A stretch of DNA of 64,000 nt, from contig OZ253564.1 of the NCBI GenBank assembly GCA_965262915.1, positions 2,560,001 to 2,624,000 on the forward strand, given 5' to 3'. Shown one piece after another: positions 1 through 64,000 of the stretch. Numbering within the stretch: the first letter of the stretch is position 1; each line of letters begins with the position of its first letter. Source of the stretch: Candidatus Spongiisociaceae bacterium. GTDB taxonomy: Bacteria; Actinomycetota; Acidimicrobiia; Spongiisociales; Spongiisociaceae. Made by a program: the position numbers and the translations under genes. Under the pieces are notes generated by a model. It was not told the DNA's origin and did not search any database. It was given only the letters and a program-made list of their open reading frames with translations.

Positions 1-81
1 CCGCACGATCGTTCCGGTCACGGTCATACAGTCTCCCGACTACTCATGGGGCAACGACGGCGCCAGGGGCGGCACGGCCGG

Positions 82-1785
82 TCACGGTGGGTCGCCGCCT
101 GCGATCCGGTGGCTCAGCCAATCGACGACATCGGACGCGACCGCCTGCTCGAAACCCCCGAAGAAGTGGCTGCAGCCCTCGTAGATCTTGCTGTAGACGT
201 CCGGTGCACAGGTGGCCGCCGCCTCGAGTTCATCCATGCGGGCCTTGTCGCTGTACTGGTCGAGGCCGCCGACCAGCAGCATGATCGGCACATCCACCTT
301 GCTGATGTGCTCGGCGTGGGTGGCAATCGAGTCGGGGCCCCACCAGGACAGCCACGAACGAGCGGCCTGGTAGTGGCGTCCCAGCCGGTGATGGCGATCC
401 GGATCCGGGCTCCGGTAGTCGTCACGGATCAGCACCTCGTCACCCCGGCCCTGTTCCACCGCGGCCCGGGCGCGTTCGACCGCCTCCTGATACTTCTCGT
501 CTCCCATGCCTCTGCGAGCCCAGTCGGCGGTCTCCGCGGTGGGCGCCATGTGCACGTGTGCCACCACCGCCGGGTTGGCCGCCAGCACGTGGTGCATCGT
601 GGTGCTGATACTGCCGAGGCTGTGGCCGCAGGGAATGACCTTTCGGTAGCCGCGTCCCACGAGCAGTTGGATGAACGTCTCCATGTCCTCCACGTCCATC
701 TCGGTGGTGCCGATCGAGTGGCCGTACAGCCCGCTGCGCCGCATCTCGATCGTCAGGGTGGACCACCCCGCCCGGGCATAGACGGGCGCTTGCAATACGG
801 GCACCGTACGCAGGGCGGTTGAGGTCATGCCGTGGACGTACATCACGACGGTGTCCGAGTGGGCGTCCGGCGGAGTCCAGAGGAACCCCGCAAGGTCGGA
901 CCCGTCCGCCGTCTCCGCCGTCACGATCTCGAACGGCAGGGGCCCACCCACGGGATGGGGAAGGACATCGCCGGCCCAAGACGCAACGGCGGCCGCGACC
1001 TCTCCGTCGGTGGTTCCGGAGGCCACCGTCACCTGATGGCTCGCGGCTCCGGCCTCGAGGGTGGCCGACCACTCCTCGCAGGCGCCGACGATCAGGAGGG
1101 GCCGCGGCACTCTCTCCACCACCCGGCTCAGCCTGGTGTCGGCCGTCGGGCCCCACCACGCCATCCACCGGTCCGCGTTCTGGGAAACCCGAACCGGACG
1201 ACCATCCTCGTCGACGAACGTTGCGTCGATGAGATGATCGTGCGCAGTGCCGAGCCTCAGAGCGAGCACCGCGTCGGCCAGCACGGCGGCGTAGCGGTCG
1301 GGACCGAGCCACTCCCGCATCTGCCGGCTGAGGTCGTGTGCGGGGCGGATCAGCGCCACGCCCGCCACACGGAGGTCCGGGCGGGCGGCCGCATACCGGC
1401 ACACGGACAGCGCTCCGACCTCTTCCCCGGCCAGCACCACGTCCCGGAACCCGACACAGGCCAGGTAGTCGAGCGCTACCTTGATGTCCGCCATGTCGTC
1501 GTCCGGAGTCGCGGCGAAGGGGCCCTCGAGTCCGCGCCGGCGAAGCGCGAACGACAGGAGCGCTACGCCACGTTCGGCCAGCGCCGGTCCGAGAGCGCGC
1601 GCAAACGCGTCGTAGTGGTAGCCGCCCCACCTGTGCGCGAGCAGCACGGCGCGGCCGGGCTCCCCCAGCGTCTGTCCCGCCGGTAGGTACAGCAGCCCGT
1701 TCGCTATCCCGGGACGCTCGCCGAACGCCTGCTCGCGATCGCTCCAGATCATGAGCGGCTGCACTCGAAATCCCTGCTCGCTCAT
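82..1785 (-). CDS. Tandem two-domain alpha/beta hydrolase
   Basis: Two homologous halves (WMAWWGPTA / WLSWWGPDS); C-terminal GHSLG nucleophile elbow and terminal His (CSHFF); N-terminal half has GEEVG. Confidence 0.75.
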   Translation of the reverse strand: MSEQGFRVQPLMIWSDREQAFGERPGIANGLLYLPAGQTLGEPGRAVLLAHRWGGYHYDAFARALGPALAERGVALLSFALRRRGLEGPFAATPDDDMADIKVALDYLACVGFRDVVLAGEEVGALSVCRYAAARPDLRVAGVALIRPAHDLSRQMREWLGPDRYAAVLADAVLALRLGTAHDHLIDATFVDEDGRPVRVSQNADRWMAWWGPTADTRLSRVVERVPRPLLIVGACEEWSATLEAGAASHQVTVASGTTDGEVAAAVASWAGDVLPHPVGGPLPFEIVTAETADGSDLAGFLWTPPDAHSDTVVMYVHGMTSTALRTVPVLQAPVYARAGWSTLTIEMRRSGLYGHSIGTTEMDVEDMETFIQLLVGRGYRKVIPCGHSLGSISTTMHHVLAANPAVVAHVHMAPTAETADWARRGMGDEKYQEAVERARAAVEQGRGDEVLIRDDYRSPDPDRHHRLGRHYQAARSWLSWWGPDSIATHAEHISKVDVPIMLLVGGLDQYSDKARMDELEAAATCAPDVYSKIYEGCSHFFGGFEQAVASDVVDWLSHRIAGGDPP

Positions 1786-1818
1786 ACCCGGACCCTCGCT
1801 CGATGTCTCACCGGCGAC

Positions 1819-2748
1819 TCATGTGTAACGAATGCGTGGATCCGTGAAGGCATAGAGCAGATCGACCACGTAGTTGACGATGATGAACGCGGTCGATCCG
1901 ACCACCGTCACCGCTTGGATTACGGAGAAGTCCCACTCGTTGATGGCCGAGATGGCCACGCGACCGATCCCCGGCCACCCGAAGATGGACTCCACGATCA
2001 CGACACCACCCAGCAGCGCGGCGAACGTCAGGCTCAGGTACGTCATCACCGGGATGATCGCGTTGCGGAACGCATGCTTGCCGATGACGGCCCGCTCCCG
2101 CAGACCCTTCAAGCGCGCCATCGTGATGTATTCGGTGTTGACAACTTCGAGCATGGAAGACCGCGTCAGCCGGGCGATGGGCCCGATGATCCCGAAGCCG
2201 AGGGCCAGAGAGGGAAGGATCAACTCCGAGACGCTCGCCAAGCCTTCGTCGGGACCGCGGGGCGGCAACAGCCGCCATTGCACGGTGAACAGGTAGAGCA
2301 ACACGATCGCGCTGATGAAGCCCGGAACCGACTGCCCCAGCACGGCCGCGGATCGGCTGGTGTGATCGACGGCACTCCCCGGTCGGCGGGCCGAGAGGAG
2401 CCCGAGAGGGATCCCGATGACGATCCCCCACATGGCCGCCGCCACGGCCAACTGCAGCGTGGCCGGGAATCGCTGCAGCACCACCTTCATGGCGTCCTTC
2501 CGGAACAGGATGGACTCCCCGAAGTCAAGGCGGAAGACGCCGGCCAGGTACTCGAAGTACTGCACGATGATCGGACGGTCGAGGCCGAGGCTCTCTCGCA
2601 TGATGTCCATCGTCTCCTGGTCCGTCCCCAGCGGGACCATCAGCACCACCGGATCACCCAACAGGCGCGGCACGATGAACACGATCGTCACCACCCCCCA
2701 GAACGTGAGGAGGGCACGGAACAGGCGGGTGACGGAGTACCTGAGCAT
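1819..2748 (-). CDS. Peptide/nickel-type ABC transporter permease (DppB/OppB-like)
   Basis: GLDRPIIVQYFEYL, EAA-loop ARLKGLRER, HAFRNAIIP, VESIFGWPGIG. Confidence 0.9.
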   Translation of the reverse strand: MLRYSVTRLFRALLTFWGVVTIVFIVPRLLGDPVVLMVPLGTDQETMDIMRESLGLDRPIIVQYFEYLAGVFRLDFGESILFRKDAMKVVLQRFPATLQLAVAAAMWGIVIGIPLGLLSARRPGSAVDHTSRSAAVLGQSVPGFISAIVLLYLFTVQWRLLPPRGPDEGLASVSELILPSLALGFGIIGPIARLTRSSMLEVVNTEYITMARLKGLRERAVIGKHAFRNAIIPVMTYLSLTFAALLGGVVIVESIFGWPGIGRVAISAINEWDFSVIQAVTVVGSTAFIIVNYVVDLLYAFTDPRIRYT

Positions 2749-3713
2749 CAGCGTGCGACTCGGCGCGACGGCCCGGTCGGGTCGAGCGTGTCGCGCAACC
2801 AGTCACCGAGGGAGTTGGCCGACAGCACCGTCAGGACGAGGGCGATTCCCGGCATCACCGCCACCCACCAGGCCTGCTGGATCTGGTACTGGCCCTCGGC
2901 GACCATGACACCCCACGCCGGGGTGGGCGGAATCACCCCGAGACCCAGAAAGCTCAGGCTCGCCTCCAGAACGATCACCCGCCCGACGTCCAGTGTCGCC
3001 AGGACGATGACGCTGCTGGCGATGTTCGGCAGGATGTGACGGAACATGATCCGGCGCGCGCTACTACCCGACACCCTGGCCATGGCGACGAACTCGCGTC
3101 CTCGCACCGACAGCACCTGACCACGAACGATGCGGGCGTAGCGGGGCCAGGCCAGGACGGCGATGGCGATGATGATGCCGATGATGTTGCGCCCGATGAT
3201 GAGGGCCAGCAGCAGCAGGAAGAGGATGGCTGGAATCGACAGCCACAGGTCGACGACGCCCGAGATGATGGTATCGAGCACCCCTCGGCGGTAGCCGGCC
3301 ACGATGCCGATGGCCGTCCCGACGATCGACGTGAGCGTTACCGTGCCGAGCCCGACGATGAGCGAGATGCGCGCACCGTGGATGATGCGGCTCAGAATAT
3401 CGCGCCCGAGACTGTCGCCGCCCAGCAGGCGGGCGGTCGTCCCCTCCGCGTCCCACACCGGTGGTGCGTAGGTGTGTTCGAAATCGATGTCGGCCGGGTC
3501 ATGAGGTGCCAGCACGCCGGCGAAGATGGCGGCGACCACGATGGCGAGCAGGAACAGGGCGGCCAGCTTCGGTATCCCCCCGAAGCTGTTCCTGAACCGG
3601 CGTAGCAGTCCGGCCGCCTTTCGTGGCGGCCCGGTCCGAACTGCTCCTGCCGCCTCGGATGCGGCTACGATCGTGGCCTCTGGCTCCCGCGCCCGGTCGG
3701 TCCGGTCTCTCAT
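2748..3713 (-). CDS. Peptide/nickel-type ABC transporter permease (DppC/OppC-like)
   Basis: LGGDSLGRDILSRIIHGARISL, EASLSFLGLG; start moved to ATG 3713, which overlaps the upstream stop (ATGA). Confidence 0.9.
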   Translation of the reverse strand: MRDRTDRAREPEATIVAASEAAGAVRTGPPRKAAGLLRRFRNSFGGIPKLAALFLLAIVVAAIFAGVLAPHDPADIDFEHTYAPPVWDAEGTTARLLGGDSLGRDILSRIIHGARISLIVGLGTVTLTSIVGTAIGIVAGYRRGVLDTIISGVVDLWLSIPAILFLLLLALIIGRNIIGIIIAIAVLAWPRYARIVRGQVLSVRGREFVAMARVSGSSARRIMFRHILPNIASSVIVLATLDVGRVIVLEASLSFLGLGVIPPTPAWGVMVAEGQYQIQQAWWVAVMPGIALVLTVLSANSLGDWLRDTLDPTGPSRRVAR

Positions 3714-4696
3714 GCGGCGGAGGGCGCGAGCGCCTTGACAGCTTCGAGTACTTGGTCGTCGTCGCCGACCGGGACGAGGATCGGGAGGTCGATGCCGGCT
3801 TCGCGCCACGCCTCGAGGCGTTCCCGCGCCTCCCCGGCAGTGCCGGTGATGGTGAACGCGTCGAGGTAGCGGTCGCTGACGATCGACGCGGCCCCGGCCC
3901 GATCGTCCTCCCGGAGCGCCGCCAGCACGGCCTCCCGCTCCTCGCCGAAACCGAGCTCGTGGTGAAGCCTCGTGTAGCGGGGAAGAACCGTCTTTAGGGC
4001 CACGGTGCTGTGACGCATCAACCGGCGGGCGTCTTCCCGATCGGAGGTGACCGCGCAGGGAATCATCGTGGAAACCACCACATCTGCAGGTTGCTTGGCG
4101 GCGCGATCCGCTCCCCGCATGATGTTGGCCCGGGCGTCCCGGACGGAGTCCACCGTATGGTTCACCATGATGACACCCTGTCCGATCCCGCCGGCGATGC
4201 CCAGCATCTTCGGGTTCACCGCCGCTACGTAGATCGGTATCTCGGGTCGGACCGGCTCCAGCCATAGGTCGAAGTGGTCGATGTTGAAGATCTCACCTTC
4301 ATAGGAGACCTCGCCGTCGCGGATGAGTTGCCTGACGATGTCGACCGTGTCGAGCATGCGAGGGATGGGCTTGGAGAACGGGTGACCGTGCATCCGCACC
4401 ACCTGGTGGGCGTGATCGGTGCCGAGACCGAGAATGAACCGGCCGTGCGAGAAACGGTCGACGGTGGCCGCCGCCATCGCGATCAGCGGGGCGGTGCGTA
4501 CGAAGATGCTGGAAATGTTGGTCCCCAGGCCTATCCGCTCGGTGGCCAGCGCGCAGGCGGTGAGCACCGAGAACTGATCGCCCCCGCGGCCCTCGACCTG
4601 CCAGACCGAGTCATACCCGAGCCCCTCGGCGAGCCGAGCGAACTCGGGAAGATGGTTGACCGTCCTTCCCCGCAGCATGACGCCGGTCGGAGCCAT
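3710..4696 (-). CDS. LLM class (luciferase-like) flavin/F420-dependent oxidoreductase
   Basis: AEGLGYDSVW, ATERIGLGTNI, SHGRFILGLG, IPIYVAA; GAGGAGG RBS before ATG 4696. Confidence 0.85.
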   Translation of the reverse strand: MAPTGVMLRGRTVNHLPEFARLAEGLGYDSVWQVEGRGGDQFSVLTACALATERIGLGTNISSIFVRTAPLIAMAAATVDRFSHGRFILGLGTDHAHQVVRMHGHPFSKPIPRMLDTVDIVRQLIRDGEVSYEGEIFNIDHFDLWLEPVRPEIPIYVAAVNPKMLGIAGGIGQGVIMVNHTVDSVRDARANIMRGADRAAKQPADVVVSTMIPCAVTSDREDARRLMRHSTVALKTVLPRYTRLHHELGFGEEREAVLAALREDDRAGAASIVSDRYLDAFTITGTAGEARERLEAWREAGIDLPILVPVGDDDQVLEAVKALAPSAA

Positions 4697-4710
4697 CGAT
4701 CCCTCCTCAG

Positions 4711-5676
4711 TCAAACCAGGTGACATGCGACGACATGATCGGATCGCACTTCCCGCAGCAATGGCAGTTCCCGCGCGCACCGCTCCACGGCCAGCGGACA
4801 CCTCGGATGGAACGCGCAACCCGTCGGTGGATGCGCGGGGTCGGGCGGTTCCCCCTCCACCACTGCTTCCCCTTTCGGATCATCGGGATCGGGCTGCGGG
4901 ATGGCATCGAACAAGGCCTGCGTGTAGGGATGGAGCCGGTGGTCTCGCAGTTCCGCCTTGGGCGCCATCTCCACGATCTTGCCCAGGTACATGACGGCAA
5001 CGATGTCGCTCATGAACTCGACCACATGCAGGTCGTGGGAGATCACGAAGTAGCTGGTGCCGAGTTGGTCGCGGATATCGCTCAACAGGTTCACGATCTG
5101 GGCCCGGATCGACACGTCGAGGGCGGAGGTGGCCTCGTCCAGAACGATCAGGGTGGACTGCGTGGCGATGGCCCGAGCAATGGCGATGCGCTGGCGCTGG
5201 CCTCCACTGAACTCGTGCGGATAGAGCCGTTCGATACCGGAGGGAAGGCCTACCATCTCGAGGGCCTCGGCCACGCGCCGTCTCCGGTCGTCGGCGGTGA
5301 GCTCGCTGACCTGTCGGAGAGGTTCACCGACGATGTCCTGGATGCGCATTCGTGGATTGAGCGAGTCGAAGGGGTCCTGCGGCACGGCCTGCACCGAGGT
5401 CCGATACTCCCGCTTCTGTTCTCGCGACAGTTCGACCAACGACACTCCCCGAAAACGGACGTTTCCGGACGTCAACGGTTCCAGGCCGAGGATGAGCTTG
5501 GCGAGCGTCGACTTCCCGCAGCCCGACTCCCCGACCAGGCCGAACGTAGTACCCGGCCGGATTTCGAAGCTGACGCCGTCGACGGCCCTGAGCTTCACCC
5601 TGCGATAGGCTCCCGGCTCCTTGGTGAGGAAGTGCTTGGCGGCATCGTCGACCTCGATGACGGCCCGGTCATCCAC
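4711..5676 (-). CDS. Oligopeptide ABC transporter ATP-binding protein (DppF-like)
   Basis: GESGCGKS, FSGGQRQR, HPYT and C-terminal GCAFHPRC motif. Confidence 0.92.
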   Translation of the reverse strand: MDDRAVIEVDDAAKHFLTKEPGAYRRVKLRAVDGVSFEIRPGTTFGLVGESGCGKSTLAKLILGLEPLTSGNVRFRGVSLVELSREQKREYRTSVQAVPQDPFDSLNPRMRIQDIVGEPLRQVSELTADDRRRRVAEALEMVGLPSGIERLYPHEFSGGQRQRIAIARAIATQSTLIVLDEATSALDVSIRAQIVNLLSDIRDQLGTSYFVISHDLHVVEFMSDIVAVMYLGKIVEMAPKAELRDHRLHPYTQALFDAIPQPDPDDPKGEAVVEGEPPDPAHPPTGCAFHPRCPLAVERCARELPLLREVRSDHVVACHLV

Positions 5677-6787
5677 GCCCGGGCCCTCCTTCAGCCCTCG
5701 AGCGCGCGATCAAGCAGGCGACCTGATGGCCCACCGCCACTTCTTCGACATCGGGATACGCCTCCGCACACCTGTCGAAGGCGTGCGGGCACCGCGGTTC
5801 GAACCGGCAGCCGTCGGGCCAGGCCAGTGGATCGGGAGGCTGGCCCTCGATCGAATAGAGCCGCTTGCGGTCGTCGCCCGGCACGGGAAGCGATCGGAGC
5901 AGTGCCTCCGTATAGGGATGCACAGGCTTGCGGAAGATGTCACGGGTCGGACCGTGTTCAACGATCCGGCCGGCATACATAACGGCCATCCGCTCGCACA
6001 TCTTGGCGATCAGCGACAGGTCGTGGGTCACGAGGATCAACCCGGCGCCGGTGCGGCGCTGCTCCTCGCTGAGGACTGCGAGGATCTGGCTCTGGACCGT
6101 CATGTCCAGAGCCGTCGTCGGCTCGTCGGCGATGATCAGTTCGGGATCGCACGTCAGACCCATCGCGATGAGGGCCCGCTGCCGCATTCCGCCGCTGAAC
6201 TCGAACGGGAACTGACCGATCCGACGCTCGGCCTGGGGAATCCGGACCCGGTTCAGGTACCGGGCAGCCTCCTTGGTGGCCTTTGCACGGCGATAGCCGA
6301 GGTGGCTCATCATGGGCTCGGCCACCTGGTTCCCGACCGTGAAGACCGGGTTGAGCGACGTCATCGGGTCCTGGGGTATGACCACCATTTCCGCACCCCG
6401 CAACCGGCGGATGTCGCGGTCGGACATCGCCGCCATGTCCTTCCCCTTCCAGAGAACCCGGCCGCCTGCGATACGGCCCGAGGGCGGTATCTGGCGCATG
6501 AGGGCGCGCGTCGTCACCGTCTTGCCGCACCCGGACTCGCCGACCAGGCCCAGACGCTCGTTCCTGCCAACCGAGAAGCTCACTCCGTCGACGGCTCGCA
6601 CCGAGCCTCGGCTCGTCTCGAAGTGCACCGCCAGATCGGTGACCTCGATCAGCGGGAGACGCGAAGGGCGGATCTCTACCGGCTCGATCTTCCGACCGGA
6701 CTGAGAGGGTGCGCGGATGCGCGAACCACGATCGGTCCCGGTCGACGACCGCACCCGGTGCCCACTCGGGAAACCCCTGGCCATCAA
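5669..6787 (-). CDS. Oligopeptide ABC transporter ATP-binding protein (DppD-like)
   Basis: GESGCGKT, FSGGMRQR, DEPTTALD, HPYT; exact start uncertain. Confidence 0.9.
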   Translation of the reverse strand: MMARGFPSGHRVRSSTGTDRGSRIRAPSQSGRKIEPVEIRPSRLPLIEVTDLAVHFETSRGSVRAVDGVSFSVGRNERLGLVGESGCGKTVTTRALMRQIPPSGRIAGGRVLWKGKDMAAMSDRDIRRLRGAEMVVIPQDPMTSLNPVFTVGNQVAEPMMSHLGYRRAKATKEAARYLNRVRIPQAERRIGQFPFEFSGGMRQRALIAMGLTCDPELIIADEPTTALDMTVQSQILAVLSEEQRRTGAGLILVTHDLSLIAKMCERMAVMYAGRIVEHGPTRDIFRKPVHPYTEALLRSLPVPGDDRKRLYSIEGQPPDPLAWPDGCRFEPRCPHAFDRCAEAYPDVEEVAVGHQVACLIARSRAEGGPGRG

Positions 6788-6865
6788 GGTGGGCCCATCA
6801 ACCGTCGCAATCGCTGTTTCCCCTGGTGAGCACCTATCCGCGCACCCTCTGAGGCTGTGCGACGC

Positions 6866-8707
6866 TTACCCTCCGATGAACCCTGCTGTGTTGTAGTCGA
6901 TGGCGTAGCGCTGAGGCAGCGCCGTCCAATCGAGATCGGCAACCACCGCAAAGATGAATTGCGGGTGCCACAGCCACAGGCCCACCGCGCTCTCCCAGAG
7001 CACCTTGTCCAGCTCTTTGAGCGCCGCGACCTGCTCGTCGACGTCGAGTACCTGCGAGGCAGCCAGCGCGGCGACGAGTTCCGGGTCCTCCGTGACCTTG
7101 AAGCGGCTGGTGATGTTCCGCGGAAGGTTTCGCGAGTCGACGGCCGTGAAGTTGTACCCGAGGTCGAGATAGCTCGGTCCCAGGTTGTTACCCGGCGCGC
7201 CGGCGAACAGCAACGACACCCACGGCGAGATCGGCATCGGCTCCACCGACGTCCGGATCCCGATGTCGTTGAGCTGGTCGGCAACCGAGAGGGCGATCTC
7301 GCTCCCCTTCTCGTACAGCCCTTCAGGAACGATGATCCGGTGCAGGAACCCGTCCGGGTACCCGGCCTCCTCGAGAAGTTGCTTCGCCAACTCGGGGTTG
7401 TACCCGTAGTCGGTGAACTCGCTGCCGGGCTGGAAGGCCTGCATCGATGGGATGGGGTGAATCCCCCGGTCAGGACCGCTCGCCATCGGGGCGGCGTGCC
7501 CGCCGAGCACGTTGTCGATGATCGCCTGCTTGTTGACCCCGAAGTTCAGCGCACGCCGGACCCGCACATCGAGCAACGGATTCGGCTGACCGGGCTCCAG
7601 CGGGTTCTCGGCATCGAGCGTGTACAGGGGCATGAACCCGGTGCCGAACGCGCTGATGCTCTGGATGTTGTAGCCCGCCTCCTGTGCCGACTCGACCAGA
7701 TCGACCGGGATACAGCACACGATGTCCGCCTCGCCGCGTTGCATCGCAGTCAGCGCGGCGGCCGCGTTGACGTTGAGCCGGATGTTCAGCTTCTTGATCT
7801 TGGGTGGGCCGGCCCAGTAGTCCTCGAACGCCTCCAACTCGATGATCTGCTCGGGAATGAAGTTGACCACCTTGTAGGCGCCGGTGCCGTTGGCATGGGT
7901 GGTGAGGTACTCGACATCGTGCTGCTCCGTCCACGCCCTCTGCATGGGCCGGAAGGCGTACAGGTTCTCGAACAACTGCGGCTGCGGGGGATCGATGACG
8001 TTGAACCGCACGGTATCGGCGTCCACGATGTCCACCGAACTGACGATGGAACGGAACAGGGCGCCTGCCCGCGATCGCAAGTCCGGATTCGTGAGACGCT
8101 CGAACGTGAACACGATGTCGTCCGGCGTCAGATGTTCCCCGCTGTGGAACTTCACATCGTCTCGTAGGTCGATGAGAAAGTTCCCGTCCGCTTCCTGGGC
8201 CACCGTGCCGATCCAGTCGATCGCGTGATAGTTCGCCCAGTCGTTCTTGGTGATCCCGTCATAGATCTGGTGCAGCACTACCGCATCGGTTGACCCCGCA
8301 GTCACCGGATCGATGGATCGCGCGTTGATGATGGTGAACACGTTCAGCGTGTCGTAGTCCGTCCGTGTCGGCGCTTCTTCCGGAGGTACCGCCGTCGTGG
8401 TGGAAGCGGGTACCTCCACCTCCACGATCGAGGTCACGGTCACGATCGACGTGACTGTTTCCCCGGGCACCTCCACCTCCACCTCCACGATCGAGGTCTG
8501 GGTGACGATGGAGGTCTCGGTGACGACGATCGTCTCGGGTGCTGCGGTCGCCGTCGTCTCCCCCTCGCCATCACCGCAGGCACCCGCGACCAAGGCGAGC
8601 GCCAAGAGCGCTACAGCCCATGGCCATGCCCGGCGGACCGTCGGACCAAGCCGACGCCTCCTACGGATCGAAAGTCTCGAACCACCCAGGAACGGTGCGC
8701 TCGCCAT
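6866..8707 (-). CDS. ABC transporter substrate-binding lipoprotein, family 5
   Basis: Lipobox VAGAC, LRDDVKFHSGE, NGTGAYKV, VRRALNFGVNK, AKQLLEEAGY. Confidence 0.9.
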   Translation of the reverse strand: MASAPFLGGSRLSIRRRRRLGPTVRRAWPWAVALLALALVAGACGDGEGETTATAAPETIVVTETSIVTQTSIVEVEVEVPGETVTSIVTVTSIVEVEVPASTTTAVPPEEAPTRTDYDTLNVFTIINARSIDPVTAGSTDAVVLHQIYDGITKNDWANYHAIDWIGTVAQEADGNFLIDLRDDVKFHSGEHLTPDDIVFTFERLTNPDLRSRAGALFRSIVSSVDIVDADTVRFNVIDPPQPQLFENLYAFRPMQRAWTEQHDVEYLTTHANGTGAYKVVNFIPEQIIELEAFEDYWAGPPKIKKLNIRLNVNAAAALTAMQRGEADIVCCIPVDLVESAQEAGYNIQSISAFGTGFMPLYTLDAENPLEPGQPNPLLDVRVRRALNFGVNKQAIIDNVLGGHAAPMASGPDRGIHPIPSMQAFQPGSEFTDYGYNPELAKQLLEEAGYPDGFLHRIIVPEGLYEKGSEIALSVADQLNDIGIRTSVEPMPISPWVSLLFAGAPGNNLGPSYLDLGYNFTAVDSRNLPRNITSRFKVTEDPELVAALAASQVLDVDEQVAALKELDKVLWESAVGLWLWHPQFIFAVVADLDWTALPQRYAIDYNTAGFIGG

Positions 8708-8931
8708 TAGGGTCCTCCCCTACTTAGATGTCCTCCCGCAATTTGGATGCCGGAGGTGAAGTATGAACGTCCTCGCCAATGCTATTGGTCGGACTCTTGG
8801 TCGTCAACAGCTTGTGAGCCGGCTCCTACAACACATGCAACCCTGAATCCACCGGCGGGGGCGAAGGGACCCGGACGGTAGATGCACATTAGAGATACCT
8901 CTTGGATCTTGCGACGACATCCATAGATAAG

Positions 8932-9789
8932 TCACGTATCGTCTCCTTCGGCCTCCGTGTAGGAGCTGATGCCAGGGCGATACTGCTTGGCCAGGAACAG
9001 CTCGACCCCCTTCCCCTCCTCACCGAGTTGATGGTGACGCCAATTGAGGTCGTTGTGCTTGGCGGCGAGAAACCAGTAGGCCTCGTCGTAGGACATATCC
9101 ATCACTTGTTTGACCGCCTCCTTGCAGAATCGCACCGCGGCCGGATCGAGCGCCTTGAGCCGGTCGGCGACCTTCGCCACCTCCGACTCGAGGCTCGATC
9201 TGGGAACAGAACGGTTGACGAAGCGGATTCGTGCCGCGGCGGGACCGTCGAACCGCTCTCCGGTCATCGCGTAATAGACCGCATCGCGGTACGGCATCAG
9301 GCTGGCGATCGACTTGGCTACCAACCCTCCCGGCATGTATCCCAGGTTGACCTCGCTCAGACCGAAGACCGCCTCGTCGGCAGCAATGGCTATGTCGCAG
9401 GAAGCGACGATGGTGAAAGCCCCCCCGAAGCAATATCCGTTCACCATCGCAATGGTCGGTTTGGGAAACATGCGGAGCATCCGGTCACCCCACTCCGTCG
9501 CGAGACGGCGATAGAGGTCCCGCCGGTCCTGATCGCCTTCGAGGTCCTGGAAGTATTCCTTGAGGTCCATCCCGGCGCTGAAGGATTCGCCGGCACCTGT
9601 GATCACCACGACCCGGGTCTCCGGATCCGTCTCCAGCGCGTGGAGCACCTCGACCATCTCGACGTGCATGGTGGGATTCATCGCATTGCGCTTCTCGGGA
9701 CGGTTGAAGGTCACCGTCGACACGCCGTCGGCCCGCGACACCAGGACAGTCGAGTACTCGGCGTCGGCTCCAGGGGTGTCACTCTTCAT
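8932..9789 (-). CDS. ech: Hydroxycinnamoyl-CoA hydratase/lyase-like crotonase
   Basis: NRPEKRNAMNP, AGMDLKEYF, MVNGYCFGG, FGLSEVN and C-terminal KQYRPGISSY resemble HCHL/Ech as recalled. Confidence 0.75.
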   Translation of the reverse strand: MKSDTPGADAEYSTVLVSRADGVSTVTFNRPEKRNAMNPTMHVEMVEVLHALETDPETRVVVITGAGESFSAGMDLKEYFQDLEGDQDRRDLYRRLATEWGDRMLRMFPKPTIAMVNGYCFGGAFTIVASCDIAIAADEAVFGLSEVNLGYMPGGLVAKSIASLMPYRDAVYYAMTGERFDGPAAARIRFVNRSVPRSSLESEVAKVADRLKALDPAAVRFCKEAVKQVMDMSYDEAYWFLAAKHNDLNWRHHQLGEEGKGVELFLAKQYRPGISSYTEAEGDDT

Positions 9790-9804
9790 CGGTTCGATCC
9801 TCCC

Positions 9805-11922
9805 TCACTGCGCCGGAGCGGACTGCGCCGGGACTACCAGCCGATCGACCACGCTCACGCCCCGTCCCGCCGAGTGTACGACTACGGGGTTGAATTCGAC
9901 CTGGGAAAGCACCCGAGACCGGGCCCGCACGAGATCGCTCACGGACTCGATCAGGTCGCAGAGAGCATCGACATCGCCCGGCTCCTGTCCGCGGGCTCCG
10001 GTCAGCATCGGGTACGCCTTCAACTCGGCAAGCATGGTCCTCGCCTCCCGGTGGGTGACCGGTACGCGCCGGAAGACCACATCCCGCAACACTTCGACAT
10101 ACACGCCCCCGAGACCGCAACTGACGACCCACCCCCAATCGGAATCGCATACGGCCCCCACGATCATCTCCACGCCCTGTGGCGCGAGCGCTTGCACGGT
10201 GACTCCGCTGAGGAGCGCCTCCCGAGCTGCTGCTGCAACGTCGGAGAGGAGACGTTCGAACTCGGCTTCGATGGCCTCGGGCCCGACTCCGACGATCACG
10301 CCCCCCACGTCGCTCTTATGCGCGATATCGGGGGAAGCTACCTTCATCACCACCGGATAGCCGATCTTCTCTGCTGCGGCGCGGGCCTCGGCCGCAGTCT
10401 CGGCAACCAACTCCGGCACGATCGGGATGCCGAACTCGCGCAGTGCCGCGTCGTCGAGAGGGCCGTCCGATGGAACCGAACGAGCCCTCCTCTCCCGTGG
10501 GGACGCCTTCCCGGCGCCGATCCAGGCCGATATGGCGGCCACGCCGGAAGCCCCACCGGCAAGATACGGGATTCCCGCTGCCCGCAGTGGCGCGGTGAGC
10601 GTCTTGGCAGGCGGCTCCGCCGTCGCGCCTACTACCACAACCGGCTTGTCCGCATGGCGGGAGAGGTCTGTGGCAATCCGGACGACCGCCTTGGGCACGC
10701 CAGTGCCATGCGGGCTGGTGTCGGGAGGAAGGTCCTGGCCGACGACCAGCATGTCTGTCGCAGGATCCTGCAAGGCCGACCCGATCGCACTGTGCAACGT
10801 GTTCTCGAAGTCGCCCGAACCCCATGCATCGAGCGGATTGGGAGGCGGGTCGACAGGGGTCAACGGCTCGAGCGCCTCAGCCGTTTCGGGCGCCCAATCG
10901 GGCAGCACCAGGTCGTTCCGATCGGCGAGGTCGGCAAGCAGGGCCGCATATCCACCGGAGAGGGTCACGCAAGCGACCCGGTTCCCGGCGGGTGGCCGAC
11001 GATGGTCGAGAAGGAGGCAGGCCATGAGCAGTTCCCCCAGATCCGACACCTGCCCGATTCCGAACTGGCGGCTTACGGCTGATGTCACGGCGGCTGCCCC
11101 GGCCAGTGCGCCGGTGTGGGACAACGCCAGCGAGCGGCCCTTGGGGGATGTTCCCAGCTTCAGCAGAACGACCGCCTTTCCCGCGGCTTTCGCGGTCCGG
11201 ACACCGGCGAGAAGGCGATCAGGGTTCCGGACGGATTCGAGCACGAGCGCGATGATCCTCGTGCCGGGGTCCGTGGCCAGATAGCCCACGTAGTCGGCCG
11301 CGTCCAGCACGGCCTCGTTTCCACTCGAGATCACGTAGCGGAAACCCACTCCGAGGCTGGTGTTGAGCAACGTCATCGCCACGGAGCCGCTCTGGAGCAC
11401 GACCGAGACGTGCCCCCCTTCTACGCGACGCTCCAGAGGCGCGATGTAGAGCGAGGCGCCGTTGGCGGTGTTGACGATTCCGATGCAGTTCGGCCCGCAC
11501 ACCGCCATGTTGTAGCGCTCGGCCACGGAGCGAACCTCTGCCTGGAGCGCCTTTCCCTCGCCCCGTACCTCCCCGAAACCGTCCGCAGTGACGACCACCG
11601 ACCCGACGCCGGCCCTGCCGCAATCCTCGAGGAGCGGCACGACCCGCCCTGCGGCCGTAGCGACGAGCGCGGCGTCGACCGGCCTCGGCACGTCCCCGAT
11701 CGACGGGTAACAAGGCAGGCCGAGCACCCGGTCGTACTTCGGGTTGACCGGGTAGACGCCGCCCCGGAAGCCCGACAGCCGCAGGTTCTCGACGATCGCC
11801 TTGCCGACCCGCGACGACTCGGACGCACCGATCAGAGCGACGGACTCGGGCTGCAGGAGACGGTCGAGCGAGCGCTTGGCGACCCGGTCCCCAGGGAACG
11901 CACCTGCCTGATCCTGCCTCAT
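9805..11922 (-). CDS. ADP-forming acyl-CoA synthetase (acetate-CoA ligase family; feruloyl-CoA synthetase candidate)
   Basis: SVALIGAS, GPNCIG, SHTGALAG phospho-His motif, NPLD, ATP-grasp GYPVVMK..HKSDVGGV; start at ATG 11922 with GGAGG. Confidence 0.85.
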   Translation of the reverse strand: MRQDQAGAFPGDRVAKRSLDRLLQPESVALIGASESSRVGKAIVENLRLSGFRGGVYPVNPKYDRVLGLPCYPSIGDVPRPVDAALVATAAGRVVPLLEDCGRAGVGSVVVTADGFGEVRGEGKALQAEVRSVAERYNMAVCGPNCIGIVNTANGASLYIAPLERRVEGGHVSVVLQSGSVAMTLLNTSLGVGFRYVISSGNEAVLDAADYVGYLATDPGTRIIALVLESVRNPDRLLAGVRTAKAAGKAVVLLKLGTSPKGRSLALSHTGALAGAAAVTSAVSRQFGIGQVSDLGELLMACLLLDHRRPPAGNRVACVTLSGGYAALLADLADRNDLVLPDWAPETAEALEPLTPVDPPPNPLDAWGSGDFENTLHSAIGSALQDPATDMLVVGQDLPPDTSPHGTGVPKAVVRIATDLSRHADKPVVVVGATAEPPAKTLTAPLRAAGIPYLAGGASGVAAISAWIGAGKASPRERRARSVPSDGPLDDAALREFGIPIVPELVAETAAEARAAAEKIGYPVVMKVASPDIAHKSDVGGVIVGVGPEAIEAEFERLLSDVAAAAREALLSGVTVQALAPQGVEMIVGAVCDSDWGWVVSCGLGGVYVEVLRDVVFRRVPVTHREARTMLAELKAYPMLTGARGQEPGDVDALCDLIESVSDLVRARSRVLSQVEFNPVVVHSAGRGVSVVDRLVVPAQSAPAQ

Positions 11923-11936
11923 GGCCTCCGTCCCTT

Positions 11937-12043
11937 CCGGAAGGGTGCTGTAGGACGGTGGGGAGCAACGGCCCGTCCTCCTCTGAACAGGCATTATGTC
12001 ATCGGTCGACGGGCCGTGAACGGGTTTTGGACCACTCTCCCGG
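11937..12043 (+). mobile_element. 107-bp MITE-like repeat, family B, copy 1
   Basis: Near-identical to 17055-17161 and 17547-17653; degenerate TIRs; internal ACGGCCCGTC/GACGGGCCGT stem. Confidence 0.8.
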
Positions 12044-12146
12044 GAGAATGCTGAACAATGACGATTGCTGTTGGCCCGCTGCTCGATGACCAGGCATTTC
12101 GTCGTTGAGCAACGGGCCGCGGATGGATTGCTCAGCACTCTCCCAG
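12040..12146 (+). mobile_element. 107-bp diverged family-B variant (B*)
   Basis: TIR CCGGGAGAATGCTGA / TCAGCACTCTCCCAG; keeps GGCCCG, AGGCATT, GTC, ACGGGCCG at the same spacing as family B. Confidence 0.65.
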
Positions 12147-12244
12147 TGTCCTGATTCAGGAATCAGTTGTAGATATCCGGTGAGGTTGTCGAGGATCTCG
12201 TCGGCGGTTTGCCGGATGAAGGGTTCGGGGTCTTGGTTCCGGTG
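12143..12244 (-). pseudogene. IS630 remnant (terminal IR plus last codons of transposase)
   Basis: AGTGTCCTGATTCAGGAATCAGTTGTAGATA...GATGAAGGGTTCGGGGTCTTGGTTCC aligns with 17652-17752. Confidence 0.8.
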
Positions 12245-12290
12245 TACGACCGTACGTTTGTTGCATGGCGTGGGAGTGCGAGGGCATCCG

Positions 12291-14507
12291 TCACGAAACG
12301 AACCGGTTCAACACGTTTCCTGTGATGCGTGACACGTTGTTCCGGTAGCCGTTGTAGGGCAGGTTGAGGATCCAGTTGATCGACCCGACGGAGAAGACGG
12401 CCCCCTCATCGGGTGTTTCGAAGTAGACCATATCGGCGCGGACCCTGGGCTGATCGGTCGGTCCGGCTCCCGGTGTGCGAGCCGCGTGGTCCTCGACCAT
12501 GGGCTGGTAGTGCTCGCTGTGACCTCCCGCAGAGGTGGCCAGGAGCAGAGCGTGCCGGGGGCTCCCCAGACCGAGGTCGAGGCGATCGATCTCGTCGCCT
12601 GCCGCACCGGCCGTCGCCGCGCTGAAGCTATCCTCGAAGTCACCGATCACCTCGTCGTCGCCGATGCCCTCGAACACGAAAGCCGCCCTCTTGTCGAAGC
12701 TGTCCTGCTGCCGGACGTATCCCGCCGCCGGGCCCCACCCCATGGCAGCAGGTCCGACCCCGACGATCGCTTGCGGCGGCCGTCCGCGGTGGCGCCACAG
12801 GCCGCCGGGCTCACCGGTCATGCTGTGGTGGGCTTCGCCGGGCATCGCCTCCCAGAGGCTCGAGGCGGCCCAGTCGCGTCTGATCTCGATGATGTGGGGC
12901 AGATCCTCACCCAGGCTCGTTACCCAGTAGAAGCCGTTCCCTCCGAGGTACATGAGCCTTCCACCTTGAGCGAGATAGCGGCTCAGACCGTCCAGCATCG
13001 GGGCCGTCCAGTACTCAGGATGGCTTCCGGTCAACACGACTCGGTAGTGAGACAGCAACCGAGTGCCCTCTGAGTGGAGGCTCTCGTCGGTGATGATGTC
13101 GTAGCGGTAGTTCTCGTGTTCCAGCCATCGAACCAGCTCGAGATCGGCCGAGAGGTGGCGGGGCGCAGCGGATCCCCACCAGCAATACTCCGGATGGAGG
13201 TTGGGAACGGGCCGGAGTCGGGAGGTGTAGCAGACGCCGCTGCCGTCCGAATGGGTGGCGTAGAGGCTCAACCCCAACTCGGGGTGGTCCGCGAGGTACT
13301 CGTCCCGGGAGTCCAGATCGACCTCGTCGAGCAAGGTCATGGTTCGCACCACCTCCGCTTCGTGGCCGGGCGCGTAGCGGTGATTGGCGTACGCCAGGTA
13401 AGTGAGCGTCGGGACCAGGAACGCAATGTCCGCTCGCTCGGCGTTGCGTCCCGGCTCGACGAAGAGCGGCAGGTGCCAATCTGTGCTCCCCGCAGTCAGA
13501 GCAACCGAGTAGACACCGGACCGGAAGTCGTCGGGAACATGGAACTCGAAGTCGGTTTCCCAGCCGGCATCTTCGAGGTCGTCGTCGTGGAAGTGGATCG
13601 CACCCCACTGCTCCGGGACCTTGCTGAAGTCCAGATGCGTTCCATCCCAGTTGTGACCGGTCATGGCCCGCGCAGGCATGTTCACGAGGTCCCCATGTAA
13701 ACCGTGACCCGAGACGTCCCGGATCTTTTGGGTGGGAATGCCCTCGGCGAAGTTCCAGCCAGCAACGAGACCGGGTATATCCCCGGCAGGCATCCCTGTT
13801 CCGAGCAGCACTATCTCGTCGTCACCGAGTGCCCGGCCGAACAACCGGGGACTGTCGATCTTCCCGTTGTAGAGATATCCGGCACCCCGCTTCGGGACAT
13901 CGCCCCGGGGGTCGCCACCTGCTGCGATGAGTAAAGGCCCGGCGTGATCAGCCGGTCTGACCGGAGGAATCGAATCGTTGGTGATCGACGCCGGATCCGA
14001 TATGCGGTTGTCGAGCGGTGTCTGATGGAGCGTTACCCGCCCATCATCGGCGTCGTAGCATGCTGCGACGAAACACCAGACCCTGGCATCGAGCGGCCGT
14101 CGAGTCGCTACCGACAACGTCTCCCCGTCTGCGCCGGCCAGCCAGAGCGAAACGCCCCGGTCACCATCCACAAACAGCCCGAAACCCCGTCGCTCGGATC
14201 CCGACCACCTCGTCAACAGCCCCTGCGGCTCGTTGCGCCCCGGCGTGGTCGGCCAGATCCACATCTGGATCGTGAAGCTGCGCAACTCTCGAAGCAGCGG
14301 GGAGTCGGGCACGGTGGCGTACGAACCGGGATGGATGCTCTGCCCGCGGCCGCTGTGAGAGCCGCTGACCGCCGTCGGCAGCATCTCATCCTCTCCACCG
14401 TGCCGGATGATGTCGACCTCGTAAGCGTCCGAGTCGGTGCTCACCGCCAAGCGGACGGCATCGCCCGGCTCCACACTCCAGCGGTTTGCGTACGCGCTCA
14501 GGTCCAT
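12291..14507 (-). CDS. N,N-dimethylformamidase beta (large) subunit family protein with LamG-like domain
   Basis: AIHFHDDDLEDAGW, TYLAYAN, GSHPEYWT, MYLGGNGFYW, VFSVGSI, NNVSRITGNVL. Confidence 0.85.
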   Translation of the reverse strand: MDLSAYANRWSVEPGDAVRLAVSTDSDAYEVDIIRHGGEDEMLPTAVSGSHSGRGQSIHPGSYATVPDSPLLRELRSFTIQMWIWPTTPGRNEPQGLLTRWSGSERRGFGLFVDGDRGVSLWLAGADGETLSVATRRPLDARVWCFVAACYDADDGRVTLHQTPLDNRISDPASITNDSIPPVRPADHAGPLLIAAGGDPRGDVPKRGAGYLYNGKIDSPRLFGRALGDDEIVLLGTGMPAGDIPGLVAGWNFAEGIPTQKIRDVSGHGLHGDLVNMPARAMTGHNWDGTHLDFSKVPEQWGAIHFHDDDLEDAGWETDFEFHVPDDFRSGVYSVALTAGSTDWHLPLFVEPGRNAERADIAFLVPTLTYLAYANHRYAPGHEAEVVRTMTLLDEVDLDSRDEYLADHPELGLSLYATHSDGSGVCYTSRLRPVPNLHPEYCWWGSAAPRHLSADLELVRWLEHENYRYDIITDESLHSEGTRLLSHYRVVLTGSHPEYWTAPMLDGLSRYLAQGGRLMYLGGNGFYWVTSLGEDLPHIIEIRRDWAASSLWEAMPGEAHHSMTGEPGGLWRHRGRPPQAIVGVGPAAMGWGPAAGYVRQQDSFDKRAAFVFEGIGDDEVIGDFEDSFSAATAGAAGDEIDRLDLGLGSPRHALLLATSAGGHSEHYQPMVEDHAARTPGAGPTDQPRVRADMVYFETPDEGAVFSVGSINWILNLPYNGYRNNVSRITGNVLNRFVS

Positions 14508-14518
14508 GGTTCAGAAGT

Positions 14519-14589
14519 TAGTGGTCTGTCCATGAAATGGTGTCGCAGGCAGGGGGGTAACCGCAAGTTTTTTCGAGGGAGACCACTGG
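14519..14589. repeat. Short family-C TIR element (TAGTGGTCTGTC...GAGACCACTG)
   Basis: Ends match those of 23273-23440. Confidence 0.55.
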
Positions 14590-14758
14590 CTCGCAGACTG
14601 ATGGCGAGCCAGGTTGGGATCGCTCAGGACCGGAGTAACTGCCATCATCCGGCTGGGCCGCACTCGGGCCCGTGACACAGAGACTGTGAGCCCGGTACTT
14701 GGTCGCCGACCCCTTCATATACTGAAGTTAGCTCCGCCGATCACACGAGGTACTGCGG

Positions 14759-16666
14759 ATGGTCTCATCACCCGGGTACGGCACCATTCTGGCCAGAGAC
14801 ATGGGCATGCCGGCCCGCGATGGCGTGCACCTGGCGACCGACGTGTGGCGCCCGGCGCGTGACGGCGAACCCTTGTCGGGGCCGTTTCCGGCGGTGATGA
14901 CCCGCACCCCCTACGACCGCACCGAACCGCGGTACGGTCCCGAAGCAGAGTTCTGGACTAGCCGGGGTTTCCTGTTCGTCGTGCAGGACTGCAGGGGGCG
15001 GTTCGCGTCGGAGGGGGAGTTCGTGCTGTTCGCGAACGAAGGACCCGACGGTTACGACGCCGTGGAGTGGGTCGCCGGGCTGCCGTTCTGCGACGGCAAC
15101 GTCGGAACCTACGGCACTTCTTACCCTGGCTGGGTGCAGAGCGCGTTGGCTATCGAGCGGCCTCCCCACCTCAAGGCGATGTGGATCAACCAGGGCGGCT
15201 CGAACGGCAATCGCACCGCACTGCGCCACAACGGCGCACTCGAGCTCCGCTGGTTGGCGTGGGCCGTGACCCACGGGGCGACGACGGTGGCGCAGACCGA
15301 CCCGGAGCTTGCCGAGGAACTGTGGCTGCATGGCGTTTCCATGTACGAGTGGCTGCGGCGCCTGCCGTGGCGGGAGGAATCTCCACTGTCGGGACTCCCC
15401 GGTTACGACCTCTGGGCGCGCGAGATCTACGAGCGCGGCGACGAGGTGAGCGAGGACGGATTCTGGCAGCAGCCCGGCTTGAACTTCGAGGCGCATTTCG
15501 ACCGCACCGCCGATGTGCCGACCGTCTACAGCGGCGGCTGGTACGACTCCTATACCCGAGCGACGACCGACAACTTCGTCAGCCTCGAGGGCGAGCTCCA
15601 CCACCAACGGCTTCTCATGGGACCCTGGACACACGGGGACGTGACGCTCGAACAGTCCTCCGCCGGAGAGGTGGAGTTGGGCCCGGCCGCGGCCATGAGC
15701 TCGAACGACGAGATGTTCCCCGGAGGAAGTTGGCTGGGTGAGTTGTTGCGCTGGTTCGACTACTGGCTGCGCGGAACCGACGATGGTGTGGCCGACGGTG
15801 CGGCGGTGCGCATCTTCGTCATGGGAGGTGGCAGCGGGCGCCGCACCGGGGCCGGCCTCATCGACCACGGCGGACGGTGGCGTGACGAGCCGACCTGGCC
15901 ACTCCAGCGGGCGGCGGTGACCCCGTTCTATCTCCAGCCGGGCGGCGGGCTCGATCGGGCTCTGCCACCCGAGGATGGGGGGAGCTCGTCCTTCTTCTAC
16001 GACCCCCGGTACCCGTTGCCGACGGTCTCGGCGAACAGTTCCTCGCTCACCGAGTTCGTGCCGGTGCCGGAGCGCGTGGATCCTCTCAAGGCGATTTCTT
16101 TGAACCGACCGATGGTGATCCAGGGTGGGGCCGATCAACGCGTCCGGGCCGACACGCTTCGCACCGACGACTTCGTCGGCCCCCTCGAACTCCGCGACGA
16201 TGTGATCATGTTCGAGACCGAACCGCTCGACGTCGACATCGAAGTCACCGGCCCCATCGAAGCCACGATCTACCTCTCCTCGGACGTGCCCGACACCGAC
16301 CTGTTCGTGATGGTTCAGGACCTCTACCCGGCGAGCGGCGACTGGCCCGACGGCTTCCGGCTCAACGTAGCCGACGGGTTGATGCGGGTGCGCTACCGCG
16401 AGGGTTTCGACAGCGGTACGTTGCTCGATCCCGGGCAGGTCGCCAAGGTCGAGTTCCAGCTCTACCCGACGAGCAACCGTTTCGTGGCCGGCCATCGCAT
16501 ACGGGTACTGGTCTCTTCATCGTCGTTTCCTCGCTTCGACATCAACCCCAACACCGGCGAACCGCTCGGCCGCCACACTCGGACTCAGCTCGCGACGAAC
16601 ACGGTCCACCATTCCGAGGCGCACCGATCGAGCATCAACCTGCCATTGATTCCGGTTGTCGGCTAG
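14759..16666 (+). CDS. CocE/NonD family hydrolase
   Basis: RDGVHLATDVW, RTPY, QDCRGRFASEG, GTSY nucleophile, GGWYD, GPWTH, SSSFPRFDINPNTG. Confidence 0.92.
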   Translation: MVSSPGYGTILARDMGMPARDGVHLATDVWRPARDGEPLSGPFPAVMTRTPYDRTEPRYGPEAEFWTSRGFLFVVQDCRGRFASEGEFVLFANEGPDGYDAVEWVAGLPFCDGNVGTYGTSYPGWVQSALAIERPPHLKAMWINQGGSNGNRTALRHNGALELRWLAWAVTHGATTVAQTDPELAEELWLHGVSMYEWLRRLPWREESPLSGLPGYDLWAREIYERGDEVSEDGFWQQPGLNFEAHFDRTADVPTVYSGGWYDSYTRATTDNFVSLEGELHHQRLLMGPWTHGDVTLEQSSAGEVELGPAAAMSSNDEMFPGGSWLGELLRWFDYWLRGTDDGVADGAAVRIFVMGGGSGRRTGAGLIDHGGRWRDEPTWPLQRAAVTPFYLQPGGGLDRALPPEDGGSSSFFYDPRYPLPTVSANSSSLTEFVPVPERVDPLKAISLNRPMVIQGGADQRVRADTLRTDDFVGPLELRDDVIMFETEPLDVDIEVTGPIEATIYLSSDVPDTDLFVMVQDLYPASGDWPDGFRLNVADGLMRVRYREGFDSGTLLDPGQVAKVEFQLYPTSNRFVAGHRIRVLVSSSSFPRFDINPNTGEPLGRHTRTQLATNTVHHSEAHRSSINLPLIPVVG

Positions 16667-17058
16667 GAGGGTGCTCATTCCGGGATTAGTTGTAGATACT
16701 CGGAACGTGCCGACCATCCGGCCGGTCAGACCCGGGGGGACCGAGAACGCGAAAAACGCCGCACCGGACCCCTCCGACGGGCCCACCCCCGACCGCCACC
16801 TCCTCGGTTCCCGAACGTGTCCCGCCATCCCCTACGAGGGGGTCGGCTCCGACAACATGATCCCTGCCCCGGTCCGGTCGGTACCGCAAACGGACCGGTG
16901 GTGTTTCCGGCTACTTACCAGTATGCAACAGCGCTGTGACACGTTCAACCCTCTTGTGGCGGCGAGCTCGGTCCCGGGGGTGCAGTAAGCGGGCGGGCGT
17001 GCCGGTCGTGGGAGGACGCCGGTCTCCCAACGCAGCGAACCAAAGACTCGGGAACTAG
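16663..17058. mobile_element. ~390-bp IS630-ended MITE, family A, copy 1 (degenerate ends)
   Basis: Bounded by CTAG; shares CGAGAACGCGAAAAACGCC, GGGCCCACCCCCG, ATGATCCCTG, ACCGGTGGTGT, TATGCAAC, TGTGACA with copy 2. Confidence 0.7.
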
Positions 17059-17161
17059 GAGGGTGGTCTAAAACGGCGGGGAGCAACGGCCCGTCTTCCT
17101 CTGGACGGGCATTATGTCATCGGTCGACGGGCCGTGAAGGGGTCTTGCACCGGCCTCCTAG
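17055..17161 (+). mobile_element. 107-bp MITE, family B, copy 2
   Basis: CTAGGAGGGTGGT...CACCGGCCTCCTAG TIRs and internal stem. Confidence 0.85.
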
Positions 17162-17550
17162 TGTCCTGAATCAGAAAATCGTTACAGATACCCGAAAGCG
17201 GGCTGAGCAACCCACCCACCCGATTCCCAATAACGAGAACGCGAAAAACGCCCGAACGGACCACTTCCGCGGGCCCACCCCCGCCGCCACCTCCATCGGT
17301 CCCCGAGCGCGCTCCCCCATCCCCCGGGAGGGTCGGCGCGAAGCATTATGATCCCTGGCCCGGTCCGCTTGACGTCGGAAGCGAACCGGTGGTGTATACG
17401 GCTATCGAACATTATGCAACGTGGGTGTGACAGGATCAGCCCTTGCGTGGCAGCCGGTTACCTGGAGAGGGAGGACCGGGGTCCGGTCGGGGCCGCGGCA
17501 GTCCGATGAAGCTGTATTCACCACAACGAACTTGAGATTCGGGACACTAG
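17158..17550. mobile_element. ~390-bp IS630-ended MITE, family A, copy 2
   Basis: TIRs CTAGTGTCCTGAATC / GATTCGGGACACTAG match the adjacent IS630 ends; no credible ORF. Confidence 0.8.
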
Positions 17551-17653
17551 GAGGGTGGTCTAAAACGGTGGGGAGCAACGGCCCGTCTTCCTCTGAACAG
17601 GCATTATGTCATCGGTCAACGGGCCGTTATGGGGTTTTACACCACCCTCCTAG
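17547..17653 (+). mobile_element. 107-bp MITE, family B, copy 3
   Basis: TIRs CTAGGAGGGTGGTCTAAAAC / GTTTTACACCACCCTCCTAG. Confidence 0.88.
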
Positions 17654-18744
17654 TGTCCTGATTCGGGGATTCGTTGTAGATAGTTGGTGAGGTTGTCGAA
17701 GATTTGGTCGGCGGTTTTGTGCCAGATGAAGGGTTTGGGGTTTTGGTTCCAGTGTTGGGTCCATTGGTTGATGGCGTCGGTGAGTTCGGCTACGGATCGG
17801 TGGGTGCCTCGGCGTATCTGTTTGGTGGTGAGTTCGGAGAACCATCGCTCGACGAGGTTCATCCACGACGCGTAGGTGGGTGTGAAATGGAACGTGAACC
17901 GTGGATGGCGTTGCAGCCAGCGCCCTATGGGTTCGGTTTTGTGGGGCGACGCGTTGTCCAACACGACATGGACGTCGAGTTCTGGTGGGACTTCGCGGTT
18001 GATGAGGTTTAGGAACGTCTGGAATTTGTGGGTGCGGTTGCGTCGTGTCATGGAGGTGATGACCCGGCCGGTGGCCGTGTCGAGCGCGGCCCCGAGGTTG
18101 GTGGTGCCGTACCGGCGGTAGTCGTGGGTGCGCCGCTGGGGGGTTCCGGGCAACAGGGGCAGGATCGGCGCGGTGCGGTCGAGGGCCTGTATCTGGGATT
18201 TGTGGTCCACACACAGCACCACCGCCGCGTCGGGCGGGTTCAGGTACAAACCCGCCAGGTCGCGGACCTTTTCCACGAACTGGGGGTCGGGAGATATCTT
18301 GAAATGCTCGGTCCGGTGCGGCTTGAGACCGAACGCCCGCCATATTCTTAGGATCGACGACTGGGACAGGCCGACGGCCCTCGCCATGGACCGGGTCGAC
18401 CAGTGCGTCGCGTCTCTCGGTGTTTCCTCCAGCGTCTTGACCACCACTTCTTCTACCTTGGCGTCGTCGATGCGGCGGGGCGGCCCGGGGCGGGGATTGT
18501 CGTAGAGGCCGTCGAGACGGCGCCGGGCGAAACGGTTCCGCCACTTCGAGACCGTAACCCCGCTGCAGCCCACCTCCGCTGCGATGTCCACATTGGTGCG
18601 GCCTTCGGCCGCTCCCAGCACGATACGAGACCGCATCGCTAACCCTTGTGCGGTGCTACGCCGCCGTATCCACCGCTCGAGCGTCTGGCGTTCCTCTTCA
18701 TCCAGCTCGATAACCACTGCTTTACGACTCCGCTGCTTCTCCAT
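17650..18744 (-). CDS. IS630-family DDE transposase
   Basis: HTH (VSKWRNRF, RPGPP, THWSTR), VDHKSQIQALDR (usually VDEK), VLDN, TPTYASWMNLVERWF; the stop codon uses the terminal TA. Confidence 0.95.
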   Translation of the reverse strand: MEKQRSRKAVVIELDEEERQTLERWIRRRSTAQGLAMRSRIVLGAAEGRTNVDIAAEVGCSGVTVSKWRNRFARRRLDGLYDNPRPGPPRRIDDAKVEEVVVKTLEETPRDATHWSTRSMARAVGLSQSSILRIWRAFGLKPHRTEHFKISPDPQFVEKVRDLAGLYLNPPDAAVVLCVDHKSQIQALDRTAPILPLLPGTPQRRTHDYRRYGTTNLGAALDTATGRVITSMTRRNRTHKFQTFLNLINREVPPELDVHVVLDNASPHKTEPIGRWLQRHPRFTFHFTPTYASWMNLVERWFSELTTKQIRRGTHRSVAELTDAINQWTQHWNQNPKPFIWHKTADQIFDNLTNYLQRIPESGH

Positions 18745-18824
18745 ACGCTGCTCCCACTACTGACTGACACTGACCTGCATATTCTAGCAGCATATGGCAA
18801 AGAAACTAAGGAATCAGGACACTA
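17651..18824 (-). mobile_element. IS630-family insertion sequence
   Basis: TIRs TAGTGTCCTGATTC / GAATCAGGACACTA, TA duplication within CTAG, single transposase ORF. Confidence 0.95.
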
Positions 18825-18886
18825 GGACACTGCTGAGCAATCCACCAGCGAGCGACAGCGATAGTCATCGTGCAGCCTTCTCCCAG
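18822..18886 (-). mobile_element. Internally deleted B* element
   Basis: Both ends match the reverse complement of 12040-12146 (TGCTGAGCAATCCA; ACAGCGATAGTCATCGTGCAGCCTTCTCCC); central hairpin missing. Confidence 0.6.
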
Positions 18887-18944
18887 GGGGACTCCAAGCC
18901 CTCGTGAAGTTCCGCGATGATCGTGCTGTGATGAGTCCCACTTC

Positions 18945-20312
18945 CTACCAGATAGCCCAGAGGTGCGATGGAGATTTCGGGAAGAGCGCATCGAGCACCA
19001 CACGCGCCGTTGGACTCCTGATCTCACAGTCGGGGAAGGCATACTCGAGTTCCTCCGAGGAACGGAAGCCGAAGAGCAGCTGTAAGAAGGTCAGCCCGGG
19101 GAAGAGAGCGTCCGACGATCCACGGTCCAGCCAGCTATCGCCCCGCGCAGGATTGCGCCGTCGTTCCACTCGGGCGAGGCGCCCGTTGTCGAATAACAGG
19201 TCCACTCCGTAGTCGATGAAGCCTATGGACAGTTCACCGGTGTGACCGGCCGCGTCCGAGCCGACCAGACGACCCTCCAGCACAGGGGCGACGTGGCGTA
19301 TGAAGCCAGGGATATCGGCGATGCGGACATACCAGGCACGAGGGCGCTCCCAGTGCGACGTTGCGTCCTCGACGACTCCGTACACCGGATGTTCCGTGCT
19401 CAACGCAAACATCACATCGCGAAACGATCCGGATCCGTCCCGCGCGGCGTACTCCGCGCCGGTCCCGCGGAGGTACCGAACGACGCCGGGAGTGACCTCG
19501 CGCCACGATGTTTCGCCTTCCAGCTCGTAGAGAAGCACCACCAGATCGCCGTACCATAGCTCCCGAGCGTGAGCGAGGAGACCGACCGGTGCACCCGTCG
19601 CGGCCTCCACAACGCATATCTCGGTCAATCCGTAGGTATCCTCGCTCCTCCCGAACAGTTCGTACCACCACAGCCCCTCGTCGCGCACACACGAGAGGAG
19701 GTAACGACTCATGCCTTTGTCGTACACGCGTGACACGAAAGGTATATCGCCCTCCGCCGCCCGGCGCACCCTGTAGGGACCCTCTGCGCCGTCGGTCGGC
19801 GCCGGCCCACCGGACCAGGAGCACGCGTGGCCGAACCCGTACTCCACCGCCATCTCGTACCCGAACTGGCGGTAGTACCACGGTATCCCGGAGATGACCT
19901 GCATCTGTTCCCCGCGCGCGGCGCTCAGGTCATGGACCGCTCCCATCTGAGCGCGTACCAGTCCTCCCCTGCGATAGTCGGGATGGGTGGACACCAACTC
20001 GATACGGCCGGCCGCTACCTCGATGCCGCCGTATGACCACGTTTGGGCGATCAGGTTCAGCATCGACACGATGGCGCCGGTGTCGGTGTCCTCCACCAAG
20101 GTGAAATCCCCGGGCCCGAAACCCGGAAGAGCTCCGCTCATCAGGTCCCTGGTCCAGACTCTGAACGGCTCACCGGATTCGCCCGGACGCGCATGAACCT
20201 GAGCCTGAAACTCGGCAGCGGCCTCGGTATCCCCCGCGGTCGCCTGTCTCAAGATGAGACCCTCGCCCAAATCCCTCAGAATGGGCCGGGTTAGCTCGGT
20301 ACTCTTACGCAT
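18945..20312 (-). CDS. GNAT family N-acetyltransferase (Eis-like)
   Basis: ELVSTHPDYRRGGLVR motif A, GIPWYYRQFGYE. Confidence 0.85.
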   Translation of the reverse strand: MRKSTELTRPILRDLGEGLILRQATAGDTEAAAEFQAQVHARPGESGEPFRVWTRDLMSGALPGFGPGDFTLVEDTDTGAIVSMLNLIAQTWSYGGIEVAAGRIELVSTHPDYRRGGLVRAQMGAVHDLSAARGEQMQVISGIPWYYRQFGYEMAVEYGFGHACSWSGGPAPTDGAEGPYRVRRAAEGDIPFVSRVYDKGMSRYLLSCVRDEGLWWYELFGRSEDTYGLTEICVVEAATGAPVGLLAHARELWYGDLVVLLYELEGETSWREVTPGVVRYLRGTGAEYAARDGSGSFRDVMFALSTEHPVYGVVEDATSHWERPRAWYVRIADIPGFIRHVAPVLEGRLVGSDAAGHTGELSIGFIDYGVDLLFDNGRLARVERRRNPARGDSWLDRGSSDALFPGLTFLQLLFGFRSSEELEYAFPDCEIRSPTARVVLDALFPKSPSHLWAIW

Positions 20313-20452
20313 CTAGTACGGTCCGCGCCCGAACTCGACAACTCTATTCGAGCGAGTCGTCACGGGGAGAACCCACGACGATGTCCTATCCGGGCAGGTT
20401 CCGGGAGTTGATGGATTGGGGCTCCAAGTACTCGGGGCCACCCGGCATCCCC

Positions 20453-21397
20453 CTACCCGAGTACCTCGGCGAGCTCGGTCACCAGCTCTCGGCTTGGATC
20501 ACCGGCCCGCTTCATCGCCTCGATTGCTATCAACTCGAAGAGATCGTCGTCGATGCCCTCGGCGTCCGCCAACCGTCTCAACTCATCCCGGTAGGCCTGC
20601 AACTCGGGGATCGTCCTCTCGGCCTGCCAGATCTTCGGAATTCGGGCCGGATACGTCAACGTATTGAGCGAGAGCCTTGCCTTGTCGGAGGTGTTCGGAA
20701 GCGCCCGGTGAACTGCGCAACTGTGCCACATGAGGAAGTCACCGACCTCCATCGGCGACGAAGTCCACACACCGTCGATGTCCCTATCCGGTACACCTTT
20801 CTGTGCTCGTCCCTTGAAGCCGACCGAGTAGGTGCCTGGAAGCTCTACGTGGTCGATGAGCCCGTGTTTCTCCGACCCGGCAGCGATCGCCAGGCCACCG
20901 TTGGCGATCTCGAGGTCCATCAGCGGGATCCAGATCATCCGGAACCGATCCGTCTGCTGGATGTAGAAGAAATCCTGGTGAGGCGGCGTGACATGCGGGG
21001 TATCCGAGGGCATTGCGTGGCGAAAGCCGACCGTAGGAGCGATATATCCCGGTTCGCCGTAGGCGATGTCGATTGCCTCCTGCAATTCAGTCGATGTCGT
21101 GATGTCAAGCCATGAGGTCAGGGCATAGATCGGATCGTCATCGATATCGGTGTGGGTGAGCCCTGGTCTTACCAGCGGCTCCGATGTGTCCGGCTCCAGG
21201 ATTCCTTGCCTCTGGAGCTCGGCAACGGCGTCGGCTTTTGTCTTCAGCACGAGATCCTTGTCGAGCACACCCTTGAAGAACAGGTAGCTGTTCTCCTCGA
21301 AGAAACGCCGGATGTCGACAGGGTTGTCGACGCCGACTCTCACCTCTTGAAACGGAGCAAGTTCCTCCTCATTCACACGTTCAGCACCCTCCCACAT
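20453..21397 (-). CDS. Phytanoyl-CoA dioxygenase (PhyH) family Fe/2OG dioxygenase
   Basis: PPHQD, WIPL, GGL..AAGS, GDFLMWH...HRA, R-x-S. Confidence 0.88.
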   Translation of the reverse strand: MWEGAERVNEEELAPFQEVRVGVDNPVDIRRFFEENSYLFFKGVLDKDLVLKTKADAVAELQRQGILEPDTSEPLVRPGLTHTDIDDDPIYALTSWLDITTSTELQEAIDIAYGEPGYIAPTVGFRHAMPSDTPHVTPPHQDFFYIQQTDRFRMIWIPLMDLEIANGGLAIAAGSEKHGLIDHVELPGTYSVGFKGRAQKGVPDRDIDGVWTSSPMEVGDFLMWHSCAVHRALPNTSDKARLSLNTLTYPARIPKIWQAERTIPELQAYRDELRRLADAEGIDDDLFELIAIEAMKRAGDPSRELVTELAEVLG

Positions 21398-21530
21398 GGT
21401 TTCCTCCCAAGGTTCCAAGTACCCTCCGACACCGTAGCATCCGGCGTGGTCGCACCCGGACCTCGTAACAACTTTCGAGCTCACCGACACCGATCCACGG
21501 GTAGAGTGTTTGTCGATCGGAGCAGAGGGC

Positions 21531-22910
21531 ATGGGCGTGAATAGGCCGACCGGCAACAAGACGCGGGTCGCGATCGGGTGTGGAAGTTCATCATCGGTAT
21601 GCCGGCTCGAGGAGGCAGAGCGGCTCCTCGAGAGCGGTGAGGTCGAGTATCTGGCATTCGATCGCCTCGCAGAGCGCACCAGTGCCCAGATGCACCTGGC
21701 GAGAACCAGGGGCCTGCGCGCTTACTCGCCGCAGTGGGAGGACTACCTCACGGCATTGCTGCCGGAGGCTCGTCGCCGCGGCGTAGCGTTGGTGAGCAAT
21801 GCCGGAGGCGAGGACACCGCGGCAGGCCTCGACGCATCGGTGCGCGTGGCTCGCGACCTGGACCTGGTGGGGCTCAGGGTTGCTGCGACGATTCCGCGGC
21901 AGGATCCTATGGAGGCCGTCCGCGCCGTCGATCCGACGGTCTCGGAGACGGGCAAACCCGTATCGGAACTCGATGGAGAGGTCATCGGCGCAACCGTGTA
22001 CGAGAGCGCGTGGCCGGTCGTGGAGGCGCTCCACGATGGGGCGGACGTCGTAGTTACCGGTCGGGTCGGCGATTCGGCCCTCTACATGGCGCCACTGGCT
22101 TTCGAGTATCAGTGGGACAGAGACGAGTGGGACCTCCTCGCCAGAGGCATGGCTGTCGGCCACCTCATGGAGTGCGGAGGGCAGTTGACCGGCGGGTACT
22201 ACGCGGCGCCGCCGTACAAGGTGGTTCCCGGTCTCGCCAGCCTCGGCCTGCCCTACGCGGTGGTCGACCCGGACGGCAACGCCGAGTACCGGAAAGTGGC
22301 CGGTACGGGCGGAAAGATCACGGCCGGGACGGTCAAGGAGCAGCTTCTATACGAAATCGGGGACCCGGCTCGCTACGTTCACACCGACGTTGTCGTCGAC
22401 TTCACCGGAGCCACGATCTCGGACCTCGGCGACGATCGGGTGAGGATGAAGGGCATCGCCGGCCATCCGGCACCCCAGACCCTCAAAGTGCTGCTGGCGG
22501 TCAGAGAAGGGTTCATCGGCGAGAGTTATGTCACCTTCGGAGGCGGCGGTGCCCTCGAGAGAGCTCAGCTCGCGGCCGAGACGATGCGTGAGCGGGTTGA
22601 CATCATGGGCCTGCCGCTCCTGGAGTTTCGTGCCGGCTTCATGGGTATCGACTCGCTGGGTAGGGGTTGGGGCGACGGAGCGGTGGTTCCCCGCGAGGTC
22701 ACGCTCCATCTCGCGGCCAGATTCCGGACGAGAAAAGCGGCCGAGGAGTTCGTCTTCGACGCCTTCATGGGTGCCGGCAACCACTACGCGCCGGCGGCCG
22801 GTACTCCGGGGCGACAGCTTCTTCCGGTCGACGACACACCGAGCATCTACACGACGTTCATCGACAAGGAGGACATGAAACCGTCGATGCTCGAGATACG
22901 GGAGGCATGA
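21531..22910 (+). CDS. Acyclic terpene utilization AtuA family protein
   Basis: FDRLAER, SNAGG, GADVVVTGRVGDS, GHLMECGGQLTGG, KEQLLYEIGDP. Confidence 0.88.
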   Translation: MGVNRPTGNKTRVAIGCGSSSSVCRLEEAERLLESGEVEYLAFDRLAERTSAQMHLARTRGLRAYSPQWEDYLTALLPEARRRGVALVSNAGGEDTAAGLDASVRVARDLDLVGLRVAATIPRQDPMEAVRAVDPTVSETGKPVSELDGEVIGATVYESAWPVVEALHDGADVVVTGRVGDSALYMAPLAFEYQWDRDEWDLLARGMAVGHLMECGGQLTGGYYAAPPYKVVPGLASLGLPYAVVDPDGNAEYRKVAGTGGKITAGTVKEQLLYEIGDPARYVHTDVVVDFTGATISDLGDDRVRMKGIAGHPAPQTLKVLLAVREGFIGESYVTFGGGGALERAQLAAETMRERVDIMGLPLLEFRAGFMGIDSLGRGWGDGAVVPREVTLHLAARFRTRKAAEEFVFDAFMGAGNHYAPAAGTPGRQLLPVDDTPSIYTTFIDKEDMKPSMLEIREA

Positions 22911-22913
22911 GCA

Positions 22914-23276
22914 TTGCCTGACGCAGGAACGAAGCGGGTTGCGTTGCGTGAACTGGCTCACTCCCGCGCCGGTGACAAGGGCGACGACGTCAACCTGGGC
23001 CTGGTCGCCTACCTGCCGGAGTTCTACCCGGTGTTGTTGCGGGAAGTGACGCCGGAACGGGTGAAGAGCTACTTCGGGACTCTGGTCAAGGGCGAGGTCC
23101 AGAGGTACGAGCTTCCCAAGATTCATGCGTTGAACTTCGTGCTGACCAACGCCCTCGAAGGAGGGTCGTCCAAATCGTTGCGCCAGGACCTCCACGGCAA
23201 GGCCCTCAGCGGACCCTTCCTCGACATGGAAATCGATATTCCCGCCGATCTTCCCGAGGCGGACTTCCCATACTAG
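22914..23276 (+). CDS. AtuA-related small ferredoxin-fold protein
   Basis: AHSRAGDKGD, ALNFVL, DLHGKALS; TTG start with GGAGG. Confidence 0.85.
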   Translation: MPDAGTKRVALRELAHSRAGDKGDDVNLGLVAYLPEFYPVLLREVTPERVKSYFGTLVKGEVQRYELPKIHALNFVLTNALEGGSSKSLRQDLHGKALSGPFLDMEIDIPADLPEADFPY

Positions 23277-23440
23277 TGGTCTGTCTGCGAAACAACTTGG
23301 CGTGCTCTGCTTGCCATCGACGCTCCTCGCGGCGTTTCGCCTCCTTGATGTACCGCTGCGGGTACGCCTTCGTCGGCGGGCCTTGCGAGGAGCGCCGCTG
23401 CCAGCGCATATCACGCCGCCGTTTCACAGACTGACCACTG
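23273..23440. mobile_element. 168-bp MITE/REP-like element, family C
   Basis: TIRs CTAGTGGTCTGTCTGCGAAA / TTTCACAGACTGACCACTG; internal stem GCTCCTCGC/GCGAGGAGC; fills the whole intergenic gap. Confidence 0.7.
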
Positions 23441-24523
23441 ATGGAGCGGCTCATCCAGGGGGTCGATGGCCCGCTTCGGCCGGAGGATCTCGGACGGACG
23501 CTTTCCCACGAACACGTCTTCATCGACCTTCGCCCCCTCTGGTCACCTCCATCAGGGGTCGTCGCACTCGCCAACGCCTACGCGCCACTCACTATCGAGT
23601 TGATCAGCGCCCTGAGGAGAGATGTGCTCGGGAACCTCGACAACCTGGTTCTCGACGACGTGCCGACGGCCGTGGCAGAACTCACGGCGTTTCGGGGCGT
23701 CGGTGGTGACACGGTCATCGAGATGAGCGTTCCCGACATCGGGCGGGATGTGGAAGCCCTGCTTGCTGCGTCGCGTCTGTCCGGCGTGAAGATCATTGCC
23801 GGAAGTGGCCACTACATCGAGGCCTCACATCCGGAGGGCCTCTCCGATGAACCCGTCGATTCGATCGCGGAACGCCTGATTCTCGAGTTGGAAGAAGGAG
23901 TGGGATCGACGGGAATCAGGACCGGGGTCCTGGGCGAGATCGGTACGTCCGCTCCCATCGGCCGCACCGAGGAGAAAGTGCTGCGAGCCACGGGACGCGC
24001 CCACGTAGCAACCGGAGCACCGATTGCGGTCCACCTCTCGCCCCCACGGGAGGGCTGGTGGCAGGGTCACGAGGTTCTGGACATCCTCGAGGAAGAGGGC
24101 GTCTCCCCGGAGAGAGTGCTGCTGAGCCACCTCGACAACGTCCTCGGTGTCGGCGCGGCGCTCGATCGCGCTCTCATCTACCAGAAGGAACTCGGAGAGC
24201 GGGGCTGCTTCATCGGGTATGACGGGTGCGGCAAGGAGCACTACTTTCCGGCCCGACCGGGCTCCCCCTTCCCTCCATTCTGGGTCCCGTCAGACCAGAT
24301 TCGGGCGCACGGTGTGGCCTGGCTGGTCGGAGCAGGGTTGCGAGACAAGATCCTTCTCTCGCAGGATCTCGGTATCAAGATCGAACTCGAATGCTTCGGA
24401 GGTTTCGGCTACACGCACATAATGAACACGTTCAGCATGTACCTCACCGACCTCGGCCTTGAGGGGAACACTGTGGAGCGGATGTTGACGGACAACACAC
24501 GCGCCTTCCTGTTCGGCATGTGA
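23441..24523 (+). CDS. Phosphotriesterase-family amidohydrolase
   Basis: LSHEH metal motif, GEIGTS, AVH, LSHLD, LLSQD, DNTRAFL. Confidence 0.9.
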   Translation: MERLIQGVDGPLRPEDLGRTLSHEHVFIDLRPLWSPPSGVVALANAYAPLTIELISALRRDVLGNLDNLVLDDVPTAVAELTAFRGVGGDTVIEMSVPDIGRDVEALLAASRLSGVKIIAGSGHYIEASHPEGLSDEPVDSIAERLILELEEGVGSTGIRTGVLGEIGTSAPIGRTEEKVLRATGRAHVATGAPIAVHLSPPREGWWQGHEVLDILEEEGVSPERVLLSHLDNVLGVGAALDRALIYQKELGERGCFIGYDGCGKEHYFPARPGSPFPPFWVPSDQIRAHGVAWLVGAGLRDKILLSQDLGIKIELECFGGFGYTHIMNTFSMYLTDLGLEGNTVERMLTDNTRAFLFGM

Positions 24524-24605
24524 CGGGTCGGCGAGCCCCCGGCCGGAGGAACGCGCGAGCGCTACAGCGTGCGACCGGCGACAGCCGGAGGTGCCGCGCC
24601 GCCAA

Positions 24606-24624
24606 TTCACAGACAGACCACTAG
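24606..24624. repeat. Family-C right end (TTCACAGACAGACCACTAG)
   Basis: Matches ends at 23422-23440 and 58111-58129. Confidence 0.55.
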
Positions 24625-24673
24625 GATCGGAGCGACACCTCTCCATCAAACAATCGGTGTTGCGGAGGATACG

Positions 24674-25963
24674 TTGTCGATCGTCAGAAGCCCGTACCTC
24701 CTGGTGGTGATCGCGCTGGTGGTGGCGGCCTGCGAGGGTACAGGGGACAGAATGGCACAGACCTCCACCACGGCGCCGCCCGCTCCGATAGCCACCAGGC
24801 CTCTGGTCGACGTCTCCTCGCTCAGCTGGTCCCGGGTGGCCCGCGACGATGCTGTCCTCGGCCGCGACGGCGACCAGTCGATGAATAGCGTCACGTCCGG
24901 CGGCCCAGGCTTCGTGGCAGTCGGAGCGGACGATTCGGACGGCGATCCGGACGCAGCCGTATGGACGTCCACCGACGGGATCACATGGTCCCGGGTCCCA
25001 CACGATGAGGCGGTGTTCGGCGGAGACGACGACCAGTCCATGAGCAGCCTGATAGCCGGCGGCCCCGGCCTGGTAGCCGTAGGAGCAGACGGAACGAACC
25101 TGCGAGGCCTCAACATCGATGCGGCCGTCTGGACCTCGATCGATGGGTTTACCTGGTCGCGCGTTCCCCACGAAGACGGGATCTTCGGCGGCGACGGCGA
25201 CCAGGTGATCAACAGCGTGGTCGTAGGCGGGCCGGGCCTCGTGGCGGTCGGATCCGAGACGATCCGTTTCGACGTCGACGCAGCGGTGTGGACTTCTTCT
25301 GATGGAATCACCTGGTCGCGCGTCCCCCATGACGAGGCGGTCTTCGGGGGCAGACGTGACCAGGTGATGTTGAGCGTGGTAGCCGGCGGCCCCGGCCTGG
25401 TAGCCGTCGGATCGGCCGGAACGGGCGGCGACCACGACGCTGCGGTGTGGATCTCCCCTGATGGGATCGGTTGGTCCCGGGTTGTCCATGACGAGGAGGT
25501 CTTCGGGGGCGAGAGCATCCAGGTCATGCATCACGTGACAGTCGCCGGGCCAGGCCTGGTGGCGCTGGGATTGGACGGACCTTTCGATGCTTCCTCGGCT
25601 GCGGCCTGGACCTCGTCGGATGGGATCGGTTGGTCGCGCGTTCCCCACGACGAGGAGCTCTTCGGAGGAAGAGGCAGCCAGGCCATGGTGGGCGCGACGA
25701 TCGGCGGAACCGGGATCGTGGCGGTCGGGTGGGACGGACCCTTCGACGCGCTCGATGCCGCGGTGTGGGGCTCGGCCGACGGGATCGGCTGGTCCCGGTT
25801 TCCCCACGACGACGAGGCCCTGGGCGGTCTGCGGGACCAGCGCATGCTCGACGTCGTCGCCGCAGAGCCTGGCCTGGTGGCGGTGGGTTTCGAGGGGCCC
25901 GGTTTCCAAGGGCTGGGTGGCGACTCCGATGCAGCCGTATGGGTGCTGGCGCAGGAGAACTAG
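24674..25963 (+). CDS. Lipoprotein with seven ~53-57 aa Asp-box (BNR-like) repeats, probable 7-bladed beta-propeller
   Basis: Lipobox VVAAC; repeated WSRVPHDE..FGG..Q....V..GGPGLVAVG...DAAVWTS.DG; TTG start after GGAGG. Confidence 0.8.
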   Translation: MSIVRSPYLLVVIALVVAACEGTGDRMAQTSTTAPPAPIATRPLVDVSSLSWSRVARDDAVLGRDGDQSMNSVTSGGPGFVAVGADDSDGDPDAAVWTSTDGITWSRVPHDEAVFGGDDDQSMSSLIAGGPGLVAVGADGTNLRGLNIDAAVWTSIDGFTWSRVPHEDGIFGGDGDQVINSVVVGGPGLVAVGSETIRFDVDAAVWTSSDGITWSRVPHDEAVFGGRRDQVMLSVVAGGPGLVAVGSAGTGGDHDAAVWISPDGIGWSRVVHDEEVFGGESIQVMHHVTVAGPGLVALGLDGPFDASSAAAWTSSDGIGWSRVPHDEELFGGRGSQAMVGATIGGTGIVAVGWDGPFDALDAAVWGSADGIGWSRFPHDDEALGGLRDQRMLDVVAAEPGLVAVGFEGPGFQGLGGDSDAAVWVLAQEN

Positions 25964-26007
25964 GAGGGTGGTGTAAAACCCCTTCACGGCCCGTCGACCG
26001 ATGACAT
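25960..26007 (-). mobile_element. Truncated family-B MITE, reverse orientation
   Basis: CTAGGAGGGTGGTGTAAAACCCCTTCACGGCCCGTCGACCGATGACAT is the reverse complement of the B right half. Confidence 0.8.
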
Positions 26008-26172
26008 CTGTGAGCGTAAGAGCCGACCCGGACGGGCGCGGGAGCCCGTCCGACCGACCTGCTACAGGTTGGTATTCGGGGCCCGGTCGGGTCTGGCCGG
26101 CCCGGGGCCCGAGTGCTCATTCATGCATGTCGCAATGGCTCAGGAGCAATCGGAACAGCAATCACCATCTGT

Positions 26173-28221
26173 TCAGCTCCCTCCGAGGACTGCGACTCCC
26201 CCGATACGCTCCCGCTCAGACTCCTCCGTGTAGTGGCATGCCACGCGGTGCGGGGATGTGCTGTCGATCTGTAGCAGTTGGGGTATCTCGTCCGTGCACC
26301 TTGCGGTGGCGAGCCAGCACCGGGTACGGAAGTGGCAACCCGACGGAGGGTCCGCCGCGCTGGGGATCTCACCCTGCAGCTCGATCCTGTCGGTGTACTC
26401 ATCCAGTTCCTTCGACGGTGCCGCCGAAAGAAGGGCCCGGGTGTACGGATGGACGGGGCGGGTGAACACCTCCTCGGAGGGCCCGTGCTCGACGATCCGT
26501 CCGAGGTACATGACCGCTACGTGGTTGGCTACGTGGCGCGCTACGGCAAGGTCGTGGGCGATGAAGACATAGGACAGCTTCGTATCCTGCTGGAGGTCGA
26601 ACAGCAGGTTGATGATCTGAGCCTGCACGGACACGTCGAGCGCCGACACCGGCTCATCGAGGACGAGAACGCGCGGTTGCACTGCCAGAGCCCGGGCGAG
26701 GGCGACCCTCTGACGCTGGCCGCCGGAGAACTCGTACGGCCTCTTGGAAAGCGAGTTCAAGTCGAGACCGACCGAGGCGATCAATTCGGCTGCTTTCTGG
26801 CCGCGATTCCCTGCGTACAGGCCGTTGGCACGCATGATCTCCTTCAAGGCATGGCCTATGCGCTGCCTCGGGTCGAAACTCGACGCCGGGTCCTGGTGAA
26901 CCAGCTGCACGTCTCGCCTGTACGCTCGAGCTTGACTTGCTTTGACATCCCCCAACTCCGATCCCTGGTAGATGAGGGCTCCGTTGGTGGGCGGCGTATA
27001 CAGGGCGATGACCCGCGCTGCTGTGGACTTGCCGCAACCTGATTCGCCGATGAGGGCGAGGGTTTGTCCTGTGAAGATGTCCAAGTCGATCTTGTCGACC
27101 GCTCGTACCTTCACATGCTTGCCGACCGCGAAGGTCTTTTCGAGGTCCCGTGTAGAAACGATTGCCTCGTCGTCGGCTGTCCGTCCGAGGCCAATCTCGA
27201 CGGCCACCTCGGCCACCTTCTCGCTTGCTGCAGATTCGGGTTCGCCGGTAATCGGGAAGTGGCACGCCACCGTACGATCCGGGCCCGCGCCAACGTGCTC
27301 CGGGACAACCGTGCGGCACGTGTCCTCATCGGCTCCACGGGGACACCGGGGGTGGAAGCTGCACCCGCTCGGCACGGCGGCCGGTGATGGGTGCCGGCCT
27401 GGTATCTCGGTGAGGCGGGTATCCCGATGCCTCAAAGACGGGCGGGCCTCGAACAGGGCGCGGGTGTAGTGATGGTCCTGCCGCCTGAAGAGGGAGGACG
27501 CCGGGGATGTCTCGACGATCTTCCCCGCGTACATGACAGCCACCTTGTCGGCGATCCCGGCCACCACTCCGAGATCGTGACTGATATAGAGGGCGGCGCA
27601 GCCGAACTCGTCCCGTATGTTCTCGAGCATTCGAAGGATCTGCGCCTGTATCGTCACATCCAGTGCCGTGGTCGGTTCGTCCAGGATCAACAGTTTCGGG
27701 TGATTGGCCACCGCGATGGCCGTCATCACTCGCTGTCGCATACCGCCCGAGAACTGGCCAGGATAGGCCCGGCGCCGGTTCTCCGGATCCGGGATCCCGA
27801 CGAGGCGCAAGAGCTCGAGCACGCGCCGGCCGAGGGCGGCCCTTGAAATGCGCCGGTCGTGGGCCTTGATGGCCTCGGCGATCTGGTCATCGATCCGCAG
27901 AACGGGGTTCAGCGCGCTCAGCGGATCCTGGAAGACAACCGCCATGTCCTTGCCGCGTATGTCTCGCATCTTCCGCTCGGACAGAGACATCAGATCCTGG
28001 CCATCGAATCGCAGCCGGTCTACCTTGACGGTCGCCCCCGGGATATCGATCAGGCGAAGTATCGAGAGGGCGGTCAGGGACTTGCCGGATCCGGACTCTC
28101 CGACGAGGCCGAGTGTCTCGCCTGGTTTGATGTCCAGATCGACATCGTGCACGACTTGGCTACGGGTGCCCTCGATGGGGATCTCGACCGTGAGTCCGCG
28201 GACTTCCAAGAGGGCGCTCAC
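26173..28221 (-). CDS. Fused double-domain oligopeptide ABC ATP-binding protein
   Basis: Two Walker A motifs (GESGSGKS, GESGCGKS), two SGG signatures, two C-terminal Cys motifs. Confidence 0.92.
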   Translation of the reverse strand: MSALLEVRGLTVEIPIEGTRSQVVHDVDLDIKPGETLGLVGESGSGKSLTALSILRLIDIPGATVKVDRLRFDGQDLMSLSERKMRDIRGKDMAVVFQDPLSALNPVLRIDDQIAEAIKAHDRRISRAALGRRVLELLRLVGIPDPENRRRAYPGQFSGGMRQRVMTAIAVANHPKLLILDEPTTALDVTIQAQILRMLENIRDEFGCAALYISHDLGVVAGIADKVAVMYAGKIVETSPASSLFRRQDHHYTRALFEARPSLRHRDTRLTEIPGRHPSPAAVPSGCSFHPRCPRGADEDTCRTVVPEHVGAGPDRTVACHFPITGEPESAASEKVAEVAVEIGLGRTADDEAIVSTRDLEKTFAVGKHVKVRAVDKIDLDIFTGQTLALIGESGCGKSTAARVIALYTPPTNGALIYQGSELGDVKASQARAYRRDVQLVHQDPASSFDPRQRIGHALKEIMRANGLYAGNRGQKAAELIASVGLDLNSLSKRPYEFSGGQRQRVALARALAVQPRVLVLDEPVSALDVSVQAQIINLLFDLQQDTKLSYVFIAHDLAVARHVANHVAVMYLGRIVEHGPSEEVFTRPVHPYTRALLSAAPSKELDEYTDRIELQGEIPSAADPPSGCHFRTRCWLATARCTDEIPQLLQIDSTSPHRVACHYTEESERERIGGVAVLGGS

Positions 28222-28343
28222 TGTTCACAACCCTTCGAGGGGGGCTGTCGTGCGCCGAAACCCGCCTTCGGGGCCGAATTCCCGGGCGGGCAAAACGTAC
28301 ATGGTGCAGGACCTCACATTCGACACGCTACACGCTGTTTCAG

Positions 28344-29321
28344 TCAGGCGACCCGGAAATGCGGTCCCTGACCGCGGCTTATCCGATCGCAGTTCTCCAC
28401 CGCCAACGCGGCGCGGCGTCGATAAGTGCCGTCGGTGCCGCCCGAGATGTGTGGTGTGATGATGACGTTGCTCAAGCCGTAGAGGGGTGATGTGAGGGGG
28501 AACGGCTCCTCGCCGAAGACATCGAGACCGGCGCCGGCCAGGCGACCATTTACGAGAGCGTCGGACATGGCTGCTTCGTCTATCAGCGCGCCGCGGGCGA
28601 CGTTGATCACGTAGGCGGATGGCGGGAGCAGCCGGAGTCGGCGCCCGTCGAGCATGTGATGAGTCTCGTCGTTGAGAGGTAGGTGCATGGAGACGAAGTC
28701 CAGATGCGGCAGCATCTCGTCGAGACGTTCCGGACCGGCGACGGACTCGAGGCGGAACAGCTCGATGTCCTCCGATGAAACAGGCTGTTTCTCGATGGCC
28801 ATGATCCGCATCCCGAATGCCAATGCCCTGGTCGCCAGGGCGCGGGCGCTCGCTCCGAACCCGACCAGTCCCAGGACACGGTCCTCCAGTTCCATCCCGA
28901 AGGGCGTGCTCCACCTCTGGGCCTCCGCCATGGCCCTTGCCTCCGGATACCGCCGGGCGAGCATCAGAATCTGCATCATCGCGAACTCGGCAAGCGCCAC
29001 GGCGCTGTTGGGACCGGGGCAATGGGCGGTGACCATGCCTTGGGAGCCCCAGTAGTCGAGTTCGAAATGGTCGAGGCCGTAACCCAACACCTGCCAGAGA
29101 CGCACCGAGGTGGCTGCGTGTAGCATCCGCCTCGTCCCTACCGACCCTCCGAGATCTATCACTACGTCTATATCCTCGAACTGTGGCTCGAGCTCGGCTG
29201 AGTGATCGAAGAAGATCAGCTCGTGCCTCCCGGCTCGATCGAACGCGAGTCTTATCGCATCATCGGGAATCGACGAGAAACTCGGATCGTAAGCCGGCAG
29301 GTAGAGGACCTTCAGCGGCAA
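28344..29321 (-). CDS. D-isomer-specific 2-hydroxyacid dehydrogenase
   Basis: GLVGFGAS, INVARG, AGLDVF, ITPHISG. Confidence 0.9.
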   Translation of the reverse strand: MPLKVLYLPAYDPSFSSIPDDAIRLAFDRAGRHELIFFDHSAELEPQFEDIDVVIDLGGSVGTRRMLHAATSVRLWQVLGYGLDHFELDYWGSQGMVTAHCPGPNSAVALAEFAMMQILMLARRYPEARAMAEAQRWSTPFGMELEDRVLGLVGFGASARALATRALAFGMRIMAIEKQPVSSEDIELFRLESVAGPERLDEMLPHLDFVSMHLPLNDETHHMLDGRRLRLLPPSAYVINVARGALIDEAAMSDALVNGRLAGAGLDVFGEEPFPLTSPLYGLSNVIITPHISGGTDGTYRRRAALAVENCDRISRGQGPHFRVA

Positions 29322-29331
29322 ATGGGATCTC

Positions 29332-29802
29332 CTACCGGACGAACTCGCCGCCGGTGAGCCAATCCTCGTGCCCCGGCCTCAGGTCGAGGTCGGCGAGCTC
29401 GATGCGAACACCGCCGAGCGGACCGGGCTCGAAGAAGGTGACGATGATGCTCCCGTCCGGCCGATAGATGGTCGCTTCGTGATTCATGCCCTTGCCTTCG
29501 AACTCCTGGCGCTTGGCGTTGCAGTCCGCTTCCCAGACCCCGATGTGGTGCAGACCGGCGCCGTGCTTCATCGAGTACAGGCCGTCACCCTGGGCTTCCA
29601 GAAGCTCGTAATAGGGTGGACCGTCGGTGGAGAACGTGAGGTGGAGCCGGAGGTCCTTGATCACGCCGCCGTCGTCGAAGTACTGGCTGTCCTGGTACAC
29701 GCGGTCGGCGAAGGTGACGCCCAGCACGTCGCCGAAGCGCTCGATGGCCTCGTCGAGGTCGGGCACCAGGATCCCGATGTGGAAGTAAGGAGACGCTGTC
29801 AT
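29332..29802 (-). CDS. VOC family protein (glyoxalase/methylmalonyl-CoA epimerase-like)
   Basis: HIGILVPDLDEA, YELLE, GLHHIG, RIEL. Confidence 0.85.
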   Translation of the reverse strand: MTASPYFHIGILVPDLDEAIERFGDVLGVTFADRVYQDSQYFDDGGVIKDLRLHLTFSTDGPPYYELLEAQGDGLYSMKHGAGLHHIGVWEADCNAKRQEFEGKGMNHEATIYRPDGSIIVTFFEPGPLGGVRIELADLDLRPGHEDWLTGGEFVR

Positions 29803-29866
29803 AGATCCCTCCTCTCGGGGTTGAAGACCTGACCGCGACGACACGCGGATACCGGCGTACCGTGGT

Positions 29867-30508
29867 TCATGTGCCGTTCCTGACCAGTGAGTAGTGATCG
29901 ATCCGTGCATCGAACCCGAATCCTGTCGGCGATGTGGCGTATACCCCCACCATTATCTCGTCCACGCCCGGCATGGAGAACATGTTGACCAGGTCGAAGC
30001 GCTCGCCATCCTCGGAGTAGTCGACGAGGTAGGTACTGCCCTGCCGGTGAACCCGGACCCACACACCGGGCGGATTGGCCGGCGACTCCGGCAACGGCGC
30101 CCATGCCGACCAGCCGTTCGTTGTGAGCGTCACCCCGAAGACATGAGCCGGATTGCTCAAGTGATAGTCGGGTGACCAGGACCCGTAGATGACCTCGACG
30201 CTCGCCTTCAGCCAATTGTCGGCGTCATCGCGGAGAAACAACCCGACCTGGTCGTACTGGGCGTTGTAGTCGCCCGACGCGAAGCCGGATGCGGTGAAGT
30301 CACCGCTCACGGTTTCGTACAGGAAATGGCCGTTGTCCACCACGTACAACGGGGGCTCCAGAGCACGGGCTGCCCAGTCCTCGGCCGACAGGATATCCTG
30401 CATGGTCCGGCACCAGAAGTCGGTCCTGGCGCCTGTGTGCATGGTGATGGTCTCCCCATCCACGCTCCACCGGGGCGGCTCATTCAGCCAGACTTGCTCG
30501 CTTGCCAC
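29867..30508 (-). CDS. DUF1349 family protein
   Basis: WLNEPP, TDFW, DNGHF, YDQVGL, WLKASVE; GTG start after GGAGGG. Confidence 0.8.
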   Translation of the reverse strand: MASEQVWLNEPPRWSVDGETITMHTGARTDFWCRTMQDILSAEDWAARALEPPLYVVDNGHFLYETVSGDFTASGFASGDYNAQYDQVGLFLRDDADNWLKASVEVIYGSWSPDYHLSNPAHVFGVTLTTNGWSAWAPLPESPANPPGVWVRVHRQGSTYLVDYSEDGERFDLVNMFSMPGVDEIMVGVYATSPTGFGFDARIDHYSLVRNGT

Positions 30509-30688
30509 GGGTTCCCTCCGATCCCGCCGATGGTCAGCCACTCGGTCAGGGCAACAGTACGACACGCAATCGGTGGCCGACCGGCGCATTATAGAGCTGA
30601 TGCTTCGGTCGAGCTTAGTATCGTCAGGCTGATGGCCGGGGTTGTCAACGGAGTCAAAGACCCGATGTCCATGCCCTCTGTTGGCAAG

Positions 30689-30733
30689 TTGTAGAGGAAC
30701 CACTTGTAGGGGAACCGCTTGTAGGGGAACCGG
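30689..30733. repeat. Three 15-bp direct repeats TTGTAGRGGAACCRS
   Basis: Read directly; lies between divergent genes. Confidence 0.8.
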
Positions 30734-30792
30734 TGTGATGGCAGTCGAGAGCGCGAGAAGGATCAGGTTGTTGTTGTCGAGGATCGGGTGAG

Positions 30793-31746
30793 ATGCTGAT
30801 GAAGGTGATCTACCACCACACGGCCGGTCCGTGGATGAGACAGCGGCTGCATGCACTGGCCGACGAGGCAGGCCTCGATGTCGTGACCGTGGCGCCGGAC
30901 GATCACGATGGTCTCGACACGGCTCTTGCGGATGCGGAAGTGATCTGGCACGTCCTCGAACCCTTCACGGCCGCCCACATCGAGGCCGCTCCCCGGATGC
31001 GGCTCATCCAGAAGATCGGCGTCGGTGTCAACACGATAGATGTGGAGGTGGCCAACGCGCGGGGTGTGGCGGTTTGCAACATGCCCGGGACCAACAGCCG
31101 GGCGGTGGCCGAAATGGCCCTGGCACTGATGCTCGGCTGCCTGCGGCGACTGGCGTGGTTCCATGAGCGGACGCGTTCGGGGCGAGGTTGGCAGATCGCG
31201 CCGGAAGTGCCCGAGGGATGCATGGAGTTAGGGGGACGGACGGTGGGCTTGGTGGGCTACGGGAGCATCCCTCGGATCCTGGCGCCCATCTTGACGGCCC
31301 TCGGTGCCCGTGTTCTCTACACTGCGACATCTCCCAAGGACGATGCCATCGGCGAGTGGCGCGGGCTCCGCCAACTCCTCCGGGAGTCGGACATCGTGTC
31401 CCTCCATGTGCCGCTGACCGAGGAGACGGACGGCATGATCGACCGTCAAGCCCTGGCGTCGATGAAACCGGGCGCCATCCTGATCAACACCGGACGTGGC
31501 GAAGTCGTGGATCAATTAGCGCTGGTCGAAGTACTCCGGTCCGGACATCTGGCTGCCGCGGGCCTCGATGTCTTCGCCTCGGAGCCCGTCGTTCCGAACG
31601 ACCCGATCCTTGCTCTCGACAACGTAGTCCTAGCGCCACACGTCGCTTGGCAGACCAGGGAGACCCTCGAACGCAGCCTCGCCGTGGCAACGGAGAACTG
31701 CCGCCGCCTCAGCGCGGGCGAACCGTTGCTGCACCAGGTGAACTGA
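30793..31746 (+). CDS. D-isomer-specific 2-hydroxyacid dehydrogenase
   Basis: GVGVNTID, GLVGYGSI, INTGRG, AGLDVF, LAPHVAW. Confidence 0.92.
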   Translation: MLMKVIYHHTAGPWMRQRLHALADEAGLDVVTVAPDDHDGLDTALADAEVIWHVLEPFTAAHIEAAPRMRLIQKIGVGVNTIDVEVANARGVAVCNMPGTNSRAVAEMALALMLGCLRRLAWFHERTRSGRGWQIAPEVPEGCMELGGRTVGLVGYGSIPRILAPILTALGARVLYTATSPKDDAIGEWRGLRQLLRESDIVSLHVPLTEETDGMIDRQALASMKPGAILINTGRGEVVDQLALVEVLRSGHLAAAGLDVFASEPVVPNDPILALDNVVLAPHVAWQTRETLERSLAVATENCRRLSAGEPLLHQVN

Positions 31747-31878
31747 GTCAGGTGTCAGGTGTCAGGTGTCAGGTGTCAGGTGTCAGTACAGTATTAACTG
31801 TTACCACTGACCACTGACCCCCGACGCCTGGCACCTACAACGCCTGGCACCCGGCACCTGGCACCTACAACGCCTGGC
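31747..31878. repeat. Heptamer tandem repeat tracts (GTCAGGT)n and (CCTGGCA/CCACTGA)n in inverted arrangement
   Basis: Read directly between convergent genes. Confidence 0.85.
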
Positions 31879-32521
31879 CACTCGGCGCGGCCAGCACACC
31901 CCGGGCGGCCCGGTTCTCGATCTCTCGCAATGCCGCCCGGACTTCCAAGGCCCGGGTCAGGAGCATGCCCACCGCCGCGTCATGGGAGGTGTCGCAGCGA
32001 AAGCGAACTCGGTCGCTGGTGTCCGGTACCGCTTCCATGTCGCCCAGCTTCACCAGACCCAGGACGGCCACGGCCGCCCGGCGGTCCTGGAGTCCTACCT
32101 CCCCGGCGGTCCTCGTCAGGTACTCACCCTCCCCCAGGCTGGTCACGTAGATGGTCTTTTTCTTCCTCTTGTCGAAAATCTCCAGCGGCCTCGCCTCGAG
32201 CGAAGCTCCCGTGGCGAACTTGGCCGACTCCAGGAAGATCCTCCTGCAAGCAACCCGGTGGGGGCGCCCGCACGGGAAACGTAACATCGTGTCATGGTCC
32301 CGGTCGATCTCCATGCCGCCCATGACAGCCATGGCCCGTGCCACGAACCGGGTTCGCTCGGCTGCCCCCTCGCGGGAACTATACGAGTGAACGAGGAACC
32401 GGGCCCCGTCGTCGGCCGTCTGCTCGTACAGGCCGAGGGTTATGTCCTGGCAGTGCGTGTCCATCGCCACCAACTCGATGCGCCGGCCGATCGACTTCAG
32501 ACGTCTGGTCCCTACGGCCAT
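31865..32521 (-). CDS. Conserved hypothetical protein (internal twofold F.C...H repeat)
   Basis: Normal codon usage, GGAG RBS; LRFPCGRPH and VRFRCDTSH. Confidence 0.65.
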   Translation of the reverse strand: MAVGTRRLKSIGRRIELVAMDTHCQDITLGLYEQTADDGARFLVHSYSSREGAAERTRFVARAMAVMGGMEIDRDHDTMLRFPCGRPHRVACRRIFLESAKFATGASLEARPLEIFDKRKKKTIYVTSLGEGEYLTRTAGEVGLQDRRAAVAVLGLVKLGDMEAVPDTSDRVRFRCDTSHDAAVGMLLTRALEVRAALREIENRAARGVLAAPSGQAL

Positions 32522-32663
32522 ATCACTCCGGTGGGGTCGCGATACCTACGGATCGAATGCTATCAGTTTGGGCAATCCGGTAGCCGACCATCAGCGCCAT
32601 TGGTGAAACCACCGGCCACCCTTCACCCAGACCGTCCGTCGGTGAGGAGTCCGCAGGTGTAAC

Positions 32664-33239
32664 TCACCGGTCAGGCACACCGGCCGCTGGCCACTGACCA
32701 CCGGCCACCGACCCGTAGGTGGCGGCGAGTCGCTGGTAGGCCACCACGCCGTGACGCTGGCGCTCGATCTCGGCCTCGGTCAACTCCCGCACCGGCTTGG
32801 CGGGTATGCCCATCGCCAGGGTCCACGGCGGGATAGTCCTCCCTTCGGGGAGCAGGGCCCCTGAGGCAAGCCAGGCGCCGTTGCCCAGTACCGCTCCGTT
32901 CAGCGCGCGGGCGCCGATCCCGACCAGGCAATGGTTCCCGATCGTGGCGCCGTGGAGCACCACGCTGTGGCCGACCGTGGAGTGGTCGCCGACGGCACAC
33001 GGGAAACCTTCGTCCACGTGCATCACGACGTTGTCCTGGATGTTGGAGTAGGTGCCTACTTCGACTCGATCGAACTCGGCCCGGATCACCACCCCGAACA
33101 TGACCACCGCGTTTGCCCGGATCGCAGCGTCGCCGTATATGTGGACTCCGGGGGCGATAAAGGCCGATGGATGGATGACCGGGCTACCCATCGGTATCGG
33201 TTCGGTCGGGTATTCCGGTGGCATCGAGTTTCCGTGCAT
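32664..33239 (-). CDS. Gamma carbonic anhydrase family (hexapeptide repeat) protein
   Basis: IHPSAFIAP, SNIQDNVVMH, TVGHSVVLHG, GIPAKPVREL; start 33239 or 33224. Confidence 0.9.
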   Translation of the reverse strand: MHGNSMPPEYPTEPIPMGSPVIHPSAFIAPGVHIYGDAAIRANAVVMFGVVIRAEFDRVEVGTYSNIQDNVVMHVDEGFPCAVGDHSTVGHSVVLHGATIGNHCLVGIGARALNGAVLGNGAWLASGALLPEGRTIPPWTLAMGIPAKPVRELTEAEIERQRHGVVAYQRLAATYGSVAGGQWPAAGVPDR

Positions 33240-33288
33240 CGGGAGCACTGTAATGGGGCCTATATACTTGAGTGCCCATGCGGGCTGC

Positions 33289-34572
33289 TCAGGCATACTG
33301 TTCTGCGGCGACCACTTGCGTCCCCGCCCCGAGAGGCGAGTCGGTCTCACGGTGGTTGTTTGTAGTGCGCGCCGCGTCAGGTGGTGGCCCCTCCCGACCC
33401 CGGACCTGTGGGAAGGCCCGGGCGCATATGTTCCTGGCGGCGTTGACGTCCCGGCACAGGCTGAGACGTCAACGCCCGCACCGATAGACTCTGGTTCCGA
33501 GCGGCATCGGCTGGCGATGCCCGCACCGGGAGCAATCGGTGCTGGTATGGGAAGGGCTCACCTTCACATACGGGACACCAGCTTTCTCGGCTTTGTGTCC
33601 CAGTACGAGGTCGAAGGTACCCCACCGCTGTTCCGACATCTTCTTGGAGTATCTGCGGGAGCGGAGCAGTCCCGCGATGTTGAGGTCCTCGACGGCGACG
33701 CCGTCCAAGGAAGTAACGAGGTCGTGGGCCAGGCGGAAGTCCGCCGCCCGGGCTCTCTCGGTTTCCCTGCGCCGGACCCTGGCCACAGCAGCCCGCTTCT
33801 TGGCCCGGGACCGAGATCCCCGTTGTGCCCGTGCCAGACGCCGCTGGTACCGGCGGACAGTCACATTGTCGATAGTCCGCGCCGGTACGTACCGCCCGTC
33901 GGACAGTGCCATCCGCGTTGTGAGGCCCTTGTCTATCCCCACCGGGTTCAGGGGAGCGGACACCACCTCAGGATCCGCTCCATGTTTGAGCACCGCGTGT
34001 ATCTCCACCCGCAACGGGGTGCGCACCACCCGCAGCTCCACCACCGTGCCAGCATCGAGAGCGGCGGCCAGCCGTCCGTTGCGATCGCAGAACCTGGCTG
34101 CGGGGACTCCCTTGACCCGCAGACGCCACCATCGACCCACGGGACCCGGCGGTACGAGCATCGATGCCCTCGCTCCCACTATCTCTATGCTTCTCCACCG
34201 GTGTCGGGGCTTGAAGCGGGGGTATCCGGGCTTGGTCCCTTCCTTGCTGCAGCGCTTGTAGAAGGACTTGACCGTACGGTCGAAACGACAGATGACGCCC
34301 CGGCCCACCCTGGTGTCCACCGCCGCCCAGCGGGGATCCTCGTTCCGGACCAGGGTGAACATCTTGAACAGGTCGTAACGGGACAGGTTCCGATCCGCGG
34401 GGTACTGCCCAGCTCCCGGGTTGTGTTCCCTCCACCACGCGTAGGTGCCCTTCCAAGACTCGAGGAGGGCGTTGTACATTTCGCAGGAGATGGCCAGTAT
34501 CTCATCCAGGCAGCGGTGTTGGGACGGGGAGCACTTCGCCGTGAACCTCAACGTCGTCACCCGAGAGGACAT
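33289..34572 (-). pseudogene. tnpB: RNA-guided endonuclease TnpB with one in-frame TGA (33469-33471)
   Basis: MYNALL, PGYPRFK, RuvC-I GIDKG, RuvC-II VEDL, TSTDCSRCG; past the TGA the frame continues RLSLCRDVNAARN (RuvC-III) to a stop at 33289. Confidence 0.9.
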
Positions 34573-34578
34573 AGTCTC

Positions 34579-34600
34579 ATAATAGTTGGGGGTTGTGACA
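34579..34600 (-). promoter_or_regulatory. Putative tnpB promoter TGTCAC-N10-TATTAT (RecA-NDp/PafBC-like), leaderless
   Basis: -10-like hexamer 6 nt upstream of ATG 34572. Confidence 0.55.
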
Positions 34601-34684
34601 CTTCGAGACAATGTGGGCACTCACGTATATAAGCCCCACTGTAATCAACTGTAGCGGTCCGTACCGCCCGACCACGCTGCGCTG

Positions 34685-34714
34685 TTGACACCGGCTACGG
34701 CCATCGCATACGCT
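34685..34714 (+). promoter_or_regulatory. Putative sigma70-type promoter TTGACA-N18-TACGCT
   Basis: Upstream of the SDR gene. Confidence 0.5.
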
Positions 34715-34785
34715 TCTGACGCTGGTGCGAGGTCCGGCGGGACGGGCCGGATCGGCACTCGGACTGTTACTACGGGGAGGTCGGC

Positions 34786-35562
34786 ATGGTGCGGTTCAAG
34801 GACCGGGTTGCGGTGGTGACCGGAGGAGCGTCGGGGATCGGCGGCGCCACCGCCAGGGAGTTTCTCCGGGCGGGCGCCGGCGTGGTGGTCATCGACCTGC
34901 AGCCCGTGGATCACGACTACCTGACCCGCGATCTCGACTGCTCCCCCGACTCACTCCGGTCGATCCAGGGCAGCGTGGCGGAGATCGACGACTGCCGTCG
35001 TGCGGTTGCCGAAGCCGTGGACAGCTTCGGCCGCATCGATTGCCTGGTCAACAACGCCGCCAGCTTCGTGGTCGAGGCACTGGATGTGACCAAGGAGGAC
35101 TGGGACGCCAGTTGGTCGACCAACGTTCTGGGATCGACCAATATGGTCCAGGCCGCCTTCGAGCCCCTGAAGGATGTGGGGAACGGGGCCATCGTGAACG
35201 TGGCCAGCGTCGTCGCGGTGGTGGCGAAACCGGGTGCTTGGACGTACCACGGTACCAAAGGGGCTGTGCTGGCGATGACGATGTGCATGGCCCTCGACCT
35301 CGGCGTTCACGGGATCAGGGCCAATACGATCAGCCCTGGCTGGACCTGGACCGAAGCGACCGCGGCCATCATCGACCGCAAGGCCTACGAGGAATACATC
35401 GTCCCGCACATGATGCTGAACCGCTGCGGGGAGACCATTGACGTGGCCCGCGCCATCCTCTTCCTGTGCAGCGACGACGCGTCGTTCATAACCGGTACCG
35501 ACCTCAAGGTCGACGGCGGCTACAGCGCCATGGGGCCGGAGGGGAAGTCCCACCCGGTCTGA
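34786..35562 (+). CDS. SDR family oxidoreductase
   Basis: TGGASGIG, NNAA, YHGTK, ISPG, FITG...VDGG. Confidence 0.93.
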   Translation: MVRFKDRVAVVTGGASGIGGATAREFLRAGAGVVVIDLQPVDHDYLTRDLDCSPDSLRSIQGSVAEIDDCRRAVAEAVDSFGRIDCLVNNAASFVVEALDVTKEDWDASWSTNVLGSTNMVQAAFEPLKDVGNGAIVNVASVVAVVAKPGAWTYHGTKGAVLAMTMCMALDLGVHGIRANTISPGWTWTEATAAIIDRKAYEEYIVPHMMLNRCGETIDVARAILFLCSDDASFITGTDLKVDGGYSAMGPEGKSHPV

Positions 35563-35590
35563 GTACCGGAGGCCCCCGACCCTCTTAATA

Positions 35591-35617
35591 CAGATTGAAA
35601 GTGGTAGTTTCAATCTG
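35591..35617. promoter_or_regulatory. Perfect 10-bp inverted repeat CAGATTGAAA-N7-TTTCAATCTG, probable operator
   Basis: Upstream of -10-like TAGCCT (35631-35636) and ATG 35644. Confidence 0.6.
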
Positions 35618-35643
35618 CACGGGATGCGGGTAGCCTGATCACC

Positions 35644-36813
35644 ATGATCGAGCGCGAGATCACTCCCCACCTGACCGCCCTCTTCGAGCACTACCCCTTC
35701 GTCACGGTGACCGGACCGCGGCAGTCCGGTAAGACGACCCTGTGCCGGGCGACCTTTCCCGACCTCGACTACGCCAACCTCGAAGCGCCAGACGTGCGGG
35801 AGTTCGCCGAATCCGATCCGCGGCGCTTTCTAGCCCGCTTCAGCCGGGGCGCGATCATCGACGAGATACAGCACGTGCCCTCGCTGTTGTCATACCTGCA
35901 GGTCCTCGCTGACGAGATAGGCCGGAACAGCCTCTTCGTGCTCACGGGCAGCGAGCAGTTCGGGCTTTCCGACACCATCAGCCAGTCTCTGGCCGGTCGG
36001 ACAGCGTTACTCCGTCTCCTGCCCTTCTCCCTGGACGAACGCCGCCGCACCGGCGCCAAGGACACAGTGGACGACATCATCTACTCGGGTTTCTATCCGC
36101 GCATCCACGACCGAGGGCTCGAACCCAGACAAGCGCTCCGCGACTACTTGGAGACGTACGTCGAGCGCGACGTACGCCGGATGGGCGGGATACGCAACCT
36201 TTCCGGTTTCCGGCTCTTCGCCCGCTTGTGCGCCGGGCGAGTCGGACAGCTGCTCAACCTCAGTGCGCTGGGTTCGGACGCAGGCGTGTCACACACGACG
36301 GCGCGAGCATGGATGACGACACTGGAAAGGAGTTACGTAACCTTCCGGCTGCGACCGTTTCACACCAACATACGGAAGCGTTTGGTCAAATCACCCAAAC
36401 TGTACTTCTACGACGTCGGGCTGGCCTGCTATCTCATCGGTATCGAACGCGTCGAGCAGATCGCTACCCACCCCCTGCGAGGGCCGCTGTTTGAGAACCT
36501 GGTAGTCGCCGAGGTGCTGAAGCACCGCTTCAATCAGGGCCGCCGATCCAACCTCTCTTTCTTCCGTGACTCGCAAGGATTGGAATGCGACCTCTTCTAC
36601 GAGAGCGGACAAGCCATCGGCGCCATCGAGATCAAAGCGGGTTCTACCGTGGCCTCCGATTACTTCCGTTCCCTGGACCGCGTCGCCGAGTTGATCCCCC
36701 GAGTCTCTTCCAAAGCCGTTGTCTACGGTGGCCTCACCAACCAGTCGCGAAGCAGGGGTGAAGTAGTGCCGTTGTCCCGGCTACAAGAGCTGCTTCAACG
36801 GTTGGAAACATAG
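35644..36813 (+). CDS. AAA+ ATPase with DUF4143 / PD-(D/E)xK-like C-terminus (AAA_14 family)
   Basis: GPRQSGKTT, IIDEIQ, LTGS, SLAGR, KSPKLYFYDVG, FEN, ECD, IEIK. Confidence 0.9.
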   Translation: MIEREITPHLTALFEHYPFVTVTGPRQSGKTTLCRATFPDLDYANLEAPDVREFAESDPRRFLARFSRGAIIDEIQHVPSLLSYLQVLADEIGRNSLFVLTGSEQFGLSDTISQSLAGRTALLRLLPFSLDERRRTGAKDTVDDIIYSGFYPRIHDRGLEPRQALRDYLETYVERDVRRMGGIRNLSGFRLFARLCAGRVGQLLNLSALGSDAGVSHTTARAWMTTLERSYVTFRLRPFHTNIRKRLVKSPKLYFYDVGLACYLIGIERVEQIATHPLRGPLFENLVVAEVLKHRFNQGRRSNLSFFRDSQGLECDLFYESGQAIGAIEIKAGSTVASDYFRSLDRVAELIPRVSSKAVVYGGLTNQSRSRGEVVPLSRLQELLQRLET

Positions 36814-37019
36814 ATTACAGGATCGATGCGTTGGAAGGCCTCGGCCTGCTCGTCCGTGACGGATCCCGGGAGGGCCTCGTCAGCGGCGGCCCGCACCGAC
36901 GGGATACTGTTCAAGACAAGACGGTCGTTCGCCCGTGACCTCGCCGAGCCCTATCTGTCTTTGGACCCGAAACCTACGAATAGTCGAATCGGCCCCTCGA
37001 CTACCTCACCGGTAACCGA

Positions 37020-38219
37020 TCATGTGATCGACCGGTAGAGCGCGGTCGACAGGGCGCGGGGTCGGCGGTCGGTACCTATCTCCAGATGGGTCTGGTTCAT
37101 GGCGTAGCCGAAACCTACTCCGGCTACGGGATCGGCGTAGCCGAGAGCGCCGCCCAACCCTTGCATCCCGAAGGCCTCGTCGGTCGGTCCGAACGACATG
37201 CCGCCCGGCGTGGATCGGCCGTAGCCGAGGGCTACCCGGGACTCACCTCCGAAGATGGCGTCGGTTCCCCTGGCCTGCTCGGCCGAGTGGATGGCGATGG
37301 ATGACTCGGAAACGATCCGCACCCCGTCGAGTTCGCCTCTGCAGGCGAGCATGGCGTACATGCGGGCCACGCTGCGGGCGTCGGCCACCCCGTTCACGGC
37401 CGGCATCTCGGCCGCCCAGAAGGTCGGATCGTTGCCCATGTCGATGGGCGACCCGCCCTCGGGCCCGATGAACAGGGCGGCGCCGGCCGGGTTCTCGGGT
37501 CCCCCGATGGCCGCCATGAGATCGAACGCGGGAGCGGGATCGTGCAACAACCTGGCCACCCTCGGGCGCTGCTCGTCGGGAAGGCCGATCCAGAACTCGA
37601 GGCCAAGCGGTCGGGCGACCTCCTCTGCAAAAAAAGTTCCCAGGGTGCGGCCGTCGATCCGTCGCACCAGCTCGCCCACCAGCCAGCCGTAGGTGATGGG
37701 GTGGTAGCCGAGCCGGGTTCCCGGTTCCCAGACGAGGGGCGCCGCCGCCAGCCGGGCGGCTATCTCGGTCGTGCGACGCCAACCAGCCGCATCGTCGAAA
37801 CTCACCAGGTTCCAGTAGTCGGGAAAGGACGGTATCCCGACCGTGTGGTTGAGGAGCTGCCGAACCCGCACTCGGTCCTTGCCTCGGGCCGCGAACTCGG
37901 GCCAGTAGCTAGTAACCGGCGCTTCCAAGTCCATCTGACCGCGATCAGCCAGTATCTGGGCTACCAGGGCCGCGGCTCCTTTGGTGACCGAGAAGACCGG
38001 GACCAGCGTGTCCTCGGCCCACGGCCGGTCGGGCGTTGCCATGCCGGACCAGATGTTGACGACCCGCTCTCCGCCCACGTAGGCGCAGAACTCGGCCCCC
38101 ACCTCACCTCTGGTCGCGAAGTTCTCCTCGAAGGCGGCGGCCACCGGCTCGAAGCCCGCGGCCACGTATCCGCTGAGGTCGGGCACTGCTCTCCTGTCTC
38201 TCGTTGTTGTAACGGCCAC
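37020..38219 (-). CDS. Serine hydrolase, beta-lactamase/EstA esterase family
   Basis: FSVTK (SxxK), LLNHTVG, WEPG..GYH, GLGG. Confidence 0.9.
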   Translation of the reverse strand: MAVTTTRDRRAVPDLSGYVAAGFEPVAAAFEENFATRGEVGAEFCAYVGGERVVNIWSGMATPDRPWAEDTLVPVFSVTKGAAALVAQILADRGQMDLEAPVTSYWPEFAARGKDRVRVRQLLNHTVGIPSFPDYWNLVSFDDAAGWRRTTEIAARLAAAPLVWEPGTRLGYHPITYGWLVGELVRRIDGRTLGTFFAEEVARPLGLEFWIGLPDEQRPRVARLLHDPAPAFDLMAAIGGPENPAGAALFIGPEGGSPIDMGNDPTFWAAEMPAVNGVADARSVARMYAMLACRGELDGVRIVSESSIAIHSAEQARGTDAIFGGESRVALGYGRSTPGGMSFGPTDEAFGMQGLGGALGYADPVAGVGFGYAMNQTHLEIGTDRRPRALSTALYRSIT

Positions 38220-38300
38220 GATCGGATGGCCGATCGGGTGGTCTCAACGCGCGGAGCAGGCCCCGGATCGGGCTCCGGGGCCTGCTCTCGGTCGGCTGTG

Positions 38301-39665
38301 CTACAGAGGCTTCATGATCCAGGCGACCAGGTCCTCTCGGGCCTGGAGCTTGGCGAACCACTCCTTCTCGACCTCGAAGACACGCCAGTCGGAATCCGCC
38401 GCGACGGTTCCCGCCTCCACCGCGTTCCTGTGCGAGTTGGCGATCGACAGGTCCATGTTGGTGGGTGAACCGTCGGCGAAGTAGTGGTCCCAAGCGTCCT
38501 GGAACCGTACGTAGTCCTCGATGTTGAAGAGCTCGGCCTTGAGGGTCTCGTCGTCCACCAGGACGCCGCCGGCTCGCCTCACCGCCTCGTGCATCGGGGG
38601 AAGCACATCTTCGGTGCGGTTGTGCAGGTATCGGGTGGTCCGGTACCAGATCGCCAGCAAGCGCAGCGCCGTCTCCTCGTTCTCCGCCAGCCACTGCTCG
38701 GTGGAGGCGTAGGTGCTGTACCACAGACCGGTCGCTCCGAACGCCTGGAACGGGGCGGCCGAGGTGAACTTGTCTCTCAGGTCCGGGGCGGTGAGCATCC
38801 GGTGCATCTGGATGCTGTCACCCATGTGGTAGTCACCCTCGCCGGCGATGAACGAGGTGGACGCCACGTTGATGTCGGCGAAGCCGATGATCTCGACATC
38901 GTCGAGCGTGAGTCCGCCCTGCTCGAGTAGCGCCTTGAGGGTCGGGATGCTGCCCGGATCCCAGATGGCGAAGCTCCTGCCTGCCAGCGCCGCGGAGAAT
39001 TCCTGGTTGGCCACTGCGAGGTCTCCACCGGCGTCCACGAAGAAATCTAGCCAAGGCTTATGGACCGCCGCGCCGGTGGCGGGGTCCTTGCGGCCGATGA
39101 TCTGGAAACCTCTCCACTGGTAGGAGGTGATCCAGTTCCGGAACTCCGGAATGCTCTCGTACACACCGAAGCCGCAGGCCGGGCAGGAGGCGATGACATC
39201 GAACGCGCCCCGCTTCAGCGCGGCGGTCGGGAAGAACCCCTGGCTCGAGATGTCCAGCTCGATGTTGAGTTCATCGGCGATGCCCAATGCCTTGGAGGCA
39301 GCCCACAGGTTGAACGGGTAGAAGGGCCCGCCGTTGATCCGCACCGTGACAAGCGGCGCGTCCGGGATCATCGGCCCCATATCCGGTTCCTCCTGCTCCA
39401 CCACTACCACTACCTCTTGCGGCGCGGCCGGCGCTGCTGTTGTTGTGGGCGCGGCCGTGGTGGTGGGCGCTGCTGTTGTTGTGGGCGCGGCCGTGGTGGT
39501 GGGCGCTGCTGTTGTTGTGGGCGCGGCCGTGGTGGTGGGCGCTGCTGTAGTGGTCGGCGCAGCCGTGGTGGCTGCCGGCTCCTCTGTGCCGCCGCACGCT
39601 AGCGCGACCAAGGCCAGTACCGCCAGGATCGCCGTCAAGCGCCATCTCGCTCGTAAGTTTCTCAC
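38301..39665 (-). CDS. ABC substrate-binding lipoprotein (NitT/TauT-like) with (TTAAPT)n linker
   Basis: Lipobox ALAC, GLTLDDVEII; follows two NitT/TauT permeases. Confidence 0.75.
   Translation of the reverse strand: MRNLRARWRLTAILAVLALVALACGGTEEPAATTAAPTTTAAPTTTAAPTTTAAPTTTAAPTTTAAPTTTAAPTTTAAPAAPQEVVVVVEQEEPDMGPMIPDAPLVTVRINGGPFYPFNLWAASKALGIADELNIELDISSQGFFPTAALKRGAFDVIASCPACGFGVYESIPEFRNWITSYQWRGFQIIGRKDPATGAAVHKPWLDFFVDAGGDLAVANQEFSAALAGRSFAIWDPGSIPTLKALLEQGGLTLDDVEIIGFADINVASTSFIAGEGDYHMGDSIQMHRMLTAPDLRDKFTSAAPFQAFGATGLWYSTYASTEQWLAENEETALRLLAIWYRTTRYLHNRTEDVLPPMHEAVRRAGGVLVDDETLKAELFNIEDYVRFQDAWDHYFADGSPTNMDLSIANSHRNAVEAGTVAADSDWRVFEVEKEWFAKLQAREDLVAWIMKPL
39433..39570. repeat. Coding tandem repeat, 18-bp units forming a 36-bp higher-order repeat
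   Basis: GCTGCTGTTGTTGTGGGCGCGGCCGTGGTGGTGGGC x3 plus a degenerate copy. Confidence 0.85.
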
Positions 39666-39746
39666 TTTGTCCTCCCCTTTCTCAGGGTCCCTATGGCTTG
39701 TGTCGGAGGTAGTTACATTTCATCGGTCGCGTTCACATCGCTGGGA

Positions 39747-40607
39747 TCAATTACCGAGCATGCTACCGACCAGTCCCCGCTCGGTGCGTGGGCTCCAGCG
39801 AGTTACTTTCGCCGCGATCAAGCGAACGGTCTGGTCGAAGACGATCGCCATCGTGCAGAATACGAATATGATCATGAGCATTCCCGCCGGGTCGAGATAC
39901 TGGTTCCGGACCAACAAGATGAAGCCCAGACCGGTTCGGGAACCGCCGATGAGTTCTACGGCCGCATCGAGCCCCCATGCAGAGGCTGCGGCCAGGCGGA
40001 GGAACCCGACCAGATGGGGGATGATCGCCGGCACTACCACCGTCCGGTAGATGTGAAACCGGCTCGCTCCTGTGGTGAGTGAAGCCTGGATGTAGATGTG
40101 GGGGACGTTGCGTATCGCTTCCAGGGTCACAAGGGTCCACAAGAGGAACATGGCTAAGGCTACCAGCGTCACCTGGGGCCCGTATCCGACTCCGAACCAA
40201 AGTATGGAGAACGGTATCAGCGCGAACAGCGGAATGGGGCGGACCAGGTTGTCAAGGGTTGCCTCGAAGAAGCGACGGATGAAAGAGCTGTAGCCGAAGA
40301 TGATGCCGGTGGCCAGCCCGGTGACGCTACCCAACGCCATCCCCAACAACACCATTCGCAGCGAGGCCCATGTAGCGGCCGGGAGCAGGTCGATGATTTC
40401 GATGAACGATCTGACGACAGCTTCCGGTTTCGGAAGCTTGGAAGGATCGACGAGGCCGCGGGTCACCGCGTACCAGACCAGCAGGGCAATGAACGGGACC
40501 ACGGATGCATCGGCAAGACGGCGTCCCGGTCCGGTGTCGGCAACCCGAACGCTGATCCGGCTTCTCTCCGCTCGGGTCGGGGGCCGTGAGAGGCGTGGTA
40601 GAGCCAT
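39747..40607 (-). CDS. ABC transporter permease (NitT/TauT/SsuC-like)
   Basis: LPKPEAV, RPIPLFALIP..LWFG, TTGASR, GLGF. Confidence 0.88.
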   Translation of the reverse strand: MALPRLSRPPTRAERSRISVRVADTGPGRRLADASVVPFIALLVWYAVTRGLVDPSKLPKPEAVVRSFIEIIDLLPAATWASLRMVLLGMALGSVTGLATGIIFGYSSFIRRFFEATLDNLVRPIPLFALIPFSILWFGVGYGPQVTLVALAMFLLWTLVTLEAIRNVPHIYIQASLTTGASRFHIYRTVVVPAIIPHLVGFLRLAAASAWGLDAAVELIGGSRTGLGFILLVRNQYLDPAGMLMIIFVFCTMAIVFDQTVRLIAAKVTRWSPRTERGLVGSMLGN

Positions 40608-40612
40608 CTTCG

Positions 40613-41521
40613 TCAATTCCCCAGCATGTGCCCGACAAGGCCCCGGCGGGCCCTGGGGCTCCACCTCGTCAGGCGACCTGCCGCGAACCGCACCAACTGA
40701 TCGAAAACTACCGCCAGAGAGCAGAAAATGAACACGATGAGCGCCGCGGAAGCTGTGTCCAGGTAGTAGTTGACGCGGCTGATCAGGATGTAGCCAAGCC
40801 CTTGCTGGCTGCCCGCCAACTCGGCGGCAACAAGGAGTCCCCAGGCATAGGCTGCTCCTAACCGGACGGATGCGATGAGATGCGGAGTGATCGCCGGTAT
40901 GACGACGGTTCGGTAGATACGGAACGCATCTGCCCCGGCGGTCAGAGCGGCCTTGACGTAGATCTGAGGGACATTCCGTACGGCCTCCAGCGTGGTCAGG
41001 CTGAGCAGTAGGAATATGCCTATGGCCACCAGTACTACCAAACGCACCGTCTCGACCCTGAACCAGAGAATGAACAGCCAGAGAAACGCGATGAACGGAG
41101 CGGGGCGCACAAGATTGTCGAGGGTGGCCTCGAAGTATCTCCTGACGGTACGGCTATAGCCGAGGAGGAGGCCGGCCGAGATGCCCGAGATACCCCCGAT
41201 CGCCAAGCCGAGCAATACGGTCCGCAGCGAGATTCGCAGGGCGCTCGGAAGAACATCGGAGAGTTCGATCGCACTTCGTAGAATGGCCTCGGGCGGAGGT
41301 AGGTACACGGGGTCGATCCGCACATGACCCGGACTTCCCTCGGTGAAGAACAGGCGGATGGATGCGGGCAGGGTTGCCGGGTCGAGTTGCGTTTCCCTTG
41401 TGAGCACGAACCAGATGATCGCCAGAATCACCGGTACTACCGCGGCTTGGGCGATCAGCAGGGACTGCTTCTCGAGTCGTGCCTGACGGACGAGGGTTGG
41501 CCGACCGGTGCCTCTGTCCAT
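40613..41521 (-). CDS. ABC transporter permease (NitT/TauT/SsuC-like), paralog of the adjacent gene
   Basis: LPPPEAI, FEATLDNLVRP shared with the neighbour, AELAG..GLGY. Confidence 0.88.
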   Translation of the reverse strand: MDRGTGRPTLVRQARLEKQSLLIAQAAVVPVILAIIWFVLTRETQLDPATLPASIRLFFTEGSPGHVRIDPVYLPPPEAILRSAIELSDVLPSALRISLRTVLLGLAIGGISGISAGLLLGYSRTVRRYFEATLDNLVRPAPFIAFLWLFILWFRVETVRLVVLVAIGIFLLLSLTTLEAVRNVPQIYVKAALTAGADAFRIYRTVVIPAITPHLIASVRLGAAYAWGLLVAAELAGSQQGLGYILISRVNYYLDTASAALIVFIFCSLAVVFDQLVRFAAGRLTRWSPRARRGLVGHMLGN

Positions 41522-41651
41522 TCAGTCCTTCTCCGACACGCCGCGGATGCTACCTACTCCCCAGCGATCCGTCACATGCTGGCCGCGTCGATCCCGATTG
41601 GGAAGTAGGATCACAAGCAGGTGGACTGATCCCGGAGGAGGAGGAAGGCCG

Positions 41652-42098
41652 ATGAGGCATCGAGTCGCTCTGGGGATCGCCCTCCTGGTGTTTACCGCGT
41701 GCAGTGGCGATCCCGGCCCGTCGACCACTACTACCACCACCACCGTTGCTCCCACATCTACCCAGGTCTCCACCACTACGCTCCCGCCGCCGACGGTGAC
41801 GGTTGCGCCCACCGAAGGACTCCCGGAGAGATATCCCCCGGAATTGGTTCCACCAGGTGTGACCTCGAGCGAGTGGGAACCGACCGGGGCGGGCACCGAT
41901 GTCTTCTTCGAAACCTCGGCGGGTTTCGAGGAGATCATCGATTTCTTCACCAATGCTCTGGAGCCACCGCTCGACGTAAGGACGGAAGAGGGAGTCGACA
42001 GGGCGATCTGGGTCTACAAGCCCGGCGTGGAACACATCGCGATCATCCTCGAGTCGGACGCGGAGGGTGTACACATCAAGGTATCCGGCCTGTTCTGA
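41652..42098 (+). CDS. Hypothetical lipoprotein with Thr-rich linker
   Basis: Lipobox VFTAC, GGAGG RBS. Confidence 0.7.
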   Translation: MRHRVALGIALLVFTACSGDPGPSTTTTTTTVAPTSTQVSTTTLPPPTVTVAPTEGLPERYPPELVPPGVTSSEWEPTGAGTDVFFETSAGFEEIIDFFTNALEPPLDVRTEEGVDRAIWVYKPGVEHIAIILESDAEGVHIKVSGLF

Positions 42099-42332
42099 TC
42101 GGTTGTGTGCCAGGTGCCAGGTGCCAGTGGCCGGTTGCCGGTTGCCGGTGGTGGTCTAGGGCGTGCTGGTTAGTTGAGTGTACGGCTTGTCGAGCACACG
42201 GTGTAAGCCAAGAAGAACTGATCGACCGGCATACGGATTCCGGTTCTTCCGCCTACGAGCAAAGCTGCCCGAGGGACTCGGCAACAGCGCCGGTCTCGCA
42301 CCGACCACCGCCAACTGACAACTGGAATAGGG

Positions 42333-42416
42333 TGTCGGAGAGAGGACTCGAACCTCCACGCCCTTTAGGGCACTAGGCCCTCAACCTAGCGCGTCTACCA
42401 ATTCCGCCACTCCGAC
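42333..42416 (-). tRNA. tRNA-Leu(GAG)
   Basis: GTCGGAG acceptor stem, D-loop GGAATTGGTAGAC, anticodon arm CTAGG-TTGAGGG-CCTAG, long variable arm, GGTTCGAGTCC; CCA not encoded. Confidence 0.96.
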
Positions 42417-42534
42417 GGGCGGCACCTGAGTATAACCGGGCCCCGTAGCGAGTGGCCTGTCCGGAAGGCGGCGTTGCGGCAGCCGTGGACCGTTGAGTCG
42501 GGCCGTGGACAGACGACAGACCACAGGCCGGCAA

Positions 42535-42700
42535 TCACTAACCACTAACCAACCGGCAACCGGCACCTGGCACCTGCCACACACCTGCCACCTGCCACCC
42601 GACACCTGCCACCCGACACCTGCCACCCGACACCCGACACCCGACACCCGACACCCGACACCTGGCACCTGGCACCTGGCACCTGGCACCTGACCCCCGG
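42535..42700. repeat. Long heptamer tract (CACCTGG/CACCCGA/CACCTGC)n
   Basis: About 20 heptamer-like units; the same family occurs in opposite orientation at 42108-42150. Confidence 0.9.
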
Positions 42701-42702
42701 CA

Positions 42703-43332
42703 TCAGTCGATGCCCAACTCCGCTAGCCGATCCAGGACTCCCTGCCGCTCTGCTCCGATCGTTGTGCTGTCGCCGTGTCCCGTATGGACCATGGTCTCGT
42801 CGGGGAGGGTGAGCAGGAAGTCCCGGATGCTGCGCAGGATGGTGGGCTCGTCGCTGAAACTGCGCCCGGTCGCTCCCGGACCTCCGTTGAACAGCGTGTC
42901 TCCCGATAACACGAGACCGCTCGCCTCGTCGCGGAAGCAGCACGATCCCGGAGAGTGGCCGGGAGTGTGGATCACCCCGAGTTCGTGCCCGGCCACGTTC
43001 AAGGTAATCCCGTTTTCCAGATTCCGGTCGGGTTCGGTGTCCGAGTAGACCATGTCCCACAGCATCCGGTCGCCGGCGTGCAGCATGATCGGCGCGTCGA
43101 CTTCGTCTCGGAGCGCCACCGCCGAGTTGATGTGGTCGTTGTGACCGTGGGTGAGCACGATGGCCTCCACCCGCCGTCCGGCCACCGCCTCCACGATCGG
43201 GGCGTGGTCGTGGGCGGCGTCGAACACCAGCACCTCACGTTCGTCCCCCACCAGCCAGATGTTGTTGGTTACCTCCCACGCACCCCCGTCAAGGCGGAAG
43301 ATCCCGTCTGTCGTTACCAGTTCCAGCGGCAT
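42703..43332 (-). CDS. MBL-fold hydrolase, probable S-formylmycothiol hydrolase partner of MscR
   Basis: THGHNDH, HTPGHSPG, SGDTLF, TGHG; directly downstream of the mycothiol dehydrogenase. Confidence 0.85.
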   Translation of the reverse strand: MPLELVTTDGIFRLDGGAWEVTNNIWLVGDEREVLVFDAAHDHAPIVEAVAGRRVEAIVLTHGHNDHINSAVALRDEVDAPIMLHAGDRMLWDMVYSDTEPDRNLENGITLNVAGHELGVIHTPGHSPGSCCFRDEASGLVLSGDTLFNGGPGATGRSFSDEPTILRSIRDFLLTLPDETMVHTGHGDSTTIGAERQGVLDRLAELGID

Positions 43333-43339
43333 AGTCGGG

Positions 43340-44431
43340 TCACATGATCACGACAGAACGGAGCACCTCACCCCGTTCCATCTTGTGGAAGGCTTCCTCC
43401 ACATCCCCGAGCCCGATCGTCTCGGAGACGAACCGATCGAGATCGAGACGTCCCTGGAGGTACAGGTCGATGAGCATCGGGAAGTCCCGAGAGGGAAGGC
43501 AGTCGCCGTACCAACTCGACTTCAGAGCGCCGCCCCGACCGAACACTTCAAGGAAGGGCAGTTCGATGGTCATGTCCGGGGTGGGCACCCCGACCAGCAC
43601 GACGGTACCTGCCAGATCGCGGGCCTCGAACGCCTGGCGGTAGACGTGGGGAAGGCCGATCGCCTCAATGGCTACGTCCACACCGTTACCGCCCGTGAGG
43701 TTCTTGATCCCTTCCACGGGATCCTCGTTGCTGGAGTTGATCGTATGGGTAGCGCCGAACTCCCGGGCCCATTCGAGTTTGCGGTCGTCGATGTCCACGC
43801 CGATGATCGTGGTCGCTCCGGCCAGCTTCGATCCTACGATGGCCCCGTCGCCGACGCCGCCACAGCCGAACACGGCCACGCTGTCGCCTCGACCCACTCC
43901 CCCGGTGTTGACCGCCGCGCCGATCCCGGCCATGACCCCGCAACCCAGCAGACCGGCCACCGCCGCGGACGCCGCCGGATCTACCTTCGTACACTGCCCG
44001 GCAGCCACGAGGGTTGCCTCGGCGAAAGCGCCGATTCCCAGAGCGGCCGACAGTTCGGTGCCGTCCTCGAGGGTCATCTTCTGGGAGGCGTTGTGGGTGC
44101 TGAAGCAGATGTTGGGCCTGCCCTTGAGGCACGAGCGGCACTGGCCGCACACGGCTCTCCAGTTGAGGATGACGAAGTCACCGGGAGCCACCTCGGTCAC
44201 ACTCGGACCTACCTCTTCCACCACACCTGCCGCCTCATGGCCGAGGAAGAAGGGGTAGTCGTTGCTTATTCCCCCTTCCCGGTAGTGGAGGTCCGTGTGA
44301 CAGACTCCACAGGCCTGGATCGCCACAACCGCTTCACCCGGTCCGGGATCCGGGATGACGATGTTTTCCATCGTGACGGGCTCGCCCACCGCCATTGACA
44401 CCACACCCTGCACGGTTCGTGGCATTTCCAT
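43340..44431 (-). CDS. mscR: S-(hydroxymethyl)mycothiol dehydrogenase
   Basis: [44 protein letters not shown]. Confidence 0.9.
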
Positions 44432-44562
44432 CTCCTGTTGTTGCTATCAGAACCAGGGCCGCTACCGGGATCGATCCGGGCGGCCTACCGGAAGACTAGT
44501 TCAGTAGCCAGGTCGGTTGCTAGGGGAGACCACGTGTGCCCGAGCGAGGAGGTTATTTCCGA

Positions 44563-44943
44563 TCACCTCGGGCGGAGTCCTCCCCTGAGGCTGATCACCG
44601 GGTGCCTTTTGAGGGTCTGGTTGAGCGGGTCCACTTCGATGCCCAACGACTCCAGGGCGGTGGCGCCGAGCAGCGGTTCAGTATCAGCCTCGCCGAAGAC
44701 GATCGTCGCTCCGACAAATACATCCCTGAACTCGACTCGGCCGACGGTGACATCCATCGTGACATCGCTGCCGTCGGCAAGCCCGTATACCCGTTGTCCT
44801 TCGGGCCTCATACCGATCGCCTCAAGATGGGGACGGGGCACGAGGCAGTCGATGGCACCGGTATTGACGAGGAAAGTTCCTTCCCAGACCCGATCGGGTT
44901 CGGCCGGATTCCGTATCGCGGCGGTGGTGCGGATAAGTCCCAT
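44563..44943 (-). CDS. Clan AA (retropepsin-like) aspartic protease homolog
   Basis: FLVNTGA (canonical DTGA), LADG, EPLLGATALESLG. Confidence 0.8.
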   Translation of the reverse strand: MGLIRTTAAIRNPAEPDRVWEGTFLVNTGAIDCLVPRPHLEAIGMRPEGQRVYGLADGSDVTMDVTVGRVEFRDVFVGATIVFGEADTEPLLGATALESLGIEVDPLNQTLKRHPVISLRGGLRPR

Positions 44944-45063
44944 CGTGTTCTGCAGTGTATCAGTCCAGTTGTCAGTCGGTTATAATATACTAGTCATTGG
45001 TTGTTAGCGTAGTACAAACACAATTTGATACCGCCTGGGATGATCCGCGCTCGACAGGCCCGC

Positions 45064-45801
45064 TCAGCGAGTTCCCAGGAAAGCTCGCCGTACCTCGGGG
45101 TCGGCTAGAAGTTCCCGGGCGGGACCCTGGTAGCTGTTGCGGCCCATCTCCAGCACGTAGCCTCGGTGGCTGGCCTCGAGTCCCTGGCGGGCGTTCTGCT
45201 CGATCATCAGCACGGTCAGCCCGATCTCGTGATTGAGCCGGCGGATCGCCTCGAACACCTGACGGGTGATGATCGGCGCCAGGCCCGCCGATGGCTCGTC
45301 CATCAGCACGAGGCGGGGCTCGTGCATCAGGGCGCGGCCGATCTCGAGCATGCGTTGCTCCCCGCCCGACATCGTCCCGGCGGCCTGCCGGGAGCGCTCG
45401 GCGAGTCTCGGGAAAAGTCCGTACACGTAGTCGATCCGTTCACGCACCCGCGTCTTGTCGCGCTCCACGTACATGCCCAGCTCGAGGTTCTCGTACACTG
45501 TCATCTGCGGAAAGGTGCTGCGGAGCTGCGGAACCATGGCCATGCGTGCCGTACGCAAGGCGTCCTGCGGGCCGATGTTGGTGATGTCACGACCGTCGCA
45601 CAGAACTTGGCCGGATCGCACCTCCGCCAAGCCGTAGACAGCCCTGAACACGGTCGACTTGCCCGCGCCGTTGGGGCCGATTACGCAGACAATCTCTCCC
45701 TCGGCTACTTCGAGGGTCACGTGGTTGATCACATTGTGACCCGCGTAATACCCGGCGCTCACATCCAGGACCTCGAGCAGCGGGCGCCCGGCGGAACTCA
45801 C
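45064..45801 (-). CDS. livF: Branched-chain amino acid ABC ATP-binding protein
   Basis: GPNGAGKST, FPRLAER, MSGGEQRM, DEPSAGLAP. Confidence 0.9.
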   Translation of the reverse strand: MSSAGRPLLEVLDVSAGYYAGHNVINHVTLEVAEGEIVCVIGPNGAGKSTVFRAVYGLAEVRSGQVLCDGRDITNIGPQDALRTARMAMVPQLRSTFPQMTVYENLELGMYVERDKTRVRERIDYVYGLFPRLAERSRQAAGTMSGGEQRMLEIGRALMHEPRLVLMDEPSAGLAPIITRQVFEAIRRLNHEIGLTVLMIEQNARQGLEASHRGYVLEMGRNSYQGPARELLADPEVRRAFLGTR

Positions 45802-46553
45802 CCGGTTTCCTCCGGTGCGGCTCCGAAGTACGCTTCGATGACGGCCGGGTTCTGCATGATCTGGTGCGGCGTGCCCTCGGCCAGCTTGGCGCCGCGATCG
45901 AGAACCACCACCCTCTCGCACAGGTCGGCGACGAATTGGACGTTGTGCTCCACCATAAGGATGGCCACCCCCTCCCTGTTAGCCATCCTGAGGTGGTCTG
46001 CGATGCCGGCTACCAGGGTGGGATTGACGCCGGAGGTGGCCTCGTCGAGCAGGATCAGCTTCGGTTCGCTCATCAGTGCCATGCCTATCTCCAACAGACG
46101 CCTCTGGCCTCCCGACAGATTGCCGGCCCGTTCGTAGCGGAGGGGGGCGAGAAGCAGGAACTCCAGCAGCGATTCGACCCTTCGGCGAGTGGCCGGATCG
46201 GTCCGGCCGAACAGGCGCGCACCGCCGATCCGGGCCCACTGGATGCTCAACTCCATGTTCTCGGAGACCGTCAGGTCGCGATACACCCGGATCAACTGGA
46301 ACGTGCGTGCCAAGCCCAGCCGGGCCACTTCGTGGGGACGGAGCCGGGTGATGTCGGTCCCGTCGAATGTTACGGATCCGGAGTCGATGGCCGACACCCG
46401 GCTCAGGCAGTCGAACAGGGTCGTCTTGCCGCTGCCGTTGGGACCGATCAACCCGACCATCTCACCGGCGTCGACCCTTATGTCCACCCGATTCACCGCG
46501 GTCAGCCCACCGAACCGCTTCACCACGTCATGGGCTTCGAGCAAGGCGGTCAT
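45798..46553 (-). CDS. livG: Branched-chain amino acid ABC ATP-binding protein
   Basis: KRFGGLTAV, GPNGSGKTT, ARTFQ, VIEAYFG. Confidence 0.9.
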   Translation of the reverse strand: MTALLEAHDVVKRFGGLTAVNRVDIRVDAGEMVGLIGPNGSGKTTLFDCLSRVSAIDSGSVTFDGTDITRLRPHEVARLGLARTFQLIRVYRDLTVSENMELSIQWARIGGARLFGRTDPATRRRVESLLEFLLLAPLRYERAGNLSGGQRRLLEIGMALMSEPKLILLDEATSGVNPTLVAGIADHLRMANREGVAILMVEHNVQFVADLCERVVVLDRGAKLAEGTPHQIMQNPAVIEAYFGAAPEETG

Positions 46554-47626
46554 GGCTCCTTCCCCGAGTCTTCCAGCCGGCCGTTCCGACCCAGCCACCG
46601 TCTCCAGAACGCGGTGACGGATGCGCCTCGCGGGTCCACCGTTCCGACCAGGCCCCTTGGGATGAACAGCACTATGACGATCAGGAGCGCTCCCTGTGCG
46701 ATCAGGTGGTAGTCGAGAAGGTGAGCCCACAGGAGCTCGCGCAGCCAGAACAGCGCCACCATTCCTACCACGGGTCCGGCCACAGTGCCGAGGCCGCCGA
46801 GCATGGTTCCCATGACCGCGTCGACAGTACGTATCTCCACGAAGGCGATGTCCGGATCGACGAACGTGTTCTGGTATGCCCAGAGTCCCCCGAACAGTCC
46901 GGTGGAGAAGCCGGCGAAGCTGAACACGGTGACCTTGAGGCGCGTCGTGTCGATCCCGCGCATCTCCGCCCCGATCTCGTCCTCGCGTATCGCCACGAGA
47001 GCAGCGCCGAAGCGAGTGCCGCGCAGCCACCAGGTGAACCCCACCAGCCCGGCCACGAGCACCAACTCGATGTAGTAGAAGAGTGGCCGGTTGAGGTAGG
47101 GAGGCAGGGTCAGGCCCACCCCGCCTCCGGTTAGCCCACCCGATACCCGCACTATCCCCCGCACCGCCACGAAGGTTCCCAGCATGGCGATCGAGAAGTA
47201 GGGACCCTTGAGGCGCATGGTGGCCCTGCCGATGGCTGCGGCCAGGGCGCCGGCCACCAGGGCGCCTATCAGGATGGCGGGCGGGGCCGGCAATCCGACC
47301 TGCGGGCCGTTGGTCTGCAGCGACACCAGGATCGCCGTGGTGTACGCCCCGATCCCGAACCAGGCGGCGTGGCCGAAGTCCACGTAACCGGTGAACCCGC
47401 CGGTGAGGTTCCAGTTCACCGCGATGGCGACCGATGTCAGCATCAGGGTGAGGGTGAACAGCGTCGCGTCCCGGACGGCGGGCAGCAGTGGCAGGACCGC
47501 GAACAACCCGAGCAGTCCGATCGATACGCCGGGAAGCATCCGCCGGAGGCGAGAGTTACCCGGGCGGGTCGTCGGCGGGCGTTTGCGGGCTGGGGTTCGG
47601 TCCATCAGGTCGCTCTCCCGGGCCAT
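46550..47626 (-). CDS. livM: Branched-chain amino acid ABC permease
   Basis: NLTGGFTG..FGHAAWFGIGAY, RLKGPYFSI, AIREDE, LGGLGT. Confidence 0.9.
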   Translation of the reverse strand: MARESDLMDRTPARKRPPTTRPGNSRLRRMLPGVSIGLLGLFAVLPLLPAVRDATLFTLTLMLTSVAIAVNWNLTGGFTGYVDFGHAAWFGIGAYTTAILVSLQTNGPQVGLPAPPAILIGALVAGALAAAIGRATMRLKGPYFSIAMLGTFVAVRGIVRVSGGLTGGGVGLTLPPYLNRPLFYYIELVLVAGLVGFTWWLRGTRFGAALVAIREDEIGAEMRGIDTTRLKVTVFSFAGFSTGLFGGLWAYQNTFVDPDIAFVEIRTVDAVMGTMLGGLGTVAGPVVGMVALFWLRELLWAHLLDYHLIAQGALLIVIVLFIPRGLVGTVDPRGASVTAFWRRWLGRNGRLEDSGKEP

Positions 47627-47669
47627 GCGAAATCGACCATCGACGGGAACGCTCGAAAGAGCCTGGGAT

Positions 47670-49842
47670 TCATGTCGCGGTGGCGTCCACGGGTCGGAGC
47701 CCTCTGAAGAGGCCTTGGGGACGCAGCACGAGCGCCGCGACGAGAAGCACGAACGAAGCGACTACGGCCAGGTTGGTGCCGATGCGGGGAATGTAGATCG
47801 CCAGCCCGGCCTCGACCATGCCGAGCACCATGGCGCCACCCAGTGCCCCACGCACCGACCCCAGGCCTGCCATGGCGGTGATGGCAAAGGCCTTGAGGGT
47901 CAGCGGCGGGCCCTGGAAGGGTTGGACAGCCAGCACCGGGCTGATCAGGGCGCCTGCCACGCCGGTGATCCCGATGCAGATGGCGAAGGTCACCGCATAG
48001 ACCCTCGCGACATCGATGCCGACGATGCGAGCCGCCTCCCGGTTCTGGGCGGCCGCCCGGATGCTCTTGCCGAGTCGTGTCCGGGTCAGGAACATGCTGA
48101 GGCCCACGGCCATGACGAGTGCCACTATGAGGATCCAGAATCGGGTGACCGGTACCGTGACCTCGCCCGCGATAGGCCAAGCACCGTCAAGGCTGGTATC
48201 GGCGCGGCGGAAGTCAGCCGAGAACACCACCTTCATGACGTTCTGCAAGATGATCGCCACCGCGAACATCACCAGGAGGGAGACCAGATGCGAACGGTCG
48301 ATTACCCGGTTGATCAGGACGCGCTGTGTCGCATAGCCCAGGATCACCATCAATACGAACACCACCGGCACGGAGACGAACGGATCCACTCCCCAGAGGT
48401 CGTTGGCGAGCCAAGCCATGTAAGCGCCGATCATGACGAACTCGCCGTGGGCGAAGTTGATGACGCCCATCACACCCCAGATGATCGAGAACCCGAGGAC
48501 GAGGATCGTGTACATACCGCCGAGGGCGATGCCGTTGACCAGCATCTGTGCCATCCGCTGCGCCCCCGAGGGTGTTCCTCCCGGTCCCGGTCCGCCCAAG
48601 GGATAGCGGAGTTCGGACACCGCGGCCGCTGCGGGCGCCACTACCCGGACCTCGCCGTCCTGCACCTGCACTGTGCCCATCGGCTTCGCGGTGTTGACGC
48701 CTCGCTCATCGAAGGCGATCGGACCGTAGAACGTGTCCGCCTGCAGTGAGTAGAGGGCCTGGCGCACCGCGTCCGTTTCGGTTGTTCCGGCAGCCTCGAT
48801 GGCGATGTGCAAGGCCAGAGCGGAGGCGGTGGCGCTGGCCGCCTGGTAGACGGGCGGCTCACCCCAAAGTCTCTCGTAGTAGGCCGCATAGTCGGAGGCG
48901 CTTCCGAAGTAGGGCCCTTCATAGGCCATCACCGATTCCCACTGGGTGGGTCCCAGCACGCCTTCCACGTCCTCTCCCAGTTCCTCGATGAGCTTTTGGG
49001 TTGGACGGGCCGACCGTGATGAGCATCCCGCCGGGCGAGAACCCGAGTTCTTTGGCGGCGTTGACGAATAGCACCGCGTCGTTGTAATGGCCGCCGCCCA
49101 CGAACGCGTCGGGGTCCAGGTCGCGGAACTTGGTCATGATCGCCGAAGCGTCCTGGATGTCCTTGGGGTAGGTCTCGACGGCGAGTACCTCGATTCCGGC
49201 AGCCTCCAGATGACGACGGGCGCCGTTGGCTAGTGCCGTGGGGAAGGACGTGTCCTCGTAGGCGATCACGGCGGTGCGCGCTCCCCGGGCCGCAAGAGCC
49301 TCTACGCCCGACTTGGTGTAGTCACTGGCGATGGTGGCCACCAGGAAGAGGTTTCGGAAGCCGCGCTCGAACATGGTGTCGGAGGTTCCGTTCCCCTCCA
49401 CCATGATGACGTTGTTGGCCTCGGCTATGGCGCTCGCGCCGGTGGTGAGGCCGCTCGAGTAGGGGCCCAGCAGGAAGTCGACATTGTCCTCGTCGATGAG
49501 TTTCTGAACGAGGTTGGCGGCGGTGTCGGCGTCGGACTCGTCGTTGTAGTAGACGATCTCGACGGCGAAGCGGCGCCCGTCGATCTGGATGCCCCCGTAC
49601 TCCTCGTTCACCCGCGTCACCCAGGTGTCGTAGCCCTGGCGTGAGTCACGGCCCTCGACCGCGAACTTGCCGGTTTCGCTGAGAGCAGCCCCGAACCGGA
49701 TCGTGCCCGCGCGACCCTCGCCGGTGGCTACGTCCGGAGGGTCGCCGCTCGTGTCGGCGCTTCCGTCCTGCCCACCTCCGCACGCCAGCATCAACGCCAG
49801 ACCCGCCGCCAGCGTCGTCAGCTTCAAGATTGGTTTGCGCAC
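47670..49842 (-). pseudogene. Frameshifted LivJ/K-type substrate-binding lipoprotein fused to LivH permease
   Basis: SBP ORF (lipobox LMLAC, LGPYSSG) shifts at the A4 run 48994-48997 into the frame encoding the SBP C-terminus plus LivH (GVINFAHGE, LGKSIRAAAQN). Confidence 0.75.
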
Positions 49843-50098
49843 AGAGGCCTGCTCTTGATTGCAACACCGGGAGTTTTCGAAACTGATGCGAGGATAGTTG
49901 CCGGTCTTACAGCGAGACATCCCGGCTTCCAAGCGTCGGATCAGCCGACCCCTTGCCTGTTTGTCGTCTCGATGGAGGGCCGGCGCGGCGCGACAGGCCA
50001 GGACCGCTTTCGAGGACGTGTGTGTGTGCGTCAATGGGGATGCGGCCAGGTGGACGGTTTCTTGAGGAGTGTTCCGTCAGTGCGGCTAGAGGGGTTCG

Positions 50099-50205
50099 CC
50101 AGGAGGGTGGTGCGAACCTCCTTCACGGCCCGTCGACCGATGACATAATGCCTGTTCAGAGGAAGACGGGCTGTTGCTCCCCAGCGTTCTAGACCGCCCT
50201 CCTAT
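50099..50205 (-). mobile_element. 107-bp MITE, family B, reverse copy
   Basis: Reverse complement of 17547-17653; overlaps the TAG stop of the DUF3179 gene. Confidence 0.85.
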
Positions 50206-51788
50206 AGCCCCTCTGAACTCCAGAGCCGGGTCTGCGGATGAAACTGGCTCCACGCGAACCAGAAAGCCTCATGAGCAGGAATCTCGGTGCCGTCGGGTCC
50301 CCATGCCCGGAGGCCGCCTCCGTCCTGCGTAACCGTTATGCCTTCCAACTCGACCGAGCCACCGGCCTCCAGGGTTGTGTGTGCCGTGGCCACATGGAAG
50401 GCGACGACGGTCGGCTGCGGTTCCCCGTCGAACAGCACCCCCAGTACCTTCGCCTGCACGGGCAGTCGCTCATCAAGATCCCCTATCGGGAAGATGGGCC
50501 CGTAGTCGTCCCGGTCCCCTAGTGGGTTCTCCGGGTAGGACCTGCCGATCCCGCCATCCATCGCCACTATGAGAGTGTGCGGGTTGGCCTCCGTCCACTC
50601 GCCCCAGCGGGAGGTCACCATGGTGGTCTGGGGCAACCGGACACCGGCTTCCCGAAGAGGTCCGCTCACCGCCTGGCCGGTGAAGGTATCGAACATGGAG
50701 CGGGTATGGAACTCGTACATCATCTTGTTGGAGCGCGACAGGAGCCCGGAGGTGCGCAGCTCGAATGTGTCGGCGCCGCCCAACAACCCGCGGACAGAGT
50801 CCGGCACGTCGTCGGTGAAGTACGCCTGGGCGGATCCGCACAGGGTGCAATAGGGGATGCCGAGCCGGCGGCCCCCGATCGTGATGTTCACCATCTCGTG
50901 GACTTCCATCATGTTTTTGGGAAAGGCGACCGCCTCCCCGTTGACGCTCACCGCGAACACGAAGCTGTCGTCCGGGTAATAGCCGCCTTCCGAAGCAGGT
51001 ACGAGCCGTGGATCGTTGAGCGCCGGAATGCAGCCCCGAGGGCATGGCAGGTGCACCGCGTCGAGCGGGCGATCATCGATGCGCACTCCGCCCCATGTGA
51101 CGTGGCGCCAGTCTATGAGCGAGTCCTCGTCGGCGAAGAACGGTAGCCAACCGGGCTCGACCAGCGTATACATTGCGCCCTTCCATTTGGCGAACCCGGG
51201 CGGGGCGGGCGTATCCCATTCCATGAGCTTGTTGCTGGCGTCTCGCCATGCCTCGGAACCGGGAGCGATCTCGACCACGGTGAGGTCGATGAAGGCAGAC
51301 CGGAGGCCCGATTCCTCTGGATGGAAGAATCGCATCAGATCCGCGATCACCCATGCCACTCGTAGGTCGCCGGACCGGCTGAGTCGCGTGATCGCCTCTG
51401 TGTCGAGCCCGGTTGTCAACGACTGCAACACCGCTTCCAGGTCGGCCGCCACTCCGGCCGGCGGAGATTCTTGAGGGGAGGGCGCCGCACCGTCCCCGCT
51501 CGCGTCGGCGTCGGGTGATGTGGCCGGGGCGGTGGTCTGCTCGGGGGGTTCATCGGGAGTGGTCTCGGTTGGCTCCGCAGCGGTCTGCTCTGTGGTGGCC
51601 GGCGTCGGGTCGCTTGCGTTCTCGCCGACTGGCATCTCCGTGTCGACCGACGATGGGTCATCTGTATCCCGCGGGCCGGCGGAGATCGCTACAACGACAG
51701 CCGCGGCCGCCGCGGTAAGGATCAAGCCGACGATCAGGACCCTGCGGCGATAGGCCGGGTCGCGGCTCTCTTCAGAGGGGTCGGTCAT
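50202..51788 (-). CDS. DUF3179 domain membrane-anchored protein
   Basis: N-terminal TM, IPALNDP, HEMVN, YCTLCGS, TSGLL.RSNK.MY, FWFAW..FHP. Confidence 0.85.
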   Translation of the reverse strand: MTDPSEESRDPAYRRRVLIVGLILTAAAAAVVVAISAGPRDTDDPSSVDTEMPVGENASDPTPATTEQTAAEPTETTPDEPPEQTTAPATSPDADASGDGAAPSPQESPPAGVAADLEAVLQSLTTGLDTEAITRLSRSGDLRVAWVIADLMRFFHPEESGLRSAFIDLTVVEIAPGSEAWRDASNKLMEWDTPAPPGFAKWKGAMYTLVEPGWLPFFADEDSLIDWRHVTWGGVRIDDRPLDAVHLPCPRGCIPALNDPRLVPASEGGYYPDDSFVFAVSVNGEAVAFPKNMMEVHEMVNITIGGRRLGIPYCTLCGSAQAYFTDDVPDSVRGLLGGADTFELRTSGLLSRSNKMMYEFHTRSMFDTFTGQAVSGPLREAGVRLPQTTMVTSRWGEWTEANPHTLIVAMDGGIGRSYPENPLGDRDDYGPIFPIGDLDERLPVQAKVLGVLFDGEPQPTVVAFHVATAHTTLEAGGSVELEGITVTQDGGGLRAWGPDGTEIPAHEAFWFAWSQFHPQTRLWSSEGL

Positions 51789-51835
51789 GCGGTGCTTCGC
51801 CGACTGACCACCAGGCGTCGGCTGCGATCATGGGG

Positions 51836-52075
51836 TCAGCGGCCGAGCAGTATGGCGAGGCTGATCGTCGTGAGCCCGAAGAGCACCGCCACGATCACAG
51901 TGATCCGGTCGAGATTGCGCTCGGCCAGGGTGGATCCGCCCATCCCGCCGGCCTGCATACCCCCACCGAACATGTCTCCCAGCCCACCCTTGCCCGAGTG
52001 CAGCAGGATGAGGAAGATCAGGGCGACGGCCATGATCAGATGGACGATGGTGAGGATTGCGGTAGCGATGGTCAT
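51836..52075 (-). CDS. secG: Preprotein translocase subunit SecG
   Basis: ILLHSGKGGLGDMFGGG, AERNLDRIT; position downstream of tpiA. Confidence 0.93.
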   Translation of the reverse strand: MTIATAILTIVHLIMAVALIFLILLHSGKGGLGDMFGGGMQAGGMGGSTLAERNLDRITVIVAVLFGLTTISLAILLGR

Positions 52076-52107
52076 GGAGTAGTCCCTAGTTTGGTAGTTT
52101 GTAGTTG

Positions 52108-52461
52108 CTAGCAACTAAGCGGTCGCTTGAGGCCGGTCAGCATCCTACCAACCTCGTCGGCGCAGACCAGGACATCGTTAATCTGCTCGTCCTCGGCCAT
52201 TCCCAGGCGGACCGCCAAGATCAGAAAGGTTTCCGTCTCTGCAAGCGATCCGCTCGCAATTCCTAGAAACTGCAGGAACTCTCTGGTGCCTCGGCGCGCC
52301 GCTCCCTCAGCGATGTTCGCCGCGATCGCGCAGGCAGACCGCCGCACTTGCCCCCTCATGCCGTATTTTTCCGAAGGCGGGAACTCGGCCGAGAGCCGAT
52401 AGACCATCTCGGCCAGCTCGAGCGACTTCCGCCAAACTTCCAAATCCTGATAACTACCCAT
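52108..52461 (-). CDS. Four helix bundle protein (23S IVS protein/Avd-like family)
   Basis: YQDLEVW, FP..EKYG...Q.RRS...I..NIAEG, GSLAE. Confidence 0.92.
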   Translation of the reverse strand: MGSYQDLEVWRKSLELAEMVYRLSAEFPPSEKYGMRGQVRRSACAIAANIAEGAARRGTREFLQFLGIASGSLAETETFLILAVRLGMAEDEQINDVLVCADEVGRMLTGLKRPLSC

Positions 52462-52494
52462 GACTAAAACTCTAGTCCCTATAAGATATTAAAT

Positions 52495-52550
52495 ACTGCT
52501 AACTAGCAACTAGCAACTAGCAACTAGCACCTGACACCTGACACCTGGCC
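52495..52550. repeat. Heptamer tract (CTAGCAA)n then (CACCTGA)n
   Basis: Read directly upstream of the four helix bundle gene. Confidence 0.85.
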
Positions 52551-52551
52551 A

Positions 52552-53292
52552 CTAGCCCGCCTGAGCGGCTACCGCCGCAGCAGCCGCCTCCGCTGCGGCC
52601 TGGTCGCCCAGGTAGCGGTCGGACACGTAGCGGAATTCGGAGTCCAGTTCCACGACCAGAGGGATGCCGGTCGGGATGTTGAGCCGGGTGATGTCCTCTT
52701 CGCTGATCCGCTTCAGGTACTTGAGGAGAGCGCGGATGCTGTTGCCATGGGCCACCACCAGGATGCGCAACCCGGCTCGCAGGTCGGGAACGATTCCCTG
52801 CTCCCAATAGGGCACCGCACGCGTCACGACATCCGCAAGGCATTCGCTCGCCGGTAGCTGATCGGCTGACACCGACGCGTACCGGGCATCGAAGCGGGGA
52901 TGGTGCGGATCCTCCCGGTCGAGCGGCGGAGGCGGGATGGAGTAACTCCTCCGCCACCGGAACACCTGCTCCGCACCGTGGATGGCGGCGGTCTCCTTCT
53001 TGTCCAAGCCCTGCAGCGCCCCGTAGTGCCGCTCGTTGATGCGCCAACTCCGGCGTACCGGTATCCAGTGCAGGTCCATGCGGTCCAAGGTGATGTTGGC
53101 GGTGCCGATTGCCCGCCTGAGCACCGAGGTGTGCACGACGTCGAAGGACATGTCCTCGGACGCCATCAGATCGGCGGCCGTCCTGGCCTCGCCCGCCCCG
53201 GCCTCGGTCAGCGGCACGTCTGTCCATCCCGTGAAACGGTTCTCGAGGTTCCAGATACTCTGGCCGTGACGCACCATCACCAGCCTGCTCAA
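52552..53292 (-). CDS. gpmA: 2,3-bisphosphoglycerate-dependent phosphoglycerate mutase
   Basis: RHGQS.WN.ENRFTGW, NERHYGALQG, AHGNSIR, NIPTG. Confidence 0.96.
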   Translation of the reverse strand: MSRLVMVRHGQSIWNLENRFTGWTDVPLTEAGAGEARTAADLMASEDMSFDVVHTSVLRRAIGTANITLDRMDLHWIPVRRSWRINERHYGALQGLDKKETAAIHGAEQVFRWRRSYSIPPPPLDREDPHHPRFDARYASVSADQLPASECLADVVTRAVPYWEQGIVPDLRAGLRILVVAHGNSIRALLKYLKRISEEDITRLNIPTGIPLVVELDSEFRYVSDRYLGDQAAAEAAAAAVAAQAG

Positions 53293-53323
53293 GCGTTCAC
53301 TCCTTCCAGGTGTCGACAGGAGT

Positions 53324-54100
53324 CTATTTCCAGTAACGAACGCAAGCCGCGAACGTGTCCGGATCGAGCGAGGCCCCTCCGATCAGGCCCCCGTCGATGT
53401 CCCGCTTCGCCAGCAGTGCGGCCACGTTACCCGGGTTGATCGACCCCCCATAGAGGATGCGGACGCGGTCGGCGGCGGGGCCATGGCGCGCCCGGATCTG
53501 TTCCCGTATGCCGGCGATGGTCTCCTGCGCATCAGCCGGAGCGGCGTGGCGGCCCGTCCCGATGGCCCACACCGGTTCGTAGGCGATCACCAGCGCTGCC
53601 ACAGCGTCGGAAGGGATCCGGGCCAGGGAACCGGCCACCTGCCGGCGCAGGACCTGCCGGGTGTCCCCTGCCTCCCGCTCGTCGAGGGTCTCCCCCACGG
53701 CCACGATGGGCGTGACCCCGGCCGCCAGCGCGGCCTTGGCCTTCCGGTTGACGACCCGGTCGTCCTCCCCGAAGTAGCGGCGGCGTTCCGAATGGCCGAC
53801 TATCGCGTACGACGCCGACAGCTTGGCGAGCATTCGGGCCGATATCTCCCCGGTGTAGGCGCCTCGTTCTGCCCAGTGCAGGTTCTGGGCGACGATCCTG
53901 ATCCGCAGGTCATCCATCTGGATCACCGTCTGGACCGAGCGCAGCGAGGTGAACGGAGGCGCCACGCCCACATCCACCCGGTCGTAGTCAGCCGGGTCCA
54001 GCCGGTAGCTGAGCTTCTGGATCCGCTGGATGGCCTCCAGATGGGAGCCGTGCATCTTCCAGTTGCCGACCATCAGAGGCTTGCGCTTCACAGTGCCCAT
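53324..54100 (-). CDS. tpiA: Triosephosphate isomerase
   Basis: GNWKM, GHSERR, AYEPVWAIGTG, LYGGS, GGASL. Confidence 0.97.
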   Translation of the reverse strand: MGTVKRKPLMVGNWKMHGSHLEAIQRIQKLSYRLDPADYDRVDVGVAPPFTSLRSVQTVIQMDDLRIRIVAQNLHWAERGAYTGEISARMLAKLSASYAIVGHSERRRYFGEDDRVVNRKAKAALAAGVTPIVAVGETLDEREAGDTRQVLRRQVAGSLARIPSDAVAALVIAYEPVWAIGTGRHAAPADAQETIAGIREQIRARHGPAADRVRILYGGSINPGNVAALLAKRDIDGGLIGGASLDPDTFAACVRYWK

Positions 54101-55272
54101 CTCCCCAGAGCCTCTACTCCCGGCAGGGTCCGGCCCTCCAGCAGCTCGAGACCAGCGCCGCCCCCGGTGGACAGGTGGGTGAGGTCGCCTTCTCTACTCA
54201 GCAGCCGTAGCGCGGCCACCGAGTCACCCCCTCCCGCCACGATGAAAGCGTCCGAGGTGGCCACGGCAGCCGCCACCGAGGCGGTCCCGGAGCGGAAGGA
54301 CTCCCATTCGAACACACCCATCGGACCGTTCCAGAACACCGCCTTCGACCCGGCGATCACGTTACCGAACAGCTCAGCGGTGCGAGGGCCTATGTCCAGT
54401 CCTGCCAGGTCGTTCTCCATGGCCGTCACATCCAGGATGGTGGCGGGGGCATCCGGCGCGAAGCGGTCGGCCACCACCACATCGACCGGCAGCAAGATCC
54501 GGTCGCCCGCCTCACCCCGCAGCATCTCACCCAGAGGATCGAGGAAATCCGGCTCGACCAGGGAGTTCCCCACTTCGTATCCCTCGGCTGCCAGGAGGCT
54601 GAAGCACATACCACCCCCGACCAGCATCGCATCCACCCGCGGTAGGAGAGCCCGGATGAGCGGCAGCTTGTCCGATATCTTGGCTCCGCCCAGCAGCACC
54701 GTGAAAGGTCGGGGCGGGTCGTCCATCAGGACCCTGAACGCCTCCAACTCGCGGACCAGCAGGGGTCCGGCCGCCGACCTCAGGTGGGTGGCCACCCCGG
54801 TGGTCGAGGCATGGGCGCGGTGGGCGGATCCGAAGGCGTCGAGTACGAACACGTCTCCCCAACGAGCCAGCGACGTTGCGTATCCAGGGTCGTTGGTGGT
54901 CTCGCCCGGATGGAACCGGGTGTTCTCCAACACGATCACTTCTCCGGGAAGGGCGGACTCGACCAGGCGGCCGACGTCCGGTCCGACCGTGTCGCGGGCG
55001 GCGGTAACCGGGAAACCACCGATCTCCGCCAGAGCGGCGGCCACCGGCGCCATGCGGAGGTCTTCGTCGACCCGTCCTCCCGGGCGTCCCAGATGGCTGC
55101 AAACGACGACGACCGCGCCCGAGTTCCGCAGGAGTTCTACGGTCGGGAGGGTGGCTCGCAGGCGGAAGTCGTCGGCCACCGCCCGCTCGGCGAGGGGCAC
55201 GTTCAGGTCGGACCGCAGCAGCACCCGGAGGCCTTCCAGTTCCATGTCGGCCAGGGTCAGGAACGGTTGCAT
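54088..55272 (-). CDS. pgk: Phosphoglycerate kinase
   Basis: DLNVP, SHLGRP, LENTRF, HRAHAS, WNGPMGVFE, GGGDS, STGGGA. Confidence 0.96.
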   Translation of the reverse strand: MQPFLTLADMELEGLRVLLRSDLNVPLAERAVADDFRLRATLPTVELLRNSGAVVVVCSHLGRPGGRVDEDLRMAPVAAALAEIGGFPVTAARDTVGPDVGRLVESALPGEVIVLENTRFHPGETTNDPGYATSLARWGDVFVLDAFGSAHRAHASTTGVATHLRSAAGPLLVRELEAFRVLMDDPPRPFTVLLGGAKISDKLPLIRALLPRVDAMLVGGGMCFSLLAAEGYEVGNSLVEPDFLDPLGEMLRGEAGDRILLPVDVVVADRFAPDAPATILDVTAMENDLAGLDIGPRTAELFGNVIAGSKAVFWNGPMGVFEWESFRSGTASVAAAVATSDAFIVAGGGDSVAALRLLSREGDLTHLSTGGGAGLELLEGRTLPGVEALGRWAL

Positions 55273-55306
55273 GCGCGCTCCCCGTCCGTCGGGAGCCGGA
55301 AAACCC

Positions 55307-56200
55307 TCACCCGTCCACATCCCGGTGCCGGACCGTAGCGTGGTATCCCTGCCCGGCCAGCCAGCTTCCCAGCTCTTCGGCCATGGCAACCGATCGATGG
55401 CGCCCACCCGTACATCCGATACCGATGCTCACGTAGGACTTGCCCTCCTCCCGGTAGCGGGGAACCAGGAATGAAAGCAGGTCGCGCACCCGGTCGAGGA
55501 AACCCTCGGCGTCTTCGTGGGTGAGCACGTGGCGGCGGACCGGCTCGTCCCGGCCTGTCAGCGGGCGCAGATCGGGGATCCAATGCGGGTTGGGCAGGAA
55601 TCGTACGTCGAACATCAGGTCGACGTCCCGGGGGGTACCGTTCTTGAACCCGAACGACATCACCGCCAGGCGCATCGGATGCAGATCGACCAGGGCGGAT
55701 AGGTGGTGGGCGAACCAGCTGCGCAGTTGGTGGACATTGGTCTCGCTCGTGTTCACGTACATGTCTGCCCGCAGGCGCAGGTCGGCCATCATCTCCCGCT
55801 CGACGCTTATGGATTCGGCAAGGGTTTCCAGGCCGAGGGGATGCGGCCTCCGGTGTTCCTCGTAGCGACGGATCAGGGCATCGTCGTCGGCGTCGAGGAA
55901 CACGAGGGTCACTTGGATGCTGGCCTGCTCGAGTTCCTGGATGTGGGTCTCGAGTTCGGATAGAGGGAATCCTCCCCGGCTGTCCAGTACGACTGCCAGG
56001 TGGCGGCTGCCGGCCCGCAGATCGTTGAGGTCGACCGCCCGGCGCAGCAGTTCCGGCGGGAGGTTGTCGATCACGTAGAAGTCGAGATCCTCGAGGACCT
56101 TGGCCCCGGTCGATCGCCCGGCGCCCGACAGACCGGTCAGCACCAGCAACCGGGGGCCGTCTCCGGTGGATGGTCCCGCCGGGGTTTCAGGCTGTGCCAT
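55307..56200 (-). CDS. rapZ: RNase adapter RapZ (YvcJ)
   Basis: GLSGAGRS, IDNLP, SFGFK, DVRFLPNP, GCTGGRHRS. Confidence 0.95.
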   Translation of the reverse strand: MAQPETPAGPSTGDGPRLLVLTGLSGAGRSTGAKVLEDLDFYVIDNLPPELLRRAVDLNDLRAGSRHLAVVLDSRGGFPLSELETHIQELEQASIQVTLVFLDADDDALIRRYEEHRRPHPLGLETLAESISVEREMMADLRLRADMYVNTSETNVHQLRSWFAHHLSALVDLHPMRLAVMSFGFKNGTPRDVDLMFDVRFLPNPHWIPDLRPLTGRDEPVRRHVLTHEDAEGFLDRVRDLLSFLVPRYREEGKSYVSIGIGCTGGRHRSVAMAEELGSWLAGQGYHATVRHRDVDG

Positions 56201-58019
56201 GCAACGTAGCGTAGAGGTTCTCGGCCACCTTGAGCGGTACCACCCGGGCCAGGCGCTCCACGTCGGCGTTCCGGAGTTGCTTGACCGATCCGAACTCGCG
56301 GATGAGGGCCTTCTTGCGGGCCGGACCTATGCCGTACACGTCATCGAGGATCGAGTCGATCATCCGCTTCCCGCGGAGTTGCCGGTGGTACATGAGAGCG
56401 AATCGGTGCGCCTCGTCACGGACCCGCTGGAGGAGGTGCAGTGCCGGTTGGTCCCGCGGGATCACGATGGGCTCCGGCTGTCCGGGTACGTAGACCTCCT
56501 CCATTCGTTTGGCCAGACCGGCTACCGGGACGTCGAGGTCGAACCGGTCGAGAACCTCAACCGCCCTTCCGATCTGTCCCGGCCCGCCGTCGATAAGCAC
56601 CAACGAGGGGGGATAGGCGAACTTCCCTCGCTCGGAGACGGGCTTCTCCAGGTCCTGCAGGTAGGCACTGAAGCGACGCCTGATCACCTCTTCGATGGAG
56701 GCGAAGTCGTCCTGACCCTGCACCGTGCGGATCCGGAACCGCCGGTAGTGGCTCCTGCGTGGGAGTCCGTCCTCCAGCACCACCATCGCTCCGACCGTGT
56801 GGCGCCCTTGGATGGTGGATATGTCGTAGGCCTCGATTCGCAACGGCGGCTCCGGCAGGGCCAGCACCGTCTGGAGGCTTCGCAGGTCCTTCGCCCGGGC
56901 GTTGTGGTCGGTTTGGCGACGGAGGCGGTGGCGTAGGAAGGCTTCGGCGGCGTTGGTCTTGGCGGTCTGCATGAGCCGGCGCTTGGCCCCCCGCTTGGGC
57001 ACCCGCAGCGTCACCCGGGATCCGCGCCGCCTCGACAGCATGTCCGCCCAGGGCTCATCTTCGGGGGGCAGCGCTTCCATTAGGATCCGGCGGGGCGGCG
57101 GTGAGGCCTCGTCGTAAAGGTCCCGCAGGACGGTGGCCATGATCTGTGCCGGGGTGACATCCTCCACCTTGTCGATGATCGATCCGTACCGTCCCACGAT
57201 CCGGCCGTTCCGTACCTTCAGCACCTGTACCGAGCACTCGAGGTCGTCGCTCTCGGTGGCCATCAGGTCGAAGTCCTCCGCACGGTCGGTTACCACCTCC
57301 TGGCGAGCGACAGCCCGGCGCACGTCGCGTATCTGGTCCCTGATCCGGGCGGCCCGCTCGTACTCCAGCATCTCCGAAGAGTCCAGCATCCGCCGATCGA
57401 GCCGCGCCACGAATTCCTCGGCGCTTCCGGTCAGAACCTGAGCCAGGCCGTCCACGTACTCGGCGTACGTATCTTGGTCGACGTATCCGACGCAAGGCGC
57501 CGAGCAACGATCGATCTCGTACTCGATGCACGGGCGTTCCTTCAGTTGGTGGCGGCGGAAGACGGTGTCGGAGCAGGTACGGACGGGGAGGGACTTGAGG
57601 AGCAGATCGAGGGTGTTGCGTATGGCGTATGCGTGGGCGAAGGGCCCGAAGTACTGGGTGCCCTTCTTCTTGGAACCCCGCACGACGCGGGCGCGGGGCC
57701 ACTGGTCGGAGCGGGTGATGGCCAGGTACGGGTAGCTCTTGTCGTCCCGCAGCCGGATGTTGAAGCGGGGCAGGTGCTCCTTGATCAGCGAATACTCGAG
57801 GAACAGGGCCGCTACCTCGCTGTCCACCACGATCCACTCCACCCGGTCCGAGGCCTCGATCATCGCCCGGGTCCGGGGGGCGAGGTCCCTCGTGAAGTAG
57901 GACGCCACCCGCTTGCGCAGCGACTTCGCCTTGCCCACGTAGGTCACCTGACCGTGGGCGTTCCGGAACAGGTATGCGCCAGGCGCGTCGGGTATCTCGG
58001 CGGACTGGGGTCGCTTCAC
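56187..58019 (-). CDS. uvrC: Excinuclease ABC subunit C
   Basis: YVGKAKSLRKRV, LRDDKSYPY, IEAYDIS, RDEAHRFA, HhH GIGP. Confidence 0.97.
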   Translation of the reverse strand: MKRPQSAEIPDAPGAYLFRNAHGQVTYVGKAKSLRKRVASYFTRDLAPRTRAMIEASDRVEWIVVDSEVAALFLEYSLIKEHLPRFNIRLRDDKSYPYLAITRSDQWPRARVVRGSKKKGTQYFGPFAHAYAIRNTLDLLLKSLPVRTCSDTVFRRHQLKERPCIEYEIDRCSAPCVGYVDQDTYAEYVDGLAQVLTGSAEEFVARLDRRMLDSSEMLEYERAARIRDQIRDVRRAVARQEVVTDRAEDFDLMATESDDLECSVQVLKVRNGRIVGRYGSIIDKVEDVTPAQIMATVLRDLYDEASPPPRRILMEALPPEDEPWADMLSRRRGSRVTLRVPKRGAKRRLMQTAKTNAAEAFLRHRLRRQTDHNARAKDLRSLQTVLALPEPPLRIEAYDISTIQGRHTVGAMVVLEDGLPRRSHYRRFRIRTVQGQDDFASIEEVIRRRFSAYLQDLEKPVSERGKFAYPPSLVLIDGGPGQIGRAVEVLDRFDLDVPVAGLAKRMEEVYVPGQPEPIVIPRDQPALHLLQRVRDEAHRFALMYHRQLRGKRMIDSILDDVYGIGPARKKALIREFGSVKQLRNADVERLARVVPLKVAENLYATLHGTA

Positions 58020-58091
58020 AGGATGGCTCCTCGGGTCCGAGGCTACCCGGTTCCGGTTGCGGGTCGGGTCACGGCCGAATGGCGTGGGGCC

Positions 58092-58129
58092 GGCGCATAC
58101 CACACCGCCATTTCACAGACAGACCACTA
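58092..58129. repeat. Family-C right-end fragment
   Basis: GCGCATACCACACCGCCATTTCACAGACAGACCACTA aligns with 23404-23440. Confidence 0.65.
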
Positions 58130-58288
58130 AGAGGGCTAGCGGATAGGTGCTCACCTGGGGAGACACGGGCTGCGACATTTCAAGAGCCGCCCGCGATGAC
58201 CTGGGGTTTCCCGACCAGCAGCCGCCTCGGAATGACTACACGGGCGAGCGCGCTCCGCCTATCCGCTAGCCCTCTAACTCCGGATGGG

Positions 58289-60370
58289 TCAGCCGAAGGC
58301 GCCGAACCAGCGGTCGTGAACCTGGCGGTAGACGCCGCTCTCGATCAGTTCCAGCAGCACCAGGTTGATCCTCTCGCGCAGATCGGTATCCTCCTCGCCG
58401 AGCATCATCCCGTACTGGACCTTTTCGAAGAGCGGACCGACGGTGGCTACCGCGCCTGCGCCCTCACGGGCGGCATGGAAACGCAGCACCGGCGCGTCGA
58501 AAACGATGGCCTCGACATCGCCCACAGCCAGGAGGTCGTAGGCCTCGTCGATCTCCTCCACCAGCACCGGACCGACCCCGAGCGCCACCATGTAGGTCTC
58601 CCCGGTGGATCCGGATACCGCGGCCACGCGATGGCCCGGCAGATCGGCGGGGCCCGAGATTTCGCCCCGCAACTCGTTCACGGCCAGCGAGGAGGCGATC
58701 GCGGCGGTGAAACTGGCGAAGACGAGGGTTCCGAGGGCGATCCAGACCAGGGCGAACACCCGCCCCAACCCGCCCCGTGCCACCTTGTCGCCGTACCCGA
58801 CCGTGCTCATGGTCACCACCGACCAGTAGAACGAGTCCCAGATTCCCCGGCGGTAGGGTACGGCGAAGTCGGGGTTGTGATGGCGTTCCAGCCACCAGAT
58901 CAAGTGGGCGGCCACCAGGACCGCCACCCCGAATACGATCAGCAGCCACGGCAGATCGGATGAGGCGATGGCTCGGAGGAAGGCCAGGATACGATCCCCG
59001 ATACCCTCCGAGGCGTCGGTGGGCGTCATGACGGTCAGGCCCGTGTCGAGCACCGGCAACGAGAAGTCCACCACCTCCTCACGTGGTCCGGTTATAACCA
59101 CGCCTCCCAGGCCCAACCGGGCGACACCGCGGGTTATGTCGTCGATCTGCTTGGCGACGGTATCCACCGCATAGATCTCCACCTGCATGCCGAGGCGGGC
59201 CCCGATGAGGCGCACCAGCGCCACCTCGAAGCCGCTGTAGGCGCGGTTCTCGTAGATCACGAAGGGTGGGAGGGTGCGCGCCGCCACCCTGAGTACACCT
59301 CCTGCTGCCATCGCATCCGTCCGCGAGTCGTCCAATGCCATGGCGTCGGGGTCCGAGGTCTCGATCCAACGGTTGACCGCAGCCTCGTTGGCCGCCACCC
59401 ACTCCCGGGCGTGGCGCCGGATATCCCCGGGATCCCCCTCGTCCTCGACCATCAGCGCGTTCTGGGCCGAGATGTCGTCGAGAGGGATCACGACCTGCTC
59501 CAGGAGCCTGCGAACCGACGGGTTGGCTTCCAGGAAGCCGGAGTTGGCCACCGCCCGGATGTCGTTGGGGGGCCAGCCGACCTGGCACGGATCGTTCGCG
59601 CACCCGGGAATGCCGGGAATGGTGGTCTGGTCGAGGAAGGAGACCTGACCCGGAGGAAGGGATGGGAACGGTGTCTCCAACCACACCACGTCTCTGCCGG
59701 GCACCAACTCGCCGACCGTCCAGTTAGGGGTCCATGTGTAGTACAGGACGGGTGCTCCGGCGTGGTAGCGGGTGATGGTCTCGGCTATCCGGGGCGAGTA
59801 GTCCCCTTGGACCTGTTCCACTGTTGCCGACAAACCGTAGGCGCCGAGATGGTGGTCGATGATCTTGGCGCAGGCCCAGCCGGCTTCACAGCCGACCAGG
59901 TCGGCCCGGCCGTCACCGTCGACATCGAACAGGGCGGCGATACGCGGATCAGCAAGATCCCCGAGGTTGGTGATACCGTGCGCCTCGGCGGTCACCCGAT
60001 CGACGAAATAACCCTGCAAGGCTCCGTCGTCGACCTGCTTTCCGACCGGCTCCACGACGTTGGGCTCGATGAACAGGTCGTGGGAGGGGAACCAGCCGTT
60101 GGCCCACATGTCCACATCACCGCTTGCCGCGGCTCGGTAGAAATCCGGGTTGTCCATGGTGACCGGATCCTCCACGCGGTAGCCCAGGCGTTGGAGCAGG
60201 ATCCGGTACACCTCTGCCTGGAACCAGCCGGTGTCCCACGTCGCTCGGGCCATCCGCACCGTTGGTTCGTCGGCCGACCCGTCATCCGACTGGGCTGTGG
60301 TCGTCCCGCCAAGCACAAGGGCTAGAACGGTTGCCGCGAGCACGGGAACGAGGATGACAGTACGGCGCAT
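58289..60370 (-). CDS. ProX-type betaine-binding domain fused to a GluR0-like ligand-gated K+ channel
   Basis: Signal peptide; ProX (WANGWFP, DLVGC..GW.C, WTPNW); S1 (PPFV, SGFE, REEVVDFS); M1; pore TMSTVGYGD; M2 SFTAAIASS; S2 (GSTG, FDAPVL). Confidence 0.85.
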   Translation of the reverse strand: MRRTVILVPVLAATVLALVLGGTTTAQSDDGSADEPTVRMARATWDTGWFQAEVYRILLQRLGYRVEDPVTMDNPDFYRAAASGDVDMWANGWFPSHDLFIEPNVVEPVGKQVDDGALQGYFVDRVTAEAHGITNLGDLADPRIAALFDVDGDGRADLVGCEAGWACAKIIDHHLGAYGLSATVEQVQGDYSPRIAETITRYHAGAPVLYYTWTPNWTVGELVPGRDVVWLETPFPSLPPGQVSFLDQTTIPGIPGCANDPCQVGWPPNDIRAVANSGFLEANPSVRRLLEQVVIPLDDISAQNALMVEDEGDPGDIRRHAREWVAANEAAVNRWIETSDPDAMALDDSRTDAMAAGGVLRVAARTLPPFVIYENRAYSGFEVALVRLIGARLGMQVEIYAVDTVAKQIDDITRGVARLGLGGVVITGPREEVVDFSLPVLDTGLTVMTPTDASEGIGDRILAFLRAIASSDLPWLLIVFGVAVLVAAHLIWWLERHHNPDFAVPYRRGIWDSFYWSVVTMSTVGYGDKVARGGLGRVFALVWIALGTLVFASFTAAIASSLAVNELRGEISGPADLPGHRVAAVSGSTGETYMVALGVGPVLVEEIDEAYDLLAVGDVEAIVFDAPVLRFHAAREGAGAVATVGPLFEKVQYGMMLGEEDTDLRERINLVLLELIESGVYRQVHDRWFGAFG

Positions 60371-60579
60371 GGTTCTATCCGTCTGGGGGCACACCGAAGG
60401 TTAGCGATAGTTGAGCAGACGTGAAACGAACTATGAAGAAAATGAATGAATGGCCGACACGGTGTCGGCTCCCGGATGTAGGATTTTGTGACCGGAGGAA
60501 CTCCGAGAATGGCCGGTGACGGCTAGAGACAGCTACAGAGAGGAGCGACAGATGGTTTGTTGCGACACAGGTTCGCGCC

Positions 60580-62346
60580 ATGGCTGACGACCAGGACCTT
60601 GACCTCACCAAGATCTCCGAGGCCTACGAGGACTGGGAAGAGGAGCAAGAACGCCGCCGCGAGGCTGCCATCCGGGATCGTGGGCACTTCGAGGGTCTTC
60701 AGGTCGATGCTGACATCGACTTCTATCCCGAGGTGGCCGACCGGGAGCCCGGTGACAGGAACATAGTCAAGTGGGGATTCGACATACATCCCCAGGTGAC
60801 TTTCTCCGCCGCCGGATTCATGGTGGTGTTCATCCTGGCCACTCTGTTGTTCCCAGATCAGGCGAGCGGGGTGTTCGGCGCCGTCCTCAACTTCATCAAC
60901 GAGAAGGTGGGCTGGCTGTACATCATCTCGTTCAACATCTTCATCGGAGCCGCGCTCTACTTCGCGTTGGGCAGGTACGGCAAGATTCGACTGGGTGGTC
61001 CAAGGGCCCTTCCGGAGTTCTCCACCGGCGCCTGGTACGCCATGTTGATCTCCGCCGGTCTCGGCATCGGGCTGATGTTCTGGGGTGTGGCAGAGCCGAT
61101 CTTCCACCTGACAGCACCGCCTCCCCTGTTCGACGTAGAACCCTTGTCGGCGGGCGCGGCCAGAGCCTCACTGGCGACCTCCTACCTACACTGGGGGATT
61201 CATGGATGGGCGCTGTACGGCCTGGTAGCCCTCGCCCTGGGATTCTTCGCCTACAACCGAGGTCTGCCACTGACCTTCCGCTCGGTGTTCTATCCGATCC
61301 TCGGGCCGAAGATCTACGGCAGATGGGGCAATGCGATCGATACTCTCACCGTGGTGGCGACCCTCTTCGGTCTCGCCACCTCACTGGGATTCGGCGCGTC
61401 ACAGGCTGCCGCGGGGCTGAACAAGGTCTTCGGTCTCCCGGATACCCTGTTGGTCCAGATAGTGCTGATCGCAGGTATTACGGGGCTGGCCACCATCTCG
61501 GTGGTCGCCGGTTTGGATGCCGGGGTCAAGAGGCTCAGCCAGCTCAACGTGTGGCTGGCCGGAACCTTCCTGGTCTTCGTGCTCCTGGTCGGTCCCACCC
61601 TGTTGGTTCTCTCGCTGTACGTGGAGAGCATCGGTGTCTATCTCCAGATACTCCCGGAGTTCTCGTTCTGGAACGCCGCCTTGGTCGACACACAGTGGCA
61701 GCAGTGGTGGACCATCTTCTACTGGGGATGGTGGATCTCCTGGTCCCCCTTCGTCGGCATGTTCATCGCCCGGATATCCAAGGGGCGCTCGGTGCGGGAG
61801 ATGATCATCGGTGTGATCGTCCTTCCCTGCCTCCTGTGCTTCCTGTGGTTCGCGGTGTTCGGGGGAGCGGCCATGGATCTCCAGATGCGTGGTGAGCTGG
61901 ACGTGGCCACTGCGGTCAACGAGAACGTGGCGACCGCCCTGTTCGTGATGCTGGAGGCCTTCCCGTGGACTTACTTCGTCTCGTTAGTCGGCATCCTGTT
62001 GCTGATCTCGTTCTTCGTCACCTCGTCGGACTCGGGATCTCTGGTGGTGGACCACCTCACCTCAGGAGGAAAGCTCGACTCACCCAAACCGCAGCGCGTT
62101 TTCTGGGCGCTGATGGAAGGCTTGGTGGCCATAGTGCTGCTGATCGGAGGCGGCCTATCGGCCCTCCAGACGGCTGCCGTGGCTACCGGACTGCCTTTCC
62201 TCTTCGTGCTCCTGATCATGCTGTGGGCCCTGAAGAAGGCCTTCGATGAAGAGCTCGACCTGTTGGAGAGCCACTACGACGAGGCCATCTTCGAAGCCCA
62301 GCACAGCGGCTTGATCGAGCGACTGGGAAGTGGAGGTGAAAAGTGA
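60580..62346 (+). CDS. BCCT family (betaine/carnitine/choline) transporter
   Basis: KIRLGG, AGLGIGLMFWGVAEP, HWGIHGW, WTIFYWGWWISWSPFVGMFIARISKGR, TSSDSG. Confidence 0.95.
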   Translation: MADDQDLDLTKISEAYEDWEEEQERRREAAIRDRGHFEGLQVDADIDFYPEVADREPGDRNIVKWGFDIHPQVTFSAAGFMVVFILATLLFPDQASGVFGAVLNFINEKVGWLYIISFNIFIGAALYFALGRYGKIRLGGPRALPEFSTGAWYAMLISAGLGIGLMFWGVAEPIFHLTAPPPLFDVEPLSAGAARASLATSYLHWGIHGWALYGLVALALGFFAYNRGLPLTFRSVFYPILGPKIYGRWGNAIDTLTVVATLFGLATSLGFGASQAAAGLNKVFGLPDTLLVQIVLIAGITGLATISVVAGLDAGVKRLSQLNVWLAGTFLVFVLLVGPTLLVLSLYVESIGVYLQILPEFSFWNAALVDTQWQQWWTIFYWGWWISWSPFVGMFIARISKGRSVREMIIGVIVLPCLLCFLWFAVFGGAAMDLQMRGELDVATAVNENVATALFVMLEAFPWTYFVSLVGILLLISFFVTSSDSGSLVVDHLTSGGKLDSPKPQRVFWALMEGLVAIVLLIGGGLSALQTAAVATGLPFLFVLLIMLWALKKAFDEELDLLESHYDEAIFEAQHSGLIERLGSGGEK

Positions 62347-63281
62347 TCAAGAGATCAAGCACACTGATCGCCGCTGTCGCGGCTTTCGTGCTGGTGCTCT
62401 CGGCCTGCGGCGTCGAAGACGAAGGTGGGCCCGTGGCCATAGCCCGGGCCAACTGGGACTCCGGCTACATGCAGGCCGCCATCTATGCACAGCTGATCGA
62501 GGAACTCGGGTACGAGGTCACCGATCCCGCCGCCAGCACCCTTAGCCCCTATTCGTTCTATCCGGCGTTGGCCGCCGGCCAGTACGATCTGTGGGCCAAC
62601 GGGTGGTTCCCCCTCCACGATATCTACCTGGAAGGAGAAAACGTTACCGGCCAGGCGGTCGAACTACCCATCGAAGAGGTGGGTTGGCAAGTGGCCCAAG
62701 GGGCCACGGACGGCCTGATGATCGACAAGGCCACGGCTGACAGCTACGGCATCACCTCGATGGACGGCGTGGCTGCCAATGCCGGTCTCTTCGACGGGGG
62801 CGACGACGGCAAGGCCGATCTGATCGGATGCAACGTCGGATGGGGATGTGAAACCGCCATCAACGAACAGATCGCCAATGAGAGTTGGGGCGCCGGGGTC
62901 GAACAGATCTCCGGTGTTTACAACGACTTGGCCGAAGGCGTCGTGGCGAAGGTAGCCGCTGGTGAGCCGGCACTGTTCTACGCTTGGACACCCAACTGGA
63001 CGAACACCGTCCTGGTGGCGGGCGACAACGCGGTATGGCTGCAGTCCAACGTGAATGACATCCGGGCAGTAGCCAACAGTGACTTCCTGGATGCAAACCC
63101 GGATATCCGCCTTCTCCTCGAGGAGGTGGTCATTCCGTTGGGTGACATCGCAGCGCAAAACGCCAAGATGGCAGCCGGAGACTACACCGAGGCTGACGTC
63201 GAAGCTGACGCCCAAGCATGGATTGCCAGTAATCGGGACAAGGTCGACAGCTGGCTGGCAACAGCGCGAGCCGCCGGCTGA
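62343..63281 (+). CDS. Glycine betaine/proline-binding lipoprotein (ProX/OpuAC-like)
   Basis: Lipobox LSAC, RANWDSG, WANGWFP, GCNVGWGC, WTPNW; GTGA overlap with the BCCT stop. Confidence 0.88.
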   Translation: MIKRSSTLIAAVAAFVLVLSACGVEDEGGPVAIARANWDSGYMQAAIYAQLIEELGYEVTDPAASTLSPYSFYPALAAGQYDLWANGWFPLHDIYLEGENVTGQAVELPIEEVGWQVAQGATDGLMIDKATADSYGITSMDGVAANAGLFDGGDDGKADLIGCNVGWGCETAINEQIANESWGAGVEQISGVYNDLAEGVVAKVAAGEPALFYAWTPNWTNTVLVAGDNAVWLQSNVNDIRAVANSDFLDANPDIRLLLEEVVIPLGDIAAQNAKMAAGDYTEADVEADAQAWIASNRDKVDSWLATARAAG

Positions 63282-63316
63282 TAGGTCGAGAACCGAGACA
63301 GCAAACAGCGAAAAAG

Positions 63317-63357
63317 AAGACCCGGCTCCTCATCGATTCATGAGGAGCCGGGTCTTT
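63317..63357. terminator. Bidirectional intrinsic terminator
   Basis: Perfect 17-bp stem AAGACCCGGCTCCTCAT / ATGAGGAGCCGGGTCTT between convergent genes, with A-tract and short T-tract flanks. Confidence 0.85.
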
Positions 63358-63377
63358 GCGTGGCTGGGCGAACCTTG

Positions 63378-64000
63378 CTATCGCCGCCGCCACCGGATCG
63401 CCATGAGGTGAGGGATGTCCCGGTGCTTCGCGAGGATCGGATCCCTGGTGGCCGCGCCCGACCCGACGCCCTGCTCCCGCATCTCCTCCAGTATCCATCC
63501 CGCCGCGGCGGCTTCGGTCAGCAGCGTTCCGATCGGCCGATGGATGAACTCGACGGTCCGATCTCCGGCTGGATCACGGGTCTGCCCCTCAGTCAAATAG
63601 CTGCCGAATCTCCAGAACAGTTCACCGTCGGTCGGGTCGAGTACAGGTCCCGATTCCGGTGCCGTGTAGACCGGGTGGTTGATCACCGCCGCCAGAAATC
63701 CGCCCGGACGGGTCACCCGCGAAGTCTCCGCGAAGAAGAGTCGGGAGTCACCCAGGTGTTCGAGGGTCAGAACTATGTAGGCGCCGTCCACCGCCGCATC
63801 CCGCACGCACGCCATGTCCGGTAGATGGTTGATGAGGACAGGATGGCTGCGGGCGGCGATCCGGGCGAGATCGATGTTGAGGTCGACTCCGATAACACGC
63901 GCTCCCCTGGCGGCTACCAGATCCTGGATCCGGCCGTCGCCGCATCCGAGGTCGAGCAAGACCTGACCACCCACCGGCCCTAACACCTCCAGGAAGAGGG
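63378..64000 (-). CDS. Class I SAM-dependent methyltransferase (5' end outside window)
   Basis: LLDLGCGDG, IGVD, RPGG. Confidence 0.85.
   Translation of the reverse strand, partial: LFLEVLGPVGGQVLLDLGCGDGRIQDLVAARGARVIGVDLNIDLARIAARSHPVLINHLPDMACVRDAAVDGAYIVLTLEHLGDSRLFFAETSRVTRPGGFLAAVINHPVYTAPESGPVLDPTDGELFWRFGSYLTEGQTRDPAGDRTVEFIHRPIGTLLTEAAAAGWILEEMREQGVGSGAATRDPILAKHRDIPHLMAIRWRRR

Follow-up and report, generated by a model that had tools for sequence, protein, structure and literature searches.

A tnpB-only transposon unit with IS1595-type terminal inverted repeats in a Candidatus Spongiisociaceae bacterium

Results and Discussion

Structure of the unit and its insertion site

The window analyzed here is a stretch of 64,000 nucleotides from a Candidatus Spongiisociaceae bacterium (GCA_965262915.1, OZ253564.1:2560001-2624000), and window positions are counted from its first letter. 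Positions 33255-34637 formed a 1383-bp unit in which tnpB, on the minus strand, was the sole recognizable gene; a sequence-only reading had claimed as much, and ORF and Pfam/NCBIfam searches confirmed it. Long antisense ORFs in the unit had no Pfam match. No IS1595 transposase gene was found within 33255-34637, so the DDE_Tnp_IS1595 domain by which membership in that family is judged is not encoded by the unit itself.

The unit ended in 24-bp terminal inverted repeats (TIRs). The right end (RE, 3′ of tnpB) occupied 33255-33278 on the plus strand (GGGGCCTATATACTTGAGTGCCCA) and the left end (LE, 5′ of tnpB) 34614-34637 on the minus strand (GGGGCTTATATACGTGAGTGCCCA), with identity at 22 of 24 positions. 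At up to three mismatches, these two were the only TIR matches in the window, and none were obtained in 100 shuffles. Both TIRs were abutted by the 8-bp sequence ACTGTAAT (33247-33254 beside RE and 34638-34645 beside LE; ATTACAGT in the sense of tnpB), so that the earlier description of 22/24-identical repeats flanked exactly by an 8-bp target-site duplication (TSD) was accurate. The RE boundary at 33255 was backed by a second copy in the genome and by two contigs of run X12 that diverged from the window exactly at this position, which marks the end of the element at another site.

The flanking genes were a hexapeptide-repeat gene (gamma-carbonic-anhydrase-like, LbH; 32664-33239, minus strand), identified by a Hexapep match and by orthologues in congeners, and a short-chain dehydrogenase (SDR) gene (34786-35562, plus strand; adh_short_C2, 190 bits). 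The hexapeptide-repeat gene was found in seven genomes of the same genus, and in three of these (G310, G311, and G316) it was adjacent to the dehydrogenase gene, with the element absent. The empty-site junction read ACTGTAAT, in a single copy, in G310, ACTGTACT in G311, and ACTGTACC in G316. An empty allele with one ACTGTAAT between the flanking genes had been predicted, and its presence in G310 demonstrated that the duplication at the window insertion is real. The right junction was bridged by contigs in three public runs, each from a different study, indicating that the insertion was present there too; contigs skipping the element were found in none of four runs, and no empty/occupied polymorphism was seen in them. 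Upstream of the hexapeptide-repeat gene, RE lay 15 nt from the likely start codon (ATG, 33239), and tnpB pointed in the same direction as that gene (window 33224-33254). Transcription leaving the element would enter the hexapeptide-repeat gene, whose ribosome-binding region would be covered by the presumed guide.

The tnpB pseudogene and a conserved predicted RNA at the right end

The tnpB product matched Pfam OrfB_IS605 (41 bits) and Cas12f1-like_TNB (64 bits), and NCBIfam guided_TnpB at 149.5 bits (cut-off 100). The truncated frame (33469-34572, minus strand) ran from an ATG at 34572 to an in-frame TGA at 33469-33471. The remainder of the frame past this codon (33289-33468, minus strand) contained the RuvC-III motif RDVNAARNI, leaving the RuvC-III Asp of the window copy behind the first TGA, and ended at a second in-frame TGA (33289-33291). 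The first TGA occupied the position of the fourth zinc-finger Cys, which was TGC in the second genomic copy and Cys in six aligned relatives; the RuvC D/E/D and C4 zinc-finger residues were kept in those six relatives. Reading this TGA as selenocysteine was rejected, as the second copy has TGC, the relatives have Cys codons, and another TGA follows downstream. The window tnpB is a pseudogene, and its two in-frame TGA codons make this copy dead. The sequence-only reading had proposed an RNA-guided nuclease transposon; the window copy is no active one. The second copy in the same genome (G000, one 5.06-Mb contig) was located at C1:763876-765066 and was 94% identical; it kept the right TIR, while at the opposite end the initial ~185 bp, with the left TIR and the beginning of tnpB, were missing.

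Over its final ~190 nt, the unit was conserved far better as DNA than as protein. RNAalifold predicted 28 consensus pairs from an alignment of 19 elements (A2), and 15 of these pairs showed compensatory changes. The structured segment corresponds to 33255-33430 of the window on the minus strand and runs into the RE TIR. It included an invariant CAGAACAGTAY, 40-55 nt before the end of the unit (CAGAACAGTAT, 33295-33305 in the window), and a variable hairpin overlapping the inner right TIR. This structured RNA abutting the right TIR is presumably the omegaRNA scaffold, and a predicted scaffold that enters the TIR fits the report on Fanzor elements (PMC10711439). No Rfam family was assigned, the best hit being a chance match to ar14 (21 bits versus a threshold of 58.8). 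Contigs of run X19, which is RNA only by guess, covered 33352-33544 and no other part of the element, a pattern from which neither expression nor RNA ends can be deduced. In one relative (L013:4148-4367), there was a ~50-nt tandem duplication within the RuvC-III-coding region that begins the conserved RNA. In seven relatives (L003, L005, L008, L013, L024, L026, and L028), the tnpB frame was open to a TAA inside the right TIR (TATAAG), 8 nt before the end. This extension may be a by-product of high G+C; it is doubted as the real C-terminus because the last ~60 residues were poorly conserved.

A family of tnpB-only relatives

A scan of species-representative genomes identified 31 related tnpB loci, all in Acidimicrobiia MAGs and 46-70% identical to the window TnpB, and a scan of metagenomes with the TnpB alignment yielded five further loci, all tnpB-only. 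TIR-pattern searches added more copies, giving 33 distinct both-ended elements, drawn from metagenome contigs and about 10 MAGs. The 24-bp TIRs were present at both ends in the window unit and in the relatives. The TSDs of the 33 paired elements were perfect over 8 bp in 23 cases, carried one mismatch in three, and carried two or more in seven; the 26 good TSDs (perfect or with one mismatch) each had a different sequence, with an A+T content of 77%. The sequence-only reading had predicted additional copies with separate 8-bp TSDs, and this was borne out; close homologues without these TIRs, which it had named as the case against itself, were not seen. With TIRs and TSDs across the family, transposition by a Y1 enzyme (IS200/IS605) or a serine recombinase (IS607) is ruled out. 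TnpBs of this clade were found in 0 of 300 sampled genomes of the class at E<=1e-30, and a plasmid collection contained no TnpB relatives above 32.5% identity.

Copies within two MAGs were nearly indistinguishable. L022 and L030 in G004 had different TSDs and were 100% identical across 1468 bp; in G001, L012 and L025 were 99.6% identical. The transposition of these copies was recent. G001 also contained MITEs of 275 and 360 bp, derived from the tnpB unit by internal deletion; they had the same ends and were flanked by 8-bp TSDs. As these MITEs have no tnpB, mobility is carried by the ends and not by TnpB. Two other loci on one G001 contig (C10), L016 at ~942 kb and L108 at ~15.4 kb, had a common right flank, AAAGAAAAacagtcccgata, with a perfect TSD at L108 and none at L016, suggesting that the copies have recombined or that a segment was duplicated between them.

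The family pattern bears on whether the tnpB is instead that of an IS200/IS605 tnpB-only element (IS1341 type) nested inside an unrelated MITE, to which alone the TIRs and the TSD would belong. Nesting would suit the nearest annotated TnpBs, which adjoin IS200/IS605 tnpA genes. However, the arrangement was fixed among elements whose proteins differ as widely from the window TnpB as noted above, the TIR preceded tnpB by ~65-105 nt, and at the other end the conserved RNA continued into the right TIR. Whole units also move as one, as identical copies occurred at different sites with different TSDs, and the MITEs that were found were deletion derivatives of the tnpB unit rather than empty shells. 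We therefore regard nesting as very unlikely.

IS1595 elements with similar ends

[quoted passage not shown] Transposase genes were searched in the genomes with the Pfam IS1595 DDE domain (PF12762), and PF12760 and NF033547 (cut-off 75) were also scored. A complete IS1595 element of 2271 bp was found in G000 (C1:248689-250959, L039), with TIRs GGGAATTATATATTTAGCTTGACG and GGGAATTATATATTTAGCGTGACG and TSD AAACATTG. Its 337-aa transposase scored 139 bits with PF12762 and 194 bits with NF033547 and contained the zinc ribbon (PF12760). The TIR of this element agreed at 19 of 23 positions with the consensus of the relatives' tnpB elements (GGGACTTATATACCTAGGTTGAC) and at merely 13 of 24 with the window TIR. 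An IS1595 transposase gene in G308, one of the MAGs with tnpB elements, was preceded by GGGGCTTATATGCGTGAGTGCC, identical to the window LE (34614-34637) at 21 of 22 positions; the DDE domain of this gene was partial (positions 4-90 of 153 of the Pfam profile). G172 contained a complete IS1595 element of 2421 bp (L045) with GGGGATTATATACGTAAGTTGC at both ends, matching the window TIR at 18 of 22 positions, and TSD CAACCTTT.

The suggestion of an IS1595-like partner, made from the ends of the unit, was thus borne out by IS1595 transposase genes with the same TIR type and 8-bp TSDs, the complete G000 element among them. The further expectation of an autonomous transposase with the same ends was satisfied at the level of the family, but the closest ends belonged to the G308 gene with its partial domain, and the copy in the genome itself was much less similar.

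Across the class, 11 of 32 IS1595 loci resolved into elements with GG-initial TIRs, perfect 8-bp TSDs, and sizes of 2.0-3.0 kb, which leaves room beyond the transposase gene of ~1 kb. L039 and L045 had confirmed passenger genes, and another was found beside a one-ended copy in L079. The passenger of L045 (250-1434; G172) was a DNA methylase-HNH fusion, that of L039 (2073-2624; G000:C1 ~249.8-250.3 kb) was a 183-aa ORF with no family match, and a DNA methylase-Mrr fusion accompanied the one-ended copy (L079:9820-11661; G308). IS1595 transposases were detected in 27 of 300 sampled genomes of the class (G280, unpublished, was only counted).

The proposed route of mobilization

Transposase genes were unevenly distributed among the ten tnpB-carrying genomes. 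Only G000 and G308 yielded an intact-looking IS1595 gene, and the IS1595 domain search found no intact gene in G001, G005, G306, or G307. G002, G003, and G004 had truncated IS1595 genes alone, and the match in G309 was below the family cut-off. The truncated remains in G002 and G004 belonged to the same IS1595 clade, with 52-59% identity to the G000 transposase, and the G003 remnant was a short fragment with 38% identity. G001 and G004 showed the most recent movement, as seen in their near-identical copies, yet neither had an intact IS1595 gene. MAGs may lack plasmids or unbinned contigs, and the missing genes are accordingly a gap and not a refutation.

Recently moved copies in several genomes without an intact transposase of IS1595, the family searched, are what would be seen if the ends came from another DDE family that makes 8-bp duplications (ISL3, IS1, IS6, IS256, or similar), with the likeness to IS1595 owing to shared end ancestry or coincidence. 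Against such an origin are the TIR identities of 21/22 and 18/22 to ends that directly flank IS1595 transposase genes, the completeness of two IS1595 elements with such ends and their own 8-bp TSDs, and the truncated remains of the same clade in G002 and G004. We consider another DDE family to be an improbable source of these ends.

No locus combined tnpB and an IS1595 transposase within one TIR pair, and 30 IS1595 loci gave no TnpB match. No IS1595 transposase match was found near the five metagenome tnpB loci within flanks of up to 4 kb on each side. In five MAGs, TIR pairs delimited tnpB-only units or MITEs, or the TIRs were solo ends. Candidates for larger elements between the same TIRs in these MAGs were rejected; L034, L035, and L038 enclosed housekeeping genes and no DDE transposase, and the pairs at L036 and L037 were chance or unrelated ends.

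The unit is likely a non-autonomous IS1595-type transposon, in which a TnpB/omegaRNA module lies between IS1595 TIRs and is mobilized in trans. Mobilization in trans remains an inference, since no element combines the two genes and most of the tnpB-carrying genomes have no more than truncated IS1595 genes. An IS1595-family transposase supplied in trans would bind the ~24-bp TIRs, excise the unit, and insert it at an A+T-rich target cut with an 8-bp stagger, the repair of which would produce the 8-bp duplication. In intact relatives, TnpB and the omegaRNA would probably cut the empty allele and aid the persistence of the element. The guide of the omegaRNA would be taken from the flank, with a scaffold that overlaps the 3′ end of tnpB and enters the right TIR. 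For the window copy, insertion between the LbH and SDR genes would post-date the split from the congeners, and tnpB has since been lost by nonsense mutations.

An orientation-specific base at the target site

The target sites were asymmetric with respect to the orientation of tnpB. In 24 of the 26 insertions with good TSDs, the base 5′ of the left-hand TSD, in the sense of tnpB, was G (G(-1)), and at the mirror position past the right-hand TSD C was found in just 5 of 26 (Fisher p about 1e-7). Positions 1-3 of the TSD were almost exclusively A or T. Both TSD-bearing MITE derivatives also had G(-1). Among autonomous IS1595 elements, few of which belong to the same TIR clade, this bias was absent (G in 2 of 10). 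A symmetric DDE transpososome should give a palindromic preference, so that the bias counts against the proposed route in its simple form, and for this reason G(-1) was suspected to be part of the TAM of TnpB; an asymmetric transpososome is an alternative source.

The asymmetry, its absence from autonomous IS1595 elements, and the near-identical copies in genomes without an intact IS1595 gene could also be accounted for if TnpB itself helped to choose or prepare the insertion site or mobilized the unit, such that a DDE partner would not be needed in each genome. This is at odds with the MITE derivatives, which still carry TSDs in the absence of tnpB, and with ends that are those of IS1595 elements; the transposase may, moreover, reside on plasmids or unbinned contigs missing from the MAGs. 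We regard such a role of TnpB, whether in site choice or as the mobilizing activity, as very unlikely.

Every element ends in C, so that the occupied junction reads C followed by the TSD, while the empty allele reads G followed by the TSD. On these base counts we put forward, tentatively and with rather more doubt than belief, that G(-1) followed by an A/T-rich stretch is the TAM, such that TnpB would cut empty alleles only and drive the homing or retention of an IS1595-type transposon. If this were true, a single base, C versus G before the TSD, would tell self from non-self, and the family would provide the first bacterial case in which the target sites observed for a DDE element are shaped by the TAM of an RNA-guided nuclease and not by the transposase, as well as the first IS1595-TnpB partnership. 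G(-1) is a clear, testable signal of a possible connection between the recognition of a TAM and target sites.

Comparison with known TnpB systems

TnpB is the ancestor of Cas12 and is usually found on IS605 and IS607 elements with scarless excision, which underlies the current model of homing to restore a lost copy. To our knowledge, the function of TnpB on cut-and-paste DDE transposons that leave duplications has been little studied in prokaryotes. The present family is a compact, multi-copy natural system, with units of ~1.4 kb, MITEs, identifiable IS1595 partners, and known empty sites.

The unit resembled the IS1595 family in its GG-initial TIRs, 8-bp TSDs, A+T-rich targets, and a TIR sequence in common with IS1595 elements of the same class, and differed from it in having no transposase gene, in its cargo of tnpB and a structured RNA, and in the orientation-specific G(-1). 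It was similar to the IS1341 group of IS200/IS605 in that tnpB was the sole gene and the TnpB domain make-up was the same; unlike that group, whose asymmetric ends have subterminal hairpins, it had 24-bp TIRs and variable 8-bp TSDs, with no fixed tetra- or pentanucleotide target and conservation limited to G(-1) and to A/T at TSD positions 1-3. A 2026 review (PMC13565253) describes IS200/IS605 as having no TIRs and no TSD and inserting 3′ of a fixed 4-5-nt site, and IS607 serine-recombinase transposition as having neither TIRs nor TSDs. The nearest annotated TnpBs, at about 30-32% identity, were from Thermus and Deinococcus plasmids, and their link to IS200/IS605 points to an IS605-type element as the probable source from which the module was captured.

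Altae-Tran et al. (2023; PMC10691335) tied six TnpB branches (DDE-1 to DDE-6), all with inverted terminal repeats, to DDE transposases, and solo TnpBs with ends matching those of transposase-bearing elements were thought to be mobilized in trans. The unit is like these branches in having inverted terminal repeats and not IS605/IS607 ends, and in the position of the TnpB 3′ end within 250 bp of the transposon end. The sole DDE family named in the main text of that paper is IS630 (DDE-6), and the term IS1595 is absent from its main text; the tnpB clade described here may overlap with DDE-1 to DDE-5. The review cited above names ISL2, IS630, and IS1031 as partner families and calls such pairings rare. 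IS1595-type ends set the unit apart from all of these named partners. The claim in the sequence-only reading of a TnpB-DDE pairing distinct from IS630 is consequently upheld with regard to the ends, but DDE-linked TnpBs with inverted ends and trans-mobilized solo forms have been known as a class since 2023 (PMC10691335), and the IS1595-type ends are what is new here. No description of an IS1595-TnpB pairing was found in the literature returned by a full-text search for TnpB and IS1595, most matches of which were seen by their listing alone; in PMC12507524, both simply appear next to each other in a list.

The Fanzor1 transposons with TIRs and TSDs described in PMC10711439 provide a further parallel, as they too are nuclease-only, non-autonomous units with a guide-RNA scaffold through the TIR, a feature that is predicted for the present unit. 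Unlike the eukaryotic or viral Fanzor1 carriers, the unit is prokaryotic and has a canonical TnpB. By this association IS1595, a prokaryotic relative of Merlin, would join the DDE families that carry TnpB, which bears on the origin of Fanzor-type associations.

Remnants and other TIR-like ends

Three solo TIR ends of the window subtype (GGGGGCTTATATAC..GAGTGC..) were present in G000 at C1:1444945, 1686097, and 4452077, one of which keeps 60 nt of left-end sequence, and a 45-aa tnpB fragment was found at C1:1689495-1689629. The three solo ends are remnants of further copies. No partner TIRs were found for six solo TIR-like ends in G000, including, within 12 kb, the three of the window subtype. 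A 38-bp palindrome at C1:276694-276731 (GGGGATTACA...TGTAATCCCC) resembled two TIR tips placed head to head. TIR-like tips without a partner end at C1:277836 (GGGGAATTATATACC) and C1:772941 (GGGGGCCTATATACTTACC) had a common subterminal motif, ACCTATCTACCAGGC, which suggests another element family with related ends. A further TIR-like tip, GGGACTTATAGGCGTAGTAGGTGGAC, was identical in L036:1020-1742 (G001) and L037 (G003); in G001 it adjoins an IS110-family (DEDD) transposase gene, and it is probably unrelated to the tnpB elements.

Follow-up and report, generated by a model that had tools for sequence, protein, structure and literature searches.

On the usual view, the glutamate receptors of eukaryotes were assembled stepwise, from a K+ pore, a binding protein that supplied the agonist site and a second binding protein that became the regulatory N-terminal domain. 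Their bacterial counterpart GluR0 (slr1257 of Synechocystis) was described by Chen et al. (1999, as cited in the accessible part of PMC12226733) as a K+ channel gated by glutamate. In GluR0 and its homologue from Nostoc punctiforme the pore module interrupts a SBP_bac_3-type ligand-binding core and divides it into the halves S1 and S2, in the order S1-M1-P-M2-S2. The P-loop contains a K+-channel signature, no transmembrane segment follows S2, and no domain other than a signal peptide precedes S1. ProX of E. coli (PDB entry 1r9l) is a free periplasmic protein serving the ABC importer ProU; Trp65 and Trp188 are named as its box in the available part of PMC8601584, citing Schiefner 2004.

Two systems in which substrate-binding proteins (SBPs) act outside transport are close to the present case. 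In Halobacterium salinarum the OpuAC-family protein CosB binds glycine betaine, choline and carnitine and signals to the transducer CosT, according to the accessible text of a review on SBP-dependent sensors (PMC8050422), in which the term 'ion channel' is absent. In an engineered chimera the ectoine-binding protein EhuB, joined to the GluR0 pore, gates it (Bernhard and Laube, bioRxiv 10.1101/2021.01.27.428399, accessible portion).

The window, that is, the whole 64,000-nucleotide stretch of DNA analysed here, from a Candidatus Spongiisociaceae bacterium, a sponge associate among the Actinomycetota, encodes a protein that shares with GluR0 the S1-M1-P-M2-S2 order, the K+-channel signature and the absence of a transmembrane segment after S2. 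Unlike GluR0, it has a whole ProX clamshell of 300 residues before S1. Unlike E. coli ProX, this clamshell forms one polypeptide with an ion channel. It resembles the EhuB chimera in joining an osmolyte-binding SBP to a GluR0-type pore; however, the chimera is man-made and its SBP replaces S1S2, whereas the present fusion occurs in nature and has its SBP added above an intact S1S2. As in the CosB/CosT system, an OpuAC-family protein would serve sensing and not transport, but CosB is a separate protein acting on a chemotaxis transducer, whereas ProX here is fused to the channel.

Domain structure and ligand-binding sites

The longest frame of the fusion gene (58289..60394, minus strand) opens at GTG. 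The ATG at 60370 yields a protein of 693 residues, and close homologues likewise start with MRR...; thus this ATG is the likely start codon. The coding part without the stop codon (58289-58291) is 58292..60370. The features of the gene are as follows.

58289..60370, minus strand: ProX-GluR0 fusion gene, 693 codons and stop (ORF list, translation, Pfam, NCBIfam)
60293..60370, minus strand: predicted N-terminal signal or anchor segment, residues 1-26 (MRR, hydrophobic helix 4-19, ..TAQ)
59360..60262, minus strand: ProX/OpuAC betaine-binding domain, residues 37-337 (Pfam, NCBIfam, 1r9l, Foldseek)
59297..59359, minus strand: acidic interdomain linker, residues 338-358 (low pLDDT, low identity)
58991..59296, minus strand: S1 half of the ligand-binding core, residues 359-460 (aligned with residues 5-103 of 2pyy; T427, R430, D435)
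58667..58990, minus strand: pore module, residues 461-568 (pre-M1 helix, M1 473-495, pore helix 506-523, filter, M2 534-569)
58787..58804, minus strand: TVGYGD K+ selectivity signature, residues 523-528 (sequence)
58292..58666, minus strand: S2 half of the ligand-binding core, residues 569-693 (aligned with residues 102-222 of 2pyy; S588, D625)

The order of domains is thus signal segment, ProX/OpuAC, linker, S1, M1, P-loop with TVGYGD, M2 and S2. Pfam assigns residues 37-326 to OpuAC (5.6e-50), 362-690, with an interruption, to SBP_bac_3, 483-562 to Ion_trans_2 (1.2e-14), 475-578 to Lig_chan and 361-450 to Lig_chan-Glu_bd. The AF2 model has a mean pLDDT of 90.2; its pTM of 0.55 and a linker pLDDT below 50 mean that it contains no confident arrangement of ProX relative to the ligand-binding core and no confident interdomain packing. 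The architecture proposed in a preliminary description of this DNA, namely a signal peptide, a full ProX-like domain and the S1-M1-P(TVGYGD)-M2-S2 topology, is borne out by Pfam, NCBIfam, the PDB alignments and this model. The N-terminal segment is a putative signal segment or anchor, judging by its basic start and the following hydrophobic 12-mer (MRRTVILVPVLAATVLALVLGG..AQ), a pattern seen in 112 of the 122 family proteins whose N-terminus is in the alignment; helix 4-19 has low pLDDT in the model. The linker of about 20 residues (pLDDT below 50 at 348-355) varies between 20 and 38 residues among homologues, with a median identity of 48% versus 68-89% in the domains.

The N-terminal domain scores 351.9 bits against the NCBIfam ProX equivalog (NF008334, cut-off 215). 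Among PDB sequences, E. coli ProX 1r9l matches residues 38-337 at 1.7e-66, with 39% identity across the whole domain, and Foldseek superimposes the two with a TM-score of 0.90 and an rmsd of 2.4 A. The characteristic residues are W93, H97, W165, W213 and the cysteine pairs C161-C167 and C257-C262. In the alignment E. coli W65, H69, C136, W140, C142 and W188 have identical counterparts, W93, W165, W213 and H97 being paired with W65, W140, W188 and H69, respectively; the flanking prolines and the Cys136-Cys142 pair are aligned as well. We take Trp140 of E. coli ProX to belong to the box, which receives the trimethylammonium group, and His69 to contact the carboxylate. The Trp box (W93, W165, W213), the prolines flanking it (P95 and P215) and all four cysteines, hence both disulfides, are present in 119 of 119 family proteins. 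H97 occurs in 103 of them and is replaced by Q in the other 16. In remote representatives W165 is replaced by L, A or N in three cases of ten. Pairwise dN/dS against 18 orthologues is 0.14 for ProX, 0.17 for S1, 0.11 for the transmembrane part, 0.25 for S2 and 0.29 for the linker, so that purifying selection on the ProX domain is as strong as on the ligand-binding core. By these sequence criteria the fused ProX domain is intact as a clamshell, predicted to bind betaine. Of the osmolytes suggested earlier (betaine, proline or DMSP-type), the betaines agree with the best match, the glycine betaine/proline betaine protein ProX, while DMSP has no specific support.

Two stretches on either side of the pore, 360-459 and 569-690, match the ligand-binding core of Nostoc GluR0 (2pyy) at 5e-36, with its Arg, Ser/Thr and Asp contacts retained. 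R430, T427 and D625 have identical partners in the glutamate-bound Nostoc core and are conserved in 119, 118 and 115 of the 119 family proteins, respectively; D625 is S or H in four of ten remote representatives. Positions 586, 587, 589 and 591 of S2 vary freely across the family. The core thus keeps the Arg and Asp of a predicted L-amino-acid site, and the alignments with 1r9l and 2pyy and the family counts show that binding residues are retained in both clamshells.

The TVGYGD signature is present in 119 of 119 family proteins and nine of ten remote representatives, and the pore module alone has BK/Slo K+ channels as its best match (9.9e-10). Sequence and model together show an inverted K+-channel pore made up of M1, the P-loop and M2. 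The model also matches LBD-TMD chains of AMPA receptors in Foldseek at E about 1e-20. Helix M2 contains the segment SFTAAIASS (553-561), the putative counterpart of SYTANLAAF proposed earlier; it is spanned by the Lig_chan match, and its start (S/Y)FTA is conserved in remote homologues. The protein stops at residue 693, in the last helix of S2; therefore there is no third transmembrane segment.

As in the N-terminal domain of eukaryotic receptors such as the NMDA receptor, a second clamshell, predicted to be outside the membrane, stands before S1 on a short linker. However, the eukaryotic domain is of the ANF_receptor (LIVBP) type and M4 follows S2, whereas the outer domain here belongs to the OpuAC family and the pore is of the two-transmembrane K+ type. 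No Pfam match to ANF_receptor or Peripla_BP_6 was found in the fusion protein at E up to 0.01. The N-terminal domain was therefore gained independently of the eukaryotic one, in agreement with what had been proposed. In other words, bacteria took the last step of receptor assembly on their own, with another kind of binding protein, and the family offers a small, K+-selective, two-transmembrane model of communication between a distal clamshell and a gate.

Gene neighbourhood and transcripts

The fusion gene is flanked by uvrC and by a gene of a BCCT-family carrier; there are no ABC genes next to it, and the ORF list and Pfam revealed no proV or proW beside it in the window. The features on the carrier side are as follows.

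60580..62346, plus strand: BCCT-family betaine-type transporter, 588 residues, divergent from the channel gene (Pfam BCCT 2.2e-185)
62343..63281, plus strand: free ProX-like lipoprotein, 312 residues, lipobox LSAC, start overlapping the BCCT stop (OpuAC 1.1e-35)
60552..60587, plus strand: upstream ORF of 11 codons, its TGA overlapping the BCCT start (ATGGCTGA), preceded by GAGAGGAG
63317..63356, no strand assigned: terminator-like palindrome with a 17-bp stem, after the lipoprotein gene (consensus scan)

The BCCT protein scores above the cut-off of TIGR00842; against the betaine_BCCT equivalog it has 541 bits, under the cut-off of 650. A BCCT gene adjoins the fusion gene not only in the window but also in all 18 genomes of the family that were fetched, at three further loci (L018, L020 and L022) and in four of four more distant Actinomycetota. 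Across Actinomycetota the two genes are divergent, convergent or co-directional. No BCCT gene was found near the fusion at any of the five cyanobacterial loci (7-19 kb fetched for each); therefore the link with the transporter is not universal.

The free lipoprotein is present in most fusion loci of Actinomycetota. It scores 228.9 bits against the NCBIfam ProX equivalog and is 39% identical to the fused domain (E 3e-76), from which it differs by lacking a 33-residue insert. It is thus a paralogue, as had been noted, but not the nearest relative of the fused domain; the two belong to separate clades, and the lipoprotein is rejected as the donor of the fused domain.

The 11-codon upstream ORF, or a longer one containing it (23 codons in the window, 33 codons at locus L103), was found in the window and in 11 of 23 other loci. 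The spacing between its ATG and that of the BCCT gene is gap-free in all 14 aligned intergenic regions. The scan gave two terminator-like sites, not above the number in shuffled sequences, and zero sites in the sigma-70 promoter scan; a search of 57500-64000 against Rfam at E up to 1 yielded no match.

Among contigs assembled from two sponge metatranscriptome runs, which do not permit a ranking of expression levels, some extend over the BCCT gene and the lipoprotein gene at 95-99% similarity. The channel gene is represented by short pieces only (58280-58488, 58772-58941, 59373-59567 and 60154-60379) at a word depth of 2-4, by which its transcription is neither proved nor excluded.

Possible role of the second clamshell

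These observations are consistent with a GluR0-like K+ channel that is gated by ligands, has two sensors and links K+ flux with the availability and uptake of betaine, a reading to which we give about an even chance. The channel would be tetrameric, K+-selective and opened by an extracellular ligand, with a second, distal sensor gained. According to sequence and model, ProX and the two halves of S1S2 lie outside the membrane, where the signal segment is predicted to put them. The membrane-proximal core would bind an L-amino acid via T427, R430 and D625 and, as GluR0 does, would open the gate by pulling on M1 and M2. On its flexible linker, the ProX domain would use the box formed by W93, W165 and W213, together with H97, to bind glycine betaine or a similar quaternary amine, and may modulate or co-activate gating according to whether the clamshell is open or closed. 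[quoted passage not shown]

The gene neighbourhood suggests that the channel acts together with the BCCT transporter and the free lipoprotein, and it may thus tie K+ flow to osmolyte uptake. External betaine would lead to an adjustment of K+ flux, most probably K+ release in exchange for the compatible solute, the direction of the flux being purely our inference. The release would offset the positive charge entering with cation-coupled import of betaine. In the accessible part of PMC8844918, K+ import is described as transient, with import of compatible solutes and K+ efflux coming after. The family is therefore a candidate link between K+ content and the arrival of compatible solutes, a link poorly understood in molecular terms.

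A stronger form of this reading, which is tentative and on the whole improbable, makes the channel, the carrier and the lipoprotein one three-part unit of osmolyte exchange. The channel's own ProX domain would read external betaine and open a K+ valve, while the lipoprotein would pass betaine to the carrier; K+ would leave as betaine and its coupling cations enter, balancing charge and osmolarity in one step. If so, this would be the first natural bacterial receptor of the glutamate type whose outer domain acts allosterically or as a co-agonist site, making it a convergent 'NMDA-like' receptor for two ligands, and the carrier would be the first member of the BCCT family assisted by a binding protein.

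One alternative is that betaine is the sole physiological agonist and ProX the true sensor, S1S2 having turned into a passive transducer or into a platform on which closed ProX docks. A liganded SBP docks in a similar way on its ABC transporter or chemoreceptor, and tethered docking domains do exist: the SBD1-SBD2 tandem of GlnPQ (6h30) is among the fold matches. The invariant Trp box is stricter than the four variable positions of S2, and D625 is missing in the remote representatives mentioned above. However, the contacts to the alpha-carboxylate and alpha-amino groups (R430, T427, D625) are retained in 115-119 of 119 proteins, purifying selection acts on both S1 and S2, plain channels sit within the fused clade, and the model does not pack the domains confidently. 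We consider this alternative unlikely.

It is less likely still that ProX is a tethered capture domain which, like the lipoprotein, raises the local concentration of betaine for the carrier, with the channel gated by amino acids only. We know of no BCCT carriers that employ binding proteins, the five cyanobacterial carriers of the fusion retain it without a BCCT neighbour, and most loci in Actinomycetota already have the free lipoprotein for capture. A tetrameric channel would also be an odd covalent anchor where a lipid anchor suffices. What speaks for capture is the conserved neighbourhood of the BCCT and lipoprotein genes and the long, poorly conserved linker of low model confidence.

For the N-terminal domains of AMPA receptors a role in assembly or stabilisation has been proposed. 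The fused ProX domain occupies the same position in the chain, and it is lost or decayed in some members of the clade; it could therefore be purely structural, serving assembly or stabilisation of the tetramer, with its pocket a conserved relic. This is very unlikely, as a relic would not keep three tryptophans, P95, P215 and both disulfides in 119 of 119 proteins at a dN/dS of 0.14.

Betaine-type compounds may also be nutrients, and not osmolytes, for the organism, which carries several further ProX paralogues.

Distribution and authenticity of the fusion

Among 24 genomes of the same family, 19 encode the fusion in full length. In the homologue search it was present in 120 of 120 proteins among the matches listed, and the fused proteins form 11 clusters at 50% identity. 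Matches spanning the junction were obtained in five of 401 Actinomycetota and five of 301 Cyanobacteria sampled, query genomes counted in; thus outside the family the fusion is sporadic in Actinomycetota and in Cyanobacteria. A pattern search from an 11-row alignment gave at least five fused loci among the 80 matches listed, ordinary K+ channels dominating the rest.

That the fusion is artefactual, through chimeric assembly or a mis-joined ORF, or that it belongs to a decaying pseudogene, is ruled out with near certainty: one relative (G015) has a frame break in the channel part and in another (G023) the gene is divided between two contig ends, but the frame is uninterrupted in a one-contig genome of 5.06 Mb and recurs in 18 further genomes and many metagenomes, near-identical DNA is found in sequencing runs of nine studies, and every domain is under purifying selection. 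The suspicion attached to the preliminary description, that the fusion might be absent from relatives, is dispelled by the 19 genomes and the carriers in Actinomycetota and Cyanobacteria.

Among GluR0-like channels the fused proteins form a subclade of their own. In the tree of the channel part all 17 fused channels fall within one supported set of 22 rows (SH-aLRT 97), and the AU test does not reject monophyly of the fused ProX domains (p-AU 0.484). The fused clade of channels includes two plain channels with signal peptides of their own (P0200 and P0212) and one channel with an internally deleted remnant of ProX (P0150); thus the channel evidently can do without ProX.

A full-text literature search found no description of a ProX-fused GluR0-type channel and no paper on betaine with Poriferisodal- or Spongiisocius-named bacteria. 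The design is conserved but apparently unstudied. In public annotation the fused proteins are called 'ABC transporter substrate-binding protein ProX', a label that conceals the channel part.

Domain organization and binding sites

The channel gene is accompanied by genes of a transporter and a free binding protein:
58289..60394, minus strand: open reading frame of the channel, with a GTG start in the ORF list
60580..62346, plus strand: BCCT transporter (Pfam, 2.2e-185), scoring above the TIGR00842 cut-off but under that of the betaine_BCCT equivalog
62343..63281, plus strand: ProX-like lipoprotein with a GTG start and the lipobox LSAC

Translation of the channel gene from the ATG at 60370 yields a protein of 693 residues (P0001), whose start, MRR, is common to close homologues. 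Pfam assigns OpuAC to residues 37-326 (5.6e-50), Lig_chan-Glu_bd to 361-450, Lig_chan to 475-578, Ion_trans_2 to 483-562, and SBP_bac_3 over 362-690; the NCBIfam ProX equivalog scores 351.9 bits against the cut-off of 215. Among PDB sequences, residues 38-337 match ProX of E. coli (1r9l, 1.7e-66), and the C-terminal half matches the ligand-binding core of Nostoc punctiforme GluR0 (2pyy, 5e-36), the latter match being split into 360-459 and 569-690 with the pore in between. The AlphaFold2 model, computed from an alignment of 118 rows, has mean pLDDT 90.2 and pTM 0.55, with low confidence at residues 1-5, 21-31 and 348-355. It contains helices at 457-470 (pre-M1), 473-495 (M1), 506-523 (pore helix) and 534-569 (M2), and no membrane-spanning segment past the second half of the core, S2. 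Foldseek aligns the model with 1r9l (TM 0.90, rmsd 2.4 A, 307 columns) and with LBD-TMD chains of AMPA receptors (E about 1e-20, target TM-scores mostly 0.45-0.6). As the domain, PDB and structural matches agree, the anatomy claimed in the preliminary description, a ProX-like domain followed by a GluR0-type channel with TVGYGD, is correct.

The isolated pore module is closer in sequence to the BK/Slo K+ channels (9.9e-10), with which it shares VTMSTVGYGD, than to a plant GLR (6.9e-7). The motif SFTAAIASS, putative counterpart of SYTANLAAF, occupies residues 553-561. The linker, 20-38 residues long among homologues, weakly conserved and modelled with low confidence, behaves as a tether.

Six residues of E. 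coli ProX, W65, H69, C136, W140, C142 and W188 (counted along the 1r9l chain in the alignment), are identical in P0001, where they are W93, H97, C161, W165, C167 and W213. Trp140 and His69 presumably have roles in the betaine pocket. The walls of the betaine box are formed by Trp65 and Trp188, set by two cis-prolines, according to the part of PMC8601584 that cites Schiefner et al. 2004. In the GluR0-type core, R430, T427 and D625 coincide with the residues at equivalent positions of glutamate-bound 2pyy. From general knowledge of the fold, we take them to be the alpha-carboxylate and alpha-amino contacts.

Conservation of pocket and filter residues (numbering of P0001) in 119 family proteins (71-100% identical; from the best 120 of 807 matches) and in 10 remote representatives
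W93: family 119/119; remote 9/10
P95: family 119/119; remote 9/10
H97: family 103/119 (16 Q); remote 7/10
C161, C167, C257, C262: family 119/119; remote 10/10
W165: family 119/119; remote 7/10
W213: family 119/119; remote 9/10
P215: family 119/119; remote 10/10
T427: family 118/119; remote 8/10
R430: family 119/119; remote 10/10
TVGYGD: family 119/119; remote 9/10
D625: family 115/119; remote 6/10

In two metagenomic proteins, P0124 (1008 aa) and P0135 (689 aa), GREGWGK replaces TVGYGDK, and the Trp box is degraded, with N at the W93 position. The longest contig is 29437 for both, so they are possible neighbours. These proteins could be a non-K+-selective or non-conducting offshoot.

Distribution and origin of the fusion

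The genome containing the window (G000, one contig of 5.06 Mb) has a single copy of the fusion gene. The gene lies in one stretch in 18 of 24 other genomes of the family, one of which (G015) has a frame break in it, and is divided between two contig ends in G023. It was not found in five: G009, G014, G011 (88% complete), G012 (72% complete) and G016, the last having a plain channel only. No full-length match was found in 16 genomes from other families of the order (G028 included). The G015 orthologue (locus L113, G015:C1, 9061-10067) occupies two frames that part at query residue 279/280 in the channel portion, owing to a frameshift or else to an error in sequencing.

All of the best 120 proteins among the 807 matches combine OpuAC, SBP_bac_3 and Ion_trans_2, and NCBI labels several of them 'glycine betaine/L-proline ABC transporter substrate-binding protein ProX'. 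The same architecture occurs in 10 proteins of a library of representatives at 50% identity, and an eleventh representative, P0124, has two ProX domains ahead of the channel. A 191-residue query (270-460 of P0001) has junction-spanning matches in 5 of 401 sampled Actinomycetota, namely G000 and four genomes (G196, G183, G147, G173) that represent a different family of the order, a different family of the class and two further classes. In the phylum of the cyanobacterial MAG G436, such matches occur in 5 of the 301 genomes sampled, G436 among them. The ESM Atlas contains two clusters with this domain set (131 and 52 members), Actinomycetota being commonest. The preliminary description had allowed for a chimeric assembly absent from relatives; on the contrary, the fusion is present in same-family genomes, other Actinomycetota and Cyanobacteria.

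Median pairwise dN/dS between the window gene and 18 orthologues, a rough value since dS is near 1, is 0.14 for ProX, 0.17 for S1 (the first half of the core), 0.11 for TM, 0.25 for S2 and 0.29 for the linker; the respective median identities are 77%, 75%, 89%, 68% and 48%. Every part of the protein is under purifying selection, and by these estimates the ProX domain is as constrained as the agonist-binding core. An assembly or ORF artefact is excluded by the one-contig genome, the fusion in relatives and the low dN/dS. The fusion channel is real and conserved.

The channel-part tree (72 rows, quick IQ-TREE) unites all 17 fused proteins in one set of 22 rows (SH-aLRT 97) and leaves the other 50 plain GluR0-like representatives outside. 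The non-fused rows of this set are P0179, a fragment of a fused protein that lacks its N-terminal end; P0150, retaining a ProX remnant with an internal deletion; P0182, with an unrelated N-terminal extension; and P0200 and P0212, which have signal peptides and are true plain channels. The ProX-domain tree (61 rows) places the fused domains in two supported groups, with a backbone that lacks resolution, and a tree uniting them is not rejected (p-AU 0.484, log-likelihood difference 0.09). Given the channel tree and this non-rejected joint clade, the simplest reading, not a proven one, is one ancient fusion followed by a few losses. The fused domain and the lipoprotein at 62343 are indeed paralogues (39% identity), as proposed. 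However, the fused domain is not a recent copy of the lipoprotein, since the neighbouring lipoproteins form their own clade, as do the other ProX paralogues of G000.

Outside the window, an 813-aa ORF of G000 (C1:1884327-1886768, minus strand; loci L002/L003) encodes two tandem OpuAC domains that hardly differ (branch lengths of 0.0025 and 0.023 in the tree). Similar two-domain frames occur in relatives.

Three of four sequence-level features of GluR0 are found in the fusion channel, which is predicted to work like GluR0; the fourth, no domain before S1, is not. The fused domain is a ProX protein in sequence, fold and pocket, but not a free partner of an ABC importer. The likeness to eukaryotic iGluRs is in the layer order only, as the outer domain is ANF_receptor there and OpuAC here (Pfam). 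No description of a ProX-GluR0 fusion was found in the full text of open-access papers. The prokaryotic iGluR survey of Ger et al. 2010 (PMC2950845) does not contain the terms betaine, OpuAC, ProX, N-terminal or fusion, 'ion channel' is absent from a review of SBP signalling (PMC8050422), and PMC12226733 mentions bacterial GluR0 in passing only. The fusion thus appears to be an unreported form of an otherwise known channel type, with a predicted function, and is clearly interesting for the evolution of iGluRs and for osmoregulation in bacteria.

Gene neighbourhood and predicted mechanism

The BCCT gene is divergent from the channel gene. The GTG start of the lipoprotein gene overlaps the BCCT stop (GTGA), and a palindrome with a 17-bp stem lies 3' of the lipoprotein gene. 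The lipoprotein has no 33-residue insert bearing the second disulfide. The BCCT-lipoprotein pair is kept in 17 of 18 fetched family genomes, where the two genes abut in the same way or are separated by a small gap, and the pair is also kept in three of four distant Actinomycetota. We know of no described binding protein coupled to a BCCT secondary carrier.

Adjacency of the channel and BCCT genes, scored by tblastn (L019 left out, being on the same contig as the locus of G013)
18/18 fetched family genomes: adjacent; 17 divergent, G008 convergent
L018: adjacent, partial at contig end; divergent
L020: adjacent; divergent
L022: adjacent; convergent
G196: adjacent; BCCT, ProX and channel co-directional
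G173, G147: adjacent; convergent
G183: adjacent; channel then BCCT, free ProX not found

The channel gene is linked to the BCCT carrier in Actinomycetota, and the persistence of adjacency through three orientations speaks for a functional link and against mere inheritance of gene order. No BCCT gene was found near the channel in five cyanobacterial loci fetched at 7-19 kb (L021, G700, G509, G464, and G450 with its 7 kb contig); the neighbours in L021 are ndh genes, Ycf48, RTX proteins and a Znu ABC system. G000 also encodes one K+ uptake protein of the TrkH type and one other Ion_trans_2 protein.

Immediately downstream of the channel gene comes uvrC (56187-58103), likewise on the minus strand, and its match adjoins the channel in 13 of 18 fetched family loci (exceptions G008, G010, G015, G018, G019). 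Within 58000-63500, G+C is about 0.66 in the channel gene and 0.60-0.62 in the BCCT and lipoprotein genes. Identity among congeners is much higher for BCCT (90-94%) than for the channel (74-83%).

Sequence and model show that the protein has an outward ProX clamshell with an intact betaine-type pocket, an outward S1S2 clamshell with intact amino-acid contacts and a two-TM pore of the K+ type. Very probably it works as a K+ channel and its extra domain is functional too, and the ligand of the ProX domain is likely to be of the betaine type. The pore would be gated by the S1S2 core, as in GluR0, and the ProX domain would add a second sensor that modulates or co-activates gating according to its ligand state; the chances for and against such ProX-dependent modulation seem to us about equal. 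BetP-type BCCT carriers import betaine coupled to cations. In the standard model of osmoadaptation, as outlined in a part of PMC8844918, transient K+ import is followed by compatible-solute import and K+ efflux. Under this model and with cation-coupled betaine import, a K+ path opened by betaine would let surplus K+ out and also balance the inward charge, and the unit would match K+ flux to betaine supply. The whole proposal, a two-sensor channel tying K+ flux to betaine supply, could be right or wrong with about equal probability. Other possibilities are that ProX is the sole agonist sensor, that it captures ligand for the transporter, or that its role is purely structural.

Hints of transcription and candidate regulatory signals

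Near-identical DNA is present in runs of nine studies, two runs being sponge metatranscriptomes. The RNA evidence consists of assembled contigs only. In these two runs, and in two others guessed to be RNA, contigs 95-99% alike extend over the BCCT and lipoprotein genes; in three runs of two studies they start at 60511-60518. The channel gene has short contigs only (word depth 2-4), at most a hint of its transcription.

Within 60537-60587 (plus strand), an upstream ORF of 11 codons, encoding MVCCDTGSRHG, follows a strong Shine-Dalgarno box, GAGAGGAG, and its TGA stop overlaps the BCCT start: ATGGCTGA. Given the contig starts, it would fall in the BCCT leader. The distance from its ATG to that of the BCCT gene, 28 nt, is gap-free in all 14 aligned relatives, whereas the peptide itself varies in sequence. 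One possibility is control of the BCCT transporter by translational coupling or by a leader peptide.

A scan with the sigma-70 consensus found no sites. The intergenic regions of 14 genomes contain a conserved TA(A/G)CCT about 20 nt upstream of the channel ATG (about 60394-60399, minus strand), which might serve the channel gene as the -10 element of a promoter of its own.
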